Shown in pieces: positions 1 to 64,000 of a DNA stretch of 64,000 bases (position 1 is the stretch's first letter; every line of letters begins with the position of its first letter). The notes under the pieces are model-generated. The model saw only the letters and a program-made list of their open reading frames with translations. It had not been told where the DNA came from and made no database searches. Origin of the DNA: a virus. Taxonomy: Duplodnaviria; Caudoviricetes. The position numbers were made by a program, and so were the translations under genes. Location: the IMG/VR virus record IMGVR_UViG_3300028591_000003, positions 96,001-160,000 of that record; one strand, 5' to 3'.

Positions 1-2
1 AT

Positions 3-1403
3 TATTCGAATTCCATTTATGTTAGAGGTCTAACTAATTCTTGTGGTGTTCCAGCTACAGATGGTATTAGAGCAGGAGAGGAAGTTACTCCAGGTTATCC
101 AGAATAGCACTGGTATAGATACGATAATAATATAGTTCCTGTATATGAAGTAGAATGGATAGAAACAGATAAAAATTTTATAATGCAAAGATATTCTACA
201 GTACGTATAGGAGAAGAAATATATATTATTAAAGGTAAAGATGATAATGTTATTAGAACTAAAGATGCTCCAGATAAATGTGGATTGAGTGTTAACGGAG
301 TTTGGTTTAATAATAGAAGTGGAGAACCATATTCAATGGTAAATGCTTGTATGGTTTTGTAGGATAAATACGATTTAGCTTGTTTTTATAGAGATAGATT
401 AATAGCTAATTCTGGTTCTGTTGGAGACTGGATTAATATGCCAACATTACCTACTTTTTTAGGAGATAGTCTTGAAGAAAGAATTATGAAATGGTTAGCC
501 TATAAAAAGCAAGGAATTGGATTAATGGACACTTCTCAAGAAGGACAACTTAATACGGGATAGGCTCCAATAAATACACTTGTTAATGGATTTGATGATA
601 CTATAAAAGCACAAGCAGTACAAGCGATTCAAATGGCAATAGATTCTATTGAAGCTACAGCATCATCTATTACAGGAGTTTTTAGAGAAAGACTTAATGG
701 AATACAACAGAGAGATGCTGTTACAAATGTTCAAGTAGGAATTAATAATTCTTTTACAATTACAAAACAATGGCAATTTCAGATGGATTTAGTTACTAGA
801 GAAATTCTTTTAGATTGTTTAGATTGTGCAAAAATTGTATATAAAAAAGGATTAACTGGAACATTAATATTAGGAAAACTTCAAAAAATATTCACAGCAC
901 TTCCAGAGCATTATACTTTAACAGATTTTGATATACATCTAACTACCTCTGCTGAAATAACAAAAGAAATAGAACAAATAAAAGCCGTTGTGCCTGAATT
1001 TATAAAAGGAGGAATAGTTAGTCCTGATATTATAGTAGATATTATGACTTCAAAGAGTTTAACAGAAATGAAAACAAAAGTTAAACAATCTATTAAAAGA
1101 TAGAAGTTAGAAAACAATTAGATACAACAACTTACTCAACAAGTTGAAGAATTATAGAATAATTTACAACAAGCCCAACAATAGCTACAATAGGCTCAAA
1201 GTAAAATAGAATCTCTTAATGAAGCAAAACTTCAAATCGAACAATAGAAAATTCAGCTTCAATATCAAATTGATGATTATAAAGCTAAGACCGAAAGAAC
1301 TTTCAAAGAAACTCAAGCTGAAAATGATACAAAGAGAACTCAAATTGAACTTATGTAGTTATATGATGGAAATCCTTATAATGATGAAGTAAGAAATGTT
1401 TAA
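3..1403 (+). CDS. Portal protein, 3' part (TAG=Gln; begins before the window)
   Basis: One frame is open from 3 to TAA 1401-1403 when TAG is read through, and it includes ORF 633..1103. Segments 'VPVYEVEWIETD', 'SSITGVFRERLNGIQQRDAVTNVQVG' and a Gln-rich C-terminal coiled coil resemble crAss-like portals. Position in the structural module fits. Confidence 0.8.
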
Positions 1404-4400
1404 AACTTGTTCAAAAAATAGCAAAGACTAGTTTTTACTAGATGAAATAAAAAAATGGGTAGCACCTTGGGCATTAATATATGAGTCATCTAAAATTCCA
1501 AGCAACAAACTTCCTAATTTTTCTGAAATATTTGAAGTAAAAAATAATATTTTATATATAGACGGAAAAAGTACTGGAGTTAATGTTGCTGGAATTGAAG
1601 GAAAATCTGCATATGATATTGCTTTAGATAATGGATTTATTGGTTCGGAATAGAGCTGGTTAAAATCTCTTAAAGGAGATTCTGGAATAAGTAGTTATGT
1701 ACATATAGCATATGCAAATTATAATAATGGAGCATGGGAAGATTTCAGTACTACTAATTCCACTGATAGAAAATATATTGGAATTTACACAGACAATATT
1801 ATTTCAGGCTCAAATGATCCAAATGATTATAAATGGAGTTTATTCAAAGGTAAAGATGGAGTAAATGGAATTGATGGTCATGACGGACAAGATGGGTTGA
1901 ATGGTAGAGATGGTGTAGATGGAGCTAGTGGAACAAGTGATTATTTCCATGTTGCTTATGCTAATAAAGATGAATTTGGAAATATAATATAGTTCAGTTT
2001 AGACGATCCTACTGATCGTGAATATATAGGAACTTATGTAGATCAAACAAGATCTGATTCTCTTGATTCAAATAAATATCATTGGATGCTTGTAAAAGGA
2101 GCACAGGGTAGAGATGGAGAAGATGGAATTCCTGGAGCTAATGGAACAGATGGTAAAACATCATATTTGCATATTAAATATTCTGATGACGGAAGAACAT
2201 TTACTTTAAATAATGGTGAAACTCCTGGTAACTATTTAGGTCAGTATGTAGACTTTAATCAAAAAGATAGTACTACTTTTAGTGACTATAAATGGGTGCT
2301 TATTAAAGGAACTCCTGGTACTGATGGTAAAGATGGACTAGGTATTAATATTAAAGGAAGTTTTGACAGTACTGATGATTTACCAACATCTTATAATAAA
2401 GCAGGTGATGCATATACTGTTGGACTAAATATATATGTTTGGAACGGAGAAGAATGGAAAAACTGTGGACAATTTAGAGGAGAAAAAGGTGATACAGGTA
2501 ATGATGGTGCAAACGCCTATGTTCATTTTGCATATTGTAATGACTTAACTAATTATACTGATTTTACCACTTCCATAGAAGACGGAGATGATTATAAATA
2601 TATTGGCGTTTATACAGATAATACTCAAGCTGATAGTGATGATCCAACAAAATATTATTGGAGTCCATTTAGAGGTAAAGATGGTAAAAATGGAGAATAT
2701 GTTGAATTTATTTATAAAAGATTTGATTCACCTCAGACATTTATAAACGATAACAACAATCCTGCATATTGGTTAGCTAATCAAGTAAAAGATTATTTTG
2801 GACCTTCGGGATATGAATGGAGCGATAATCCACAAGGAGTAAATAATACATTACAATATGAATATGTAGCAACACGTACATATGATGGTAATTCGTTTGG
2901 TAAATTTACTACTCCTGTAATATGGTCTAAATGGGGTGAGAAAGGACAAGATGGAGATGGATATGAATACATATACAAAAGATTTACTACAACACAGACT
3001 TGGAATCCTGACGATAATAATCCAGCAAATTGGCAAGTAAGTCAAAATGATGAATTTTATGGACCAACAGGATATGAATGGAGTGATGATCCACAAGGTG
3101 TTAATTCAACATAGATGTATGAATATGTATCTACACGTAAAAAAGTAAATGGTTTGTGGGGTGCTTATTCAACACCATCGTTGTGGAGTAGATATGCACC
3201 TTCCGGTTCTAATGGTGGACATTGGGAGTTTGCGTATAAAAACAGTATAACTGATCCTACTCCTTTAACAGAAGGTTAGACAATTAATGATGCCATTTCT
3301 GCTGGATGGACAAGAAATCCATCATCCCCTAATTTTAATATAGGAGAATATACATGGATGACTCAAACATTCGTATCTGGAGAAGGACAATATGGAACAT
3401 GGACAACTCCTATTAAAATAACAGGTGAAAAAGGATAGAAAGGTGACGATGGTGACAATGCACCTTATGCAGATATAATGTATGGCAAAAGTAGTTACTC
3501 TACAGCAGGTGCTTCTGGTCCTTCTGATATATCAAGTTGGCAAACGACACCTCCACAAAGAACTTTCGGAACCTTTATTTGGATGAGAGTTCAAAATTAT
3601 GATAGTGCTGGAACATTACAATCTGTAAGTTATATCTGTTTAACTGGAGATAAAGGAGATCGTGGAACAAGCGGAAGTGTTAGTAAATGGTATGAATATG
3701 CTGGTGTTTGGGGACCAAATGATATAAATTCTGTAACTAACAGTGCTAACATTGGATATTATGTAAAGTACAATGATGGTTTCTATATGAATCTTGAAGA
3801 TGATGGAGTTGCCAATACAACTACTCCTTCAGCAAGTAGTTCTAAATGGGAACAAATGGCTGGAGATAGAAATTATTATATAGCGAAAGCTTTCTTCGGA
3901 GATTAGGCAGAGTTTGGTTCTGCTATCATTAATGGCGACTGGATGATTAGTAGAGTAGCAACAAGTACTTCTCCAAGTTCTGAATATCAGCATTTTGATC
4001 CTGCTTGTCCAAATAGTAGATGTACTGATTCAACTCATACTTATTATAATGATAATTTCATCCCACAATTTGCATTAGATATGAGGAGTGGTAAAATCTA
4101 TCTTAATGATGCAGAACTAAGTGGATATGCTACTTATTCTGATGTTAATAGCGAATTAGACGACTACCTTAATACAAAGAATGTTACTATAAATAGCCAA
4201 GAAATTACATTACATGAAGATGACGATTCTGATGAATGGTTTACCGCAAGTCTTTTTCCTAAGATGCTTATGATTGCTGCAAATGATCCTACTCAACGTA
4301 GAGATGGTATTGTCGAGTTGGATGGGGAAGGTTTAAAGTTCTTCGGATATGTCGGAGGTACTCGTGAAGGTTTTGAATATGATTATGATGGAATTTATTA

Positions 4401-5019
4401 CTCCGTCGGATCTGGTAATAAAACAGAAATTTTAAAAATAAACCATACTTCTTCTGGTAACGTTCAAAGTATAAATTTAAGTGCAGATGTAAAAATAGGA
4501 CCAGCTTACTTTAACAATGGTAATCTTTTTATTGACAACGGAGCGTCTGGAAATAATTATAAAGAAACATCGTTAAGCTCGGGTGGTGTTATAATGATGG
4601 CTCCGGATATATCAAACATGTGTTTTTTACATGTAGATGGAGTTACAAAATCTGGTGGATATGCCTCTTGGTCAGATATTATAGATGCTGCTAATAATGC
4701 AGTAAAGACTTCAGGAGGCAATCTTGATGTAAATAGTATAACTACCAAAGGTGTAACAATGTATGACGAAACCCAAGGAAATTATACAGGTACTTTACTC
4801 GATGGTTCTCGTATTTCATGCGAACAGTATACAGACAGTACTAAGGCTAATACAGATGCGGTTACAGAAATTACTCCAGGTCAGATTAAATTAAATTCTT
4901 ATTCAGACGCAGCTATAGTTTTTCAAAGTGGCAGCTCTCCTGTAAGCATCACTCAAGATGGTATTACTTATAACGGCACTACTAAAACATGGGCACAAAT
5001 CTTTGCTGCAATACCTTAA
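1396..5019 (+). CDS. Modular tail fibre / receptor-binding protein with collagen-like G-X-Y linkers (1207 aa, TAG=Gln)
   Basis: ATG 1396 overlaps the portal stop. ORFs 2086, 3478 and 3943 are in the same frame, separated only by TAG. Contains 'GKSAYDIALDNGFIGSE(Q)SWLKSLKG', GXY runs and repeated YxHxAY...YIGxYxD...DPxxYxW modules. Confidence 0.85.
1693..2670 (+). repeat. Four 'YxHxAY...YIG...W' modules separated by collagen-like linkers within the tail fibre
   Basis: Units start near 1693 (SYVHIAYAN), 1942 (YFHVAYAN), 2161 (SYLHIKYSD) and 2518 (YVHFAYCN). Each ends in S-x-D-x-x-x-Y-x-W-like sequence. Confidence 0.8.
2674..3195 (+). repeat. Tandem duplication of an 87-aa (261-nt) domain in the tail fibre
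   Basis: YKRF occurs at 2713 and 2974. 'NNPAYW..GPSGYEWSDNPQGVN..YEYV' matches 'NNPANW..GPTGYEWSDDPQGVN..YEYV', and the similarity is visible at nucleotide level. Confidence 0.85.
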
Positions 5020-5025
5020 TAAACT

Positions 5026-5646
5026 ATGAATAACTGTAATAAAATATATTTTGATAAAAATTGTAATACTATAGTAAATGATACTTTTGAAGAAGGATAC
5101 GTTTATGTTTACATATTACAATTAAATCAAACATATGATACTAAAAATCAAACTATTATTAGAACAAATATTGATGATGAAATAAAGTTTGATTTAGGTT
5201 TAGACGGATTTTATACACTAATTACTATCAAAATATCTACTGATATTTCTAAACCTTATTATTATAAGAATGGAAAATTTTATAAGAATATAAAAGAAGT
5301 AGAACTATCAGAAATTATTAATGTAAATCCAGAAATTTCTGAAGTTGAAGTTAATTATGATTATTACTTCTAGACTTGTCATTTAAGACAATGCTATGTT
5401 TCAATATGTTAGAAAATCTTTGATTCGTAGGCTAATATAGATTGTAATAAATCAAATTTAGATAAAGAATTGGTGTATAAAAGAGATTTAGTTTGGTCTG
5501 CTCTTAATGTGATAAAATATATGGCAGAACAAGATTAGTTTGAAGAAGCAGAAAGATTATTAGAAAAAATAACAAGATGTAACGGATTATGTCCTAATAG
5601 TGGTTGTGGATGTAAGTCTGTTCCTAAAGATTGTGGATGCAAATGA
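5026..5646 (+). CDS. Hypothetical virion-module protein with Cys-rich C-terminus (206 aa)
   Basis: ORF 5026..5373 extends through TAGs to TGA 5644-5646 and ends 'RCNGLCPNSGCGCKSVPKDCGCK'. Confidence 0.75.
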
Positions 5647-5891
5647 GTTTATTAAAATGTTGTAATCCGATATAGGAGCCTTTTGAATTTAGTATTCCTT
5701 GTGATAAACCAATTCACGGGAATACTAAATTTCCAGAATTGTTTCCTTTAGAACATAATATTTGTGAATTAAAAGAGAAAATAATTTATGAATATTTAGA
5801 TATAATTAATAAATTAGAGTGTGGAATTCAAGAAGATTTAGAATTTTTACTAGAAGAAATTTCTTTAGTTGATATAATGGAAAATGGATAA
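5643..5891 (+). CDS. Small hypothetical protein (82 aa)
   Basis: ATGA overlap with the upstream stop, one TAG at codon 11, ends TAA 5889-5891. Confidence 0.65.
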
Positions 5892-6666
5892 AAATTATTA
5901 GTATTATAACAATAGAAATAAAGAAGCATAGTAGTCTTGTGTTTATCCTGATTATAGAAAAGATATGTTTAAATATCTTCTTAAAGAAAATTACTTATCT
6001 GATTATAATTCTGAAGAAGATTAGTATAGAGTTTTATACAACTTAGGAATATTAGACAGACTCGAACTTTTAAAAAATTTAATTGATTCAAAAGTTATAT
6101 AGGCTGGAGGAATTACTTGGGATTCTTAGCCAACTTCTGGAAATTATGATAAAGTATTAAGTAGTGATTCTGTATATAGATCTTTGTTGAAATATTATAC
6201 TAAATAGGAAATTGATAATATTACACAAACTTTATGGGATACTATTTTACAAGCAGTTGAAGAAAAAATAAAAGCAGATTCTTCTTTATCCCTAAATTCT
6301 GAAAATCCAGTATAGAACAAAGTAATAACAGAAGCTTTAAACAAAAAAATTGATAAATCTAATTTAGAAACAATTATAAATGAATTAAAAGATGAAATTA
6401 TATCTGAATTAGATTAGTCTGAATCTATAAGAAGATTAAATGAGGGTTTAAACACAGAAATAAACAGAGCTACAGAAGAAGAATAGTCTTTAAGTAAAAG
6501 AATAGAAGAATTAGAAAAAAATCCTTCACAAGATAGTATTAAACATATAATTCTTACTTAGGAAGATTATGATAAAATAGATATTCCTGAACATAATGTA
6601 CTTTATATAATCATAGAATCTTCTGAAAGTAAATTTGGAGATTCTTTTCCTTTTATACTTAAATAA
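5884..6666 (+). CDS. Hypothetical tail-associated protein (260 aa)
   Basis: Open with TAG=Gln. Carries the phage fibre motifs 'DSSLSLNSENPV(Q)NKVITEAL' (TAG 6313-6315) and 'LT(Q)EDYDKI...NVLYII' (TAG 6559-6561). Confidence 0.75.
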
Positions 6667-6668
6667 TT

Positions 6669-8321
6669 ATGAATAAATTAAATATACCTATTAAAAATTC
6701 AGGAGATGCTTTAGAAGCATCCGAATTTAATAGTTTAATTAGTAAAACTAATGAACTTGTAGATTCAGTCAATGAAGGTGGTTCTGGAGAACCAATAGAT
6801 ACTTCTGGTGTTATTTCAGTAAGTTCGAAAGGAAATGTTACATTAGGTAGTACTAAAAATGTTAATATTGAACCTGCTTGGAATAATAATGAACAAAGTT
6901 ATACTGGAAATTATGGAGATATTGCTTTAAAACCAGGAGATGATATTCAACTTTGTTCTCATCATAGAGAACCTAAAAAGAGAGATAAAATTGTTGTAAA
7001 AAACATTGATGGTTCTGATAATCCAGTAAAAATGCAAGTTGTCGCAGGAGAACTTGATTTAGCAGTAGGTACTTCAAAAAACCCTAAAACTGCTACTAAA
7101 AAGAAAGATAAAAATACTGGATTAGATACTTCTGAACCAATGTTTAAAAGTTCAGACGCTAAAACTTTCGATGTCAGAATACTTACAGGAACCACTTTAG
7201 ATGCAGGAACTGATGATGAAAGAGAAGAAAGGGGCTATTTAAAAGTTCGTGCTCAAGCTATTGACCTCCGGTGTGAAAAACATGGAGGAATTGCATTATA
7301 GCCTAAAGGTTATGATGAAGATGGTAACATGAATAAAATTAAATTTGAGCATGGTGGTGGAGACGGACTTGAATTTGGAACATTTAACACAGAAAAAACT
7401 TCACTTTATACAGACGAATATCGTTTCAAAAAAGATGGTGTTTGGAAAATGGCCACAAGAGAAACTACTCCAAATACTAAAACTGTATATGATGATAATA
7501 CTCCTACTGGAAAATAGTCTACTGCTGCATAGAAATATGTTAAACAAGCAGATGACTTCTACGATATTATAGATGTTGCTGATGAACAATGCACTACAAA
7601 AGATATTATCAAGACAGCTGCTGCATTAAACGGAACGTCTGGTATTCATACTCATATGACAAGTAAAGGCAACTTGGAGATTGAGAGTAATGCTATGTGG
7701 CAGGTACTTGAAGATCAGGAACTGACGTATACACAAGTCGGAATTGTTTCTGCCGATCGTCTTACAAAGTTACATCCTGCTAATCTTCCAAACACTCCTC
7801 ACACACTTACCGAACTTTTATCTTGTTTTGGCACTGAGACATATGAACTTATCGATAGTGAAGACGTCGTATTAAGCGTAGATACAGTAAATCAAATGGA
7901 TGCAGTAGAAATCGTCTATGATATTTTACAGAGTATCGATGAATCGAGTTCAGACTTTGTGAAATTTACCAAAGTGTCTTCACCAGACATAAATATCGAA
8001 AGTGATTCAAATATCAAAATTACTGCACAAAATAAAATTAAGTTTGGCGGCGAACTTGACTTCGGAAGCTCATTTAATTTTGGTGAGACAGATAACGGTA
8101 TTGAAGTCCAATATAAGCTCACTAAAAAGGGTGCTACAAAGAATTGTGGTATAGTTAAGGTAGTCGGTGTGAATAATAACGCTACTAGTTAGTTAGTTGT
8201 GGAAGGAATAACCATAGAACCTGGACAAACCGCAGAAGTAGCTTCGTGTTCAATTTTGGATATGATTAAGCTTGTAAACTACATGAAAAATAATAACTCT
8301 GGACCTTGGGCTACGGTATGA
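6669..8321 (+). CDS. Putative beta-rich tail/spike protein (550 aa)
   Basis: ORFs 6669, 7329 and 7656 are in one frame joined through TAG, ending at TGA 8319-8321. N-terminus 'KNSGDALEASEFNSLISKTNEL'. Confidence 0.7.
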
Positions 8322-8506
8322 TTAAAATAAATAATAAAAATGTAATTGCTATGTATATAAACGGGTAGAGTGTTCTATCCGTTTATACATAGAGATAGTT
8401 AATTTGGACAATAAAAGAGATAATTGATGAAATTTTATCTTGTTATTACAATGGATATTGGATGGATGAATATCCTTGGACAGATGATACATCTTGGAGT
8501 GATTAA
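8318..8506 (+). CDS. Small Trp-rich protein (62 aa) preceding the large CotH-like gene
   Basis: ATGA overlap, three TAGs, C-terminus 'SCYYNGYWMDEYPWTDDTSWSD', TAA 8504-8506. Confidence 0.7.
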
Positions 8507-8508
8507 TT

Positions 8509-11500
8509 ATGGACTTATATAACGGAAAAATAAATGAATTTATAGATTGGTTAACAGGAGATAATATTATAACTGGACAAAATGAAACCGATCAATTAAA
8601 AGTATCTGGAGGAAGTATTAGATAGTTACTATAGGAAAGATTAAGAAGTCCGTTTGTATTAAAAGAAGATATTGAAAATAACTTGTATAGAATGTTCTCT
8701 AGTGAAACTGCTTATTAGATGTGGTTAGAAAATCCGTCTGATAATGCTGATCTCGAACTATTTAATTTTGTTAGACCTAGTGATTATAAATTAAACATTA
8801 TAATTAATAGTAATAATAGGTTTGTAAGATATGGAGATAGTTCAAATTTAAATACTAGAATACAATATACTTGGGATATAAGAAATGATGAAGGAGAGTC
8901 TACAGATGGACTTACTGCAACATATACAATTGTAAACGAAGCATCAGGTAAAACAACAACATTTACAAGATGGTATAACAAAGGTGAGGCTGTAGATTTT
9001 AGTATATATCAATACCTAGAACCAGGAACAAATACTATAACTATTTCAGCTAGAGGTTCTACAACAGGTGCTAGAAATAGTGCTACATTCAATATAGTAT
9101 TACTTTAGCTTAATGTAAGTAGTACATTTGATTTTATGGAAAAATATGCTAACGGAGATCAAATTACTTTTCCTTGTACATTTACTCGTAATAATCAAGA
9201 TGGAACTGCTAATATACATTTTGTTATAGATGAAGGCGGAAACGGAAAAGAATGGATTTATCAAGTATTGAAAAATACAGGAACTCAAATTAATGCTACT
9301 CAAAGAGTTGTTCCAAATTTAGATCCTGGATTACATACACTACAAATATGGGCAGAAGCGGCTTATAACGATGGAACTATTATTATAAATAGTAATATGT
9401 TATATTATACATTTGTTATTGCTACACCTGAAATTTCTGTTCAAAAATATATATGTATTTCTACTTCTTTTGATTCTGGATCATTTCCAATGACTAATTT
9501 GGTTTTACAAGCTAAACAATATCTTCCTTCAATTCTTAATTGGGGATATTATACTGATGCAGAACAAACAGATACTTAGATACAAGTTACATGGAAATTA
9601 TATGAAAATTAGGATGATGAAAATCCTGATTTATTAGGCAATGCTACTGCAAATAGTAGATAGATTGCTCCATCGTTATCTTATATTCCAACAATATATT
9701 CTGAATATGATGATGGTTCTCAACCTCTTTCATATTTATCTGCTCAATGGAACAATAACGAATTAATAAGAATTCCAATACAAATTCAACAAAATAGTGA
9801 TATATAGATATATGAAACTGGAGCATTTGTTCTTAAATTATCTGCTTATGGTAGAACAAATGATAGTTCAGATAAAAATGAATGGATAGATTCTGAACAT
9901 AATATAGATACTAATTTTACAGGTATTCAATGGAATACTAACTCTGGATGGTATAACAATACTTTTAGAACTGTCGGAACTAATGAATATGCAGAAATAA
10001 ATTATAGTCCTTTTTATGGATTTTCATTTAATAACGGAAAAACTATTGAAATTGAATTTGAAACAGAAAAAACCAATTCTGATAATGATAAATTAATTAT
10101 AATTGGAAGTCCTTATGCTGCTAGAATCGAAATTACTCCTGTAAGAGCATCGTTATATTCTAATGATGGAACTGAAGTTGTTCATACTAATTATAAATCA
10201 AATGAACGCATCAAAATTGCATTTATTATAAATCCTATTTCTGTAGGAGAAAAAACTGTGGAATCAGGACTTGCTTATATTATCAATAATGGAATATTGG
10301 AAAGAGCAGCTTCTGCTTCTGGATATGCTTTTAATACAAGTGGAAATATTAAAATAGGTGGGTCTAACTCTGGAATTAGAGTATATAATATGAGAATTTA
10401 TAATTATGCTATTACTTATTCTGATGCTTATAATAATTATGTTTATGATAGTGAAAATAAAGTTGATATTGTAAATGATAATAATGTATTAGGTACTTCT
10501 GGAGAAATTAGTTTTGATTTATGCAAAAATAAACTTGATACAATTCTTATATCCGGAGATTTAAGTAATATTCTTAATTAGAATAGTGATAAACAAGATT
10601 CTACTACAGATGTAACAATTGAAAGAATATGTCCTTATGATACTACTAAAAATTTTAAAATTAATAATGCTTAGCTTAGAAAACATGGACAATCTACATT
10701 AAATTATCCTATTACTTCTATGAAAATGTGGTTTAATAAATCCAAATCTGGAATACAACCCATATTTGAAATAGTACCACAATAGAAATACTCTTATAAT
10801 AAGAATAGATATAAGATGAAAGAAACCTCTATTCCATAGAATAAGTTTGTTCTTCAAGCCAACTATGCTGACTCTTCTGGAGTTCATAATGGAAGTTTAT
10901 TAAGACTAATTCAGTCATCTTGGTTTAATGCTAAAATTGATGGAGAATATAAGTTAAGAACTTTACCTCAATTATTTACAACAAATCAAACAGTTACTCA
11001 TAATTCTGTCGAATTAAACGATGTTAATGATAATATAGATGGTCTTAATGAAGAAGGACATAATTGGAATTATTATTCTCCTAGAACAGAGTTTCCTTAT
11101 GATATAAGAATCTCTCCTGATTCTTTCCCTTGTGTAGTATTTTATTATGATGAAGCAGGAACACAGCAACGTACATTCTTAGGATAGTATGTATTTATGG
11201 ATGATAAGAAATCTGATTTCTTATACGGTGAACGTAGTATATATAAAATTCCAACTGATCCGTTCTGCTTAACTACTACTCATGCTAAAGATGATACCAA
11301 AGAAAATAAAATATGGGATAATAAAAATGTTCTTAGAATAGAAGTACTTGAATCTAACAATAGATATTCATCTTATATGTCTACTGAAGGATTTAATGAA
11401 AGAAATGGAAGTCGTTATGGATGGGAAACTGCTTTCGAAATGATTTATCCCGATCCCGATGATTTAAATGAAAAAGATACTAAAGAAGGTAAAAATAAAT

Positions 11501-14500
11501 TTGATCCAGATTCAGCATTTGCTATTGCAGCTAAACCTTTTGTAGATTGGTATAACTGGTTAGTAAGTACTAGAAATAATCATACTAAATTTAGACAAGA
11601 AGCAGCACAACATCTTGATTTGTATAAGATAGCTGCTTATTATATTTTTGCATTAAGATTTGGTCTTGTTGACTCACTTGAACGTAATGCACAAATAAAA
11701 ACATATGATGGAATTCATTTCCATTATGAACCATGGGATATGGATATTGCATTAGGTAATAAGAACGATGGTGGTATTGCTTATGATCCTCCTATCGATC
11801 GTAATACAAAACTTCCTGGAAGTATTTCTACATATGCATATTCTGGAAAAAGTGGAAATAAAGATACTGGAGAAATAGTGACATCTAACTGGTTATTTGA
11901 TGCTCTTGAAGCATGGCCTTATTGGATGAATACAATAGTTCCAAAAGTTGCTGATGCATTATATAATGCAGGACTTACTTATGATAATATAAGTAAAATG
12001 TTCGATGAAGAATATGCTAGTGCTTGGTGTGAAATAATATATAATAAGAGTGGATTCTTTAAATATATTGAATCTGGTAACTTTGATACAAAATGGTTAT
12101 CCTGGTTACAAGGTTCTCGTATGACACATAGACACTGGTGGTTAAGCACTTCTATGGACTATTATGATGCTAAATGGTTCTGTGGTGATTATAAAAATCA
12201 CTATATTTATATTACAGCTAACGTATCAGAAGGTAGTGGAGCAAAAATAAGAATTACTCCTAACAAAGATACTTATATGACTACTGCTATCAACTATATG
12301 CCAGATGAACAAACTGATCCAGATCCAGAAAGTGTAGTTGTACAAGGTACTGTTCCTGTTACACCTAATAATCCACTAGTTTATACAGTTCCTAATTTAA
12401 ATACAAAAGCTCCTTTCTTTGTATATGGTGCTAATTTTATGGAAGATATAAATCTTAGTGAAATAGCTACAGGACTTGATACTATTGATATTAATGGTGT
12501 TTATTCTAATGTATTAGGTTCTCCTTTAAAATCTTTAAATATTGGAGTAAACTTTACATAGACTGACGATACCTATACAGGAACCGTTGCTACTCTTGGT
12601 GGTAGTATTCGTGGTAATGCTAGAACTCTTTAGAATTTATAGACTTTGAATGTTGCAGGATAGAGAAACTTTATAGACACTAGATTTATAAGAGATTATG
12701 ATTTAGTAGAATTGAAAAATTTCTATGCTATGGGATCAGGTATTACTAATTTCTGGAGTTCTGAATCTGGTAATAAATTTAATATTTTACAATTACCTGA
12801 TACAGTTAGTATTTTTGATATAAATAATACTAATTGGAATAATCTTACATTCTGGCATACAGAAATAAATAATAGTGCTGCTACTATTACACCTACAGGA
12901 ATCTCTTCTAATTTACAAACCGTTAGATTAAATGGAACAAGTTGTCAAGACTATAATTCTATTTAGTTTATTAGAGAATGGTTGTAGGCAATAATTACTA
13001 CAGAAGGAGTTGAAGGATTAAAGAATCATACTTTCGAAGCAAATAAAATATACTGGACTTCTGATTCTGTAGGAGGTGATAATAATCTACTTACATATGA
13101 CGAATTAGCTTTAATTGCTCAATTAAATGGAGATCCAGATCCTGTAACAGGTAAGAAAAATCATAATCTTAAAGGATATATTGTTCTTAGAAATGAAAAT
13201 GGAACACATCTTACTACAGAACAACTTACTCAAATCAAAAACTGGTTTGGTGATACAGTCTTTACTAAAAATTCATCTGGACTTGTAATTGATCATATGT
13301 TAGAATATGTTCAAATTAATGTTGGTGGTGATATTTAGATGGATAATAATGAACTTTATTTAAACGAAGATAGTAGAGCTTCATTAAATGCTACTAAATT
13401 TGCACTTGCTGAAAGTGATACAGATGATGGAATTTGGACAGTATCTTATGCTTCTGTTACAGATGTACAATAGTCTTCTAATGGTATTACTGATAGAGGA
13501 ATACGTATTATAAATGCAGAAGAAAGTGCTGACGGACACACTTATTTATAGACTGCTGAATCACAACTCGGAGGTAATTATGATATTAAAGTATGGTATA
13601 CAGCAAATGGACAATCTGTTTATGTAATAATTCACATGATTGGAGTTTAGTATCCTAGTAATATAAATTTTGCATTAGATATTAAAGGACAATATAGACC
13701 TAGATTATCTACAGGAAGTGCAACTATTTATCTTAATGGAACACAATTTGATTTGTATTTAGATTTAGACTCTATACAATATACCGCTAAAATAAGAAAT
13801 ATTACTTATAGAATTACTGACGGAACAGATGTGTTTACTTATGATACTTTAACAGATTATGCTTCCGATTAGAATTGGAATAATCTATATTTAGAAGTAA
13901 ATAAATCTACTAGTAAGAAGGGAATATATTTGAATTGTTCTAGTGGTGTTCCTAATGATGATACAATTTATCAATATTAGGTTACAGCTACTATAAGATT
14001 CTTATCTGGAAAATCAATGCAAATAAATTATAATATTATTATAATGAACGACGCTGCTATCATAATAAGTGTTCAAACTGCTATGTATAATGCAGTTAAT
14101 AATAGATGGACATAGAAATATGGTGAAGCAATAGGTCGTAGTACAATATATCGTAGTGATTTAATGTAGTTAGACGGAACACTTACATTCGATTCTTCTA
14201 TATTAAATGTATATACTAATAATGGTAGTACATTATTCAATTATTTACCTAATATAACGGGACTTGTATTTACAGGGTGTACTTCGTTAACTAGTACTTA
14301 TACTGTTCCTGGAGGAGAGACTATAAACTTGTTCACATTTGATAAAATGACTAATCTACAAACATTAGTATTATCAAATTGTTCTAGTTTGACAGAAGAT
14401 ATAGATTTAACTAATTGTCCGAATTTAATATCAGTTATTGCCGACGGAACTACTATAAATATAGTATTACCTGAAGGTACTGGTATTACACAATATGTAT

Positions 14501-14664
14501 TAGGTACTCCTACAGAGATAAGTCTTATCAATCCTACTGCAATTACTACAGATGATAATCATTTGCATGTAGATGATTCTAGTAATATAGATTCACTTGA
14601 ATTGGTAAATATACCTAATGTTAAGTCATTTACAGCATTTAGTAGAATAATGGGAATATCATGA
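8509..14664 (+). CDS. Large multidomain protein (2051 aa): beta-sandwich/LamG-like region, CotH-kinase-like domain, C-terminal LRR
   Basis: ORFs 8719, 9136, 10258, 11197, 12712 and 14329 share one frame. CotH-like motifs: 'RKHGQSTLNYP' (~10680), 'FVLQANYADSSGVHN' (~10850), 'GLVDSLERN...WDMDIALG' (~11660-11757). LamG-like 'IKIGGSNSGIRVYNMRIYN'. LRR 'LQTLVLSNCSSLTEDIDLTNCPNL'. Confidence 0.75.
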
Positions 14665-16514
14665 CAAATTTAAAAATAAAATAGACAAATAGTAGTATAG
14701 AAATAGTTACTACTCCAGTGATTGCTAAATTATACGAATTGGCCAAAAACGGAGAAAACGTAGAATTATCTGGATATTTAAAAGTAAATAAGGCTTATGG
14801 AGATTAGGTTGATTATTTAAATGACAATTTTGGTCCAGATTTAGTTATTGATGCGACTGTTAGATATATATCATTTGAAGATCCTGTCGTTTAGTAGATA
14901 TGTGTTACTAATTGGGGAGATGGAGTTGGAATAACTGAAGATCAAGCAGCAACTGCAGAACTTAGTAATAAATTTAAAAATAATACTAATATAACTACTT
15001 TTAAAGAATTTAAGTATTTTACAAAAGCAAATACTAATCCACCTCGCGATTTATTTTCAGGATGTAGTAATTTAACTGATATAGATTTATCTAGAGCCGT
15101 TATAATAAATAATAATTTTAATGGAGACTAGAATCTCAGCATTGCTGCAATTTTACCAAATGTTACATAGTTAGGAGAATATTGTTTTTATCGTACTAGT
15201 ATTTATGGAGAATTAAACCTTCCTAAATTAATAACGTGTAATGGACTTTCGTAGTTTAGAGAATGTAGTAGTATTACAAAAGTTAAAAATTTAGGAAAAA
15301 TAAATAAAATATCTGGGAGTATGTTTTATCAATGTACAAATTTGTAGGAAGTATGTTTACCTTATGAATGTACTGAAATTGGAAGGTATACTTTTTATAA
15401 TTGTACATCGTTAACTACAATAAAACAATATAACTCATCAGTGGATGATTGGGCAAGTGAAGAAAGTAATTCTTATTTTCCTAATTTAAGTAAAATTACT
15501 GTTGTGAATGCTGGATCTTTTGAAAATGTTCCTATAACTCTAACATTAGACGATATTATAAATATTATAACATTTTATGGAAGTAGGGATGGAGGATTTT
15601 GTGGAAAAAAACAAAATAATTAGATATTATAGGTAGAAAATCTAAATCTTCCTAATTGTAGAACTATAGGTGACTGTACATTTCGTGGAATAACTTCTAT
15701 AAAAACAGTAAATCTTCCAAATGTTACTGAATTTGATGGAAACGGTACGTTTGCATATTGTACTAATCTAGAAGAAGCTACATTAAATGATAGAATTACT
15801 ACTATTGGAGGAGATTTTACATTTGGTGGTCTTGGTGCATTTGAGAGTTGTACAAAACTTGAAAGAGTTGTTCTACCATAGAATTTAACAAATACTACCT
15901 ATCGTATGTTTGCTGGATGTACTAAATTAACAAATATAAACATCCCGACTACATTAACTTCGTTAGGTCAAGCTTCATTTCCACACACACTTACATCTTT
16001 GAAAAAACCTTTGTATTTTCCAAATGTATCTGGAGAGATGCCTCGTTATTTAGGTGGACCTAATTTTGCTATCTATCTTCCTAAAATAACTAGTACAGTA
16101 GTCGCTGACGGAACATGGTTTAGTGGACCTTAGAGCTCATAGTTCTCATATAGATATGAAAGTCATCCTATGTAGTTATTATATTTAAAAGATATTATAA
16201 GTTTTGGAGTATGCACATTTAATAGTGTTAATATAAATACACTTATAATAAATAATACAACTCCACCAACGCTTGTAATAAATAACGCACCAGTAAGTGA
16301 ATGGACCGGAATACCTACTGCAACAACTGATGTATTTGCAAACATTACTGATATTCTTAATATATATGTTCCTGACAGTGCTGTAGATGATTATAAAAAT
16401 AATTCTTTATACTCTTCATAGGCAAGTAAGATAAAACCACTTTCAGAATGTCCTAGAATAACAATAGCACAAGCTGAAGCTGGATAGATAGGTTTAATAG
16501 AAGAATATATGTAA
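14661..16514 (+). CDS. BspA-like leucine-rich repeat (LRR_5-type) protein (617 aa)
   Basis: 'YISFEDPVV(QQ)ICVTNWGDGVGITE', repeated 'F..C..L..V.LP..T.IG' units, C-cap 'IYVPDSAVDDYK'. TAA 16512-16514. Confidence 0.8.
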
Positions 16515-16605
16515 TTACGGCAAACTTTCTGAATAATACGACAATATAAAGAATTTTGTTGTTCATTATAATTATAACAAATTAATTCAAACATTTAATA
16601 ATATT

Positions 16606-17628
16606 ATGACACATTTAAGAATAGAATAGAATGAAGGCGTAGTAGAATATGTTGATTCTTCTGTTGTAGAAGAACTATATGATAAATCTAAAAATTCTTC
16701 TAATAATTTTATAGGAACAATCAATGTACCTGCTTGTTATAAAGAATAGGCTTTATATTTGACAACTACGTATCCTAATTTTCATATATAGTCACAAGAT
16801 TATTGGGTTTGGTTTTAGGATAAAGAATTCGAAACTTATATTTCTGGCATAGCCGGATCTGGGGGACATATAACTGAAACTCAAGCTAAATAGGTTACAT
16901 CTTGGTACTACACGTTTAGAAATAGCTTTTAGAACAAAGAATTTGAATATGTAGATTTTTCGTCATTTACGAATATGAAAAGTATTTATCTTAATACTAA
17001 TTCTAATGATATAATAAACTATTGTAAATTCAACATTCTTAATTTCGGTAATATAGAATCGGCAGTTAATGGCGATTATATTATGAATTAGAGTTTTAAT
17101 GCCAGAATTGCTAACGAAACATATGCTAAAATTATAATTGGTGAAAATATAAAAGCTATTGCTGATTATGCTACACGTTCGCTCGGTTTCGAAGAAGCAT
17201 ATTTCCCAAATTTAGAATATCTTGGTAATGGTACAGGATCGGCTTATGGTACAGCTAATGGTATTTCATATCACAGAAAATTTATATTTGTAGGAGATAA
17301 ATTAAAAGCTTTAGGAAGTCCTTTTTCAGAGAGTAATTAGGAAGATAATGGTGGAATTTTTGTGTTAACCGCAACTACTCCGCCAAAATGGCAAAGCTGG
17401 AATAATGGTGCAAAAACAACTGAAGGCACTGATAAAACAGCAGTACCATCAGTTTATGTACTCGGTGCTTATACATACTACGTACCCGATTCGGCGATAG
17501 AAAACTATAAAACAGAATTCGTATGGAGTACTATTGCTACAATGTTTAATGGAACAAGATTAAAACCTCTTTCAGAACTTCCAGATTAGTATAAAGAAAA
17601 AATAAGTAAATGGTATACTTTTGAATAA
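16606..17628 (+). CDS. Second, degenerate BspA-like LRR protein (340 aa), paralogue of the upstream gene
   Basis: N-terminus MTHLRIE(Q)NEGVVEYV parallels MTNLKIK(Q)TNSSIEIV. C-cap 'YYVPDSAIENYKT..W...LKPLSELP'. TAA 17626-17628. Confidence 0.7.
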
Positions 17629-17632
17629 TTAT

Positions 17633-17911
17633 ATGAAAAAATTTTATAATTGGATAATAAATATTCCAAAAGATAAATTATTACACTTAGATATAGAAAT
17701 GTTAATTACACTTGTTTCTATAGTAATATTTAAACTTTTTGGATGTGGATTAGAGTCATGTGCTTATGGATGGCTCGTAGGATTTTTATTCGGAATCGGA
17801 AAAGAAATTTATGACGAAATAAAATATAAATCGTCAACTTCTTCTGATTGGTTTGCTGATGTAATCAGTTGTACTTTTATTAGTATTTGTGCTTTATTGT
17901 TATTACTATAA
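17633..17911 (+). CDS. Small membrane protein (92 aa) with a DKxLH...KExYD...DWxAD motif (VanZ/YfiM-like)
   Basis: ORF track entry with the start moved to ATG 17633. Three hydrophobic segments. Confidence 0.65.
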   Translation: MKKFYNWIINIPKDKLLHLDIEMLITLVSIVIFKLFGCGLESCAYGWLVGFLFGIGKEIYDEIKYKSSTSSDWFADVISCTFISICALLLLL

Positions 17912-17913
17912 TT

Positions 17914-17943
17914 AAAGAGAGTCAGAAATGGCTCTCTTTTTTT
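17914..17943 (+). terminator. Rho-independent terminator
   Basis: AAAGAGAGTCA-GAAA-TGGCTCTCTTT hairpin followed by a T run. Confidence 0.85.
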
Positions 17944-18081
17944 GTTACTAAATGTAACTATCTGATAATCAATAAGTTAAAAAATTTTTAGTAATGTTTT
18001 CTCATTTATAAGGTCATAAATAATTTAATTTTAGTTGCAACTAGATACTTTATTTAAAATTAAAACTAAAATTATTTATTT

Positions 18082-19056
18082 ATGTCTGAAACAAAAGTTT
18101 TTAATGTTCCCGATGGAAACAACAGTATTAATCCTGCCTTAATGTTAGCACTTTCTCAAAACGGAGGTTTTGGTAATGGAATGAATTGGATGTGGCCTAT
18201 GTTTCTTTTCTTTATGTTCCCTTGGATGTTCAACGGAGGATTTGGTGGATTCGGAGGCTTCGGTGGAGCAGGAAATGTTATGGGAACTGGATTCTTATCA
18301 AATCAATTAAACAATGATGCTGGTAGAGATTTACTTTTACAAGCAATCAATGGTAGAGCAGATTCATTAAATCAATTAGCAGGTATTCTTAATACTAGTG
18401 TAAGCCAAGTTTAGAATGGTGTAAATGCTATTCAATCAGCTATTCAGAGTGTAGGTGCTCAAGTTGGTATGTCTGGACAGCAAGTTATTAATTCTATTTA
18501 GAATGGAAATGCAGCTCTTAGTCAACAATTATGTAATTGTTGCTGTGAAAATAGATTAGCTATTGCAAATCAAACTAATGCTATTCAGGCTCAAGCTGCT
18601 GCTAATCATTCTGATGCTATTCTACTTGCTTCTTAGAATCATGCTGCTGATCAATTACAAAATGCACAAATTGAAGCTGCAGATCAATTAGCTGTTTGCC
18701 AGTAGACTAATACTCTTACTAATTAGTCTGATAGAAATACTAATAGTATTCTTAATGCTATTGCTGGTCAGAATACACTCATTACAAAAGAGTTCTGTGA
18801 CCTTAAAGAAAGAGAATTACAAAATAAGATTAATACCCAAGGCGATATTATTACTCAGTTAAGAAATCAAATTAGCAACGATCATCAAACTCTCCAGTTT
18901 AATGCTGCTTTCCATGCTCTTGATGACAAGATCGATGCTATTGCTGCAAAACAGCCAAATACTGTTCCTGTTCAGTGGCCTAATCTTATCGGTGTAAATG
19001 CTACTCCTTATATCGGAGGAGCTTGGGGTTATGGACAAACTAATTTTTGGAATTAA
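18082..19056 (+). CDS. Gly-rich membrane-anchored, Gln/Asn-rich coiled-coil protein with a CxCCC motif (324 aa)
   Basis: ORF 18082 extends through TAGs to TAA 19054-19056. 'WMWPMFLFFMFPWMFNGGFGGFGG' and 'SQQLCNCCCENRLAI'. Confidence 0.8.
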
Positions 19057-19077
19057 TTAAAAATAGGAGGAAAGAAT

Positions 19078-19416
19078 ATGTTTGGAGCAACAACTAATTA
19101 TCCATTTAATTTTGCAAATAAAATGGGAATACCTATGATTGAAAGTAGTTCAGTTAATGTTACAGATACTAATGTTGTAATTAATATTCCAAGTAGAGCA
19201 TTTAGATTTCTTAGTGGAACTGGATTGATTCTATTTAGATTAAATACTGAAATTACTAATACCACTCTTCCCATTCTATTCTCTTCAAATGAATTTACTC
19301 AACCTCTTACTTTAGTAGGAGGTACTGCTGCAACAGGTACAGATATTTCTGCAGTTGGTGTTTATATTATTTATTATGATAAAAACGCTAACTTAATGTA
19401 GTTAATAAATATATAA
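19078..19416 (+). CDS. Hypothetical beta-rich protein (112 aa)
   Basis: ORF 19078 extends past TAG 19399 to TAA 19414-19416. AGGAGG at 19065-19070. Confidence 0.75.
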
Positions 19417-19880
19417 TGTTTTCAGCATTAACTTAGGGAAGTTCTGTCTATATATTAGACAAAACTTCCTCTCCTAAATATTCAATAGGAGAAGTTGTTG
19501 GAGTAAGTTAGCCTAAAATTAATTTTAATGGTTAGTCTACTGTAGATTTAAGAGTTAATGTGGATAATACTACATAGGAATTCAGTAACTTATTAAGCAT
19601 TAATAGTATAAATACCTATAATGGAGGAAAAGTTATTATTAGTGAAACTAAATAGGGAATTCAAAACGAAGTAGAATCTATACTTGAAAATAGTAAGAAA
19701 ATTATTGATAATATAGATGTTTATAAGTAGAATATTTCGGATTGTGAAGAAATTCTTAAGTAGTTAAATCCACAATTTGCTAAAGATAAGGAAAGAGACG
19801 ATAGACTATTAAATTTAGAAAATAGATTTGATGGTGTCGAATCTAAATTGGATAAAATTTTTAACTTAATATAGAAATGA
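19416..19880 (+). CDS. Hypothetical protein with C-terminal coiled coil (154 aa)
   Basis: TAATG overlap, 'MFSALT(Q)GSSVYILDK...LNPQFAKDKERDDRLLNLE', TGA 19878-19880. Not visible under code 11. Confidence 0.75.
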
Positions 19881-20089
19881 TAGTATTAGAAGTAACTGAG
19901 GATAAATATGGCAAACTTATGAAAGCTGTTTCTGAAATTGGAAAGCATTCTGAATGCCTTGCTGCTATATTTGAAGATTTAACTGAAGATTCCGAATATG
20001 ACGAAAGAATGGGAAATCGTAAGCATTATGACGATGATGATATGTACGGTTCTCGCTATGGCAGTCGTCGTGGTGGTAGACGTTATTAA
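19877..20089 (+). CDS. Small acidic protein with Arg/Gly-rich tail (70 aa)
   Basis: ORF track entry, ATGA overlap, ends 'YGSRYGSRRGGRRY'. Confidence 0.75.
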   Translation: MIVLEVTEDKYGKLMKAVSEIGKHSECLAAIFEDLTEDSEYDERMGNRKHYDDDDMYGSRYGSRRGGRRY

Positions 20090-20091
20090 TC

Positions 20092-20487
20092 ATGACTAGA
20101 AAACCTCTTGATTATTACGACGATAGACCTACTTCAATGAAAAGATATTTAAAATATTACGGACAACACTTTAATAAAAAACTTTGTGAATTTGCTATTT
20201 CTAAAATGGATCATGGAAAAACTCCTGTTACAAAAGATAAAGTGGATGAAATACTTAGTAAATATAATATTAATTTAGAATATAATGAATTATATGACTA
20301 TGTATATGTCTATAATATGGGAAATAATGATTTTCTAGGAAGTAGTATTCCAGATGAGAAACATTTAGCATTATATGTAAAAGATGTTATTGACGATAAA
20401 GATGGATATGATGGAATTGTATTCAATAGATGGTATGCTGATACAGTAACTTCTGGAACTCCTATTGAATGGGAAGAAATGTTATGA
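20092..20487 (+). CDS. Hypothetical protein (131 aa)
   Basis: ORF track entry. 'YLKYYGQHFNKKLCEFA...IDDKDGYDGIVFNRWYAD'. Confidence 0.8.
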   Translation: MTRKPLDYYDDRPTSMKRYLKYYGQHFNKKLCEFAISKMDHGKTPVTKDKVDEILSKYNINLEYNELYDYVYVYNMGNNDFLGSSIPDEKHLALYVKDVIDDKDGYDGIVFNRWYADTVTSGTPIEWEEML

Positions 20488-20882
20488 TTAAAGATTCTTT
20501 TTCAATTCATGACTGGGAAGTAACTATATTGTATGAATGTACTTGTGATGATATTGATTATATAATTGAAACTTTAGAAGGAATTTATTGTCCTAAAAAA
20601 TATATAAAAGAAGCAATAGAAAATTTAGAAACTTGTAATTTAAATATAGGCTTAACATATTCAAATTTAAAAATAAAAAGTTCTGTTATAGTAGTTAATA
20701 AAACAAGTTCATTTGCTCAATTAATAAATACAATTTCACATGAATATTTTCATTTAATATATCATATTGCAAAGGCATTTAAGATTAAAGATGAAGAAGA
20801 ATTAGCTTATTTAAATGGAGATTTAAATATGCGTTCTTATAAATTTGTAGAAAAATTAAATAAAAAAGTAGGTTCTTATTAA
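20484..20882 (+). CDS. HExxH-motif putative metallopeptidase-like protein (132 aa)
   Basis: ATGA overlap. 'NTISHEYFHL' followed by 'EEELAYL'. Confidence 0.65.
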   Translation: MIKDSFSIHDWEVTILYECTCDDIDYIIETLEGIYCPKKYIKEAIENLETCNLNIGLTYSNLKIKSSVIVVNKTSSFAQLINTISHEYFHLIYHIAKAFKIKDEEELAYLNGDLNMRSYKFVEKLNKKVGSY

Positions 20883-20899
20883 GAATCTACTTTTTTTTT
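20862..20899 (+). terminator. Rho-independent terminator (possibly bidirectional)
   Basis: AAAAAAGTAGGTTCTT-ATT-AAGAATCTAC followed by nine T. Confidence 0.85.
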
Positions 20900-20927
20900 G
20901 GTCTTATCTTAATATATAATATTTTTG
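20897..20927 (+). promoter_or_regulatory. Bacteroidota-type primary sigma promoter (TTTG-N19-TAnnTTTG)
   Basis: TTTG 20897-20900, 19-nt spacer, TATTTTTG 20920-20927. Lies just after the terminator and before ATG 20955. Confidence 0.6.
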
Positions 20928-20954
20928 AATAAAAGATCTAAATTTATAATAAAT

Positions 20955-21050
20955 ATGGCTAGACCAAAACCGTTATCTCACAAACCTGGAATTAGTAAGG
21001 GTAAACCTTATGGAAAAGGAGGTAGAGTTGGGAAATAGACTTCTAAATAA
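20955..21050 (+). CDS. 31-aa basic peptide MARPKPLSHKPGISKGKPYGKGGRVGK(Q)TSK
   Basis: First ATG after the predicted promoter, with an AT-rich leader. Carries the YxxGGR motif seen in the cargo proteins. Overlaps the next gene. Confidence 0.5.
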
Positions 21051-21396
21051 GATCTTTCTTATTTATACTAAATATATTCCACATATAGTTGCAATTTTAT
21101 ACGCAATTTATACTTTATTAGGATTTTATGGAATAGATTGGAATTTAATGGGATGTGTATTTCATGTATCATTGTTAATTTGGATACAACTTTTATTCAC
21201 ATCATTTAGATTCAAATATTGTTATGTTCATAGACTTCCAATATATTATATTGGATTAAATGAATTAATAACTTGTGTAGATTATTATATCGGAATTCCC
21301 ATATCTGAATTTAATTTATTAGTTATTCATATACTTTTTATTTGTTTAATGATTATAGGGTATTCTTTTTATTACGTTAAATTTAAATTAAAATGA
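21010..21396 (+). CDS. Membrane protein with about four TM segments (128 aa)
   Basis: ORF track entry, hydrophobic, contains 'FRFKYCYVHRLPIYY'. Confidence 0.7.
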   Translation: MEKEVELGNRLLNKIFLIYTKYIPHIVAILYAIYTLLGFYGIDWNLMGCVFHVSLLIWIQLLFTSFRFKYCYVHRLPIYYIGLNELITCVDYYIGIPISEFNLLVIHILFICLMIIGYSFYYVKFKLK

Positions 21397-21785
21397 AATT
21401 TATTCAACGATTAGGAGGACCTTGCTATTCAGTTTCTGATAATATTATTCCTCCCGTTACAGAATATTAGAAAATATTAAATATGCTTGCGGAATCCGGA
21501 TATACAAATGATTATAAATTATTTACAAATGGAACTTATGTTTGGATAGAAGGAACAAACAATGATAATTAGATAAAGGCTATTGTATTAGCTGATGAAA
21601 ATTCTTACCTAACTCCAACAATAGCAGGAGATTCGGAAAATAAAGTAATTTCATCATTAACTTAGGTAGAAGGTACAGTTAATCTTTAGCTCTTTATTGG
21701 AAAGAATGTAAGTTTTTATATACCTAATTATACAGGTTCTTTTATAGATAAAAAAATTAGGGAACAAAACTTATCGGAAGAATAA
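21393..21785 (+). CDS. Hypothetical protein (130 aa)
   Basis: ATGA overlap, four in-frame TAGs, TAA 21783-21785. Confidence 0.65.
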
Positions 21786-21789
21786 TATC

Positions 21790-22074
21790 ATGTTGAATAT
21801 ATTAAAAACTTTATTGTTATAGTTATTAAATGACATCGATTCTGAAAATTCAAATATATCAGAAGATGAATAGTAGTAGATTATTGAATTATTTTAGAAA
21901 ATAAATTCTAAAGAGTTATCTAAAATAGAATCTGCTAACTATATTGGAGTTTCTAGAGCTACTTTTGATAATTATATAGCGAAAGGATTAATTCCGAAAG
22001 GAAAGAAACGGCAAGGTTTCAAAGAACTTTCTTGGAATAAAAATGATTTAGACAAATTTCTCAGAATGTCCTGA
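21790..22074 (+). CDS. Excisionase/MerR-like helix-turn-helix DNA-binding protein (94 aa)
   Basis: 'LSKIESANYIGVSRATFDNYIAKGLIPKGKKRQGFKELSWNKNDLDKFL'. Contains TAG TAG TAG (21871-21879) upstream of the intact HTH. Confidence 0.8.
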
Positions 22075-22097
22075 GAATTTAAAAATATTTAAAAATT

Positions 22098-23123
22098 ATG
22101 AATATAGGTATTAATGATTTAGATGATGATGATTTCGGTATGGGATTTGAACCATCAAGTTAGACTCCTCCTCCAGGTTAGGAACCTCGACATTAGGAGC
22201 ACGACGATGATGATGATTTCTTATCAGATTTTTTGAAAACTAGAGGTATAGATGATCCTTCTAAAATCAAATTTGAAGGAGATGATGGAGGTATAGAAGA
22301 AAGAGATTGGAATTCTTTATCAAAAGAAGAGAAAATTAACATTTTAAATACTCCTCTAGAAACTCATGAAGATAATAAGTCTAATGAATTAACTTAGGAA
22401 GAAATTGATTTTATTAATCAAATTAGACAATCTAATCTAACTCCTAATCAATTCGTAGAAGGAATTAAAAATCAACAAGTTTAGATAGAACCTCAATATA
22501 AAGTAGATGATTTATCAGACGATGAATTATTTTTACTAGACTTAGAATCTAGAGTTGGAGATCTATCTGAAGAAGCAGAAGCTTAGGCATTAGCAAATGC
22601 TAAGCAAAATGAAGATTTATTTAAAAAACAAGTAGAAGGAATTCGTAGAGAATATAAAGAAAGAGAAGATTATGAGACTCAGAGGGAAGAAGCTAGAGTT
22701 GAACAAGAAAAACAAGAAGCTTATAATCAATTCTAGGATACTGTTATTGAGTCTATAAACCAATTTAATAGTATTGGAAATTTAGATTTAAACTTTGATG
22801 ATTCAGATAGAGAAGAACTTGCATAGTTTATGTTATCTAGAGATGAAGCTGGAAATAACTATTTGTGGTAGGCTTTATAGGACCCAGAAACTTTAGTGAA
22901 AGCTGCTTGGTTTATTCTTAATGGGGAAGAGGCCTTAAATGGAATTTCAGATTATTTTGTAAAGTAGATCAAATTGGTTTCAGATAACCAATACAAAAAA
23001 GGTTTTGAAGAAGGAAAAAATGGATAGACTCCTTCCAGACCTTAGGTAGTTATTAGTAAAAATAATAAACAAATAAATCGTCCATCTTATAAAACAATAG
23101 AAGATCTAGATGATGACGATTGA
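22098..23123 (+). CDS. Acidic protein upstream of the major capsid gene, putative scaffolding protein (341 aa)
   Basis: Open with TAG=Gln to TGA 23121-23123. Asp/Glu-rich and helical. Function is inferred from position. Confidence 0.65.
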
Positions 23124-23143
23124 TATAATGGATAATAGAATAT

Positions 23144-23686
23144 ATGAAAATTGCTTCATTTACTTCTAATATCCCCACAATGGGTGATACTAGAACTTAT
23201 GAGGACTTTTATAAGTACCTTGGATTTAAACCTCAACGTCTTGGTGTTGTATCAAGAATGTATGATGATTTAACAGCTTCATTCCTTACTGAATCTTTAA
23301 AGAATATTTTCTATCAAGATGCTAAAGGAAGCGGTAACAAATATCAAAGTATTAATGCTTTAGCATATGACTGGGATATAACTAGCAACTATATCAAAAG
23401 AATTGAATTTGCAGCAGTACCTGAAGGTGATGGTGCAGGTGGTACAGAAATTGTAATGGCTTTCAGAGAAAGATATTACGAAAAGTATGATACCTTCAAA
23501 ATTGAAAATTCTGGTCAATAGTGTATGGTAGTAGGTCGTCCTGTAAGAAAGGGAGATAATTATTGGGAAGTAGTAGTAAGATTAGTTGATAATAACTATG
23601 ATACTGTTCTTGATGTAAGTGCTTGTCAACCTGGCGACAAAACACGTTGGATTAGTGCTCATATGCCCGAATTACACGAGGAGGGT
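23144..23686 (+). CDS. Major capsid protein, exon 1 (spliced product about 476 aa)
   Basis: ORFs 23144 and 23525 are joined by TAG 23519. Ends '...SAHMPELHEEG' at the predicted 5' splice site U23686. Confidence 0.85.
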
Positions 23687-24674
23687 TTAGAAATCCTAGC
23701 CATTGGTATGGCTCTCCTCCGCTTAGTTGCTTAAGTGTAAAATTAAATAAATATTCTTAATTGCTGGAAAGCTAAGTCTTTTAAGATACGCTAATCAGCA
23801 GCGAAGCCTAAGATAACATGAACTCATAGAGAGATGCTTAGGAACGTTCATCGACTAGTCTGAATAGACGTAGGAGAAGAATACTCCGAAATGGAATAAA
23901 TCTAAAATTTAAATATGGAAAAATATATTGTATATCAAACAACTAATAAAATTAATAATAAAATTTATATTGGAGTTCATTGTACTAATAATCCTGATGG
24001 ATTTGATGGTTATATAGGTTGTGGAGTAAGAATTACTCAACCTTGTACTTATATGAATCCTAAAACTCCTTTTCAATATGCTGTTAAAAAATATGGAACA
24101 GGAGCCTTTATTAGGACAACGTTAGCTAAATTTGATACAGAAGAAGAAGCTTTTGAATTAGAGAAAAAAATTGTTAATGAAGAATTTTTAAGACGAGCAG
24201 ATGTATATAATTTAGTTGAAGGTGGAAAATTTCATATAACACATCAAACTCCAATATATATGTATGACTTAGAAGGAAATTTTGAAATGGAATTTAAAGG
24301 GATTAATGAAGCAGTAAGATATGTAAATCCTGACCATAATCAAAGAGGAGGAAGTCATATAATAAGAGCAATAAATCAAGGTCATCAATATCATGGACAC
24401 CAATTTTCTTATGAAAAGGTTGAAAAATTAAAAAATTTAACTAAACATAGAAAAATGTCTACTGTTGAAAGACCTTATGTTGGAGGAAAAGTTGGAAGAT
24501 ATGATGATGATGGAAATCTCTTAGAGACATTTGAAACAATGACAGATTGTGTTAAAGCTGGATATAAAAATGCTAAATTAGTAGCTTTAGGACAAAGAGA
24601 ACATTGTAAAGGATTCGTATTTAAATATTTAGATTAAGATATAGTCAGGCGACGTGGAAACACGATCGGTTATG
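23687..24674 (+). mobile_element. Self-splicing group I intron (phage IA2-like) in the major capsid gene, encoding a homing endonuclease
   Basis: P1 pairs exon GAGGAGGGU with GCUCUCCUC (23711-23719), giving a U.G pair at the splice site. Core elements: AATTGCTGGAAA (~23759), AATCAGCAG (23793), GTTCATCGACTA (23846), AAGATATAGTC (24636). P7 is GACTA/TAGTC. Terminal G24674. Removal restores the frame: EEG|YTKWQSN. Confidence 0.92.
23915..24637 (+). CDS. GIY-YIG homing endonuclease with NUMOD1-like C-terminal repeats (240 aa)
   Basis: 'YIVYQTTNKINNKIYIGVH', conserved 'EEEAFELEK..YN', and two 'YDxxGNxxxxF' repeats. Its TAA stop overlaps the intron S element. Confidence 0.9.
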   Translation: MEKYIVYQTTNKINNKIYIGVHCTNNPDGFDGYIGCGVRITQPCTYMNPKTPFQYAVKKYGTGAFIRTTLAKFDTEEEAFELEKKIVNEEFLRRADVYNLVEGGKFHITHQTPIYMYDLEGNFEMEFKGINEAVRYVNPDHNQRGGSHIIRAINQGHQYHGHQFSYEKVEKLKNLTKHRKMSTVERPYVGGKVGRYDDDGNLLETFETMTDCVKAGYKNAKLVALGQREHCKGFVFKYLD

Positions 24675-25562
24675 TATACAAAATGGCAATCTAATGTAGA
24701 AAAACACCGTGGTTATATACAGACCCACAGATTTGACGCTTCTTATTCAGCACAGTATGCTGCATTAGAAGATGTATTTATTAAAATTTCAGAAGGTAAA
24801 GATTAGGGTAGTCTAACTGAAACTATTTATAAAATGGATACAGTTTAGAAGAACTTACTTGAAACCTTCCTTACAGGACGTAACCAAGCTTTACTTTTCT
24901 CTAAAGGAAACGTAAATCCTCAAACAGAAAAGCCTACTATAGTTGATCCTGATACTAATAGACCTATTTACATTTCAGATGGACTTATTCCTCAAGTAGA
25001 AGCTTATGCAAGTAAATATGCTTACAATAAACTTACTATAAATGTATTTAAGACTGCTTTACAAGCACTTAATGAAAAAGCAGAAAAGCCTACTGGAAAC
25101 CACTATATGTTTATTGTCAACGAAAAAGCTTGGTATGACCTACAAGATGTATTAGATACATACTTAGCACAATATCATACTGATGGAACTTATCTTTGGT
25201 CTGCTAAGGCAGGAGATTATGTTTCTGTAGGTGCTAAAGGATTCGATACATATAATTACGGTGGAAATTCTATTAGCTTTAAAGTTGATAGAACATTCTC
25301 TCGTGAATATGGTTATCAAAAAGGTTATATGTTAGCATTAGATTTAACAGCAGACAAGACTTCTGCTCAACCTCCTATTGCATTATTTACTTTAAAGGGT
25401 GGAGATATGATCTCTAACAAATATATTGGTGTAGGTGGATTGAACGGATTATCTTCTGGTGAAGTTTCTTCACCTGTAGCTGGTTCTAAACTAATTATGT
25501 GGGGATATTCAAGCTTAGCTGTATTTAATCCTTACAGATCGTATGTTATGAGAGAGCTTTGA
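24675..25562 (+). CDS. Major capsid protein, exon 2
   Basis: 'YTKWQSNVEKHRGYIQTHRFD...YISDGLIPQVE...' continues through two TAGs into ORF 25107..25562 (TGA). Confidence 0.85.
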
Positions 25563-25591
25563 TGCTTAAAATAATTGATTAATAATAGATA

Positions 25592-25634
25592 ATGACTAGA
25601 CAACCACTCAATTGTGCTTGTCTAGTCATATTTT
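25592..25634 (+). terminator. Stem-loop after the capsid gene (terminator or mRNA stabiliser)
   Basis: 12-bp inverted repeat ATGACTAGACAA / TTGTCTAGTCAT followed by ATTTT. Confidence 0.65.
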
Positions 25635-25663
25635 AAAATTTTTATATGTTAATAAGAAATAAT

Positions 25664-26530
25664 ATGGCAGAAAGTAAAAAAGAAATTGATTTATCTTCAA
25701 AAATCATACTTAGAAGTGTACGTGGTAAAGTAGGAAATGTAATAAAAATTCAACCTTGTGTAGATCCTGAAACTGGAGAATATGCAGATTGTGTTAAGAG
25801 AGTAGATTCTAACAATGATATGATTCTCTCAGAAAAGGAGAAAAATGATCCCAATAGAGTATATTTTATAAAAGAAACAGCAACATTTGATGTAGTTGAT
25901 GGAACTACTTTCGATTTAACTGATACTAAACAAAGATTTATTTGGGAAGCTATTCGTCATTGTCCGTTAATTGCTCCAGAATATTATGCTAAGGACAAAA
26001 ATGGAAATTCATTAATTAACGGAACTCCTGGAGATTATACCTTAAAAGATTATTTAAATAGAAATCCAAGACGTTTTGGTATTGCAGAACTTTATGTTGA
26101 ACGTCCTGGAGTTGAAGCTAATCGTAGAGTATCTCGTAAGAAACTCAAACACGATGCTGAAACATATATTTATAATGATGAAAGAGGTTATGATGGAAGA
26201 GTACTTAAAACTAAGTTACTTGGACACAGAATGGATGGAATGGCAGATGCTGATGTAACAGATTATCTATTACAAGTTGCTGAAAAAGATCCTCAAAAGA
26301 TTATTAATCTTTATACAGGAGGAGATTCAGCTGTTAGATTATTATTTATAGAAGCTAGAGATAAAAAAGTCATTCGTTATAAAGATAAACTTTACATGTA
26401 TGCAGATATACTTCTAGGAGCAACTGATGATGCTGCTATATTATATCTAAAAGATCCTAAAAATGCTAATGTTTTAAAACTTATTAAAGAGGAAACTTTT
26501 CCTGAATTAATGGGTAAAAAAGAAAAATAA
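25664..26530 (+). CDS. Head-module protein downstream of the capsid gene (288 aa)
   Basis: ORF 25646..26530 with probable start at MAESKK (25664). No TAG. Function unknown. Confidence 0.75.
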   Translation: MAESKKEIDLSSKIILRSVRGKVGNVIKIQPCVDPETGEYADCVKRVDSNNDMILSEKEKNDPNRVYFIKETATFDVVDGTTFDLTDTKQRFIWEAIRHCPLIAPEYYAKDKNGNSLINGTPGDYTLKDYLNRNPRRFGIAELYVERPGVEANRRVSRKKLKHDAETYIYNDERGYDGRVLKTKLLGHRMDGMADADVTDYLLQVAEKDPQKIINLYTGGDSAVRLLFIEARDKKVIRYKDKLYMYADILLGATDDAAILYLKDPKNANVLKLIKEETFPELMGKKEK

Positions 26531-26538
26531 TTCTTAGC

Positions 26539-27576
26539 ATGACAGCGAGAGAACTTTATGAAGGGGTTCTAATAGAATTACAAAAAGAAAGTGCCCCTAA
26601 TATCTTACTTGAAGACTTTAATTATTTTGCTAATAAAGCTGTAAATCAGTATGTAAATAAGCGTTATAACATATATGATACAAATCAACAGACTACTGAT
26701 GATTTAAGAGTATTAAAATCAAATGCTATTTTAATCCCTAAAAAAGTAAAAGACATATATGATGGACTAACATTAGTTGATTCTGGAATGGCTACATATT
26801 ATGTTGAACTACCATCTGATTACTTACATTTATTAAATTGTATTTGTATATATAATATTACAAAAACATATAAATGTTATAATGCTGGAGATACTTGGAG
26901 AGCAGCTGCCACAAAATTAACCGCAGATGCTTATTCACAAGTTATTGATAATTTTTGGACTAAACCTACATATAGAAGACCTTATTATTATATACATACT
27001 GTAAATCAATATAATACAAATCCAACTAATCCTTATAATTCTGATAATGAATTTGGAACTGATATAAATGCAGTAAAAGATACAACAAAAAAAGATGCAA
27101 ATGGTGTATCTATAGTAGAATAGGATGGAGGTATAATTTAGAGTATTGATTTAAGAAATAGTTTGTCTAGTACTATACAAGCTTCTTTAGTATAGAGAAC
27201 TGCTGGAGTACGTTACGGAAATGTTTCTAAAGTAAGAATGGAAATTCGTTATGGTACTGATACTTCTGTATTTACTTTAGATCACTCTGATAATCCAAAC
27301 TCTCCACTTAATAAAGGAGGAAAAATATATATTGATTATATAAAAGCTCCTTAGCATATACGTCTTACACAAAAACAAATTGATTATACAGAGGATCAAT
27401 CTCAAATATTAGAGTTTCCAGATTATGTATGTCAAGAGATATTAAATGAGTTGGTAATTCTTATCATGGAGCATATCTCTGATCCTAAGCTCCAAACATT
27501 CCCAGTAGTTAGTTAGTCTATTGCTAATCCAGCTCAGGCATAGGCCCCATAGGCACAGGGTTAGAGTGCTCAATAA
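26539..27576 (+). CDS. Putative head-tail adaptor/ring protein (345 aa)
   Basis: ORF 26539 extends via TAG to TAA 27574-27576. 'ELPSDYLHLLNC', 'IDYIKAP(Q)', 'LEFPDYVCQEIL'. Assignment from motifs and gene order. Confidence 0.65.
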
Positions 27577-27591
27577 AAATAATTTTAAATT

Positions 27592-28665
27592 ATGTTTAAT
27601 TTCACAACTCAAACAGTTTACAATTAGATTTCTACTACAGGTGCAAATAAAAACTTGTATGTAGCAGCAAATGGAAAAAAGCCAGCTATAAGAGTTGGTA
27701 ATACTAGATTTGATGCAGATAGTATTTTAGATATTCAAGTTAAAAATCCTACAGTAGAAAATCTAGCTAAAGTAACTTTTGATTTATCTAAGGTTCTTAT
27801 TCCATAGAATTCTACTGATAATGAAATAACAGCAAGAATTGTTCTTTATGTTGGACTTTCTATGAATAGTCAAGATGCTTTCTATGCAAATGACTTTGTA
27901 TATAAAGGAAAACCTTTATTCATCGAATTTCCCGTTAAGAAAACTGATACTGTTGATTTACTAGCAAAGAGAGTAAAAAATATCGCAGATAAGTATCTAC
28001 TTGTTATGATGGGTACTGAAAAGATTCTTGATGTAACTTTTGAAGGTACTGCTGCTTCTGGTGATGATCCTGCTACAGGTACAATTACATTTACAGGTGT
28101 AAATGGTTATCAATAGATTAAGAAAGCTATTCTTCAGAAATATGATCCTGAAGCTAAAACAGTAGATTGCTGCTCTAATCAAGGTGAATATATTGATGTA
28201 ATTACCGGTGTTCCTGTAGTTTATACTACAGATGCTGATGGTGTAGTAACTACAAGTAATAATAAGATCGATGCTGATGGCAATACAGTTGCTCTTGAAG
28301 AAAATGAAGTAGCAATTACTCCAGGTCTTGAAGCATTTGGTGATTACAATTGGTTAATCCATAACCTAAGACTTCCAACTGCTGCAAATTATTATCCCTG
28401 GTCTCCTGCAAATAGAATGGGAGAAATTCCTGTTCCTGGACAACAATATACTTAGATTATTATTCGTATGATTAAGGAACGTGATGGAATCATGGGAGAA
28501 ATTGTTGGTGCTAGAGGTACTTCTGTAACTACTCATGTTCTTTATGTTGCTGGAAAACCAACAGCAGGTGCTGCTAAGACCGTATTAGACGCTTTCAAAG
28601 CTCTTGATGGTGTAACAGCAAAAATTAAAACTGATGCTGATACTGCTCTTCAAAGCCCTTTTTAA
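27592..28665 (+). CDS. Putative auxiliary capsid/decoration protein (357 aa), short form
   Basis: ORFs 27862 and 28468 are in frame with ATG 27592. Beta-rich sequence. Ends ...CCT TTT TAA at a slippery site. Confidence 0.65.
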
Positions 28666-28697
28666 ACGGGGGAGGTGTAACCCCCTCACCAACACCT
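28656..28697 (+). other. Programmed -1 ribosomal frameshift signal (C CCU UUU plus predicted H-type pseudoknot)
   Basis: Heptamer 28656-28662 directly before TAA, then a 5-nt spacer. Stem 1 is GGGGG (28668-72) / CCCCC (28681-85). Stem 2 is (A)GGTGT (28673-78) / ACACC(T) (28692-97). The -1 frame is open for 124 codons. Confidence 0.8.
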
Positions 28698-29036
28698 ACG
28701 CCTATCCCGGTAGAGGGTGACGTACAAATCTTTGACGACCCCGAATGCACACGATACGCTGACGGCTCTGTCGCAACGGTTTATGCTCGAATTAATGTGC
28801 CGTGGGGATTTAATGGAGGTTGGGCTGTAGGAAGTACACAGCAAGCAGGCACTCTCCTGGAAGCATTTGGACCAACTACGGCAAATCCAAACGACCCTTA
28901 CGCAATTTCAGTGTGGAATTATTGGGTCTCAAACGATTTTGACACACCTTTTGAGGCAGGTCAAATCGTTGAACTTCAACCAAATCCGAATGCTGACCCC
29001 ATCGCTAACCCGAACGTCATCTTTACCAAACCGTAA
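28662..29036 (+). CDS. -1 frame C-terminal extension (124 aa) of the decoration protein: Pro/Thr linker plus unknown domain
   Basis: Reads LNGGGVTPSPTPTPIPVEGDVQIFDDPECTRYADG... into ORF 28797..29036. No ATG start in this frame. Much more GC-rich than the flanks. Confidence 0.7.
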   Translation, partial: LNGGGVTPSPTPTPIPVEGDVQIFDDPECTRYADGSVATVYARINVPWGFNGGWAVGSTQQAGTLLEAFGPTTANPNDPYAISVWNYWVSNDFDTPFEAGQIVELQPNPNADPIANPNVIFTKP

Positions 29037-29117
29037 TGACACACTCAAGTCGTCATCTAGAAAAAGCAATCGCCGCGGCGTAAACAAATTTTAGTAGATA
29101 CTTATAATTATTTTAAT

Positions 29118-29157
29118 AAGCTAGACCAGGCCTAAAAAGGTCTAGTCTAGCTTTTTT
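29118..29157 (+). terminator. Rho-independent terminator
   Basis: AAGCTAGAC-CAGGCCT-AAA-AGGTCTA-GTCTAGCTT hairpin followed by a T run. Confidence 0.8.
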
Positions 29158-29164
29158 ATTTTAT

Positions 29165-29878
29165 ATGGCTTGGACATCAATTAAACGGCTAGCTGATGCT
29201 GTATTTAATGATATAGTTAGTGGACTTCGTGGTTATCACTAGAATATGTCAATGTCAAAAGAACAATTAGAAGAAGAAATTGTTCAAATGAGGCTAGCAG
29301 TTATTAAAGAATATATGTTAAAAGGAATACTTCCGATAGACGATTTATTAATGTCTATTAATTGTGTTCCAGTAGATTGTGATACTTTAGACAAATGTAA
29401 ATGTGGAGGATTAGTTTGTGGAGAACCTACAGCACATTTTCAAATACCTTAGATACTATTTGATTATGGTTTAGGAAAATCTATAAAATATATAGGATCT
29501 TCTGATAAAAGACATTCTTTTTTAGTATATACTAAACCTATAGATAAAATAAATACATATCAAAAATATAGAAAAAGAGGAAAAAATAAACCTTGGGTTT
29601 ATGTTGATGTAACTCCAAATTCTGAAGGATTATTAGATTGTTATATTTTTGGAGCACCTCTTATTAAGCAAGTTTCTGTTGTAGCTATATTTAAAGATCC
29701 TAGATAGTTAGAAGAATTTCAGTGTAATTGTGACGGAAGTGAAGATAATTAGATGGATATTAATTTTAATTTTTTGGATATTATTATAAAAGATAGACTT
29801 ACATAGCAAAAATTAAGATATTATCGTCAATATTAGGCTCCAATTCTTCCTAACGATTAGACTTATAGCGCCGGATGA
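29165..29878 (+). CDS. Putative tail ring protein (237 aa)
   Basis: ORF 29246 extended in both directions via TAG. Cys cluster 'CVPVDCDTLDKCKCGGLVC', 'VAIFKDP', ends 'PND(Q)TYSAG' then TGA. Confidence 0.65.
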
Positions 29879-29880
29879 TT

Positions 29881-30570
29881 ATGAATTTAAATAATTTTCA
29901 TTATATAGCAGTACTTCTAGATTAGTTTTATGGGTTAGAATTAGAAGATGAGGAATTAGAAGAAATGGGTTTAATGGGATGGGAATTAATCGGAAATAAA
30001 AATACTAAACTTTATCAATTTAGGACTTGTCCCGATTCTAATAATTCAATAAAATTACCTTGTAATGCATCTTCTGTAGAATCCGTTACAACTTCTTATG
30101 AAGATTGGAAAAGAATTACAAACTATTCAGAAAACGGAGATCAAAGAACATCATTCATAGAAAATCATATAGAAGCAGAAAAAATTTACAGAAGTCCTTA
30201 TTATATGTCTGGAAAATTAATTCCTTATGAATTAGTAGACGATACTTTATATTTTACTGGAAATTATGGTACACTGAATATCTTATATAAAGGTATTTTA
30301 GTTGACGAAGAAGGTTTGCCAATGCTTTCAAATAAAGAAGCTATGGCAATAGCTACTTATATCGCATATTATTTAAAATATAAAGAAGGTTTAAAAACAA
30401 ATAATACAGGAATAATTAATCTTGCTAATAATTTAGAATAGAAATGGCTTAAACAGTGTGATTAGGCAAGAGTAACTCCATTAAGTCAAAATGATATGAA
30501 TGAAATACTAAACATAAAAGATAGTTGGAATCGTCACAATTATGGTTTATCTTATAAACCTATACATTAA
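29881..30570 (+). CDS. Putative tail tubular/ring protein (229 aa)
   Basis: Includes ORF 29965. 'ILYKGILVDEEGLPML...AIATYIAY'. TAA 30568-30570. Confidence 0.7.
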
Positions 30571-31016
30571 TGCATTGGGCGTTAGGTTGGGCTTGTAATC
30601 TTAATGATATTTTTGTTCGATTTCCATACGAAAAATGTAAACACTTAATTCAAATTTATAAAACTAAAAATGAATAGAGATAGAAAATAAAGCAAATCTT
30701 TAGAACGGGAGTTGAAATAATTTTGAATGATATTATAGAAAATAATTCTACATTTCAACTTCCTTCTTTAGGTTATTATGGTGGAGAAATTCACTTTGAA
30801 CCTGTTAAAGGAGAAGAATTTATAAATTTAAGATCTAAAGGTAAATTCTCTGGAATAGATTTTTTAGAGACTATGTTTACTGGATATCAGCTTTATCTAT
30901 ATTTACACGGAAAAAGAGACAATTTCTTAGCTAGAAGAAAATATCCTATTTATATGAATAAATTTTATAAAGAAAAATTAGAAACTCTTGCCAATAACGG
31001 ACAAATTTATTGTTAA
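30570..31016 (+). CDS. IHF/HU-like protein (148 aa)
   Basis: TAATG overlap. Helical N-terminal part followed by 'NDIIENNSTFQLPSLG'. Occupies the position of the IHF-like genes in crAss tail modules. Confidence 0.55.
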
Positions 31017-31582
31017 TGAAGATAACTACTATAGATGATTATGTTGATGCTGTATGTGAAAAATATCCAGAAATTCCAAAAGATGAAATAAAAAGAATTT
31101 TAGTTTATGGCTTTAAAATGATATTATAGTATATAAGTTTTGGAAATGATATATCTATCATGTCTAATAAATTCTTTTTATTCATTGGTAAAATTCCAAG
31201 TTCTGCTTTAGCTGCTTTTAACACTTATTGTTATAAACTTGCAAAAAGAATACAATATATGTTTAGAAGAACTAAATCTAAATGGGATGGATATTATTAT
31301 TTTGCTAGAACAGAAGATTAGTATTTAAATTACTTAAGTTAGAACAAGAAAAAATATAAAGTATTTCAAAATGTAATGCTTTATAAATTATTAGATGAAT
31401 GTAAAATAAAAGAACACTCTAAACAATATATATTTAGGTTATCAGAAGATAAAACACAGTGGATGTAGAAATTTTACAAAGAAATTAAATCTGATAAAGC
31501 CGAATTAATAATTTAGAGAGATCCTTTAAAGATGAAAGATTTACTTACATCTTAGAATAAATTTAAATATATACAATAGTAA
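31016..31582 (+). CDS. Second IHF-like or hypothetical protein (188 aa)
   Basis: TAATG overlap. 'IDDYVDAVCEKYPEIPKDEIKRIL...GNDISI'. Ends TAG TAA (31577-31582). Confidence 0.55.
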
Positions 31583-31583
31583 T

Positions 31584-34500
31584 ATGGAATAGGCAACGAA
31601 TACATTTAGTAAAGGTCTACAACTTGATACTAACCCTATGATTTAGGGAAATGATTCATTGACAGACTGTCTGAATGGTACAGTAATTACTATGAATGGT
31701 AATGAACTTATTTTACAAAATGATATGGGTAATGGAAAAGTACACAAAGCTTTTTTACCTGCTGGATATTAGCCAGTAGGAATGAAAGAATATGGAGGCA
31801 TTATTTATGTAGCTGCCTATAACCCCATTACTAATAAATCTCAAATTGGAAGTTTTCCTTCTCCTCAAATAATTTTCGATGATAACACAGAAAATAAACA
31901 AGAAATCGAAAAATCAACATCATTAGAGTCTAGATTAATTAAATTGACTGATGATATTCTTCATGCTGGAGATAATTTTCTAGTTTATTCTAAAGACAAT
32001 TTAGATTCATCGAATATTACTAACTATAATAACATATATGGAAATAAAATAAAATCTCCGAAAAATAAACTTTATACCTATTCAATCGGAATATTAAATT
32101 CTTAGAATCAATTTGTAGATATTACATCTTCCTTAAAAAGATATAATGCTAATGGAAATATAATTAAATTTACTGATAACGATTCAGAATTATATAAATT
32201 TAATAGTGGATATTTTATTCCAACAATAATTGATCCAAAAAATTTAGATTATAATAAAGTAGTAAATATATATTCATATAAATTAGTTGGTCCTCTATAT
32301 TTAAAGATTCAAACTAACTATGTTTAGGATTTTAGTTATAGTATATAGGATGCTGAAATAACAACAAAAGAAGATAAAAAATGCTTAGAATTTTCTATAT
32401 CAGGAACATTAATTTATAATTGTCCAGATGGATATGTTGTTCCCTAGAACGAGGTAGAGAAATGGGAACCTGGAGATGATACCTATTATACTTATGAAAA
32501 TGGTAATGTAAAAAATTCAAATGTTTTTGGATTTGATTTGTTTATTGATGGTAAAAAAGAACCACTAAATAAGGATAAAACTTTTTCCGTAACTTATAAT
32601 AAAGAAACTAATTTATATTATACAACAATAGAAGGTAAATATAGAATAGAAGAATTATCACCTGATAAATTTGAAATACCTTATACTATTAAAGTAAAAA
32701 GTCCATTATTAACATATACAGGTGAATCAACATATATAGAAAAACTAAATGATTCTGGAACAATAGAATTATCTTTAATCGGAACTGATGAAGCAAAACT
32801 TTCTGCTTGGAGATATAAGTATGATTCTGGAAATATAATGCTTACTTACTCATTAGATGTATATCTAAATTCTAATAAACAATATAGTGAAATTAATTTT
32901 GAATTTATTGACGTTATAGATAATAATTCACGTCATAAATTAAATTCAACTTATCCAGTTACGACTGGTAGAAGAACTATTTATTTTAGTAATTCTGATT
33001 TTGATAGTCCATTAACAGAAAGAAGATTATATAAAATAAATATGTTCTACAAAATCGGTAATAAGAAAGTACAAATTTTAGGTGAAAACACTAATGTTAA
33101 TAGATGGATATTAACAACTCCGTTATTTAATGATTGTTATAATAAATTGTAGGATTATGGATGGGAACATACTGCTAATAATGAACAAGATATAATTTAT
33201 AATAAACTAAAAGTAGAATTAGAAACTGATGGTGATATAACTTTTAAAAAAGAAGATACTACAGTTAAAACTACTGGAAAATTATTTCCTCCTAAGTCTG
33301 GAAATGTAGAATATAAATATACTACAACTACAAAATATTCTTTAATTAATAAAAAAACAGCAAAAATTAAAAATGAATATCCTTCATTCTTAAGTTTAGA
33401 AGATAGTTCTTTAGAAATACAAGGAGTTAATATTATTTCTGACAATAATATTGTAACTGGAAGTTATGGTACTAATAAACTCACATTAACAGTTACTGAT
33501 ACATTTACTGGAAGTAGAGGAACATAGAACATTAATATATCAAGAGCATTTGATAAAATTATTAATTGTAAAGACATCATAATAGGAAATCCTTCTTATT
33601 CTGGAATATATTTTCATCCTTCTGGTAGCGGTAAACATTATAAAAGAGTTATAAATTATTATAATAAAACAGTTAATATGGATGATAATATATCTGGTTA
33701 TACTGAATCGTTTTTTATAGAAAATCATGTAATATTGAATTTTAATGATACAAGAATAGCTGATTATTATCATGATATTTTTAATTCTGTTAATCAAAAC
33801 TGTAATCTTGTATATTTATTTGTAAAACAAAGTAGTGATAGTGGTCTTACTGATATTTATTATGTAAATGAACTAAATGATGACGGACTTCCACATACAA
33901 CAGACTATAGTGCTAGATATTATTCAAAATTATGGTGGAGAAATAAAAATCACGAATGGACTTTAGTAGATGGATTAATTGAGCGTAATAAGAGTGATAG
34001 TATTATAACTACAATGTTTGGAAATAAAAAAGATAATTATGTTTATTGTGCATATAATTAGTATGATAAATTTAGTAATGATTTTAAAATTCCAATCAAT
34101 TGCAAGTATAATGAATATTATAAAGGCAATGTTAATTGTAATATAAATATAATTTCTTCAAACAAATTACAAAAGGTTGATGATGAAATTAGTAAAATAT
34201 TAGATTTTCATTTAGAATCTACTCCTTTCTCTGAAAATATAGAAATTCCTGTTGAATCTAGTCTTGCTTTCCAAGATGATATACAAAAAGCAATAACAGG
34301 TAATGTGGATGGAATATATCTAGAAACAGGTGCTATAAGAGATGCAAATGGAAATTTATTAAAGAGAACTTAGATATATGATAATAATTTAAATCCAATT
34401 TCAATTCCAGTAGTTGTTGAAACAAGTTCTGCTAATACTGATCATAATATTCTATTATGTTCTCCAACTAATATCGAAAGAAATGATAATTTTAAATATT

Positions 34501-34586
34501 TACTATCAAATAATAGTGCTATAAAAGGAGGACTAGAATTTACGGGAAGTATAATAACAACTATTGGAGCTAGCGATTTTACATAA
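31584..34586 (+). CDS. Tail stabilisation/muzzle-like protein, part 1 (1000 aa)
   Basis: N-terminus 'ME(Q)ATNTFSKGLQLDTNP...LNGTVIT.NGNELILQNDMGN...SQIGSFPSP'. ORFs 31782, 32538 and 33678 are in frame. TAA 34584-34586. Confidence 0.7.
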
Positions 34587-34587
34587 T

Positions 34588-37500
34588 ATGAATTTACAAA
34601 TTTATTAGAAATCCTTAAAACAAAAAGGAAATATAGCATACGAATATCATCCATTTCACAATTATCAAACTAGTGTAGACATATATAAAGTAGAAAAAGA
34701 TGGAATAGAATATTGTATTCCATATAAACAAGCAATAAATTTAGATAATGGTGAACTCCTTAATAAAATTGAAAATGGAAGTTATTGGGTAGATAAAAGA
34801 AGCAGAATAATTGAAAATTATATTACTTGGGATGGTCATTATATTAATGGAGGAAAATTTGAAAGTGTTCCTTCAGAAATATTATATCCAGCAGGTTCTT
34901 TAATTGATTTAGATACTGACAAATTAAATTTCGATTTAAATCATCCTGTTGATATAACAATACAACCATCTTATGACGGTTCTGTAAATTTAATTCTTAA
35001 TGATGACAAAAATATTCCAAGATTAATTAATTCTAGATTTTCTGTAAGAGAGAAAAATACATACGAAATAGTAGATAGAATAGGTGAAAATGATACTAAT
35101 ATATATAATTCAGATACTTTTGATAAAGATACTTCATTATATTTTTAGTGTGAAACAAATCCTGTTATAAAATATTTAGGATTTATAAATGGAATATTAC
35201 CAGTAGGACAATATTGTTTTTATTTTACATATTGTGATGCTGATGATAATGAATCCGATTATATTGCAGAATCTGGATTAATACCTGTATTTATTGGTTC
35301 AGATTCTGATCCTAACTCAATAGATGGAGGGATAAAGAATCAAAATTCTAATAAAGGTATTAGATTAAGACTTAATAATATAGACAAATCTTATAATTAT
35401 TTAAAAGTATATTATGTAAGATATTTTGCAGATTATGAACAAAATAGGGTTTATGAATGTAAAAAAATTTATCAAAAATATCCTATAAATTCTAACCTAT
35501 TATATCTTCAAATAACTGGAAATGAAGAAGCTGAAGATATTGATCCAAATATCTTAAATATACAAAGATTTAATCCAAAAAGTATATTAACACAAGCACA
35601 ATGTAAAAATATGTTATTTTTTGGAAATATTGTAAAAAATACTGATAATTATACTGAGTTATAGGATTGTGCTTTAAGAATTATTCCAAAAGTATATGAG
35701 AAAGACTTCGAGAAACTTAATAACGATTATGAATCTAATCAAACATATTGTTATTATAATTCTATAAATATATATAATCAGGTTGGATATTTCGATCAAG
35801 AATTCTATAGATTTGGAATAGTATTCATTTATAAAAACGGAACATTATCTAATGTTTACAATACATTAGGATGTACTTTAAGTCCAGAAGATAAAGAAAA
35901 TAAAGAAAATAATTGCAAAATAAAAACTCAATTATTTGTTAATAATAATGAAGGTTTAAGAATTAGACAATATATTAAAATTGATGATTTTGGATGGATT
36001 AAAAATGAAATTGGATAGAATTTAAATGCTAGAGGTGTATGTTAGTTTAAATATAACAAGGAGTATAACGATTCTAAAATTTTCGGAATTAAATTTGAAA
36101 TCCCTATAGAAGTTATAGATTATTTAAAAAAAGATTTAGGTGTAAGAGGATTATTTTTCGTAAGACAAAAAAGAATTCCTAATGTTTTAGCTCAATGTTA
36201 TCTAATGCCTTTAGATAAAATATTAGAAGCACCTGTAATTAAAATTGGAAATGAATATCAAACTGAATGTTTTGTAACACAAAATGATAGATTGATAAGA
36301 CATGATTATAAATCTAGACTTTATAAATATTAGAATAAAACAGATAATATAAGTAAAAATGCTTATGCTGCTATTTGTCCTGATTTTCTTTTAAATTAGC
36401 CTTATTATAATCAAATTTTTAACGGAGGAAAATTCAGAATACAACAAATCTCAAAATCCAATTCTGAATTAGTAAGTAATTCAAGATATTATAAAGAAAA
36501 AGAGGATACTAAATATGAAGTAAATAAAAATCTTAATTTAGTTAAAATATGTTCAGTTACTGAAAATGTTTCTCAGGTTGCTATAAATGATTAGATTTTT
36601 AGTTTAAATAAGGGATATGCTGAAGAGGTTTTTAGATTTAAATATGCTGAATAGGATAATAGTAGTTATACTTTAGGAGAAGGTTCTTCAGAAGATGTAA
36701 CTAAAGCAACTAATATTGTAAGAGGAATATATTCCCCGTTTTTAGCTATATATTCTTCTTAGCCGTTAAACGTAAATGCTCTTTATAATATATATCGAGA
36801 AAATGTAATTAATATTATACAAGAATTTCAAAATAGAATGGATTCATCTGAACCATTTTATGCTATAAGTGATAGATATAATTTTGAAGATTTAGATACA
36901 ATCTCAAATACAAAAATTGTAACTTGTTGGAGAGGTGACTGTTATTTAAATACTTTTACTTATAGATTAAATAGAAATTTCAATGATCCAACTTTACCAA
37001 ATAATGATACTATTATTGATGAAAAAACTTGGTTAAATAATTATGATGCTGAAGACTAGACAAAATGGGAAAAAATTTCTAGGTCTGATTTAAATGCAAT
37101 TTAGATGGGAAGTTGGATTACATTTAAAGTAAGAAGTTATATGAATTATGCTCTTCGTTCTGAAGATCATTCATACGTTTCTGAAGAAGCGTTGATGGGA
37201 AGTCCTAGAAGTTTTTATCCTCGTTAGAAAGTAATGTGGAAAGGAAATAATAAATAGCCAGATTCATATTTATACAATGATGCATATAGAGCATCACTTG
37301 GATTCAAATGTTATTTTACATTACAAGATATAAATTATTTAAAAAATTCTTTTTCAAATAGAATATAGTATTCTGCAATATCTATTTAGGATTCTTTTAA
37401 AAATAATTATAGAGAATCATTATCGACATATTTTAGAGATTATTCTCAAGAATACGGAGGAATAACTAAATTAGTAGGATTTGAAGGATACTTATTAGTA

Positions 37501-39432
37501 ATATTCGAACACGCCATTGCTGTCGCTGTAGTTAACGAAAGAGTTTTAGCTGGAAATGGAGATGGTGAACCTGTATTTATTAATACACAAAATGTTCTTC
37601 CAGAAGAATTAACAATAATTTCTGATACATACGGAACTCAATGGGGAGATTCTGTAATTAAATCTGAAGTCGGATATGTTTATGGTGTTGATACAATCGC
37701 TAAAAAGATATGGAAAGTTAAAGGATAGTAGATAGAAATATTATCTGATTTAAAAGTTAATAAATTTTTAATTGATAATATTTCTTTAGGTGAAAGAGAA
37801 GTATATCCAATAATAGGTCTTAAAAATGTAAAAACTCATTATAATAATAATAAAAAAGATATAATATTTACATTTTATGATGATATTTACAAAGATGAAG
37901 AAAAAGTATGGAGTCTTTGCTATAATGAATTATTAAATCAATTTATAACATTTTATAGTTGGATTCCGAGTTTTTCTGAAAATATTGATACTTAGTTCTT
38001 TACTTTTAATAGAAATACAGCTAAAAAACTTTCATTATTAAGTAAATGTAATTATGCTATTCCAGAAAATACTGGAGTTTTAGTTGATACTCCAATATTA
38101 AAAGAATCTGATAATTATTATCAAACACAATTATATTATTGTACAATTAATAAAGAAATATATGGTGTTGGAGATAATTTAATTACAAAAGAAATTAATA
38201 GATATTTATAGAAAGACGTTAAATTCCATTTAGAAAAAGATCATTGGAAATACTACGAATAGGTAAATATTAATGAAAATACCGGAGAAGTTAAAGTTGC
38301 TAAAGGATTATTTAATAATAATGATATAATTATAATATATATTACACCTTATATAGAAAATAATAATGGTAAAATTATTTTATAGACAGAAAGTATAGCT
38401 TTAACTATCCCTGATAAATTAAATGAATATACAACACATTTTTATATTCATGGATAGTCTGGTATAATTACTGATAAAGACCCTATTTATCCAACACACT
38501 GGTATGATGAATATCATCCATTCGAATTTGAATTTGTTGTAAATGACAAAATTGCACAACAAAAAATATTTTAGAATTTGATAATAATATCAAATAAAGC
38601 TGAGCCAGAATCTTTCCATTTTGAAATTGAGGGAGATAATTATGAATTTTCTTCTGATAAACGTACAATGTATTTTAGACAAGAATCAACTAAAAATTTA
38701 TTTTAGAACCTCGGCTCTGATATATTATATGATAGAGATTTTGAAAATGTAAAATCGAACGGATATACTTATGAACAATATTATAGAGGTAATGGAATAA
38801 ATCCTGACAATGGAACTAAAAATAACTATGAAAGTTATAAAAATTCATATCCTGTACAAAATAAAGGATTAGTTAGACAAGTAAAATCTACTATATTTCC
38901 ATTATACTATGAAAGAATTGATACATACAATGATATTTATCATCATTATTCAGAAATGAAAGGTAATAATTACGATTTTAAAAATCTTTCAGGTTCAGAA
39001 ATAAAATGGATTAAAGATTCAAATCAATTTGATATTGTTACTCATATTAAAAATAGTCCAATTGATTTAGTTGGAAGAATGAGAGGAAATTCTATGTATA
39101 AAGAGGGAAAATGGAATATTCAAATTCCTTCAATTATATTTAGTTAGAAAAATGAAAATTGGACTGACTTACCTCCTATAATAGTTAATTCTCAAAATAT
39201 TCCAAATGATTTAAGAACTGAAAAAGTATCTAAAGACAAACTTCCAAACATTTATATAAATCCCGAACAAGAAGATTTGGATTTAAGAAATTATTTGGAA
39301 GTTGGAGAATGGACTAATAGAAAGGAAACTAAAATCAGAGATAAATGGATAAAAATAAGAATTAGATATAGTGGAAAGAACTTAGCTGTTATACACAGTT
39401 TAATTACTTTATATAATATAAGTTATAGTTAA
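34588..39432 (+). CDS. Tail stabilisation/muzzle-like protein, part 2 (1614 aa)
   Basis: One frame including ORFs 36838 and 38956. 'MLFFGNI', 'YRFGIVF', 'WRGDCYLNTF', 'FITFYSWIP', C-terminus 'KIRDKWIKIRIRYSG'. Confidence 0.75.
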
Positions 39433-39437
39433 TAATT

Positions 39438-40721
39438 ATGGCACTAGATATAAAATTTGAAATACCAACAGCTGATCAATTACTCAAATAGACTAATATA
39501 GGAAATTTAGGACTTGACTTAAATAAAGTTTATCCTCCTCCTAAATTAAGCAAACCTAACAATCCATTAGCTCCAAGCGGTACTAAATTAAGAAAACAAC
39601 AATTAAATAATCCATTAAGTACTGGAATTAATGCAGGAATTAGTTTTCTATCCGATAAAGTTTCTGATAAAATATTTGATGATTCTGAAATTGGTAGAGC
39701 TACTGGAACTTTATTTAGTTCTGGAGTAACAGCAGCAGGAAATACTATTGTTGATAATTTAATCAAGGGTAATATTTTTTCTGACGGACTTGCTTAGAAT
39801 GTAGGAGCTTCTTTAGCTGGTGCTGGAGCTGGAATTGCTGCTAATTATATGGGAAAAGGAATAACTTCTTTAATGGGAGATTCTAGATTAGGTAGAGCAG
39901 TTGGTTCTGGATTTGCTACTGCTGCTGGAACATTAGGTGGAAATGCTGCTGCAAAAGCTTTAGGTACTACAGTTAGTGCTATTAATCCATATGCTTTAGG
40001 AGCACAAGTATTAGGTTCTGCTTTAGGAGCTGCTACTGGACCATCAAATGAATATAATGGTGAATACGGTGGAATTACAAGAACTATGGATACAGCATAT
40101 GATGTTGCAACTATAGGAGCAAATTTTATACCAGTTGGTGGTCAAATAATTTCTGGAGCGATGGCTCTTAATAAAGGACTATCTAATATATTTGGTTCAA
40201 CTGATGGAATGACTGTTTAGGATGCTATTCTAGGCTCTGCTTTTATGCCCGCTCCTGTTAAATGGTTGAATATGGTAGGTTCTTCTAAAACCGGAGGATT
40301 CCAAAATTAGTCTTGGTAGAATTCCGAAAAAACAAATTCTTTTATGCAGAATGCTTTCGGAGATTTAGGTGATAAATTTGATTAGGCTAGAAGAGAAGCA
40401 GGTAAAACTTATGGAACTTTTGCTCAAGGAGCTAAAAGAAGAGCACAAGATAATCTCAATTTTGCCAATTATGCTTGGAATAGGGTATTATCAATGGCTG
40501 ATTAGAATGAACTCCAAAATATCAGAAGTTAGGCTATGTCATCTATTAATAATTAGAGATATGCTCAAATGATTCAAGGTGGCTATTCTCCTTTAGCGAT
40601 AGGTAAACAAGGAATGAAGATATTTGATAATGCAACTAACCATAATATAGGAATGAGACTATTATCGGCAGCTGCATTAATTGATAATAAACAAATGATA
40701 TTATGTAGCGCAGTAGATTAA
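39438..40721 (+). CDS. Gly/Ala-rich putative ejected cargo protein with hydrophobic helices (427 aa)
   Basis: Includes ORF 39849 in frame. TAA 40719-40721. Confidence 0.7.
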
Positions 40722-41869
40722 AAAATATAATTAATAAATCAAAAACTATTTCCAATAAACAAGAAGTTGGAAATCCTTTTGATTAGTTTAAAAAATCTCT
40801 TCCTATAGAGATTGATGATAATTATCGTCTAGAGGCTGCTTGGAAAGCTTATGGCAAACCTAAAGATTACAAAGAAGCTTTATGGTAGGGATTGATACAA
40901 CCAATAGATGAAAATAATATTAAATTACCCTCGATTGGCTACAATGAAGAAACAGATGAATACGAGTATCTTAATAAAGGTAAAGAAAATGAAACTGTGG
41001 CCAAAGATATTCGAGTATGGGATAATGATGTAATTCCATTAGTTAAAGAACTTAAACTTGGAGGATATATTAGAGTTTATAATGAAGAAAAAAATTGTTG
41101 GATATACAGTAAAAATAAACCACAAGAAACCTAGAATGAATAGAGGGAAGTAATTGATAGTTTTTAGAAAGGTGGAAAACCTAAACCTAAATTTGAAGAT
41201 TGGTATAAAACTGTTCCGAAAGAAAAAAACGATACGACTAATTATGATTTAGAAAAAGCATATAATGAATTGCCTTTTGAAGAATTAGAATAGTTTAGAA
41301 CAATTCCAGAAAAACATCTTGATGGAAGATTTAAAAAACCTAATCATATTACATATTCTGATGAGGGATATGGCTGGATAGGTTCTGATAAAATAGGGTG
41401 GACATTTTATCCAAGTCCCAGACAACAGCAATTATATCCTTATGAGAAATATGTGGAATATTGGAATCAAAATGAACCTAATTCTATATTAAATTATAAT
41501 GGAAAAATATATAAAGTATCTCCACAAGCTTTTAAACAAGGTGGACAAATGAATGTTATCCCAGAAGGTGCTCTTCATGCTAGAAAAAATAACATGGAAG
41601 GTGCTGGAGAAGATTTCACTGCTAAAGGTATTCCTGTAATTGATAATAAAGGAGAACAAGTTGCTGAGATTGAACGCGAAGAAATTATTTTCTGTAAAAG
41701 AGTAACAGATAAAATAGAAGAAGCTTATACGAAGTTTAATTCTGAAGATATTTCTAATTCTGAAAAAGACGAATTAGCAATTAAGATAGGAAAATTCTTA
41801 ACAAAAGAAATACTTGAAAATACTGAAGATAATACTAATTTAATATAGGAGGTGGAATAGAAAATGTAA
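40703..41869 (+). CDS. Putative cargo protein (388 aa)
   Basis: ORFs 40892 and 41453 are in one frame. 'FKQGGQMNVIPEGALHARKN...GIPV...AEIEREEIIF'. The start (ATG TAG) is uncertain. Confidence 0.65.
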
Positions 41870-41870
41870 T

Positions 41871-42482
41871 ATGATAGAAGCAAAAAAAACTAAAAACATA
41901 GGTAGTATAAAACTTGGTGGACAAGAATACGATATATTTATTGCTAAATCTGAAGAATAGAAAAAACAAGGATTACAAAATTTTGAATCGCTTCCATCTG
42001 ATGAAGGAATGTTATTTGTAATAAATGAAACTAATCCAGTTGAAACATTTTTTCATATGCATAATGTACCATTTCCTTTGGATTTAGTATTTATGGATGA
42101 TGAATTTAAAGTATTAGACGTTAAAAGAGGTAATCCAGAAGATGATAAAATTGAAGGAATAGCTTCATATGTACTTGAAGTAAACGCTAATTCTGGAATA
42201 AAAAAAGGCGACGAAGCAGATTTAGATGATGACGATTCTACAAAATATGTAATGAAAGTATTAGGTCCAACAGGAGAAGTTCAAATGCATTTAGAATCAG
42301 GAGAAAGAATAGTTAGTAGAAAAGAAACTAAAATTCTTATTAAAAAAGCTTTAAAGGCTAATTATTCAAAAGAAGATAAAGACTATAAAGCACTTGGAAA
42401 ATATATATTTAAAGTATTAAAAGGATAGAATGAACGTCCTGCTGAATATGTTGAAAGTCCAAAAGGAAAGGATGGTGAATAA
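41871..42482 (+). CDS. DUF192 (UPF0127) family protein (203 aa)
   Basis: 'IAKSEE(Q)KKQGL...LPSDEGMLFV...FHMHNVPFPLDLVFMD...YVLEVNA...IKKGD'. Confidence 0.8.
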
Positions 42483-43171
42483 TGGCCGATTTATAGTATA
42501 ACTTTTTAGATAATAATTTTACTACATATGAAAATGTAGAAACTCCGAAAGTGGAATTATTACAACCTTTATCTGATGATCCTATTGATATTTCTGATTG
42601 GGCTGTAGGAGTAACAAAATCCGGAACTCCAATAGTTAAAAATAATATTAGTAGCGAAATAAAAATTAACAATAATCCAGAAATATCATCTACTAAAACA
42701 AATAATACAGCACCTTCTCCTGAATAGAAATCAGAAGAACCTAAAATAACAATTGATAAATCAGATAAAAAACAATATGCTAAATAGTTCTTTATAAATA
42801 AAGGACTTTCCGAACATACAGCAGCTGGAATTGTAGGAAATCTTTTATAGGAAAGTAATTTAAATACTAAAGCTAAGGGAGATAGTGGAAAAGCGTTTGG
42901 TATAGCATAGTGGCATCCAGATAGACAAAGAGGATTAAAAGCTTTAGCTGATTCGAGAGGAACTGATATAACAGATTTTGATACACAGCTAGAATATGTA
43001 TGGTAGGAATTGAATACTACAGAAAGATCTGCATTAGAACATTTATTAAGAACAAATACTATTGAAGAAGCTACAATATCTTTTATGGATAGATTCGAAA
43101 GACCTAACAAAGATCCAAGAATAAATAAAATAAAGAAAAGAATTGAATACGCAAGATCATTATATGGATAA
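42482..43171 (+). CDS. Phage lysozyme (Phage_lysozyme2-like muramidase) with low-complexity N-terminal region (229 aa)
   Basis: 'AAGIVGNLL(Q)ES...AFGIA(Q)W..DR...TQLEYVW(Q)EL...FERP'. Absent from the code-11 ORF track. Confidence 0.85.
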
Positions 43172-43394
43172 AATTAAATTAATAACTGTTTTTCTTAAAA
43201 ATAGTGGAGGAATTAGTTCAAAAAGAGTAATTGCTTTGACAGGATGTTATATTTGTTTTGGATTATTAATTTTTGCATTTATTTTTAATAAAGATGTTCC
43301 CGAATTTGGAGAAGTTGTTTTCATAGGATGTTTATCCTTATATGGAATAGAAGTAGTTCCGAATTTTGGAACTAAATCTATTAATAAATCTTAA
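43164..43394 (+). CDS. Putative holin with two TM segments (76 aa)
   Basis: 'GISSKRVIAL' precedes two hydrophobic helices, with a basic C-terminus. Adjacent to the lysozyme. Confidence 0.55.
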   Translation: MDKIKLITVFLKNSGGISSKRVIALTGCYICFGLLIFAFIFNKDVPEFGEVVFIGCLSLYGIEVVPNFGTKSINKS

Positions 43395-43397
43395 AAT

Positions 43398-43428
43398 TTT
43401 GATTACTATTAAAAAATAGATATTTTTA
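43398..43428 (+). promoter_or_regulatory. Possible Bacteroidota-type promoter (TTTG-N19-TATTTTTA, one mismatch)
   Basis: Same geometry as the 20897 site. Followed by a 9-bp inverted repeat AAATGATAT/ATATCATTT (43432-43461). Confidence 0.35.
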
Positions 43429-43487
43429 TTGAAATGATATTAAAAAATTAATATATCATTTAAAATTTATTTAAATATTTAAATATT

Positions 43488-43793
43488 ATGAAATTTAAAG
43501 TAAACAATCAAGAATTTATTAAATTCATGCAAGAAGGTGGTGTAGCTCCGGAAGCAGCAGCACCAGAAGAAGCTCCAGCAGCTCCAGAATAGGCTGGTGG
43601 AAGTCCAGAAGAATAGATTATTCAGGCTGCAATGCAAGCTGTTCAAACACAAGATGGTCAATTAGCATTATAGGTATGTCAAGCACTTGTTGAAATGGCT
43701 GGTGGTGGTGCTCCAGCAGAACAAGCTGCACCAGAAGGTTAGGCACCTATTTATAAAAAAGGTGGAAAACTTAGTAGATGGATTTAGAAATGA
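43488..43793 (+). CDS. Small Ala/Pro/Gln-rich putative internal virion protein (101 aa)
   Basis: Open with TAG=Gln. 'FMQEGG' near the N-terminus and 'YKKGGKL' near the C-terminus. Followed by a terminator. Confidence 0.75.
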
Positions 43794-43799
43794 TTAACT

Positions 43800-43838
43800 A
43801 AGGCAAATACGACACGTTAAAAGTCGTGTTTGCCTTTT
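43800..43838 (+). terminator. Rho-independent terminator
   Basis: AAGGCAAATACGAC...GTCGTGTTTGCCTT hairpin followed by TT. Confidence 0.8.
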
Positions 43839-43859
43839 ATTATTTAAAATATATATAAT

Positions 43860-46643
43860 ATGGCTGATATACAATATTTAAATTATGGTGATTAGCAAAT
43901 AGAATAGTAGGCATTATTAAATAATTTAGCGAATGATGTACAAAATTATGTATAGAATTAGCCCTGGAGTAGAAAACGTAAAGAAAAATTTATGTCAGCT
44001 TATTCAGATTTAATGAATAGAGGTATTATAGGTGCTTCAAACAATTCAGGACAATGGATGTTAGATGTAAATGGACCTGATATCCAATTTGATACTATGG
44101 ATAAAAAAGACAAAGAAATGTATCAAGAAGCTGCCTATTATATTAGACAACAAATGTCCAAACTCCCTACTAGAACTAGTCAAGAACAACAATAGCAAAA
44201 AGAACTTCCGACATTTGAATTTAATAATAGTTTTAAGGCTCATGTAAATAAAACCTTTAATGGTGGACAACCTTTACAAATTGGAGGAAGTTCAGATTAG
44301 TGGAATTATTTAGATGAAAGAGACCCTAATACTGGAATTAGAGGAAGAAAAAACAGAGCCGATAAATTAGCAGGACTATTAAAAAGTTATAGAAAAGAAC
44401 TAGGAGATGGTTCTAAATATAATTTTGAAGGTAGTCCTTATAAAGATATTACCGATTTTGATAGTAGATTAAACAAAGCTATAACTGCTTTAGAAACTTA
44501 TGATAATCCTAATGATGATAGAGAAGCATTATAGGCAATAGGTTTAAATTCTGCTGATTGGCTCAACGATGGATCTGGTGATACTACTACATATAATGGA
44601 CAACAAGTAACTTACGGTTAGTTAAATTAGTTGAAATAGGCTGAAGAAAAAGCAAAAAAAGAAGAATTAGAAAAAAATAGATTGCATTTATCCATATCTC
44701 CAATTGCAATGAACGGATAGGATTTAATAGCATTAGGTAAAAAATATAACGGAAATACTAATGCTTTACTTTCTAAAATGAATGAATATTCTTAGAGAGG
44801 ATTAGAAAATCTTTCAGGAGAAGAACTATCTGAATTAGTAGGAACATTTAAATATGGTCATAGAACATCTATTGACGAAGACTTATTTAATAGAATTAAA
44901 TCTTCTTCTCAAATGTTTAAAAATTCTAAAATATAGGATTTTTAGAAAGTTAATGGAATCGAAGGTGCTGTTTGGCATGTTCCTACAGGAAGATTAATAG
45001 GATATTAGACTGCTGAACAACAATAGATGGCCGCTAACTAGTTTAACGATTTTTTAAAAGGATATTCTGCTGAAGAATAGGACTTGTTAAGAAGAGCAAA
45101 TGCTGGAAAAAGACAAATGTTTACTCCGACATTTAATGAAGATGGCTCTATAGATTGGATAAATACAGCAAAAAATGGTGGAATTGATGGTGCTAGATTA
45201 AGTGCCTTAGTGGAAGACATAGGTGCTGGAGTAGCTGCATTTATACCAATGTATGGTACTGCTATTTCAGCAGGACTTTCACTAGATGCTCTTAAACAAG
45301 AACTTTTAGCAGATGTTGCTGACCCAAGTGTATCATGGGGAGAAGTCGGAACAAATGTCATCTTGAATGCAGCATTTACTGCTTTAGGATTATTTCCTGG
45401 AGGTAAATTATTTAGAGCAGGAAAATGGGGTAGAACATTAGCAAGAATGGCTCCATCACTTATTGGAATAGGTATATCTTCTGGAGCATTTGCTTCGTTA
45501 ATGGAAGATGAATCATTTAGATAGTCTTGGGGTAAAATAGCTGATGGAAAAGTAACTGATTTAACTGTCGAAGACGGTAAAAATATAATTAAAGGAGTTA
45601 GTTCAGTAGTCGGAATATTACAAGGAGGAGTAGGTACTTATAATGCATATAAATATAGAAATGCAGGAAAACAAGCTGCAACTAAAGTAAAAACTCAAAC
45701 TGTAAAAACTAATAAAGGTGAAATTCCTGTTAATGATGAACAAGTAAAAGGTCTTAACGAAGCAGTTCAAAAAGGAGGTAAAGATGAAGCAAATAAATAC
45801 TTAAATAAAGAAGTCAAAAACGATGAAAATGCAGGACTTGTATTAGAACAAGAATTACCTTCAGCAACTTCTGCGAAAATAAGAAGTCATGCATTTAATC
45901 CTTTACGTGGAATTACTAAACCTACTGTAAAGGTTTAGAGAACTTATGAAACTCCTTCTCTTAGTACTTCAGTACAATAGAATTTAGCAAGGCTATAGCA
46001 ATAGAATTTAGATGCGAAAGCAGGAAAAGGAACGTATAGATATATTCCAAAATGGGTTAGAGAAAATGTTCCAACTGATTATGATTTATTGACTAAAAAA
46101 TTAGGTACTTCTAGAACAGATTCTTCAACAGAACCTAATTCTTCTTTCTTTCCGAATAAAAATATAGGTAAAAATGAAATTACTCCTTTAAAACCATATA
46201 ATCCTATTGATATAAGAAAACCTGTTTATGAAAATAAAAATTTAGATCCTTTCTCAGCAGAAGCTAAAGCATATAGAGATATACTAAAAGGACATTTTTC
46301 AAAAAATCCTTTGTAGGATAATAAATCTATTACAATAGGAGATTATATTTTTCAAGTTACAAAATAGAAAGATGGAACTTGGTCAATATAGGCAACCAAT
46401 AAAAGTATGACTGATAATCATGTGTAGCATAATTTAAAATCTCAAAAAGAGATTCAAGAATATATGTCTAAAGTTGTTCAACAAATTCGAAAGAATAATT
46501 CAAGTTCCAAATCTGGTAATAGAATGTCTATGGAAAATGTAGGAAAACTTCTAAAGGAATTTAAAGCTAAAGGATGGCTCAAACAAGGTGGACGAATAGA
46601 TAAACAAAGAATACAACGATATAAAAATTTTATAAATAAATGA
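43860..46643 (+). CDS. Putative cargo/ejection protein with a central hydrophobic region (927 aa)
   Basis: ORFs 43992, 45084 and 46089 are in frame. TM-like 'IGAGVAAFIPMYGTAISAG' and 'AAFTALGLFPGG'. TGA 46641-46643. Confidence 0.7.
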
Positions 46644-49600
46644 AAATAAGACCTAAAATACCTATGCTTTAGGGAGGTAATAATATTTTGTACAATGGAA
46701 TTAGATATCCCCATGCTTATGATACTTCTAGATTAGTCAATCCGTTAAATTTTGGAGAAGCTTGGGCATCTAGAACTAATGGCTATGGTAGAGGTCGTTA
46801 TGTTCCAAATCCAAGTTTTTCTAGAGATTATGTTAGAAATATAGAGTTAAATAATACTTATTATAAAAGATTTACTGATGCATTGTTTAATACAGACGGA
46901 ACTCTATCTAATGTAGGTAAGGCATATGCAAGATTATCTGACGATCTTCTTCCAAAAAATTCTTTAGCAAGAGTTTATGATGGAAATTAGATGAGATCTA
47001 ATTGGACTACTACAAACAATGATACTTATGGAAGGCCTGGAAAAAGTTTTAATAATGTAAAAGATTATTTGTACTATGAACGTAATGATAATTTACCTGG
47101 AGGAAGACATAATGTTTTCTTAGATAAAGGTAAACGTTATTTTTATGTAGATAACGAAGGAAAGTATCATTGGGTAAGTCCAGAAGATGCTGGTAAATAT
47201 TAGGTTTCTAAAGAACCTGTAGAATATGGTTGGGGAGATGATGGAGTTTATTGGGAAGACTACGAGATTACTCCGTTAAAGATTACTCCAGTAATTAAAG
47301 AAGAAAAATTAGGAGCACCAAAACCATTAGAGATTGATGATAAAATACAAAAAGTAATAGAAGAAAGAAAAAAGACACAAGTACCAGCCGGTGAAGGTGG
47401 AAAAAAATACGGTTTTGATTGGAATAAAATAAAAGAAGGTCTTTAGGGAATATTAACTAATCCTAATTTGTATGCTATGGGTAGATTAGCTGGAAATTTA
47501 GCTAATAACGAAAGAGTATATGATGAACAAATTCAAGGAATAAGACCTACATTAAAACAAACTTACAATACATACAGACAAGTTGTAGGTGATGAAGCTA
47601 CTAAGCAAGCATATTACAGGAGAGCGACACAAGGATAGACTAAAGCTTCTAGACCATTTACTTCAGATGCTGATAGACAAATGGCTTATTAGCAAGAGGC
47701 TAAAAGAACAGGAGATGAACTAAAAGCACAAGGAGACTTAGCTGATAATCAAAGGATTAGAGAAACTTCTGAATAGTCTTCTCAACATTCAGATGCTAAT
47801 AGACAACGTGCTACTGAAGTAGCAAACTATAATATAGCTTCTATAAATCAAGCAAATGCTTTAAAACATAATCTTCTTTCTGAGAAACATTCTGCATAGT
47901 GGTCTTCTATTGATAACTTTTTATAGGGAATTGAATATAGAAAAAGATAGCAATTAGCTGAACAATAGTCTTTAGAAGATTAGATATACTTATTAGGTCA
48001 AGAAGGTTTTCAATATACTCCTGAATATAGAGATGCTTATAAAGCTTATAATGATGTATTAGAGAAACATAAAAAATCGGATGAAAGTTATGATTATGAT
48101 GATCCAGATGTAATTTAGGCTAGAGGAATATTTTAGAATTTTATAAATAAACATAAAATAGAATAGCTTAAAAATTTACGAAATTATAGAAGAAACAGAA
48201 ATTCATTTATAGATATTGCAAAATCTGGAACTAAAATAACACATAAAAAGAAAGACGATTTGTTATATAAATCAACTAAAGATGTTGTAGAACACTTTAG
48301 AAAAATGTCTAAATTATCTTCAGATGCTTTAAATAGAAAACAACCTAAAATAGAAAAGCTCGCACCACACCCCAAAGGAAAGACTAGACGATATTAGTAG
48401 GGTGGAGTGGCCCCTTTTACAATTTACAAACCAGTAACTCTTGGTGGAGAAACCACAACAACTTCACAAAAAAGTACTTCAAGTACTACTAAATCTTCTT
48501 CGGGAGTTTTAGATTTGATGAAGGATTTATTTAAAAGTTTATCTAGTGAAGGAATTCCTTCTGATGTAAATAGTCTATATATAGCAATGAGTAATTTAAT
48601 GTAGAAACAAAATTTATTTGGAAATGAAATTAGTTCCGATGATCTTGCTAGTATGTATTTACAACAAATGTAGAAAATAAACAATATTAAATTCTTTAAA
48701 AAATAGTATGATGATGTTTCTAAAATTGTAAATGAAAAAGGAGCTATATCTGAATTTGCTATTGATTAGTATGGAAGAGTTGCTACTTAGAACGTAGAGA
48801 ATGGAAAAATTGAATATAAAAAATTAGATGATATTGATCCAAAAAAGAATAATCCTCTTACTAACGGAGATTTATTAAATCTAAGAGCAGTTGATCCTAA
48901 CTTAGCATTTAATTCTAATGTATTACAAGTTGTTGGAAATGCAACTAGTATGGAAGAAATAGCAAAATTCTTAAAAGCACAACTTCCTAAAATAGGTTCT
49001 TCTGAAATAGAAGGATATACTAAACAAGATGCTAATTTTATTAGACAAGGTATTCAAGTATTAAAAGACGCTCCTAATGGAGATTATAAATATAATGATA
49101 AGAATTCTGTTTAGTAGGCTAAAATGGCAATAAATTATTTAACTTCTATTTTACCTAGTAATATGAAGAATTTATTAAGAGTAAATTCAGCTATGACTGG
49201 AACATCTCCTGATGCAATTATTGCTTCAATGGTCGGAGCAGAACTTGATGAAAGCAATACTTTAGATGCTGTTAGCGGAAAAGCTGCTAGTAAAGATGGA
49301 AGTTCTAAAGATGGTTCAGATGGATTAAAATTAAATGCTGCTACTGCATTAATTACAGGAAAAGGATATAAATCTGAAATAGAATTAAATCCTGGAAGTA
49401 GTTATGCTGTAAAAGTGTTAGGAAGGTATTCTGAATTTTAGAAAAATAGTGGAGAAAATATGGGGGCTGGAACTTCTATGCAAGAAGCAACTGAATCTAC
49501 AGTAAAAGGAAATTTAGATTGGAATAAAGCTACAATAGGAGGTTCTAGAATAATTCCTACTGCTTATAATCAAGTAATATTAAATAACGGTGAAGTTGTA

Positions 49601-50164
49601 GGAATGGATTTACCTGTTGATCCAAGTAATCCAGATATTCCAGATTTTGAAATATTAAAACAATTAGAAAATCTTGATAAATAGTTAAGATTAAATAATA
49701 TTGAAGACAATGGAGAAAACTGGCAATAGATAAATGAAATATGTGATAAATTAGGAATTCCTCATAAATATAATTCTTCTGGAAATCTTAATCAATAGAA
49801 TTGGAAAAGATTTGCAGCATTTCAAGTAACTACTCCAGATACCGCATTAGTTGATAAAAATGTAATTTTAGATATGGTAGGAGTAGCTAATGATTAGGAA
49901 AGAGAATTATATAATAATTTTATACAACAAAAAAATAACGATAAAAATTTTGAATTATCAGATAGCTTCTTAGGATTTATAGGACATAGAGATGAACTAT
50001 ATAAAGGAACTGTGTTTGTCCCAATAAAAGAAAGTATAGTTGCTTCTGCTATTAGTAGTGGACAAGATATATATATGACTCAAGCTACAAATTTAGAACT
50101 TCGAGAATAGAGATATGATTAGTCTAAGATAAATTCATATAAAAAACCAGAACATAAATTATGA
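46640..50164 (+). CDS. Putative cargo protein (1174 aa), possibly a two-module fusion
   Basis: ATGA overlap. ORFs 46688, 46991, 48407, 49124 and 49460 are in one frame, and 47204-48407 was read without finding TAA/TGA. TGA 50162-50164. Confidence 0.7.
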
Positions 50165-53100
50165 AAGAACATGATTATTTTTTAGAATTAATGTCCAATC
50201 CAACTTTTAGTCCAAAAGATTTTTAGTTGGTTGGACTAGATTCTTCAAATACTGAATTATTAAACAAAGATAAATATAAAAATTCTCAAACTGTTCAAAA
50301 TTTCGATTTGTTTTAGACAAATGGAGAATTTGATGAAAAAAAATTCGACTTAGCCTATGAATAGGCATTATAGCAATATAATGAATTATCAAACTTGACT
50401 GAATCTTATAAACCGTTTTATAGAAATGATATATTTGCTCCTGAAAATTTAAAAAATAAAAATTAGGAATTTAAAATAACTAAAATTGCAAATCCACTTC
50501 GTTAGTAGAGAGGTTTTGTAGATTTTGGAATATAGGAAAATCCAACAAAATCAGTTAGAGAATTAGCAGAAGCTAATGTACAATATGATTATAAAACTGG
50601 ACAATGGCTAGAAAGTCCTAATGAAAGATGGTGGGATAATTTTTTTAATCCTAAAGTATTGGCTTAGTGGGATTTTGATGCAGATGAAAATGGTAATCCA
50701 ACAACCGATAAAGATAAAATAGTATATCATAAAGGAGAAAAGAAAATAGATCCTATAACTGGAACATATTATTATGAGTCTTTAGGTGATAGAAATATAT
50801 ATGGAAGAGATGTTCTTTCAGGATTTGATACTTTGACTACTGATGGTTCTGCTTGGAATGAATATGATTTTTTTGATTCTGATGATATTGAAAAATCTAC
50901 TTTTGGAAGTTTAAGTAGAACTGTAGCTCAAATAGTTCCAGTATTCATACCATATGTCAATACTGCATATATGATAGCTAGAGTAGGACTTGGACTTTCA
51001 GAAATACTTCCTACAATAGGAAAAATTTTCTTAGGAAGTGATAATGAATTAATGTCTCAAATAGAAGGATGGAATAAAGCTTTTAGTTTCTCCACTTCTG
51101 ATTCTACACAAGGTTCTGAAGAATTAGGAATAGAGGCTGATCCGTGGACAATGGAAACAGGATTAAAACTTATTTCTGATGTATTCACTCAATTAGCAGA
51201 ACAAAGATTTTTATTTAAATATGGAAACGCAATTGCTTCTAGAATAAATCCTAAATTATTAGGAGAAGGAAAAGAAGCAGAAAAAGCTAGACGAGCTTAT
51301 TTAGAATCTCAAGCAGCTTTAGAAGGATTTAATTTAAATGTACTTAAAAGAGCTAAATCTAAAGAAGAATTAGATTTAATATTAAAATCAGAATAGGGAA
51401 TTAAATGGGCAAGAGCCAAAGCAGCTTTAAACGAACGTTTAAAAGTTGGATAGAATATTGCTAAAAATGCTTCAATGGCGTACATGACAGGAATAACTAC
51501 TGCAAGTTCTTATGGTGAAGCAAAGTAGCAAGGTGCTACAGATTTTGAAGCAGCTGCTTTTGCTATAGGCTATTCTTTAGGCGAATGGCAAATATTAAGA
51601 AGTGATATAGGTAAATGGATTCTTCCAGAATTAAAACTAGAAAAATTTGAAAATTAGAGTATTGCTAAAGCATTAGAATCTGTTACCGACAAAGAGGCAA
51701 AAAGTTTAATTAATCAAAAAACTACTAAAGAAAAAAAGAAAAATCTTTTTAGAAAAATTGTTGATTTAGGAAAACAAGCTGCTACAGGACATTATGCAGA
51801 TAGTACTATCACTAATACAGCTAAAATAACTACAGCTGCAGCTCTTTCTGAAGGAGTAGAAGAAACCTCAGAAGAATTATTACTTGACTTTTCTAAAACT
51901 GTATTTAATATTGCTACTGAATTAGGAAGCGGTGCTAAATTTGATGATAATTGGAAAGATATGGCTACTCGTTACGGAATGAGTTTTATAGGAGGTGCTA
52001 TTGGTGGTGGAATAGCTACTGGACTTCCTGGATATAGAGCTGCCAGACAAAGACAAAAAGACATAATTGAAAGTATAAATAATCCAGACGCAAATACACA
52101 AGCATATAGAAAACTTGTAAATAAAGCATTGAATGGACAATTAGATGAATATAGAGATACTGTTAGAAAAATGAATTTTGCAAAAGAGTCATTATCTGAT
52201 AGAGAAATAATAAATTCTGATGGGACTATATCTTATGAACCAGCTAATTCTTACGAAGATAGTTAGGATTATAAAGTTAAACAAATACTTATTAAACAAG
52301 CTGATATTATTGAAGATATTTTAAATTCTCATGGAGCAGAATTTAAATTATCTGACAATCAATTACTCGATGAACTTACTAGAAAACAATTAAGATTTTA
52401 TAGTTTATTAGGTAGTAATGTTTTAGGAGTATATACTAATGAATATTAGAATTATATTACTAAATTAGTTGATGTTGCTGCTAAAGTTGATTAGTTAGAA
52501 AAAAGAAAAAACGGAGTTCCTAAAGGAGAATCGGATTCTGCTGAAAGAGAAGCTAAAAAAGAAAAAGAATAGTGGACAGCAACTGATGAAGCAGAATTAA
52601 AGAAACGTAAAGATGAATTAAAGGAAATCCAAGATAGACTTAAGATGTATCGTGATGGTACAATGGCAAATGAGTTTATTGCTGAAGCATTATTTGAAAT
52701 GACTGTTCCTATTTCTTCTGTTTATGGACCTACAGGATTAGTCCAATGGATAGAAGATGTTGAAGGTAAAAAATATGAAGAACTCAATTCTACGGAAGAA
52801 GGAAAAGCTAGAATAAAAGAATTAACAAAATAGTGGACAGATGGAAGTATTGCTAGAAGAGAAATAGTTCATAGAAATTATTAGGTTTTTAAACATAATC
52901 AACAAGCATTTAACAATCTTCTTAAAAAATACGAGTAGAATTATTTTACTGATAATGAAGAAAATGTAATAAGAAATCTTGAAGAAATATTTTTAGGTGA
53001 TAGAGGACGAGAAAAATCTTTAACATAGTCTAGAGATATTATAGGAACTACTGAACTTTATGCATTAGATGGTTTAAGAATAGCTGGAGTAGCTAATTTT

Positions 53101-56100
53101 GGACTTACTGAAGATATTCTTAATACTTTATTATAGGGAATAAAAGGAAAAGTTGATTAGAATACATCTTCCGACTTTGAAAATAAATTAAATTCTTTTA
53201 AAGAATCTTTTGAAGAACATTATGGATTTAAAGTACCCTAGACTATAGAAGAATATTAGAATTTAACTTCAGAATAGAGGTAGAAGTTAAATGATGATTA
53301 CAAAGAAACAGTATTACAATGGCAGCCCATTCCAACTAATACTGAAGAAAATTTTTAGAATATTATAAGAAAAATTTAGGAATAGTTTGTTTAGGAAAAA
53401 ATTGAAAGTTATGAAGACTTTATATCATAGTTTATTCAAAATGTTGATGTATAGGATTAGTTAATTAATATATTTAAGTAGGCTAAATATATAACTCCAG
53501 CTACAAAATAGTATTTAAAAACATTTATTAACTCAGCAAATGTAACTAATTAGAAAATTAAAGATAGATTAAATCAAGCAATTAATTCTATTAAATCTTC
53601 TCCACTAGAAGAATTATTAAGTCAAATGGTTTATTCTCTAACATAGTCTGGATTTGATACTACAGGAATGGTTACAGATTTAGCTTAGTTAATGAATGAT
53701 TTAGCACAGGGAAGTAACTTAGGAGAATTTTCTTATTCAGAAGAAGTAGAAAGAAAAATAAATAATACTATTAAATTAATTGATATAGCTGCTGCACATA
53801 TAAATGCTGCTAAAACTGAATATTATGGAACAATAGGTGATACTTTTGGATATAATAGTACAGTAAATGAACTAGCAGAAAAATATCCTCCAGAAACTGA
53901 AGAGAAATCTAAAACTAAAAAAGTTGAAAAACTTCCAGAATTACAAACTGGAACTGCTGATAGTATGCTTCATGAATTAGCTAAACTTAGAAATGATTTA
54001 ACTTTTTATAAAAAATTATATGATGCTAATAGTTCGACAAAACTTACAGAACATTTAAAACAAGAAGCTAAAATAAATCAAATTTATTATGCTAATATAT
54101 AGAAACTATCTGTAGAAATTCCTGACGATTGGGGAGAAGAAAAATCTGAATTAATTAAAGCTATAAATGATGCTACTACTTTAAAGAATACTAAGGATAA
54201 AGAAGAAAAACTTTCTTTAGAAGAGAGAAAAGCTATATTTAAAGAAAAACTTAGAATAGAAAAAGCAATATATAATCTCTTTTAGAAACATCAAATTAAA
54301 GATTTAAATCAATTTAAACAATTATTTAAAGAATTCTTAGATTTTGATGAGGAAAAAACATCTACTATAAATGTAGATATGAAAAGAGAAGACAATGCCG
54401 ACTTTATCTGGTATATAGCATCTTTAATAGCAACTGATCCAGAAGCTGTCTATAAAGAATATATAGAAGCTACTGACGATCCAAGATATACTCCTGTTAT
54501 AGGTCAAGAAGAAGCAATAAGAAGAGCTTATTCTTATTTGATAAATCCTAAAACTTTTGAAGAATTTCAAGGATATGTGAATCAAGTTGTCGAAGAATAG
54601 GTTACTGCCGAAGGAAAAATTAAAGGATTTGATGTTGCAAATTATATATTATCATCAAGACATTTTTTAATTGAAGGTGATCCTGGAAGTGGTAAAACTT
54701 CCGCTACTTATAATACTATTGTAAGAATGTTAGCTAAAAATCATCCAGAATTATTAGAAGATGTTTGGATAGTTAGTAATTCAAAAGAAAATGCGGCTAA
54801 TACAGCTAAAGAATTAGGGTTAGAGCATGTTACAACATTATCTAAAAAACAGTATTTTGAAGAAATTAATGATGGATATTAGAATAGAATAGTAAATGAT
54901 GAATTTATACTATTAGAAGATGATGTTACGAAAGATAATAAAGGAATTTTCCATTATAAAAACGAAACTTTAAAGGAAGTAAAAGTTCCAAAACTTATCC
55001 TTTTTGATGAGATTTCTTCTTTTTCACAACAAGATTTATTATTGTCTGATAAATTCTTAAGAAAAAATAATTTATATTCATTAGCTGCTGGAGATTTTAA
55101 ATAGTTGGGAGTTTCTGGATATATATTAAAAAATGATGGACCAAAAGATAATAAAGGTAATATTATTAAATATGACAAATATTATGATCCAGAAGATAAC
55201 AGACCAGTTTTTGTAGGTTTAGGAAATGCTAATTTTATAGGTTCTTGGAAATTAGGAACCTCTATAAGAAGTAATAATTCTTATAAATCTGGAAATATAT
55301 CTAAAATAGGATTATAGTTTAATACTATATTTGATAATATGGCAAAGATAGAAAATGGAGTTTCTCCTATTGTTCTTTCATATTATGAAGATCCTAATAG
55401 AGGATTATTTGGAGATAAAATAGAAACAGATATAGATAAAGCTATAGAAACTATAAAAATAATGTTAGATACTCTTGCTCCTGATACTGTAAAAATAAAT
55501 AAAAATGGAGAAAAAGAAATTGTAAAAAATGTAATTAATTTTATAACTGATAATCCAGGAAGTGAATTAGCTATTGCTATTAATAATTTATCTAAATCAG
55601 AAAAATATAAAGATAGAATAAAAACAGTAACAGCTGGAGCATCTTAGGGGCAAGAAGGACAATATTATATTATAGATTTACAAAAAACTTTTGGAAGTGC
55701 ATTAATAGATGCTGCTAATAATCAAAATGAAGGGTTAAGTGAAGCTACTAAAGCACAAAACTTTATAAAAGGATTTTATACTGCAATATCTAGAGCTAAA
55801 CAGGGTTCTTTAATATTTGGACATTATGGAAATCCTGGAATGGATAATATAAAGATATTTACATCTATTCCACAAGCTAAATATCAAGAAAATAATTTAT
55901 CTCAATCAGTTAAAGATGCTAATGCTAAAGAGAGAAGAGATATAATTAATAGTGCTATAGAAAATAAAGATGCAGCTACTCCTTCTATAAACTGGTCTAA
56001 TACTGAATAGAAATAGCAAGAAGAACCCGAACAAGAAGAAACGGTTCCAGATGAAGAAATAGTTTCTAAAGAGGAAGTTCAGAAAAGAAATATTGATCCT

Positions 56101-59100
56101 CCAGTAGTAATTAAAAATGAAGAAGAAGGAAAATTAAATATCCTTATTCATACATTTATGTGTAATGAAACTGGATGTAAAGTAATTGATAGTTCTGGAA
56201 ATCTTAATGCAACTATGGATCCTATGGAGAATGAGGCTTAGTTGTAGTTAGGTGATTTTCATGAGGATAGAATTGATAATATTCATGGACTTGTTAAATT
56301 ATTTGAAAACAGTGGAATTAGACTTCCTTTTGAAACATATGATGATGAAGGAAAACTAGTAAGTGGAGTAAAAATTAACAATTAGGGAATTATTACTGAA
56401 GGTAAAGAACAGTTAATTACTTTACTAAATCAACTTAGAGAAGCTGGACGTAATTGTGATGATTATAATACTTTAGTGACTGTAGTACAAAATTTATTAG
56501 GAACTGATAAAGCTCTTGGAATAGATTTTATATATGACTAGTATTATGAGGATTATAATGGAAATACTAAGGAAGCTTTCGAAAACGATGAAGAATTATC
56601 TAAATATAGAGAGCGTTATAAAGGACAAGATGAAAATCTTTCTGGAATAATTAACGATGATAATGAGGAACCTATAATACGTCAACCTAGAAATGCTGTT
56701 ATTTCTATGGTAATTACTTTAGAAAATGGCAAAAAATTAGTAAGAATTCCATTAGCAAAACTAACTTCTCCTTTAACTCTTTTAGGTCAAGAAGAGTTTG
56801 AGGAAATAAAAGAAATTTATGATAATGTAGGAGGAAATTTAACTAAGTTTAAAAAAGCTATAAAACAAGCTTTAATAAATAAAGAAAATATTCCTCATTT
56901 AAAAGAGTTTGCTATGTTACTAGATATTTATCAAGGTACAGCATTTAATAATATTGCATATCTTAATAAATTATTTAATGGGACATTGGCGGGATTTGCT
57001 AAACCTACAGGAATTACTATTACTAATAAACCTAAAGGTGAAGAATATCTTCAGAATGAAAAATATTACTATAGAGGAAAATGGGTTAATCTTTCTAAAT
57101 ATAAGAAATTAATGCCTTGGAGAAATGTTAGTCAAATAATGGTTTGTGTTGATAAAGATCCTATAAAGAAGAATAATAAACAAATTACTCCAGGTAAACC
57201 TTTTGTATTAGTAACTGATGATCCCTTATTGCAGGGTGTTAGTTCTGAAGTATTATTAAAAGAATATGTTAAACAAATAAAAGATTCTACAGCTAAACCT
57301 AGAATTAAATTAGTTGAAGTAATTCCTCCTTCATTAGAGACTGAACGTTATTTATTTAATCTTTATACAGCTTTAAATACTCATAAGGATAAAAATAAAG
57401 AAGTTGATAAAGATTTAGGAACTAAAAATACTGCTTTTAGATTATTATCTTAGGCTATATTAAAATAGGATAGTCCTTTCATAACTGAATATGAAAAATT
57501 TATTAAGGATAATATTAAGGATAAAGTAGTAAAAATAAACGGATAGGATGTAAATTTATATAAGAAAACTGTAGCAGAATTCAAAGCATTACAAGAATTA
57601 GTAAAAGCTTTGTTAGATTATGAAAAGAAAAATAATACACATTCTTTATATAATTTATTAAATAGTCCTATCACTTCTTTAGATAAGAATAATTCAGAAA
57701 TAAAGAGTATTTTAGATTTACTAAAATATAATGTTGAAGGAGAATCTAAACCAAGATTTTTATAGCCTACTAATAATGATAAATTAACTCTTAGACATCT
57801 TTTTTAGAGAAAATTAAATGAAATGATATTTAATACTGCTCTAGGCAGTTCTGAAAAAGTTGTTAGAAAAAATGGAGATAATATAGAATATTTAAAACCA
57901 GAAATAGAATAGAGGGTTAAATCATTTATTGATACAATTGAATGGAAAGAAGTTCAATTACATACTAGAGTAAAAAATGGAAGTAATTTTGATCCTATTG
58001 AAATTGACGATGAAACTAATTTAAATGTTGCTTTAGTTGAAACTAATTATGGTAATGATTATGCTATAGGTAAAAACGGAGGAGAATATCAAATCAATGG
58101 AAAAATTGATTCTACACAATATTCATTAGATATTGTTCCAATGCTAAAATGGATTCTTACAGGAGCTTTAGGTAGAGATTCTGAAGTTATTGATACTAAT
58201 ATGGATAATGAAAATATATTTGCAGTTACTGACAAAGCGATGCAAATTAAGAAAGGTAATAATGTTCATTATTATGAAGAAACTCCATCTGAAAGAGAAA
58301 CCGAAGAAGAAAAGTTAGCTAAAAAATAGTTAGAATAGGATACTAAAAAATTGAGGGAAATTACTCCACGAGATTTTTCTAAAAAAGGTTTAGGAAAGAA
58401 AAATGATTTTATTGATAAATTTGCTGAACTTGATGAAGAGTCTCGTAAAAAAGTTTTGGAAGATCCGAGAGAATTTATATATTAGACTTTAGGTATTTTA
58501 TGTTCAAAATAGGATGATGGAAAATATAAATTTTTTACAAGTGAAGAAATTAGAAAAGCTCAAAATGTTAAATTTAATTCTGATGGTACTACTTCATTTA
58601 CTTTAAATGGAGACCCTTGGATTTTAGATAGTAATGAGGCTAAATTAGATGATAGTAAGTTTATTATACCTGAAGGAGCAGTAAAAATTATAAATAACTC
58701 CATCTATAGTTCAAATGCATATTCTGCTAAATTGATAGACCATGGAAACAATAATTTTGCTATTGAAATATATGATAGAAATGGCAATAGAATAGCTGTA
58801 GGAGATAGTAGTATATCTGAATATAATACTCTAACTGGAAGTAATTTACCTGAACCTCAATAGAATATAATAAAATCTAAATATAAAGTAGGAGATATTA
58901 TTGATATATATACATCAGAAGGAGAATCTCAAGGAGAAGATGGACAATGGACTATATTTGAAATAATAGATCGTCCTAAATATGGACCTGTTTATAGACT
59001 TAGAGGAAACAAAGGTCAAACATTAAATCTTGCTATAGAATAGGTAGATAGTAATTCTAATAAATATAGATTATATAATCCTTTTACAGGTTTTGAAGAA

Positions 59101-59526
59101 AGAAATCCTGATGTAATACAATCTTTAATTAATGTTGATAAACAAGGAGATAAAAGTATGTTGTATGGATTTATATTCCCTATGAATGATACTAGTAATG
59201 CTGACGTTCTAGCTCTTAATTTAATGTTTAAACTTAAATTACCATTCTGTTATCAGGCGAAGTTAAATCCAAATATTCCTATTAAAGGTACTGATAAAAC
59301 TTTTGCTTAGTGGAAATAGGAATTATTAAGTACTTCAGAAGGAGTTAAATTATTAGAATCTGTTTAGACAGAAATGCAAAAATACTTATCAGAGAAAGAT
59401 ATTATCGAAAAAGATAATACAGATAATAAATATGTAGAAGATGGAAAAAAATACATATCTTGTAGTAATGCAAAATTTTAATTGAAAATTTTATGGGAAA
59501 AAATTGTAGATTAGGAGACGAATTAA
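50161..59526 (+). CDS. Giant putative virion cargo protein (3121 aa) with an embedded superfamily-1 helicase domain
   Basis: Nine track ORFs (50833 to 58141) share one frame. Motifs: GDPGSGKT (54676), ILFDE (~54997-55011), GDFK(Q) (TAG 55102), S(Q)GQE (TAG 55645), YTAISRAK (55777). Not every codon was checked by hand. Confidence 0.75.
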
Positions 59527-62500
59527 ATGAATTCATATCCGATATGAATAAAATTATAATAAATTCTTTTAATTCATTGGATCCTGTTAATTATTTTAAA
59601 TCAGAGTTATCTAAATTAATTCCTAAATATGAAAATAGTTTAGATGATTTCAAAGAGTCTGTACAAGAATATTTAGATGATGAATATGGACAATATGCAA
59701 TTACATTATTAACATTTGATAATTAGGAATTAAATAGTATTGCACAAGATATTATTAATTCTGTCGATCACGTGTTTGATGATATAAAGCAAGAATCAGA
59801 ACAAAATCAAAGTTCTCCCAAAGATAAAATCGGGAGAACTTTAAATACTGATTTTAAAGAAAAAACACAAATTAGATAGTAGTTTTTAGATAAATATTTT
59901 AAATATAATTCTTCAAGTAAATTACTTTTTCAAAAGTGGTTTAGAAATTCTGCGATTCGTTCTTTATTTATTGTAGAGGATAAAAATAATAAATATTTAG
60001 CGGATTCTGGTGAAGAAATAAATGAATCTATTTAGAATTTTAGATAGAGATTATTGAATGATATTATAGAAGTACTTAAAATACGTACTAATTCTTAGAC
60101 TATAGAACAATTTGAATTTGCTTATAAAATTAATTCTAATGAAGCAATAAAAAATTTTCTTGATGAAATATTTAATGATGAAAATGTTTTTCCTAAAATA
60201 TTAATTGCAAGATTACCAGAAATTAATTCTGATAGTTTAACACAAAGTGGAAAGATATTATTAAAGGGATTTTAGGCTTACGTTGCTTTAAAACATTTTG
60301 ATGAATTAATGTCATAGACTTTTTAGAAGGCTATTTCAATTAAAAATTTTGGAGAATATAATTTAAATAATTCTGATAAATATTCAATAAAAACTGCTGA
60401 TAGGGTTATTCACCAATGGCGTGATGATGATGTTGATGCAGATGAAACTGAAGAATTAGGTAGTTTACCAATGCTTTTTGTTTCATCTCTATAGGTACAT
60501 GATAAATCAGGAAGGGCTACAGATGAAACACTAGAATTTTCTAATGTAAAAGTAGCTATTGGACATTTAATGAAAATATTAGATGTTCAATCTGGATCTG
60601 ATTTTTTAGGAAATCCTTTTCCGAAAGATATAATTGATGATAAGATAACTAGTATTATAGAAAATGAATTTGCTTCTTTATACAACGGAAAAGTTGAAAG
60701 TGGTTAGGCTGTAAATTCTTTTAGTAAAAGATATGGAAGATTAAACTAGAAAGAAAATGAACAAAAAACAGTAAACTATTTAAGATGGATTCTTGATACT
60801 TATGTAAAAGGAAAAACATTTAAATAGGTTCTTGCAGCTGCTAAACGCTATCCTGAAATATTAATGCCTATAATATTTAGACTTACTCAACCAGTATATT
60901 AGATAGGACTTGATGGAAAGAAAAGTGATATTGATATAAATAAATATTCTAGTATATTTAGTAAATAGAGTAAAACAGAAGAAACTATAAGGTCATTATA
61001 TTATGAAATGTATTCTCCAGAAAGTTATTCAGTTTTTTCTATGAATACTGGAGAAAAAGGTTTTGATCCAAATAATAATTCTATATTTCAACATGTTAAT
61101 ACAATGTTTTTAAATATAGAAAATAAACAACAATTAGAGTATCTTAAAGATGAAGAAAAAGGTATAATTACTGTAAATCTCGGAGATAAAGTTGGAAATA
61201 CTAGATTAAAACTATTTCAGAGAGCATTAGAAACTAAATATGATAAACTAAATCCACTTAGTTAGACTAATAGTAGTGGTGAAGAACAATTTTAGGAGTT
61301 TTCTATAATTGATAATCTTGAAAAAGAAGAAAATAACGAATCTCCTTCTGGAAAGTCTATTACTATAAAAACTAAAGATGGAAAACAAATTGTAGTAGAT
61401 TCTGATTTAACTTATAAAGTTTTAGATGAAAATGGAAAATCTTTTCCTATAACTGAATAGAATTTAAGACATTTTATTCCAATATTTAATGAAGTATTAG
61501 ATTTAGATTTTAACGAAGCTTTTATTAATATATTAAGAACCTAGAAAGGATAGTTAAAAGAAGTATTAGGATTAGTATCTAGAATGTTATACAATTTCTA
61601 GGTTAGTAAACATATGATTAATACTAGTAGTAGTAAATATGATAATGTTATTAAGAGTTATTATACATTAAAAAATGCTAATGATAAATATCCTACTGTC
61701 GCTTATTCTTCAGTTCAACCTAGAATTATTTCTAATTTTGATTATAAAGGTATATTATCAAAAATATCTAAAGTTAAAGATATTTTAGAAGGGTATTCAG
61801 AAATAAATACTGTATAGGATGGAGAAAGAAAACAAGTTTCTACTTTAGGATTGTCTTCATTATTATCTAAATATAATGAAATTATAGAAAATTATGGAAA
61901 AAATCCAGATTCTCCTATAAAACATTTCTCTATATACGGAATGTATGAAGGTGCTGAATTAATGCGTGATTATGCAGAGCCTGGAAATAATAAACAAGCT
62001 AAAAAATTTACAGAAGAAGAATTAGTGACTGCATCCTTCTTATATGATATGTATGGAGATTTAATGGAACTCAACGAAGAGGATGGAACACTTGTTGAAA
62101 AAGGTGGAGGTATCTTAAGAGTAATGGGTCCTGTTGTATCTGATAAAGGTAATCTTATTAAATTAAAATATAATTGGGATTCTCCTATAAAAGAAAAATA
62201 CAATGCTTTATTAAGACCTGAAGATCCAAATATTAAACTTCGATTAAGAGATTTAACTGTAAATGATTTAAAAACTATTATTAAAGAAGAATTTGGAGAA
62301 TATTATCAAAATGTTCTTAATTATGTACAATCTCAATATGGGGTTTTAAATAAATCAGCAATAATTTGGGCACATCCCGCAATGGGAAAATCTTGGTCAG
62401 TAGAAAATGGTAAATACAAAGACCAATTAATTGATTGGGATGTAGAATTTAATAAAAAAAGAGATGCTTGGATAGCAGAAAAATCTAATACTGAAATAGG

Positions 62501-64000
62501 AAGTAAAGAATTTAACAAAGTTAAAAAACAATATTTAACTGATTCTGTAAAACATCCAGAAAAATACTAGGATTTTATAGAATTTTATACACAAGAATGG
62601 AATAGAGTTAAAAATAAAGCACGTTTAGAAGGAAAAATATTAGTTGCTTCTCCACATATATTATTAAAATTGTTTCCACAAGATTTTGATAAAATTATTA
62701 CAATGGATGATGAAACATTTATCCAAAGAAATATGGAAAGAGGAGGCACTGAAAAAGACTCTATATCTTTAAAACAAGATTTAAATGCAACATTATCTCA
62801 ATTACAAGAATAGAATAAAATAATTACTGATAATAGATATTTAGAGGAAATATTAGAAGAAGGTTCATTAAGAACTAGTTATGTTGATATGGCTATAGAT
62901 TCTTTAGGATTAAATTATCCTAAAGGATATGGTTTTGATTATCTTTCATCATTTGCTAGATTTAACGAAGTATTTGGAAAAGATGCTCAAAAAGTTCTAA
63001 GAGAAGCTATTTATTTAGCACAACGAGCCGGAGAAGAAATCGAAATAATAGATTAGGTTCATTATATTGTCAAAGATGGGCAATTACAAAATAATCCTTC
63101 TTTAATACATCAACTTCAAGTATTTGGAAAACTTGACGGAGGAGAATAGTATGAAGATTTCTGGAAAAGAAAAGAGGATTAGTTATTTGTAGATTTCTTA
63201 CAAACAGAAACTGAACTTCAAGTTAAAGAAGGAGTAAATGATAAAAAGGGAATTGCTATTCAGACAGCTCTACAAAAGAATCAAGGATGGATTAAGGGAG
63301 AAAATATAGCAGTTGCTAAAGTTTCAGAAGATGATAGAAGTTTATTAATTGCTACTAAGGATGATTTTAAGAATTGGTATCCTTATAAATCTTTATTAAA
63401 TTGGTATGGTAAAGAAATTCCATCTGAATTAAATATTGATAGCCCTGATGCTAATTTATAGGCTATAATGGAAGCTATAGATTAGTATAGTATTGTTAGA
63501 AAATTATCTGAAGAAGAAACTCTTGATAAAATTATAGAGTCTAAACCAGATAAATGGAAATCTAATACAAAAGGAGAATATCTTTTATAGTAGGCTTTTA
63601 TATTATATTCTATAACAAGACGGAAATATAATAGAGATATTCCTGCCGAAAAATTACAGGAGGATTTTAATAAAAAGATTGAAAAAGAGTTTACTAAAGA
63701 TGGAAAACTTGATAAAAAGACTCTTGTTGATTATATAAATAAAAAGGAAACTATTAATGATATTGAAGCTTTGATGGATCCAATGTTATTAGGTCCAGAT
63801 GGTGATAATTCTTATTTAAATCCTTTTATAGAATCTATTGAAAAACCAGTACATAATATAGAATTAAATCCAGAATTTGTAAAACATAATCTATATGATT
63901 TCTTATTAAGTGAAGAATTTGTTCTCTCAACTACAGGAACTCATGTTTCTTAGCCTGGAAAATCTTCTAATATTACTGAAAGAGAAGCTGAACAATTTGG
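59493..64000 (+). CDS. Giant protein, N-terminal part (>1500 aa, runs off the window); probable virion-associated RNA polymerase
   Basis: ORFs 59493, 61008, 61614, 61851 and 63771 are in one frame. Identity is inferred from size and position at the end of the crAss cargo cluster. The catalytic DxDxD motif is not visible in this window. Confidence 0.55.

Follow-up and report, generated by a model that had tools for sequence, protein, structure and literature searches.

A gene for a putative auxiliary capsid protein (AUX) of a crass-like phage ends on a slippery heptamer that abuts its stop codon, and past this stop the -1 frame encodes a foreign domain. Judging from the sequence, it is probable (roughly 70%) that programmed -1 ribosomal frameshifting joins the two and yields a minor 481-aa AUX-linker-domain isoform, which would co-assemble into the outer capsid layer. 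The gene lies in a 64,000-nt stretch of viral DNA (the window). A preliminary description of this DNA had proposed isoforms of 357 and about 481 aa, and these sizes were correct. The features discussed below are collected in Table 1.

Table 1. Features at and around the AUX stop codon, in positions of the window.
Feature	Position	Strand	Remarks
AUX gene (auxiliary capsid protein, short isoform; assigned by modelled fold and synteny)	27592..28665	+	357 aa, four TAG=Q codons
Foreign cassette	28648..29101	+	454 nt, ~50% GC, in place of ~25 nt in closest relatives
Slippery heptamer C CCU UUU	28656..28662	+	X XXY YYZ, in 0-frame phase
-1 frame ORF	28662..29036	+	124 codons + TAA (29034-36), first codon TTA (28662)
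Gly/Pro-Thr linker	~28668-28709	+	start of -1 ORF
Candidate stimulator	28668..28696	+	spacer 5 nt after heptamer; S1 + S2
Beta-domain core	~28710-29033	+	within -1 ORF
Intrinsic terminator	29118..29159	+	15-bp bulged hairpin 29118-29153 + U-run, -21.7 kcal/mol, z -4.5
Ring-2-like tail ring protein gene	29165-29878	+	CrAss_Ring_2 match weak, E 0.0036
Tail ring protein 1 gene	29875-30570	+	CrAss_Ring_1 45.4 bits, above cut-off

The Recipient Gene and Its Neighborhood

The phage uses a code in which TAG is read as Gln, with in-frame TAG in nearly every long ORF of the window. The genome record is 176,443 bp long with terminal repeats, and its size, TAG recoding and split genes suggest that the phage fits the 'Zeta' crass-like group (PMC7886860).

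The AUX product had no Pfam, PHROG or PDB sequence match. Metagenomes contain 548 homologues of 336-392 aa, and two unannotated matches at 30% were found in GenBank phages. An AlphaFold (AF2) model built from 74 sequences (pLDDT 87.8) found its best structural match in chain 7qof_a of PhicrAss001 (Foldseek E 4e-7). When the two were compared with VIA (Z 11.7), 267 residues could be aligned, spanning residues 2-348 of the model and 6-333 of the chain and including both domains. FliD and flagellin also matched, at Z ~7 and over the middle domain only (residues 55-248). Chain 7qof_a, of 333 residues, is gp36, the auxiliary capsid protein of PhicrAss001. Residues 1-74 and 238-333 of gp36 make up a PH-like domain and residues 75-237 a FliD-like one, and the protein builds the outer layer of the capsid in a 1:1 proportion to the major capsid protein (PMC10172136). 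Sequence identity between AUX and gp36 is ~11%. Gene order agrees with this identity: AUX belongs to the head module and precedes the tail ring genes, with the CrAss_Ring_1 gene two genes downstream, and the same order is found in three other loci (L024-L026). The "putative capsid decoration protein" of the preliminary description is thus, by its modelled fold and its synteny with the ring genes, the crassvirus auxiliary capsid protein with a gp36 fold. Pfam and PHROG searches with the neighboring and donor proteins returned nothing apart from the CrAss_Ring matches and sub-cut-off matches to DUF6266. Similarly, Rfam revealed no RNA family at 28400-29300, with one sub-threshold chance sRNA match.

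The -1 ORF had been said to precede the operon terminator, and a strong hairpin followed by a U-run is present at that place. A consensus terminator scan overlooked the hairpin owing to its bulge, and direct folding of 29118-29159 confirmed the terminator. A terminator hairpin is also found directly 3' of the AUX gene in L001 and L003-L007. The cassette lies within the transcription unit, upstream of this conserved terminator.

The Shift Site and the -1 Frame

The 3' end of the AUX gene reads ...CAA AGC CCT TTT TAA (CCT 28657-59, TTT 28660-62, TAA 28663-65). Given this 0-frame reading, C CCT TTT forms a correctly phased X XXY YYZ heptamer, as had been claimed, and the run of five T (T5, 28659-28663) includes the first base of the stop codon. 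This AT-rich DNA contains many XXXYYYZ heptamers (481 in 64 kb), and the chance expectation of an in-phase heptamer within the overlap of ~7 codons is about 5%.

The -1 frame has an upstream stop eight codons before TTA 28662 and is then open for the 124 codons originally described, free of in-frame TAG. Its product begins LNGGGVTPSPTPTPIP, and the predicted trans-frame junction peptide is ...ALQSPFLNGGGVTPSP... The ORF indeed lacks an ATG of its own; the first in-frame ATG, GTG or TTG is a GTG at 28797, codon 46. The GC content, initially counted by hand as about 50%, was computed as 49.7%, compared to 33.9% for the upstream gene and 28.7% (~29%) for the window. By codon position it is 0.59/0.49/0.40, and GC3 is therefore 0.40 vs 0.13 in the upstream gene.

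The Encoded Domain

An exhaustive phmmer search with the -1 ORF product found 95 relatives at E<1e-3, of which 51 had E<1e-10. The core of this family is PIPVEGDVQIF..C..YA.G..VYARINVPWGF..W...Y...W.DF.S....PF..GQVVE....VFTKP. The domain occurs at the C-terminus of phage proteins of ~320 aa whose N-part is weakly DUF6266-like (P0008, P0085, P0091, P0222, and P0225-231), as tandem copies, adjoining BspA-type LRRs, and in many 'stand-alone' ORFs of 115-130 aa that start within a Pro/Thr linker. The AF2 model of the window domain has six strands and is structured from ~residue 10 (pLDDT 96.1). No convincing neighbor of this fold was found by Foldseek against the PDB (E>1), by VIA wide (best Z 3.2) or in the ESM atlas (TM <= 0.44). 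Searching the ESM atlas by structure and by features gave nothing convincing, and the domain had no Pfam match. Copies were found neither in GenBank phages (tblastn) nor in GTDB species genomes, nor, by protein, profile or junction DNA pattern, in IMG/VR besides this genome. The family of 95, the confident fold and the deviating GC content bear out the original proposal of a foreign domain with a linker. The -1 ORF encodes a real, foreign and conserved domain behind a linker.

Acquisition and Exchange of the Cassette

In six IMG/VR relatives (48-58% identity) the AUX gene stops a few codons after an ...ADT.L..P(F/Y) motif, and the conserved terminator hairpin and the next gene follow within 10-30 nt of the stop. 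The contig of a seventh relative, L002, ends at the stop codon, with the downstream DNA unseen. The closest relatives, P0101 and P0102 (93% and 88% protein identity), end in ...LQTPYGN-stop, with the next gene 65 nt later. The DNA of these closest relatives (L024 and L026) aligns with the window to 28647 and then again from 29102. Because the alignment breaks and resumes at these positions, the 454 nt in between replace the ~25 nt of the relatives. Compared with these sequences, the cassette is a recent foreign insertion in this lineage.

The origin of the cassette is indicated by three donor-type loci (L019, L016, and L036), whose nucleotide homology to the window starts exactly at 28659, the first T of T5. 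Upstream of this position the window and the donor-type genes are unrelated. In L019 homology extends to 29081, which is 45 nt beyond the stop of the domain. Since donor-window homology begins at the first base of T5, the putative recoding signal belongs to the transferred unit. Two of the donor genes (L012 and L020) scored 20-21 bits against DUF6266 (PF19781; cut-off 23.4), and DUF6266 is carried by 17-28% of the members of the ESM-atlas neighbors of donor-type genes. No paper on DUF6266 was found in the searchable literature.

Further evidence of mobility comes from L018, a sister strain with 2-3% divergence. Its AUX gene is 97.7% identical to that of the window, and its terminator and next gene are 98.7% identical. 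The slip/stem/linker region (94.8%) and the 3' flank of the cassette (95.5%) are similarly close, whereas the domain core is only 65.6% identical and contains indels. From these near-identical ends and the diverged core, we infer that the core was exchanged within conserved cassette ends. The expectation that relatives would keep the signal and vary the domain was therefore borne out in L018. A diversity-generating retroelement was also considered for the core differences, and was rejected because the alignment shows every type of substitution and has 40 columns with gaps.

In the junction and linker, 3/3 differences between the window and L018 are synonymous third positions of the -1 frame. 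The dN/dS of the -1 ORF is 0.30 between the window and L018, and 0.22-0.29 relative to the donors. These values indicate that the -1 frame is under purifying selection. Tentatively, shift site, stop, stimulator, linker and domain may be regarded as a self-contained, horizontally mobile 'recoding cassette'. On the 3' ends of virion genes (AUX, DUF6266-like), such a unit could immediately yield sub-stoichiometric display of an exchangeable domain whose fold has not been seen before, a proposal that we would place just short of even odds. With the same reserve, it might be described as natural plug-and-play phage display, rather than as a frameshift that evolved after a chance out-of-frame landing.

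Recurrence of the Junction

Analysis of the DNA upstream of the 'stand-alone' ORFs revealed eight further loci with the domain in the -1 frame, making nine distinct loci with the window. At the further loci the upstream gene ends in ...ILEGG(N/D/G)F-stop, with L018 representing the AUX context. The junction reads GGA AAT TTT TAG in L011, L016, L036, and L039, GGG GGT TTT TGA in L033, GGG/CGG GAT TTT TAG in L019 and L012, and AGC CCT TTT TAA in the window and the sister contig L018. All nine junctions are NNT TTT T followed by a stop codon, with all three stop codons represented, and the next -1 codon is invariably Leu (UUA or UUG). Canonical heptamers are found at 7/9 junctions, and the non-canonical GGAUUUU at the remaining two. 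Because of these two junctions, slippage of tRNA-Phe on U UUU beside a stop codon is suggested to be the common denominator. The -1 ORFs are intact at all nine loci (119-126 codons; 251 in L039, which has an additional domain in front) and end in the ...VFTKP terminus of the family. The nine junctions are not independent, as five of them share recent ancestry.

The in-frame fusions (P0008, P0222, P0085, and P0225-231) have an ILEGGGG/S-linker without a T-run or the 'xFL' element. Therefore, the T5 forms do not represent these fusions with one base deleted. Two other members show different solutions at the equivalent junction. L017 has an in-frame TAG and no frameshift, and in L038 a run of nine G (G9) precedes TAA.

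Candidate Stimulator RNA

An H-type pseudoknot had been predicted 5 nt downstream of the heptamer. Both sets of complements are present there, namely S1 (GGGGG 28668-72 / CCCCC 28681-85) and S2 (GGUGU 28674-78 / ACACC 28692-96). Their pairing as a pseudoknot is less certain than was claimed, since a bulged hairpin of 12 bp could form instead and a second version of S2 is available (AGGUGUA 28673-79 / UACGCCU 28697-703). The same arrangement is found in L018, L019, L016, and L036, where S1 is kept. As in the window, G5 stands 5 nt after the heptamer and C5 8-9 nt later, and an (A)CACC complementary to the GGUG(U) between the two runs lies downstream. Analogous stems of other sequences are found in L011, L012, L033, and L039.

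The plain MFE of the window region is not unusual (z -0.85), and plain MFE z-scores do not single out a stimulator at the junctions. A crude pseudoknot score was also calculated by adding the energies of the two stems, where S1 had to start after a spacer of 4-9 nt. By this score the window lies in the lower tail, with p 0.03 for synonymous recoding and 0.01 for dinucleotide shuffles. A pseudoknot candidate was found at all nine junctions, with spacers of 4-8 nt (5 nt in 6/9) and scores of -9.8 to -17. In the tests, which covered eight of these junctions, p ranged from 0.01 to 0.12 against synonymous -1 recoding and from 0 to 0.07 against dinucleotide shuffles; L039 (-9.8) was scored without control sets and left out of the p values. 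Combining four independent lineages by Fisher's method gave p of roughly 1e-3. Two in-frame fusions that served as controls (L020 and L027) scored 0 at the equivalent place, where no stem is present. S1 alone gave p_syn of 0.05-0.28, and the G- and C-runs partly follow from Gly-Gly-Gly and Thr-Pro coding. The pseudoknot scores are thus suggestive of a stimulatory structure at the junctions, with few independent sequences for covariation.

Proposed Mechanism

In the proposed mechanism, the AUX gene and the cassette would form one transcription unit ending at the hairpin 29118-29153. Most ribosomes would terminate at UAA 28663-65 and produce the 357-aa AUX, and a minority would slip one base back on C CCU UUU. 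This could occur by tandem slippage, or by slippage of a P-site tRNA-Phe on U UUU with the stop codon in the A site. The slip would probably be aided by the G5/C5 stem or pseudoknot that starts 5 nt downstream. Shifted ribosomes would then read UUA AAC GGG onward to UAA 29034-36, so that the long product of 481 aa would comprise AUX, the Gly/Pro-Thr linker and a beta domain of ~105 aa. Because AUX of PhicrAss001 forms the outer layer at 1:1 with the major capsid protein, long AUX would equip the head surface with a sub-stoichiometric set of additional domains, which presumably serve in binding. Both the surface exposure of the AUX C-terminus and a binding function of the domain would be expected by analogy with head fibers and Ig-like decorations.

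As to its history, recombination brought in the complete unit, from the shift site with its stop and stem through the linker and domain to the 3' flank. Its source in this account is the 3' end of a phage gene of the DUF6266-like type, which would use the same frameshift device, and the domain core was later exchanged between sister phages.

Alternative Explanations

The arrangement could result from a sequencing or assembly error, in which case the real genome would have T6 and encode a constitutive 481-aa fusion. The shift is indeed located in a homopolymer, and one extra T restores the frame. However, T5 is also present in two contigs from other JGI samples (L009 and L010), which are 100% identical to the window over 3.3 kb and 1.6 kb, including CCCTTTTTAAACGG, so that three contigs from different samples agree at the site. 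Moreover, T5 and TAA are retained in the diverged sister strain, T5 and a stop codon occur in seven further assemblies in unrelated genes, and natural in-frame fusions exist without any T-run. An error is therefore very improbable. A chimeric assembly was considered separately and rejected, as the same junctions are found in the three contigs and the sister strain. Hardly any weight is given to a separate small gene, by which the domain would be translated alone from an internal or non-canonical start. Gene callers do annotate ORFs of 79-129 aa here and in the donors, but the window, L018, and L019 have no in-frame ATG, GTG or TTG before the domain core. With no start before codon 46 and a fold that spans residues ~10-124, independent initiation would truncate the domain, and a start at codon 46 would remove two of the six confidently modelled strands. 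In addition, the first part of the ORF is an inter-domain linker, and the in-frame fusions have a homologous linker.

Transcriptional slippage would lead to the same long product if RNA polymerase added one U at T5 and thereby generated an in-frame mRNA. In its favor, it is a homopolymer that is conserved, a single added U yields the identical protein (SPF-LNGGG), the G9 run of L038 stands at the equivalent junction, and crass-like phages possess unusual RNA polymerases. However, productive transcriptional slippage usually needs ~7-9 or more U, for which five is short. The stop codon adjacent at 9/9 junctions, the in-phase heptamer at 7/9 and the stem at 4-8 nt are, by contrast, hallmarks of a ribosomal shift, and we regard the transcriptional route as improbable. 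It is also unlikely, if less so, that the cassette is a dead passenger, out of frame or with a donor junction non-functional in this host, in which case the -1 ORF would hardly be translated and only the 357-aa AUX would matter. Because the insertion is very recent in this lineage, being absent from the relatives at 93% and 88% protein identity, it is possibly neutral, and the 548 AUX homologues do without it. On the other hand, the AUX context harbors two diverged domain alleles, each of which has kept its 124-codon ORF intact and its junction unchanged. The synonymous differences of junction and linker and the dN/dS of 0.30 between these alleles also speak against a passenger, as does the junction type kept at nine loci with intact ORFs.

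Implications

Gut viromes are dominated by crass-like phages, for which the interaction of the head with mucus or host surfaces is a standing question. To our knowledge, most crass-like lineages are without head fibers of the PhicrAss001 type. If programmed ribosomal frameshifting operates as proposed, a frameshift-dosed surface module on AUX would represent a new route to head-surface display. Going by the searchable literature, this would also be the first case of recoding in a structural gene of Crassvirales. Moreover, if a recoding signal and its cargo move jointly between unrelated genes, the view of how frameshift-linked accessory domains arise would have to change, and 'orphan' metagenome ORFs of 110-130 aa would be flagged as mis-annotated C-terminal extensions. 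The window domain, with its confident predicted fold and no structural match, is a candidate for structure and ligand work.

Comparison with Known Systems

Coat proteins of RNA viruses are extended by stop-codon read-through, as in Qbeta A1 and the luteovirus CP-RTD. These systems resemble the window in that recoding at the stop of a coat gene gives a minor extended coat protein, and the family member with an in-frame TAG (L017) is reminiscent of them. They differ in their use of read-through, whereas the window needs a change of frame.

Among phages, C-terminal extensions of coat proteins added by frameshifting are established for gene 10 of T7 and T3, Lactobacillus A2, and Listeria A118, A500 and PSA (PMC5009743). 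Gene 10b of K1F has been used for engineered sub-stoichiometric display (PMC13370021). A close parallel is 10A/10B of T7, T3, and K1F, where a U-rich heptamer in the 3' end of the capsid gene likewise allows a slip into the -1 frame, giving short and long isoforms (PMC5009743, PMC13370021). There, the isoforms co-assemble, so that some of the subunits display the additional C-terminal segment of the long form, as proposed here. In contrast, the recipient in the window is a crass-like auxiliary outer-layer protein instead of an HK97-fold major capsid protein. Moreover, its shift site abuts the stop, and the extension is a recently imported linker and 105-aa domain with the signal included.

Accessory Ig-like domains are found on various proteins, in frame or behind frameshifts, and have been explained by chance landings (the model of Fraser et al., 2006, on phage structural proteins, reviewed in PMC5009743). 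The two systems share a promiscuous accessory domain that moves horizontally between structural proteins of phages, either in frame or behind a frameshift. They differ in that the window domain gave no Ig-like or other structural match. Furthermore, the published model has the frameshift arise by chance after an out-of-frame landing, whereas in the window the recoding signal appears to travel with the domain.

PhicrAss001 provides the best structural match to the recipient. Like gp36, AUX (P0001) has a two-domain PH-like and FliD-like fold in its model and a position upstream of the ring genes, and the head fibers gp21 and gp29 are an outward-facing head module, as is proposed for the window domain (PMC10172136). 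However, gp36 has no extension and no frameshift, and the modules of PhicrAss001 are carried on separate fiber proteins that dock in hexon pockets (PMC10172136). The novelty that had been claimed at the outset holds in part. No frameshift of the coat-extension kind was found described for Crassvirales in the searchable literature, but the principle is textbook knowledge from T7/T3 gene 10, A2, and A118/A500/PSA (PMC5009743). Compared with all of these, what is new here is the host system (the crass-like AUX), a domain without a known fold, and a shift signal within a transferred modular cassette, and it is this movement of the signal together with the domain that is unusual.

Possible left breakpoint at the 3' end of the auxiliary capsid gene

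The last six codons of the auxiliary capsid protein gene (AUX) read CTT CAA AGC CCT TTT TAA. In L024, a 94% identical phage relative that lacks the cassette, the counterpart of this end reads TTA TAG ACA CCT TAT GGA AAT TAA. Many positions differ between the two stretches, including a Gln codon that is CAA in the window vs recoded TAG in the relative. It follows from these differences that recombination on the left side broke in approximately 10 nt before the T5 run begins, unless this end of the gene was remodelled later.

Coordinates of the junctions and genes described
Feature	Position	Description
AUX, last six codons	window 28648-28665	ends in TTT TAA
Counterpart of AUX end	L024:3060-3084	ends in AAT TAA
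L017 junction	L017:150-260	DUF6266-like gene and domain in one frame; single TAG between
L020 gene cluster	L020:428-2818	tandem pair of DUF6266-like paralogues
L038 junction	L038:1882-2348	34-aa ORF with G9 run at its end, then TAA; domain behind in -1 frame
L039 DUF6266-like gene and -1 ORF	L039:821-1579	gene end GGA AAT TTT TAG
NUMOD1 ORF	window 23915-24637	240 aa, TAG-free; head module
NUMOD1 ORF neighbours	window 23144-23734 and 24549-25562	both TAG-containing; head module

Elsewhere in the head module of the window, a TAG-free ORF contains NUMOD1, a DNA-binding module of homing endonucleases, with a score of 25.3 bits that exceeds the cut-off. No group I intron was found at the Rfam gathering score in window 23000-25700.

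Junction types and arrangement of the extensions

In public metagenome annotation, seven of the extensions (P0006, P0009, P0011, P0013, P0022, P0027, and P0031) were called as free-standing proteins of 79-129 aa, with GTG or TTG starts placed within the linker or the domain. Such calls probably arise because C-terminal extensions encoded trans-frame are systematically mis-annotated.

The L038 junction could be slippery through another motif (G GGG GGG); slippage during transcription or an error in the homopolymer could also account for it. At L017 (..ILEGGQS-TAG-RGGGVEPTPP..), either the TAG stop is read through or the phage has recoded TAG. At L020, the domain is in frame in the second paralogue, which has 443 aa; the first is short, with 313 aa. 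The pair is followed by an unknown protein of 438 aa and by one resembling lysozyme/transglycosylase (phrog_873).

The -1 ORF of L039 spans 251 codons and encodes the linker, a different domain of approximately 110 aa, which is also present at the N-terminus of the protein P0023, and then the VEGDVQIF domain. The same type of junction can thus bear multi-domain extensions.
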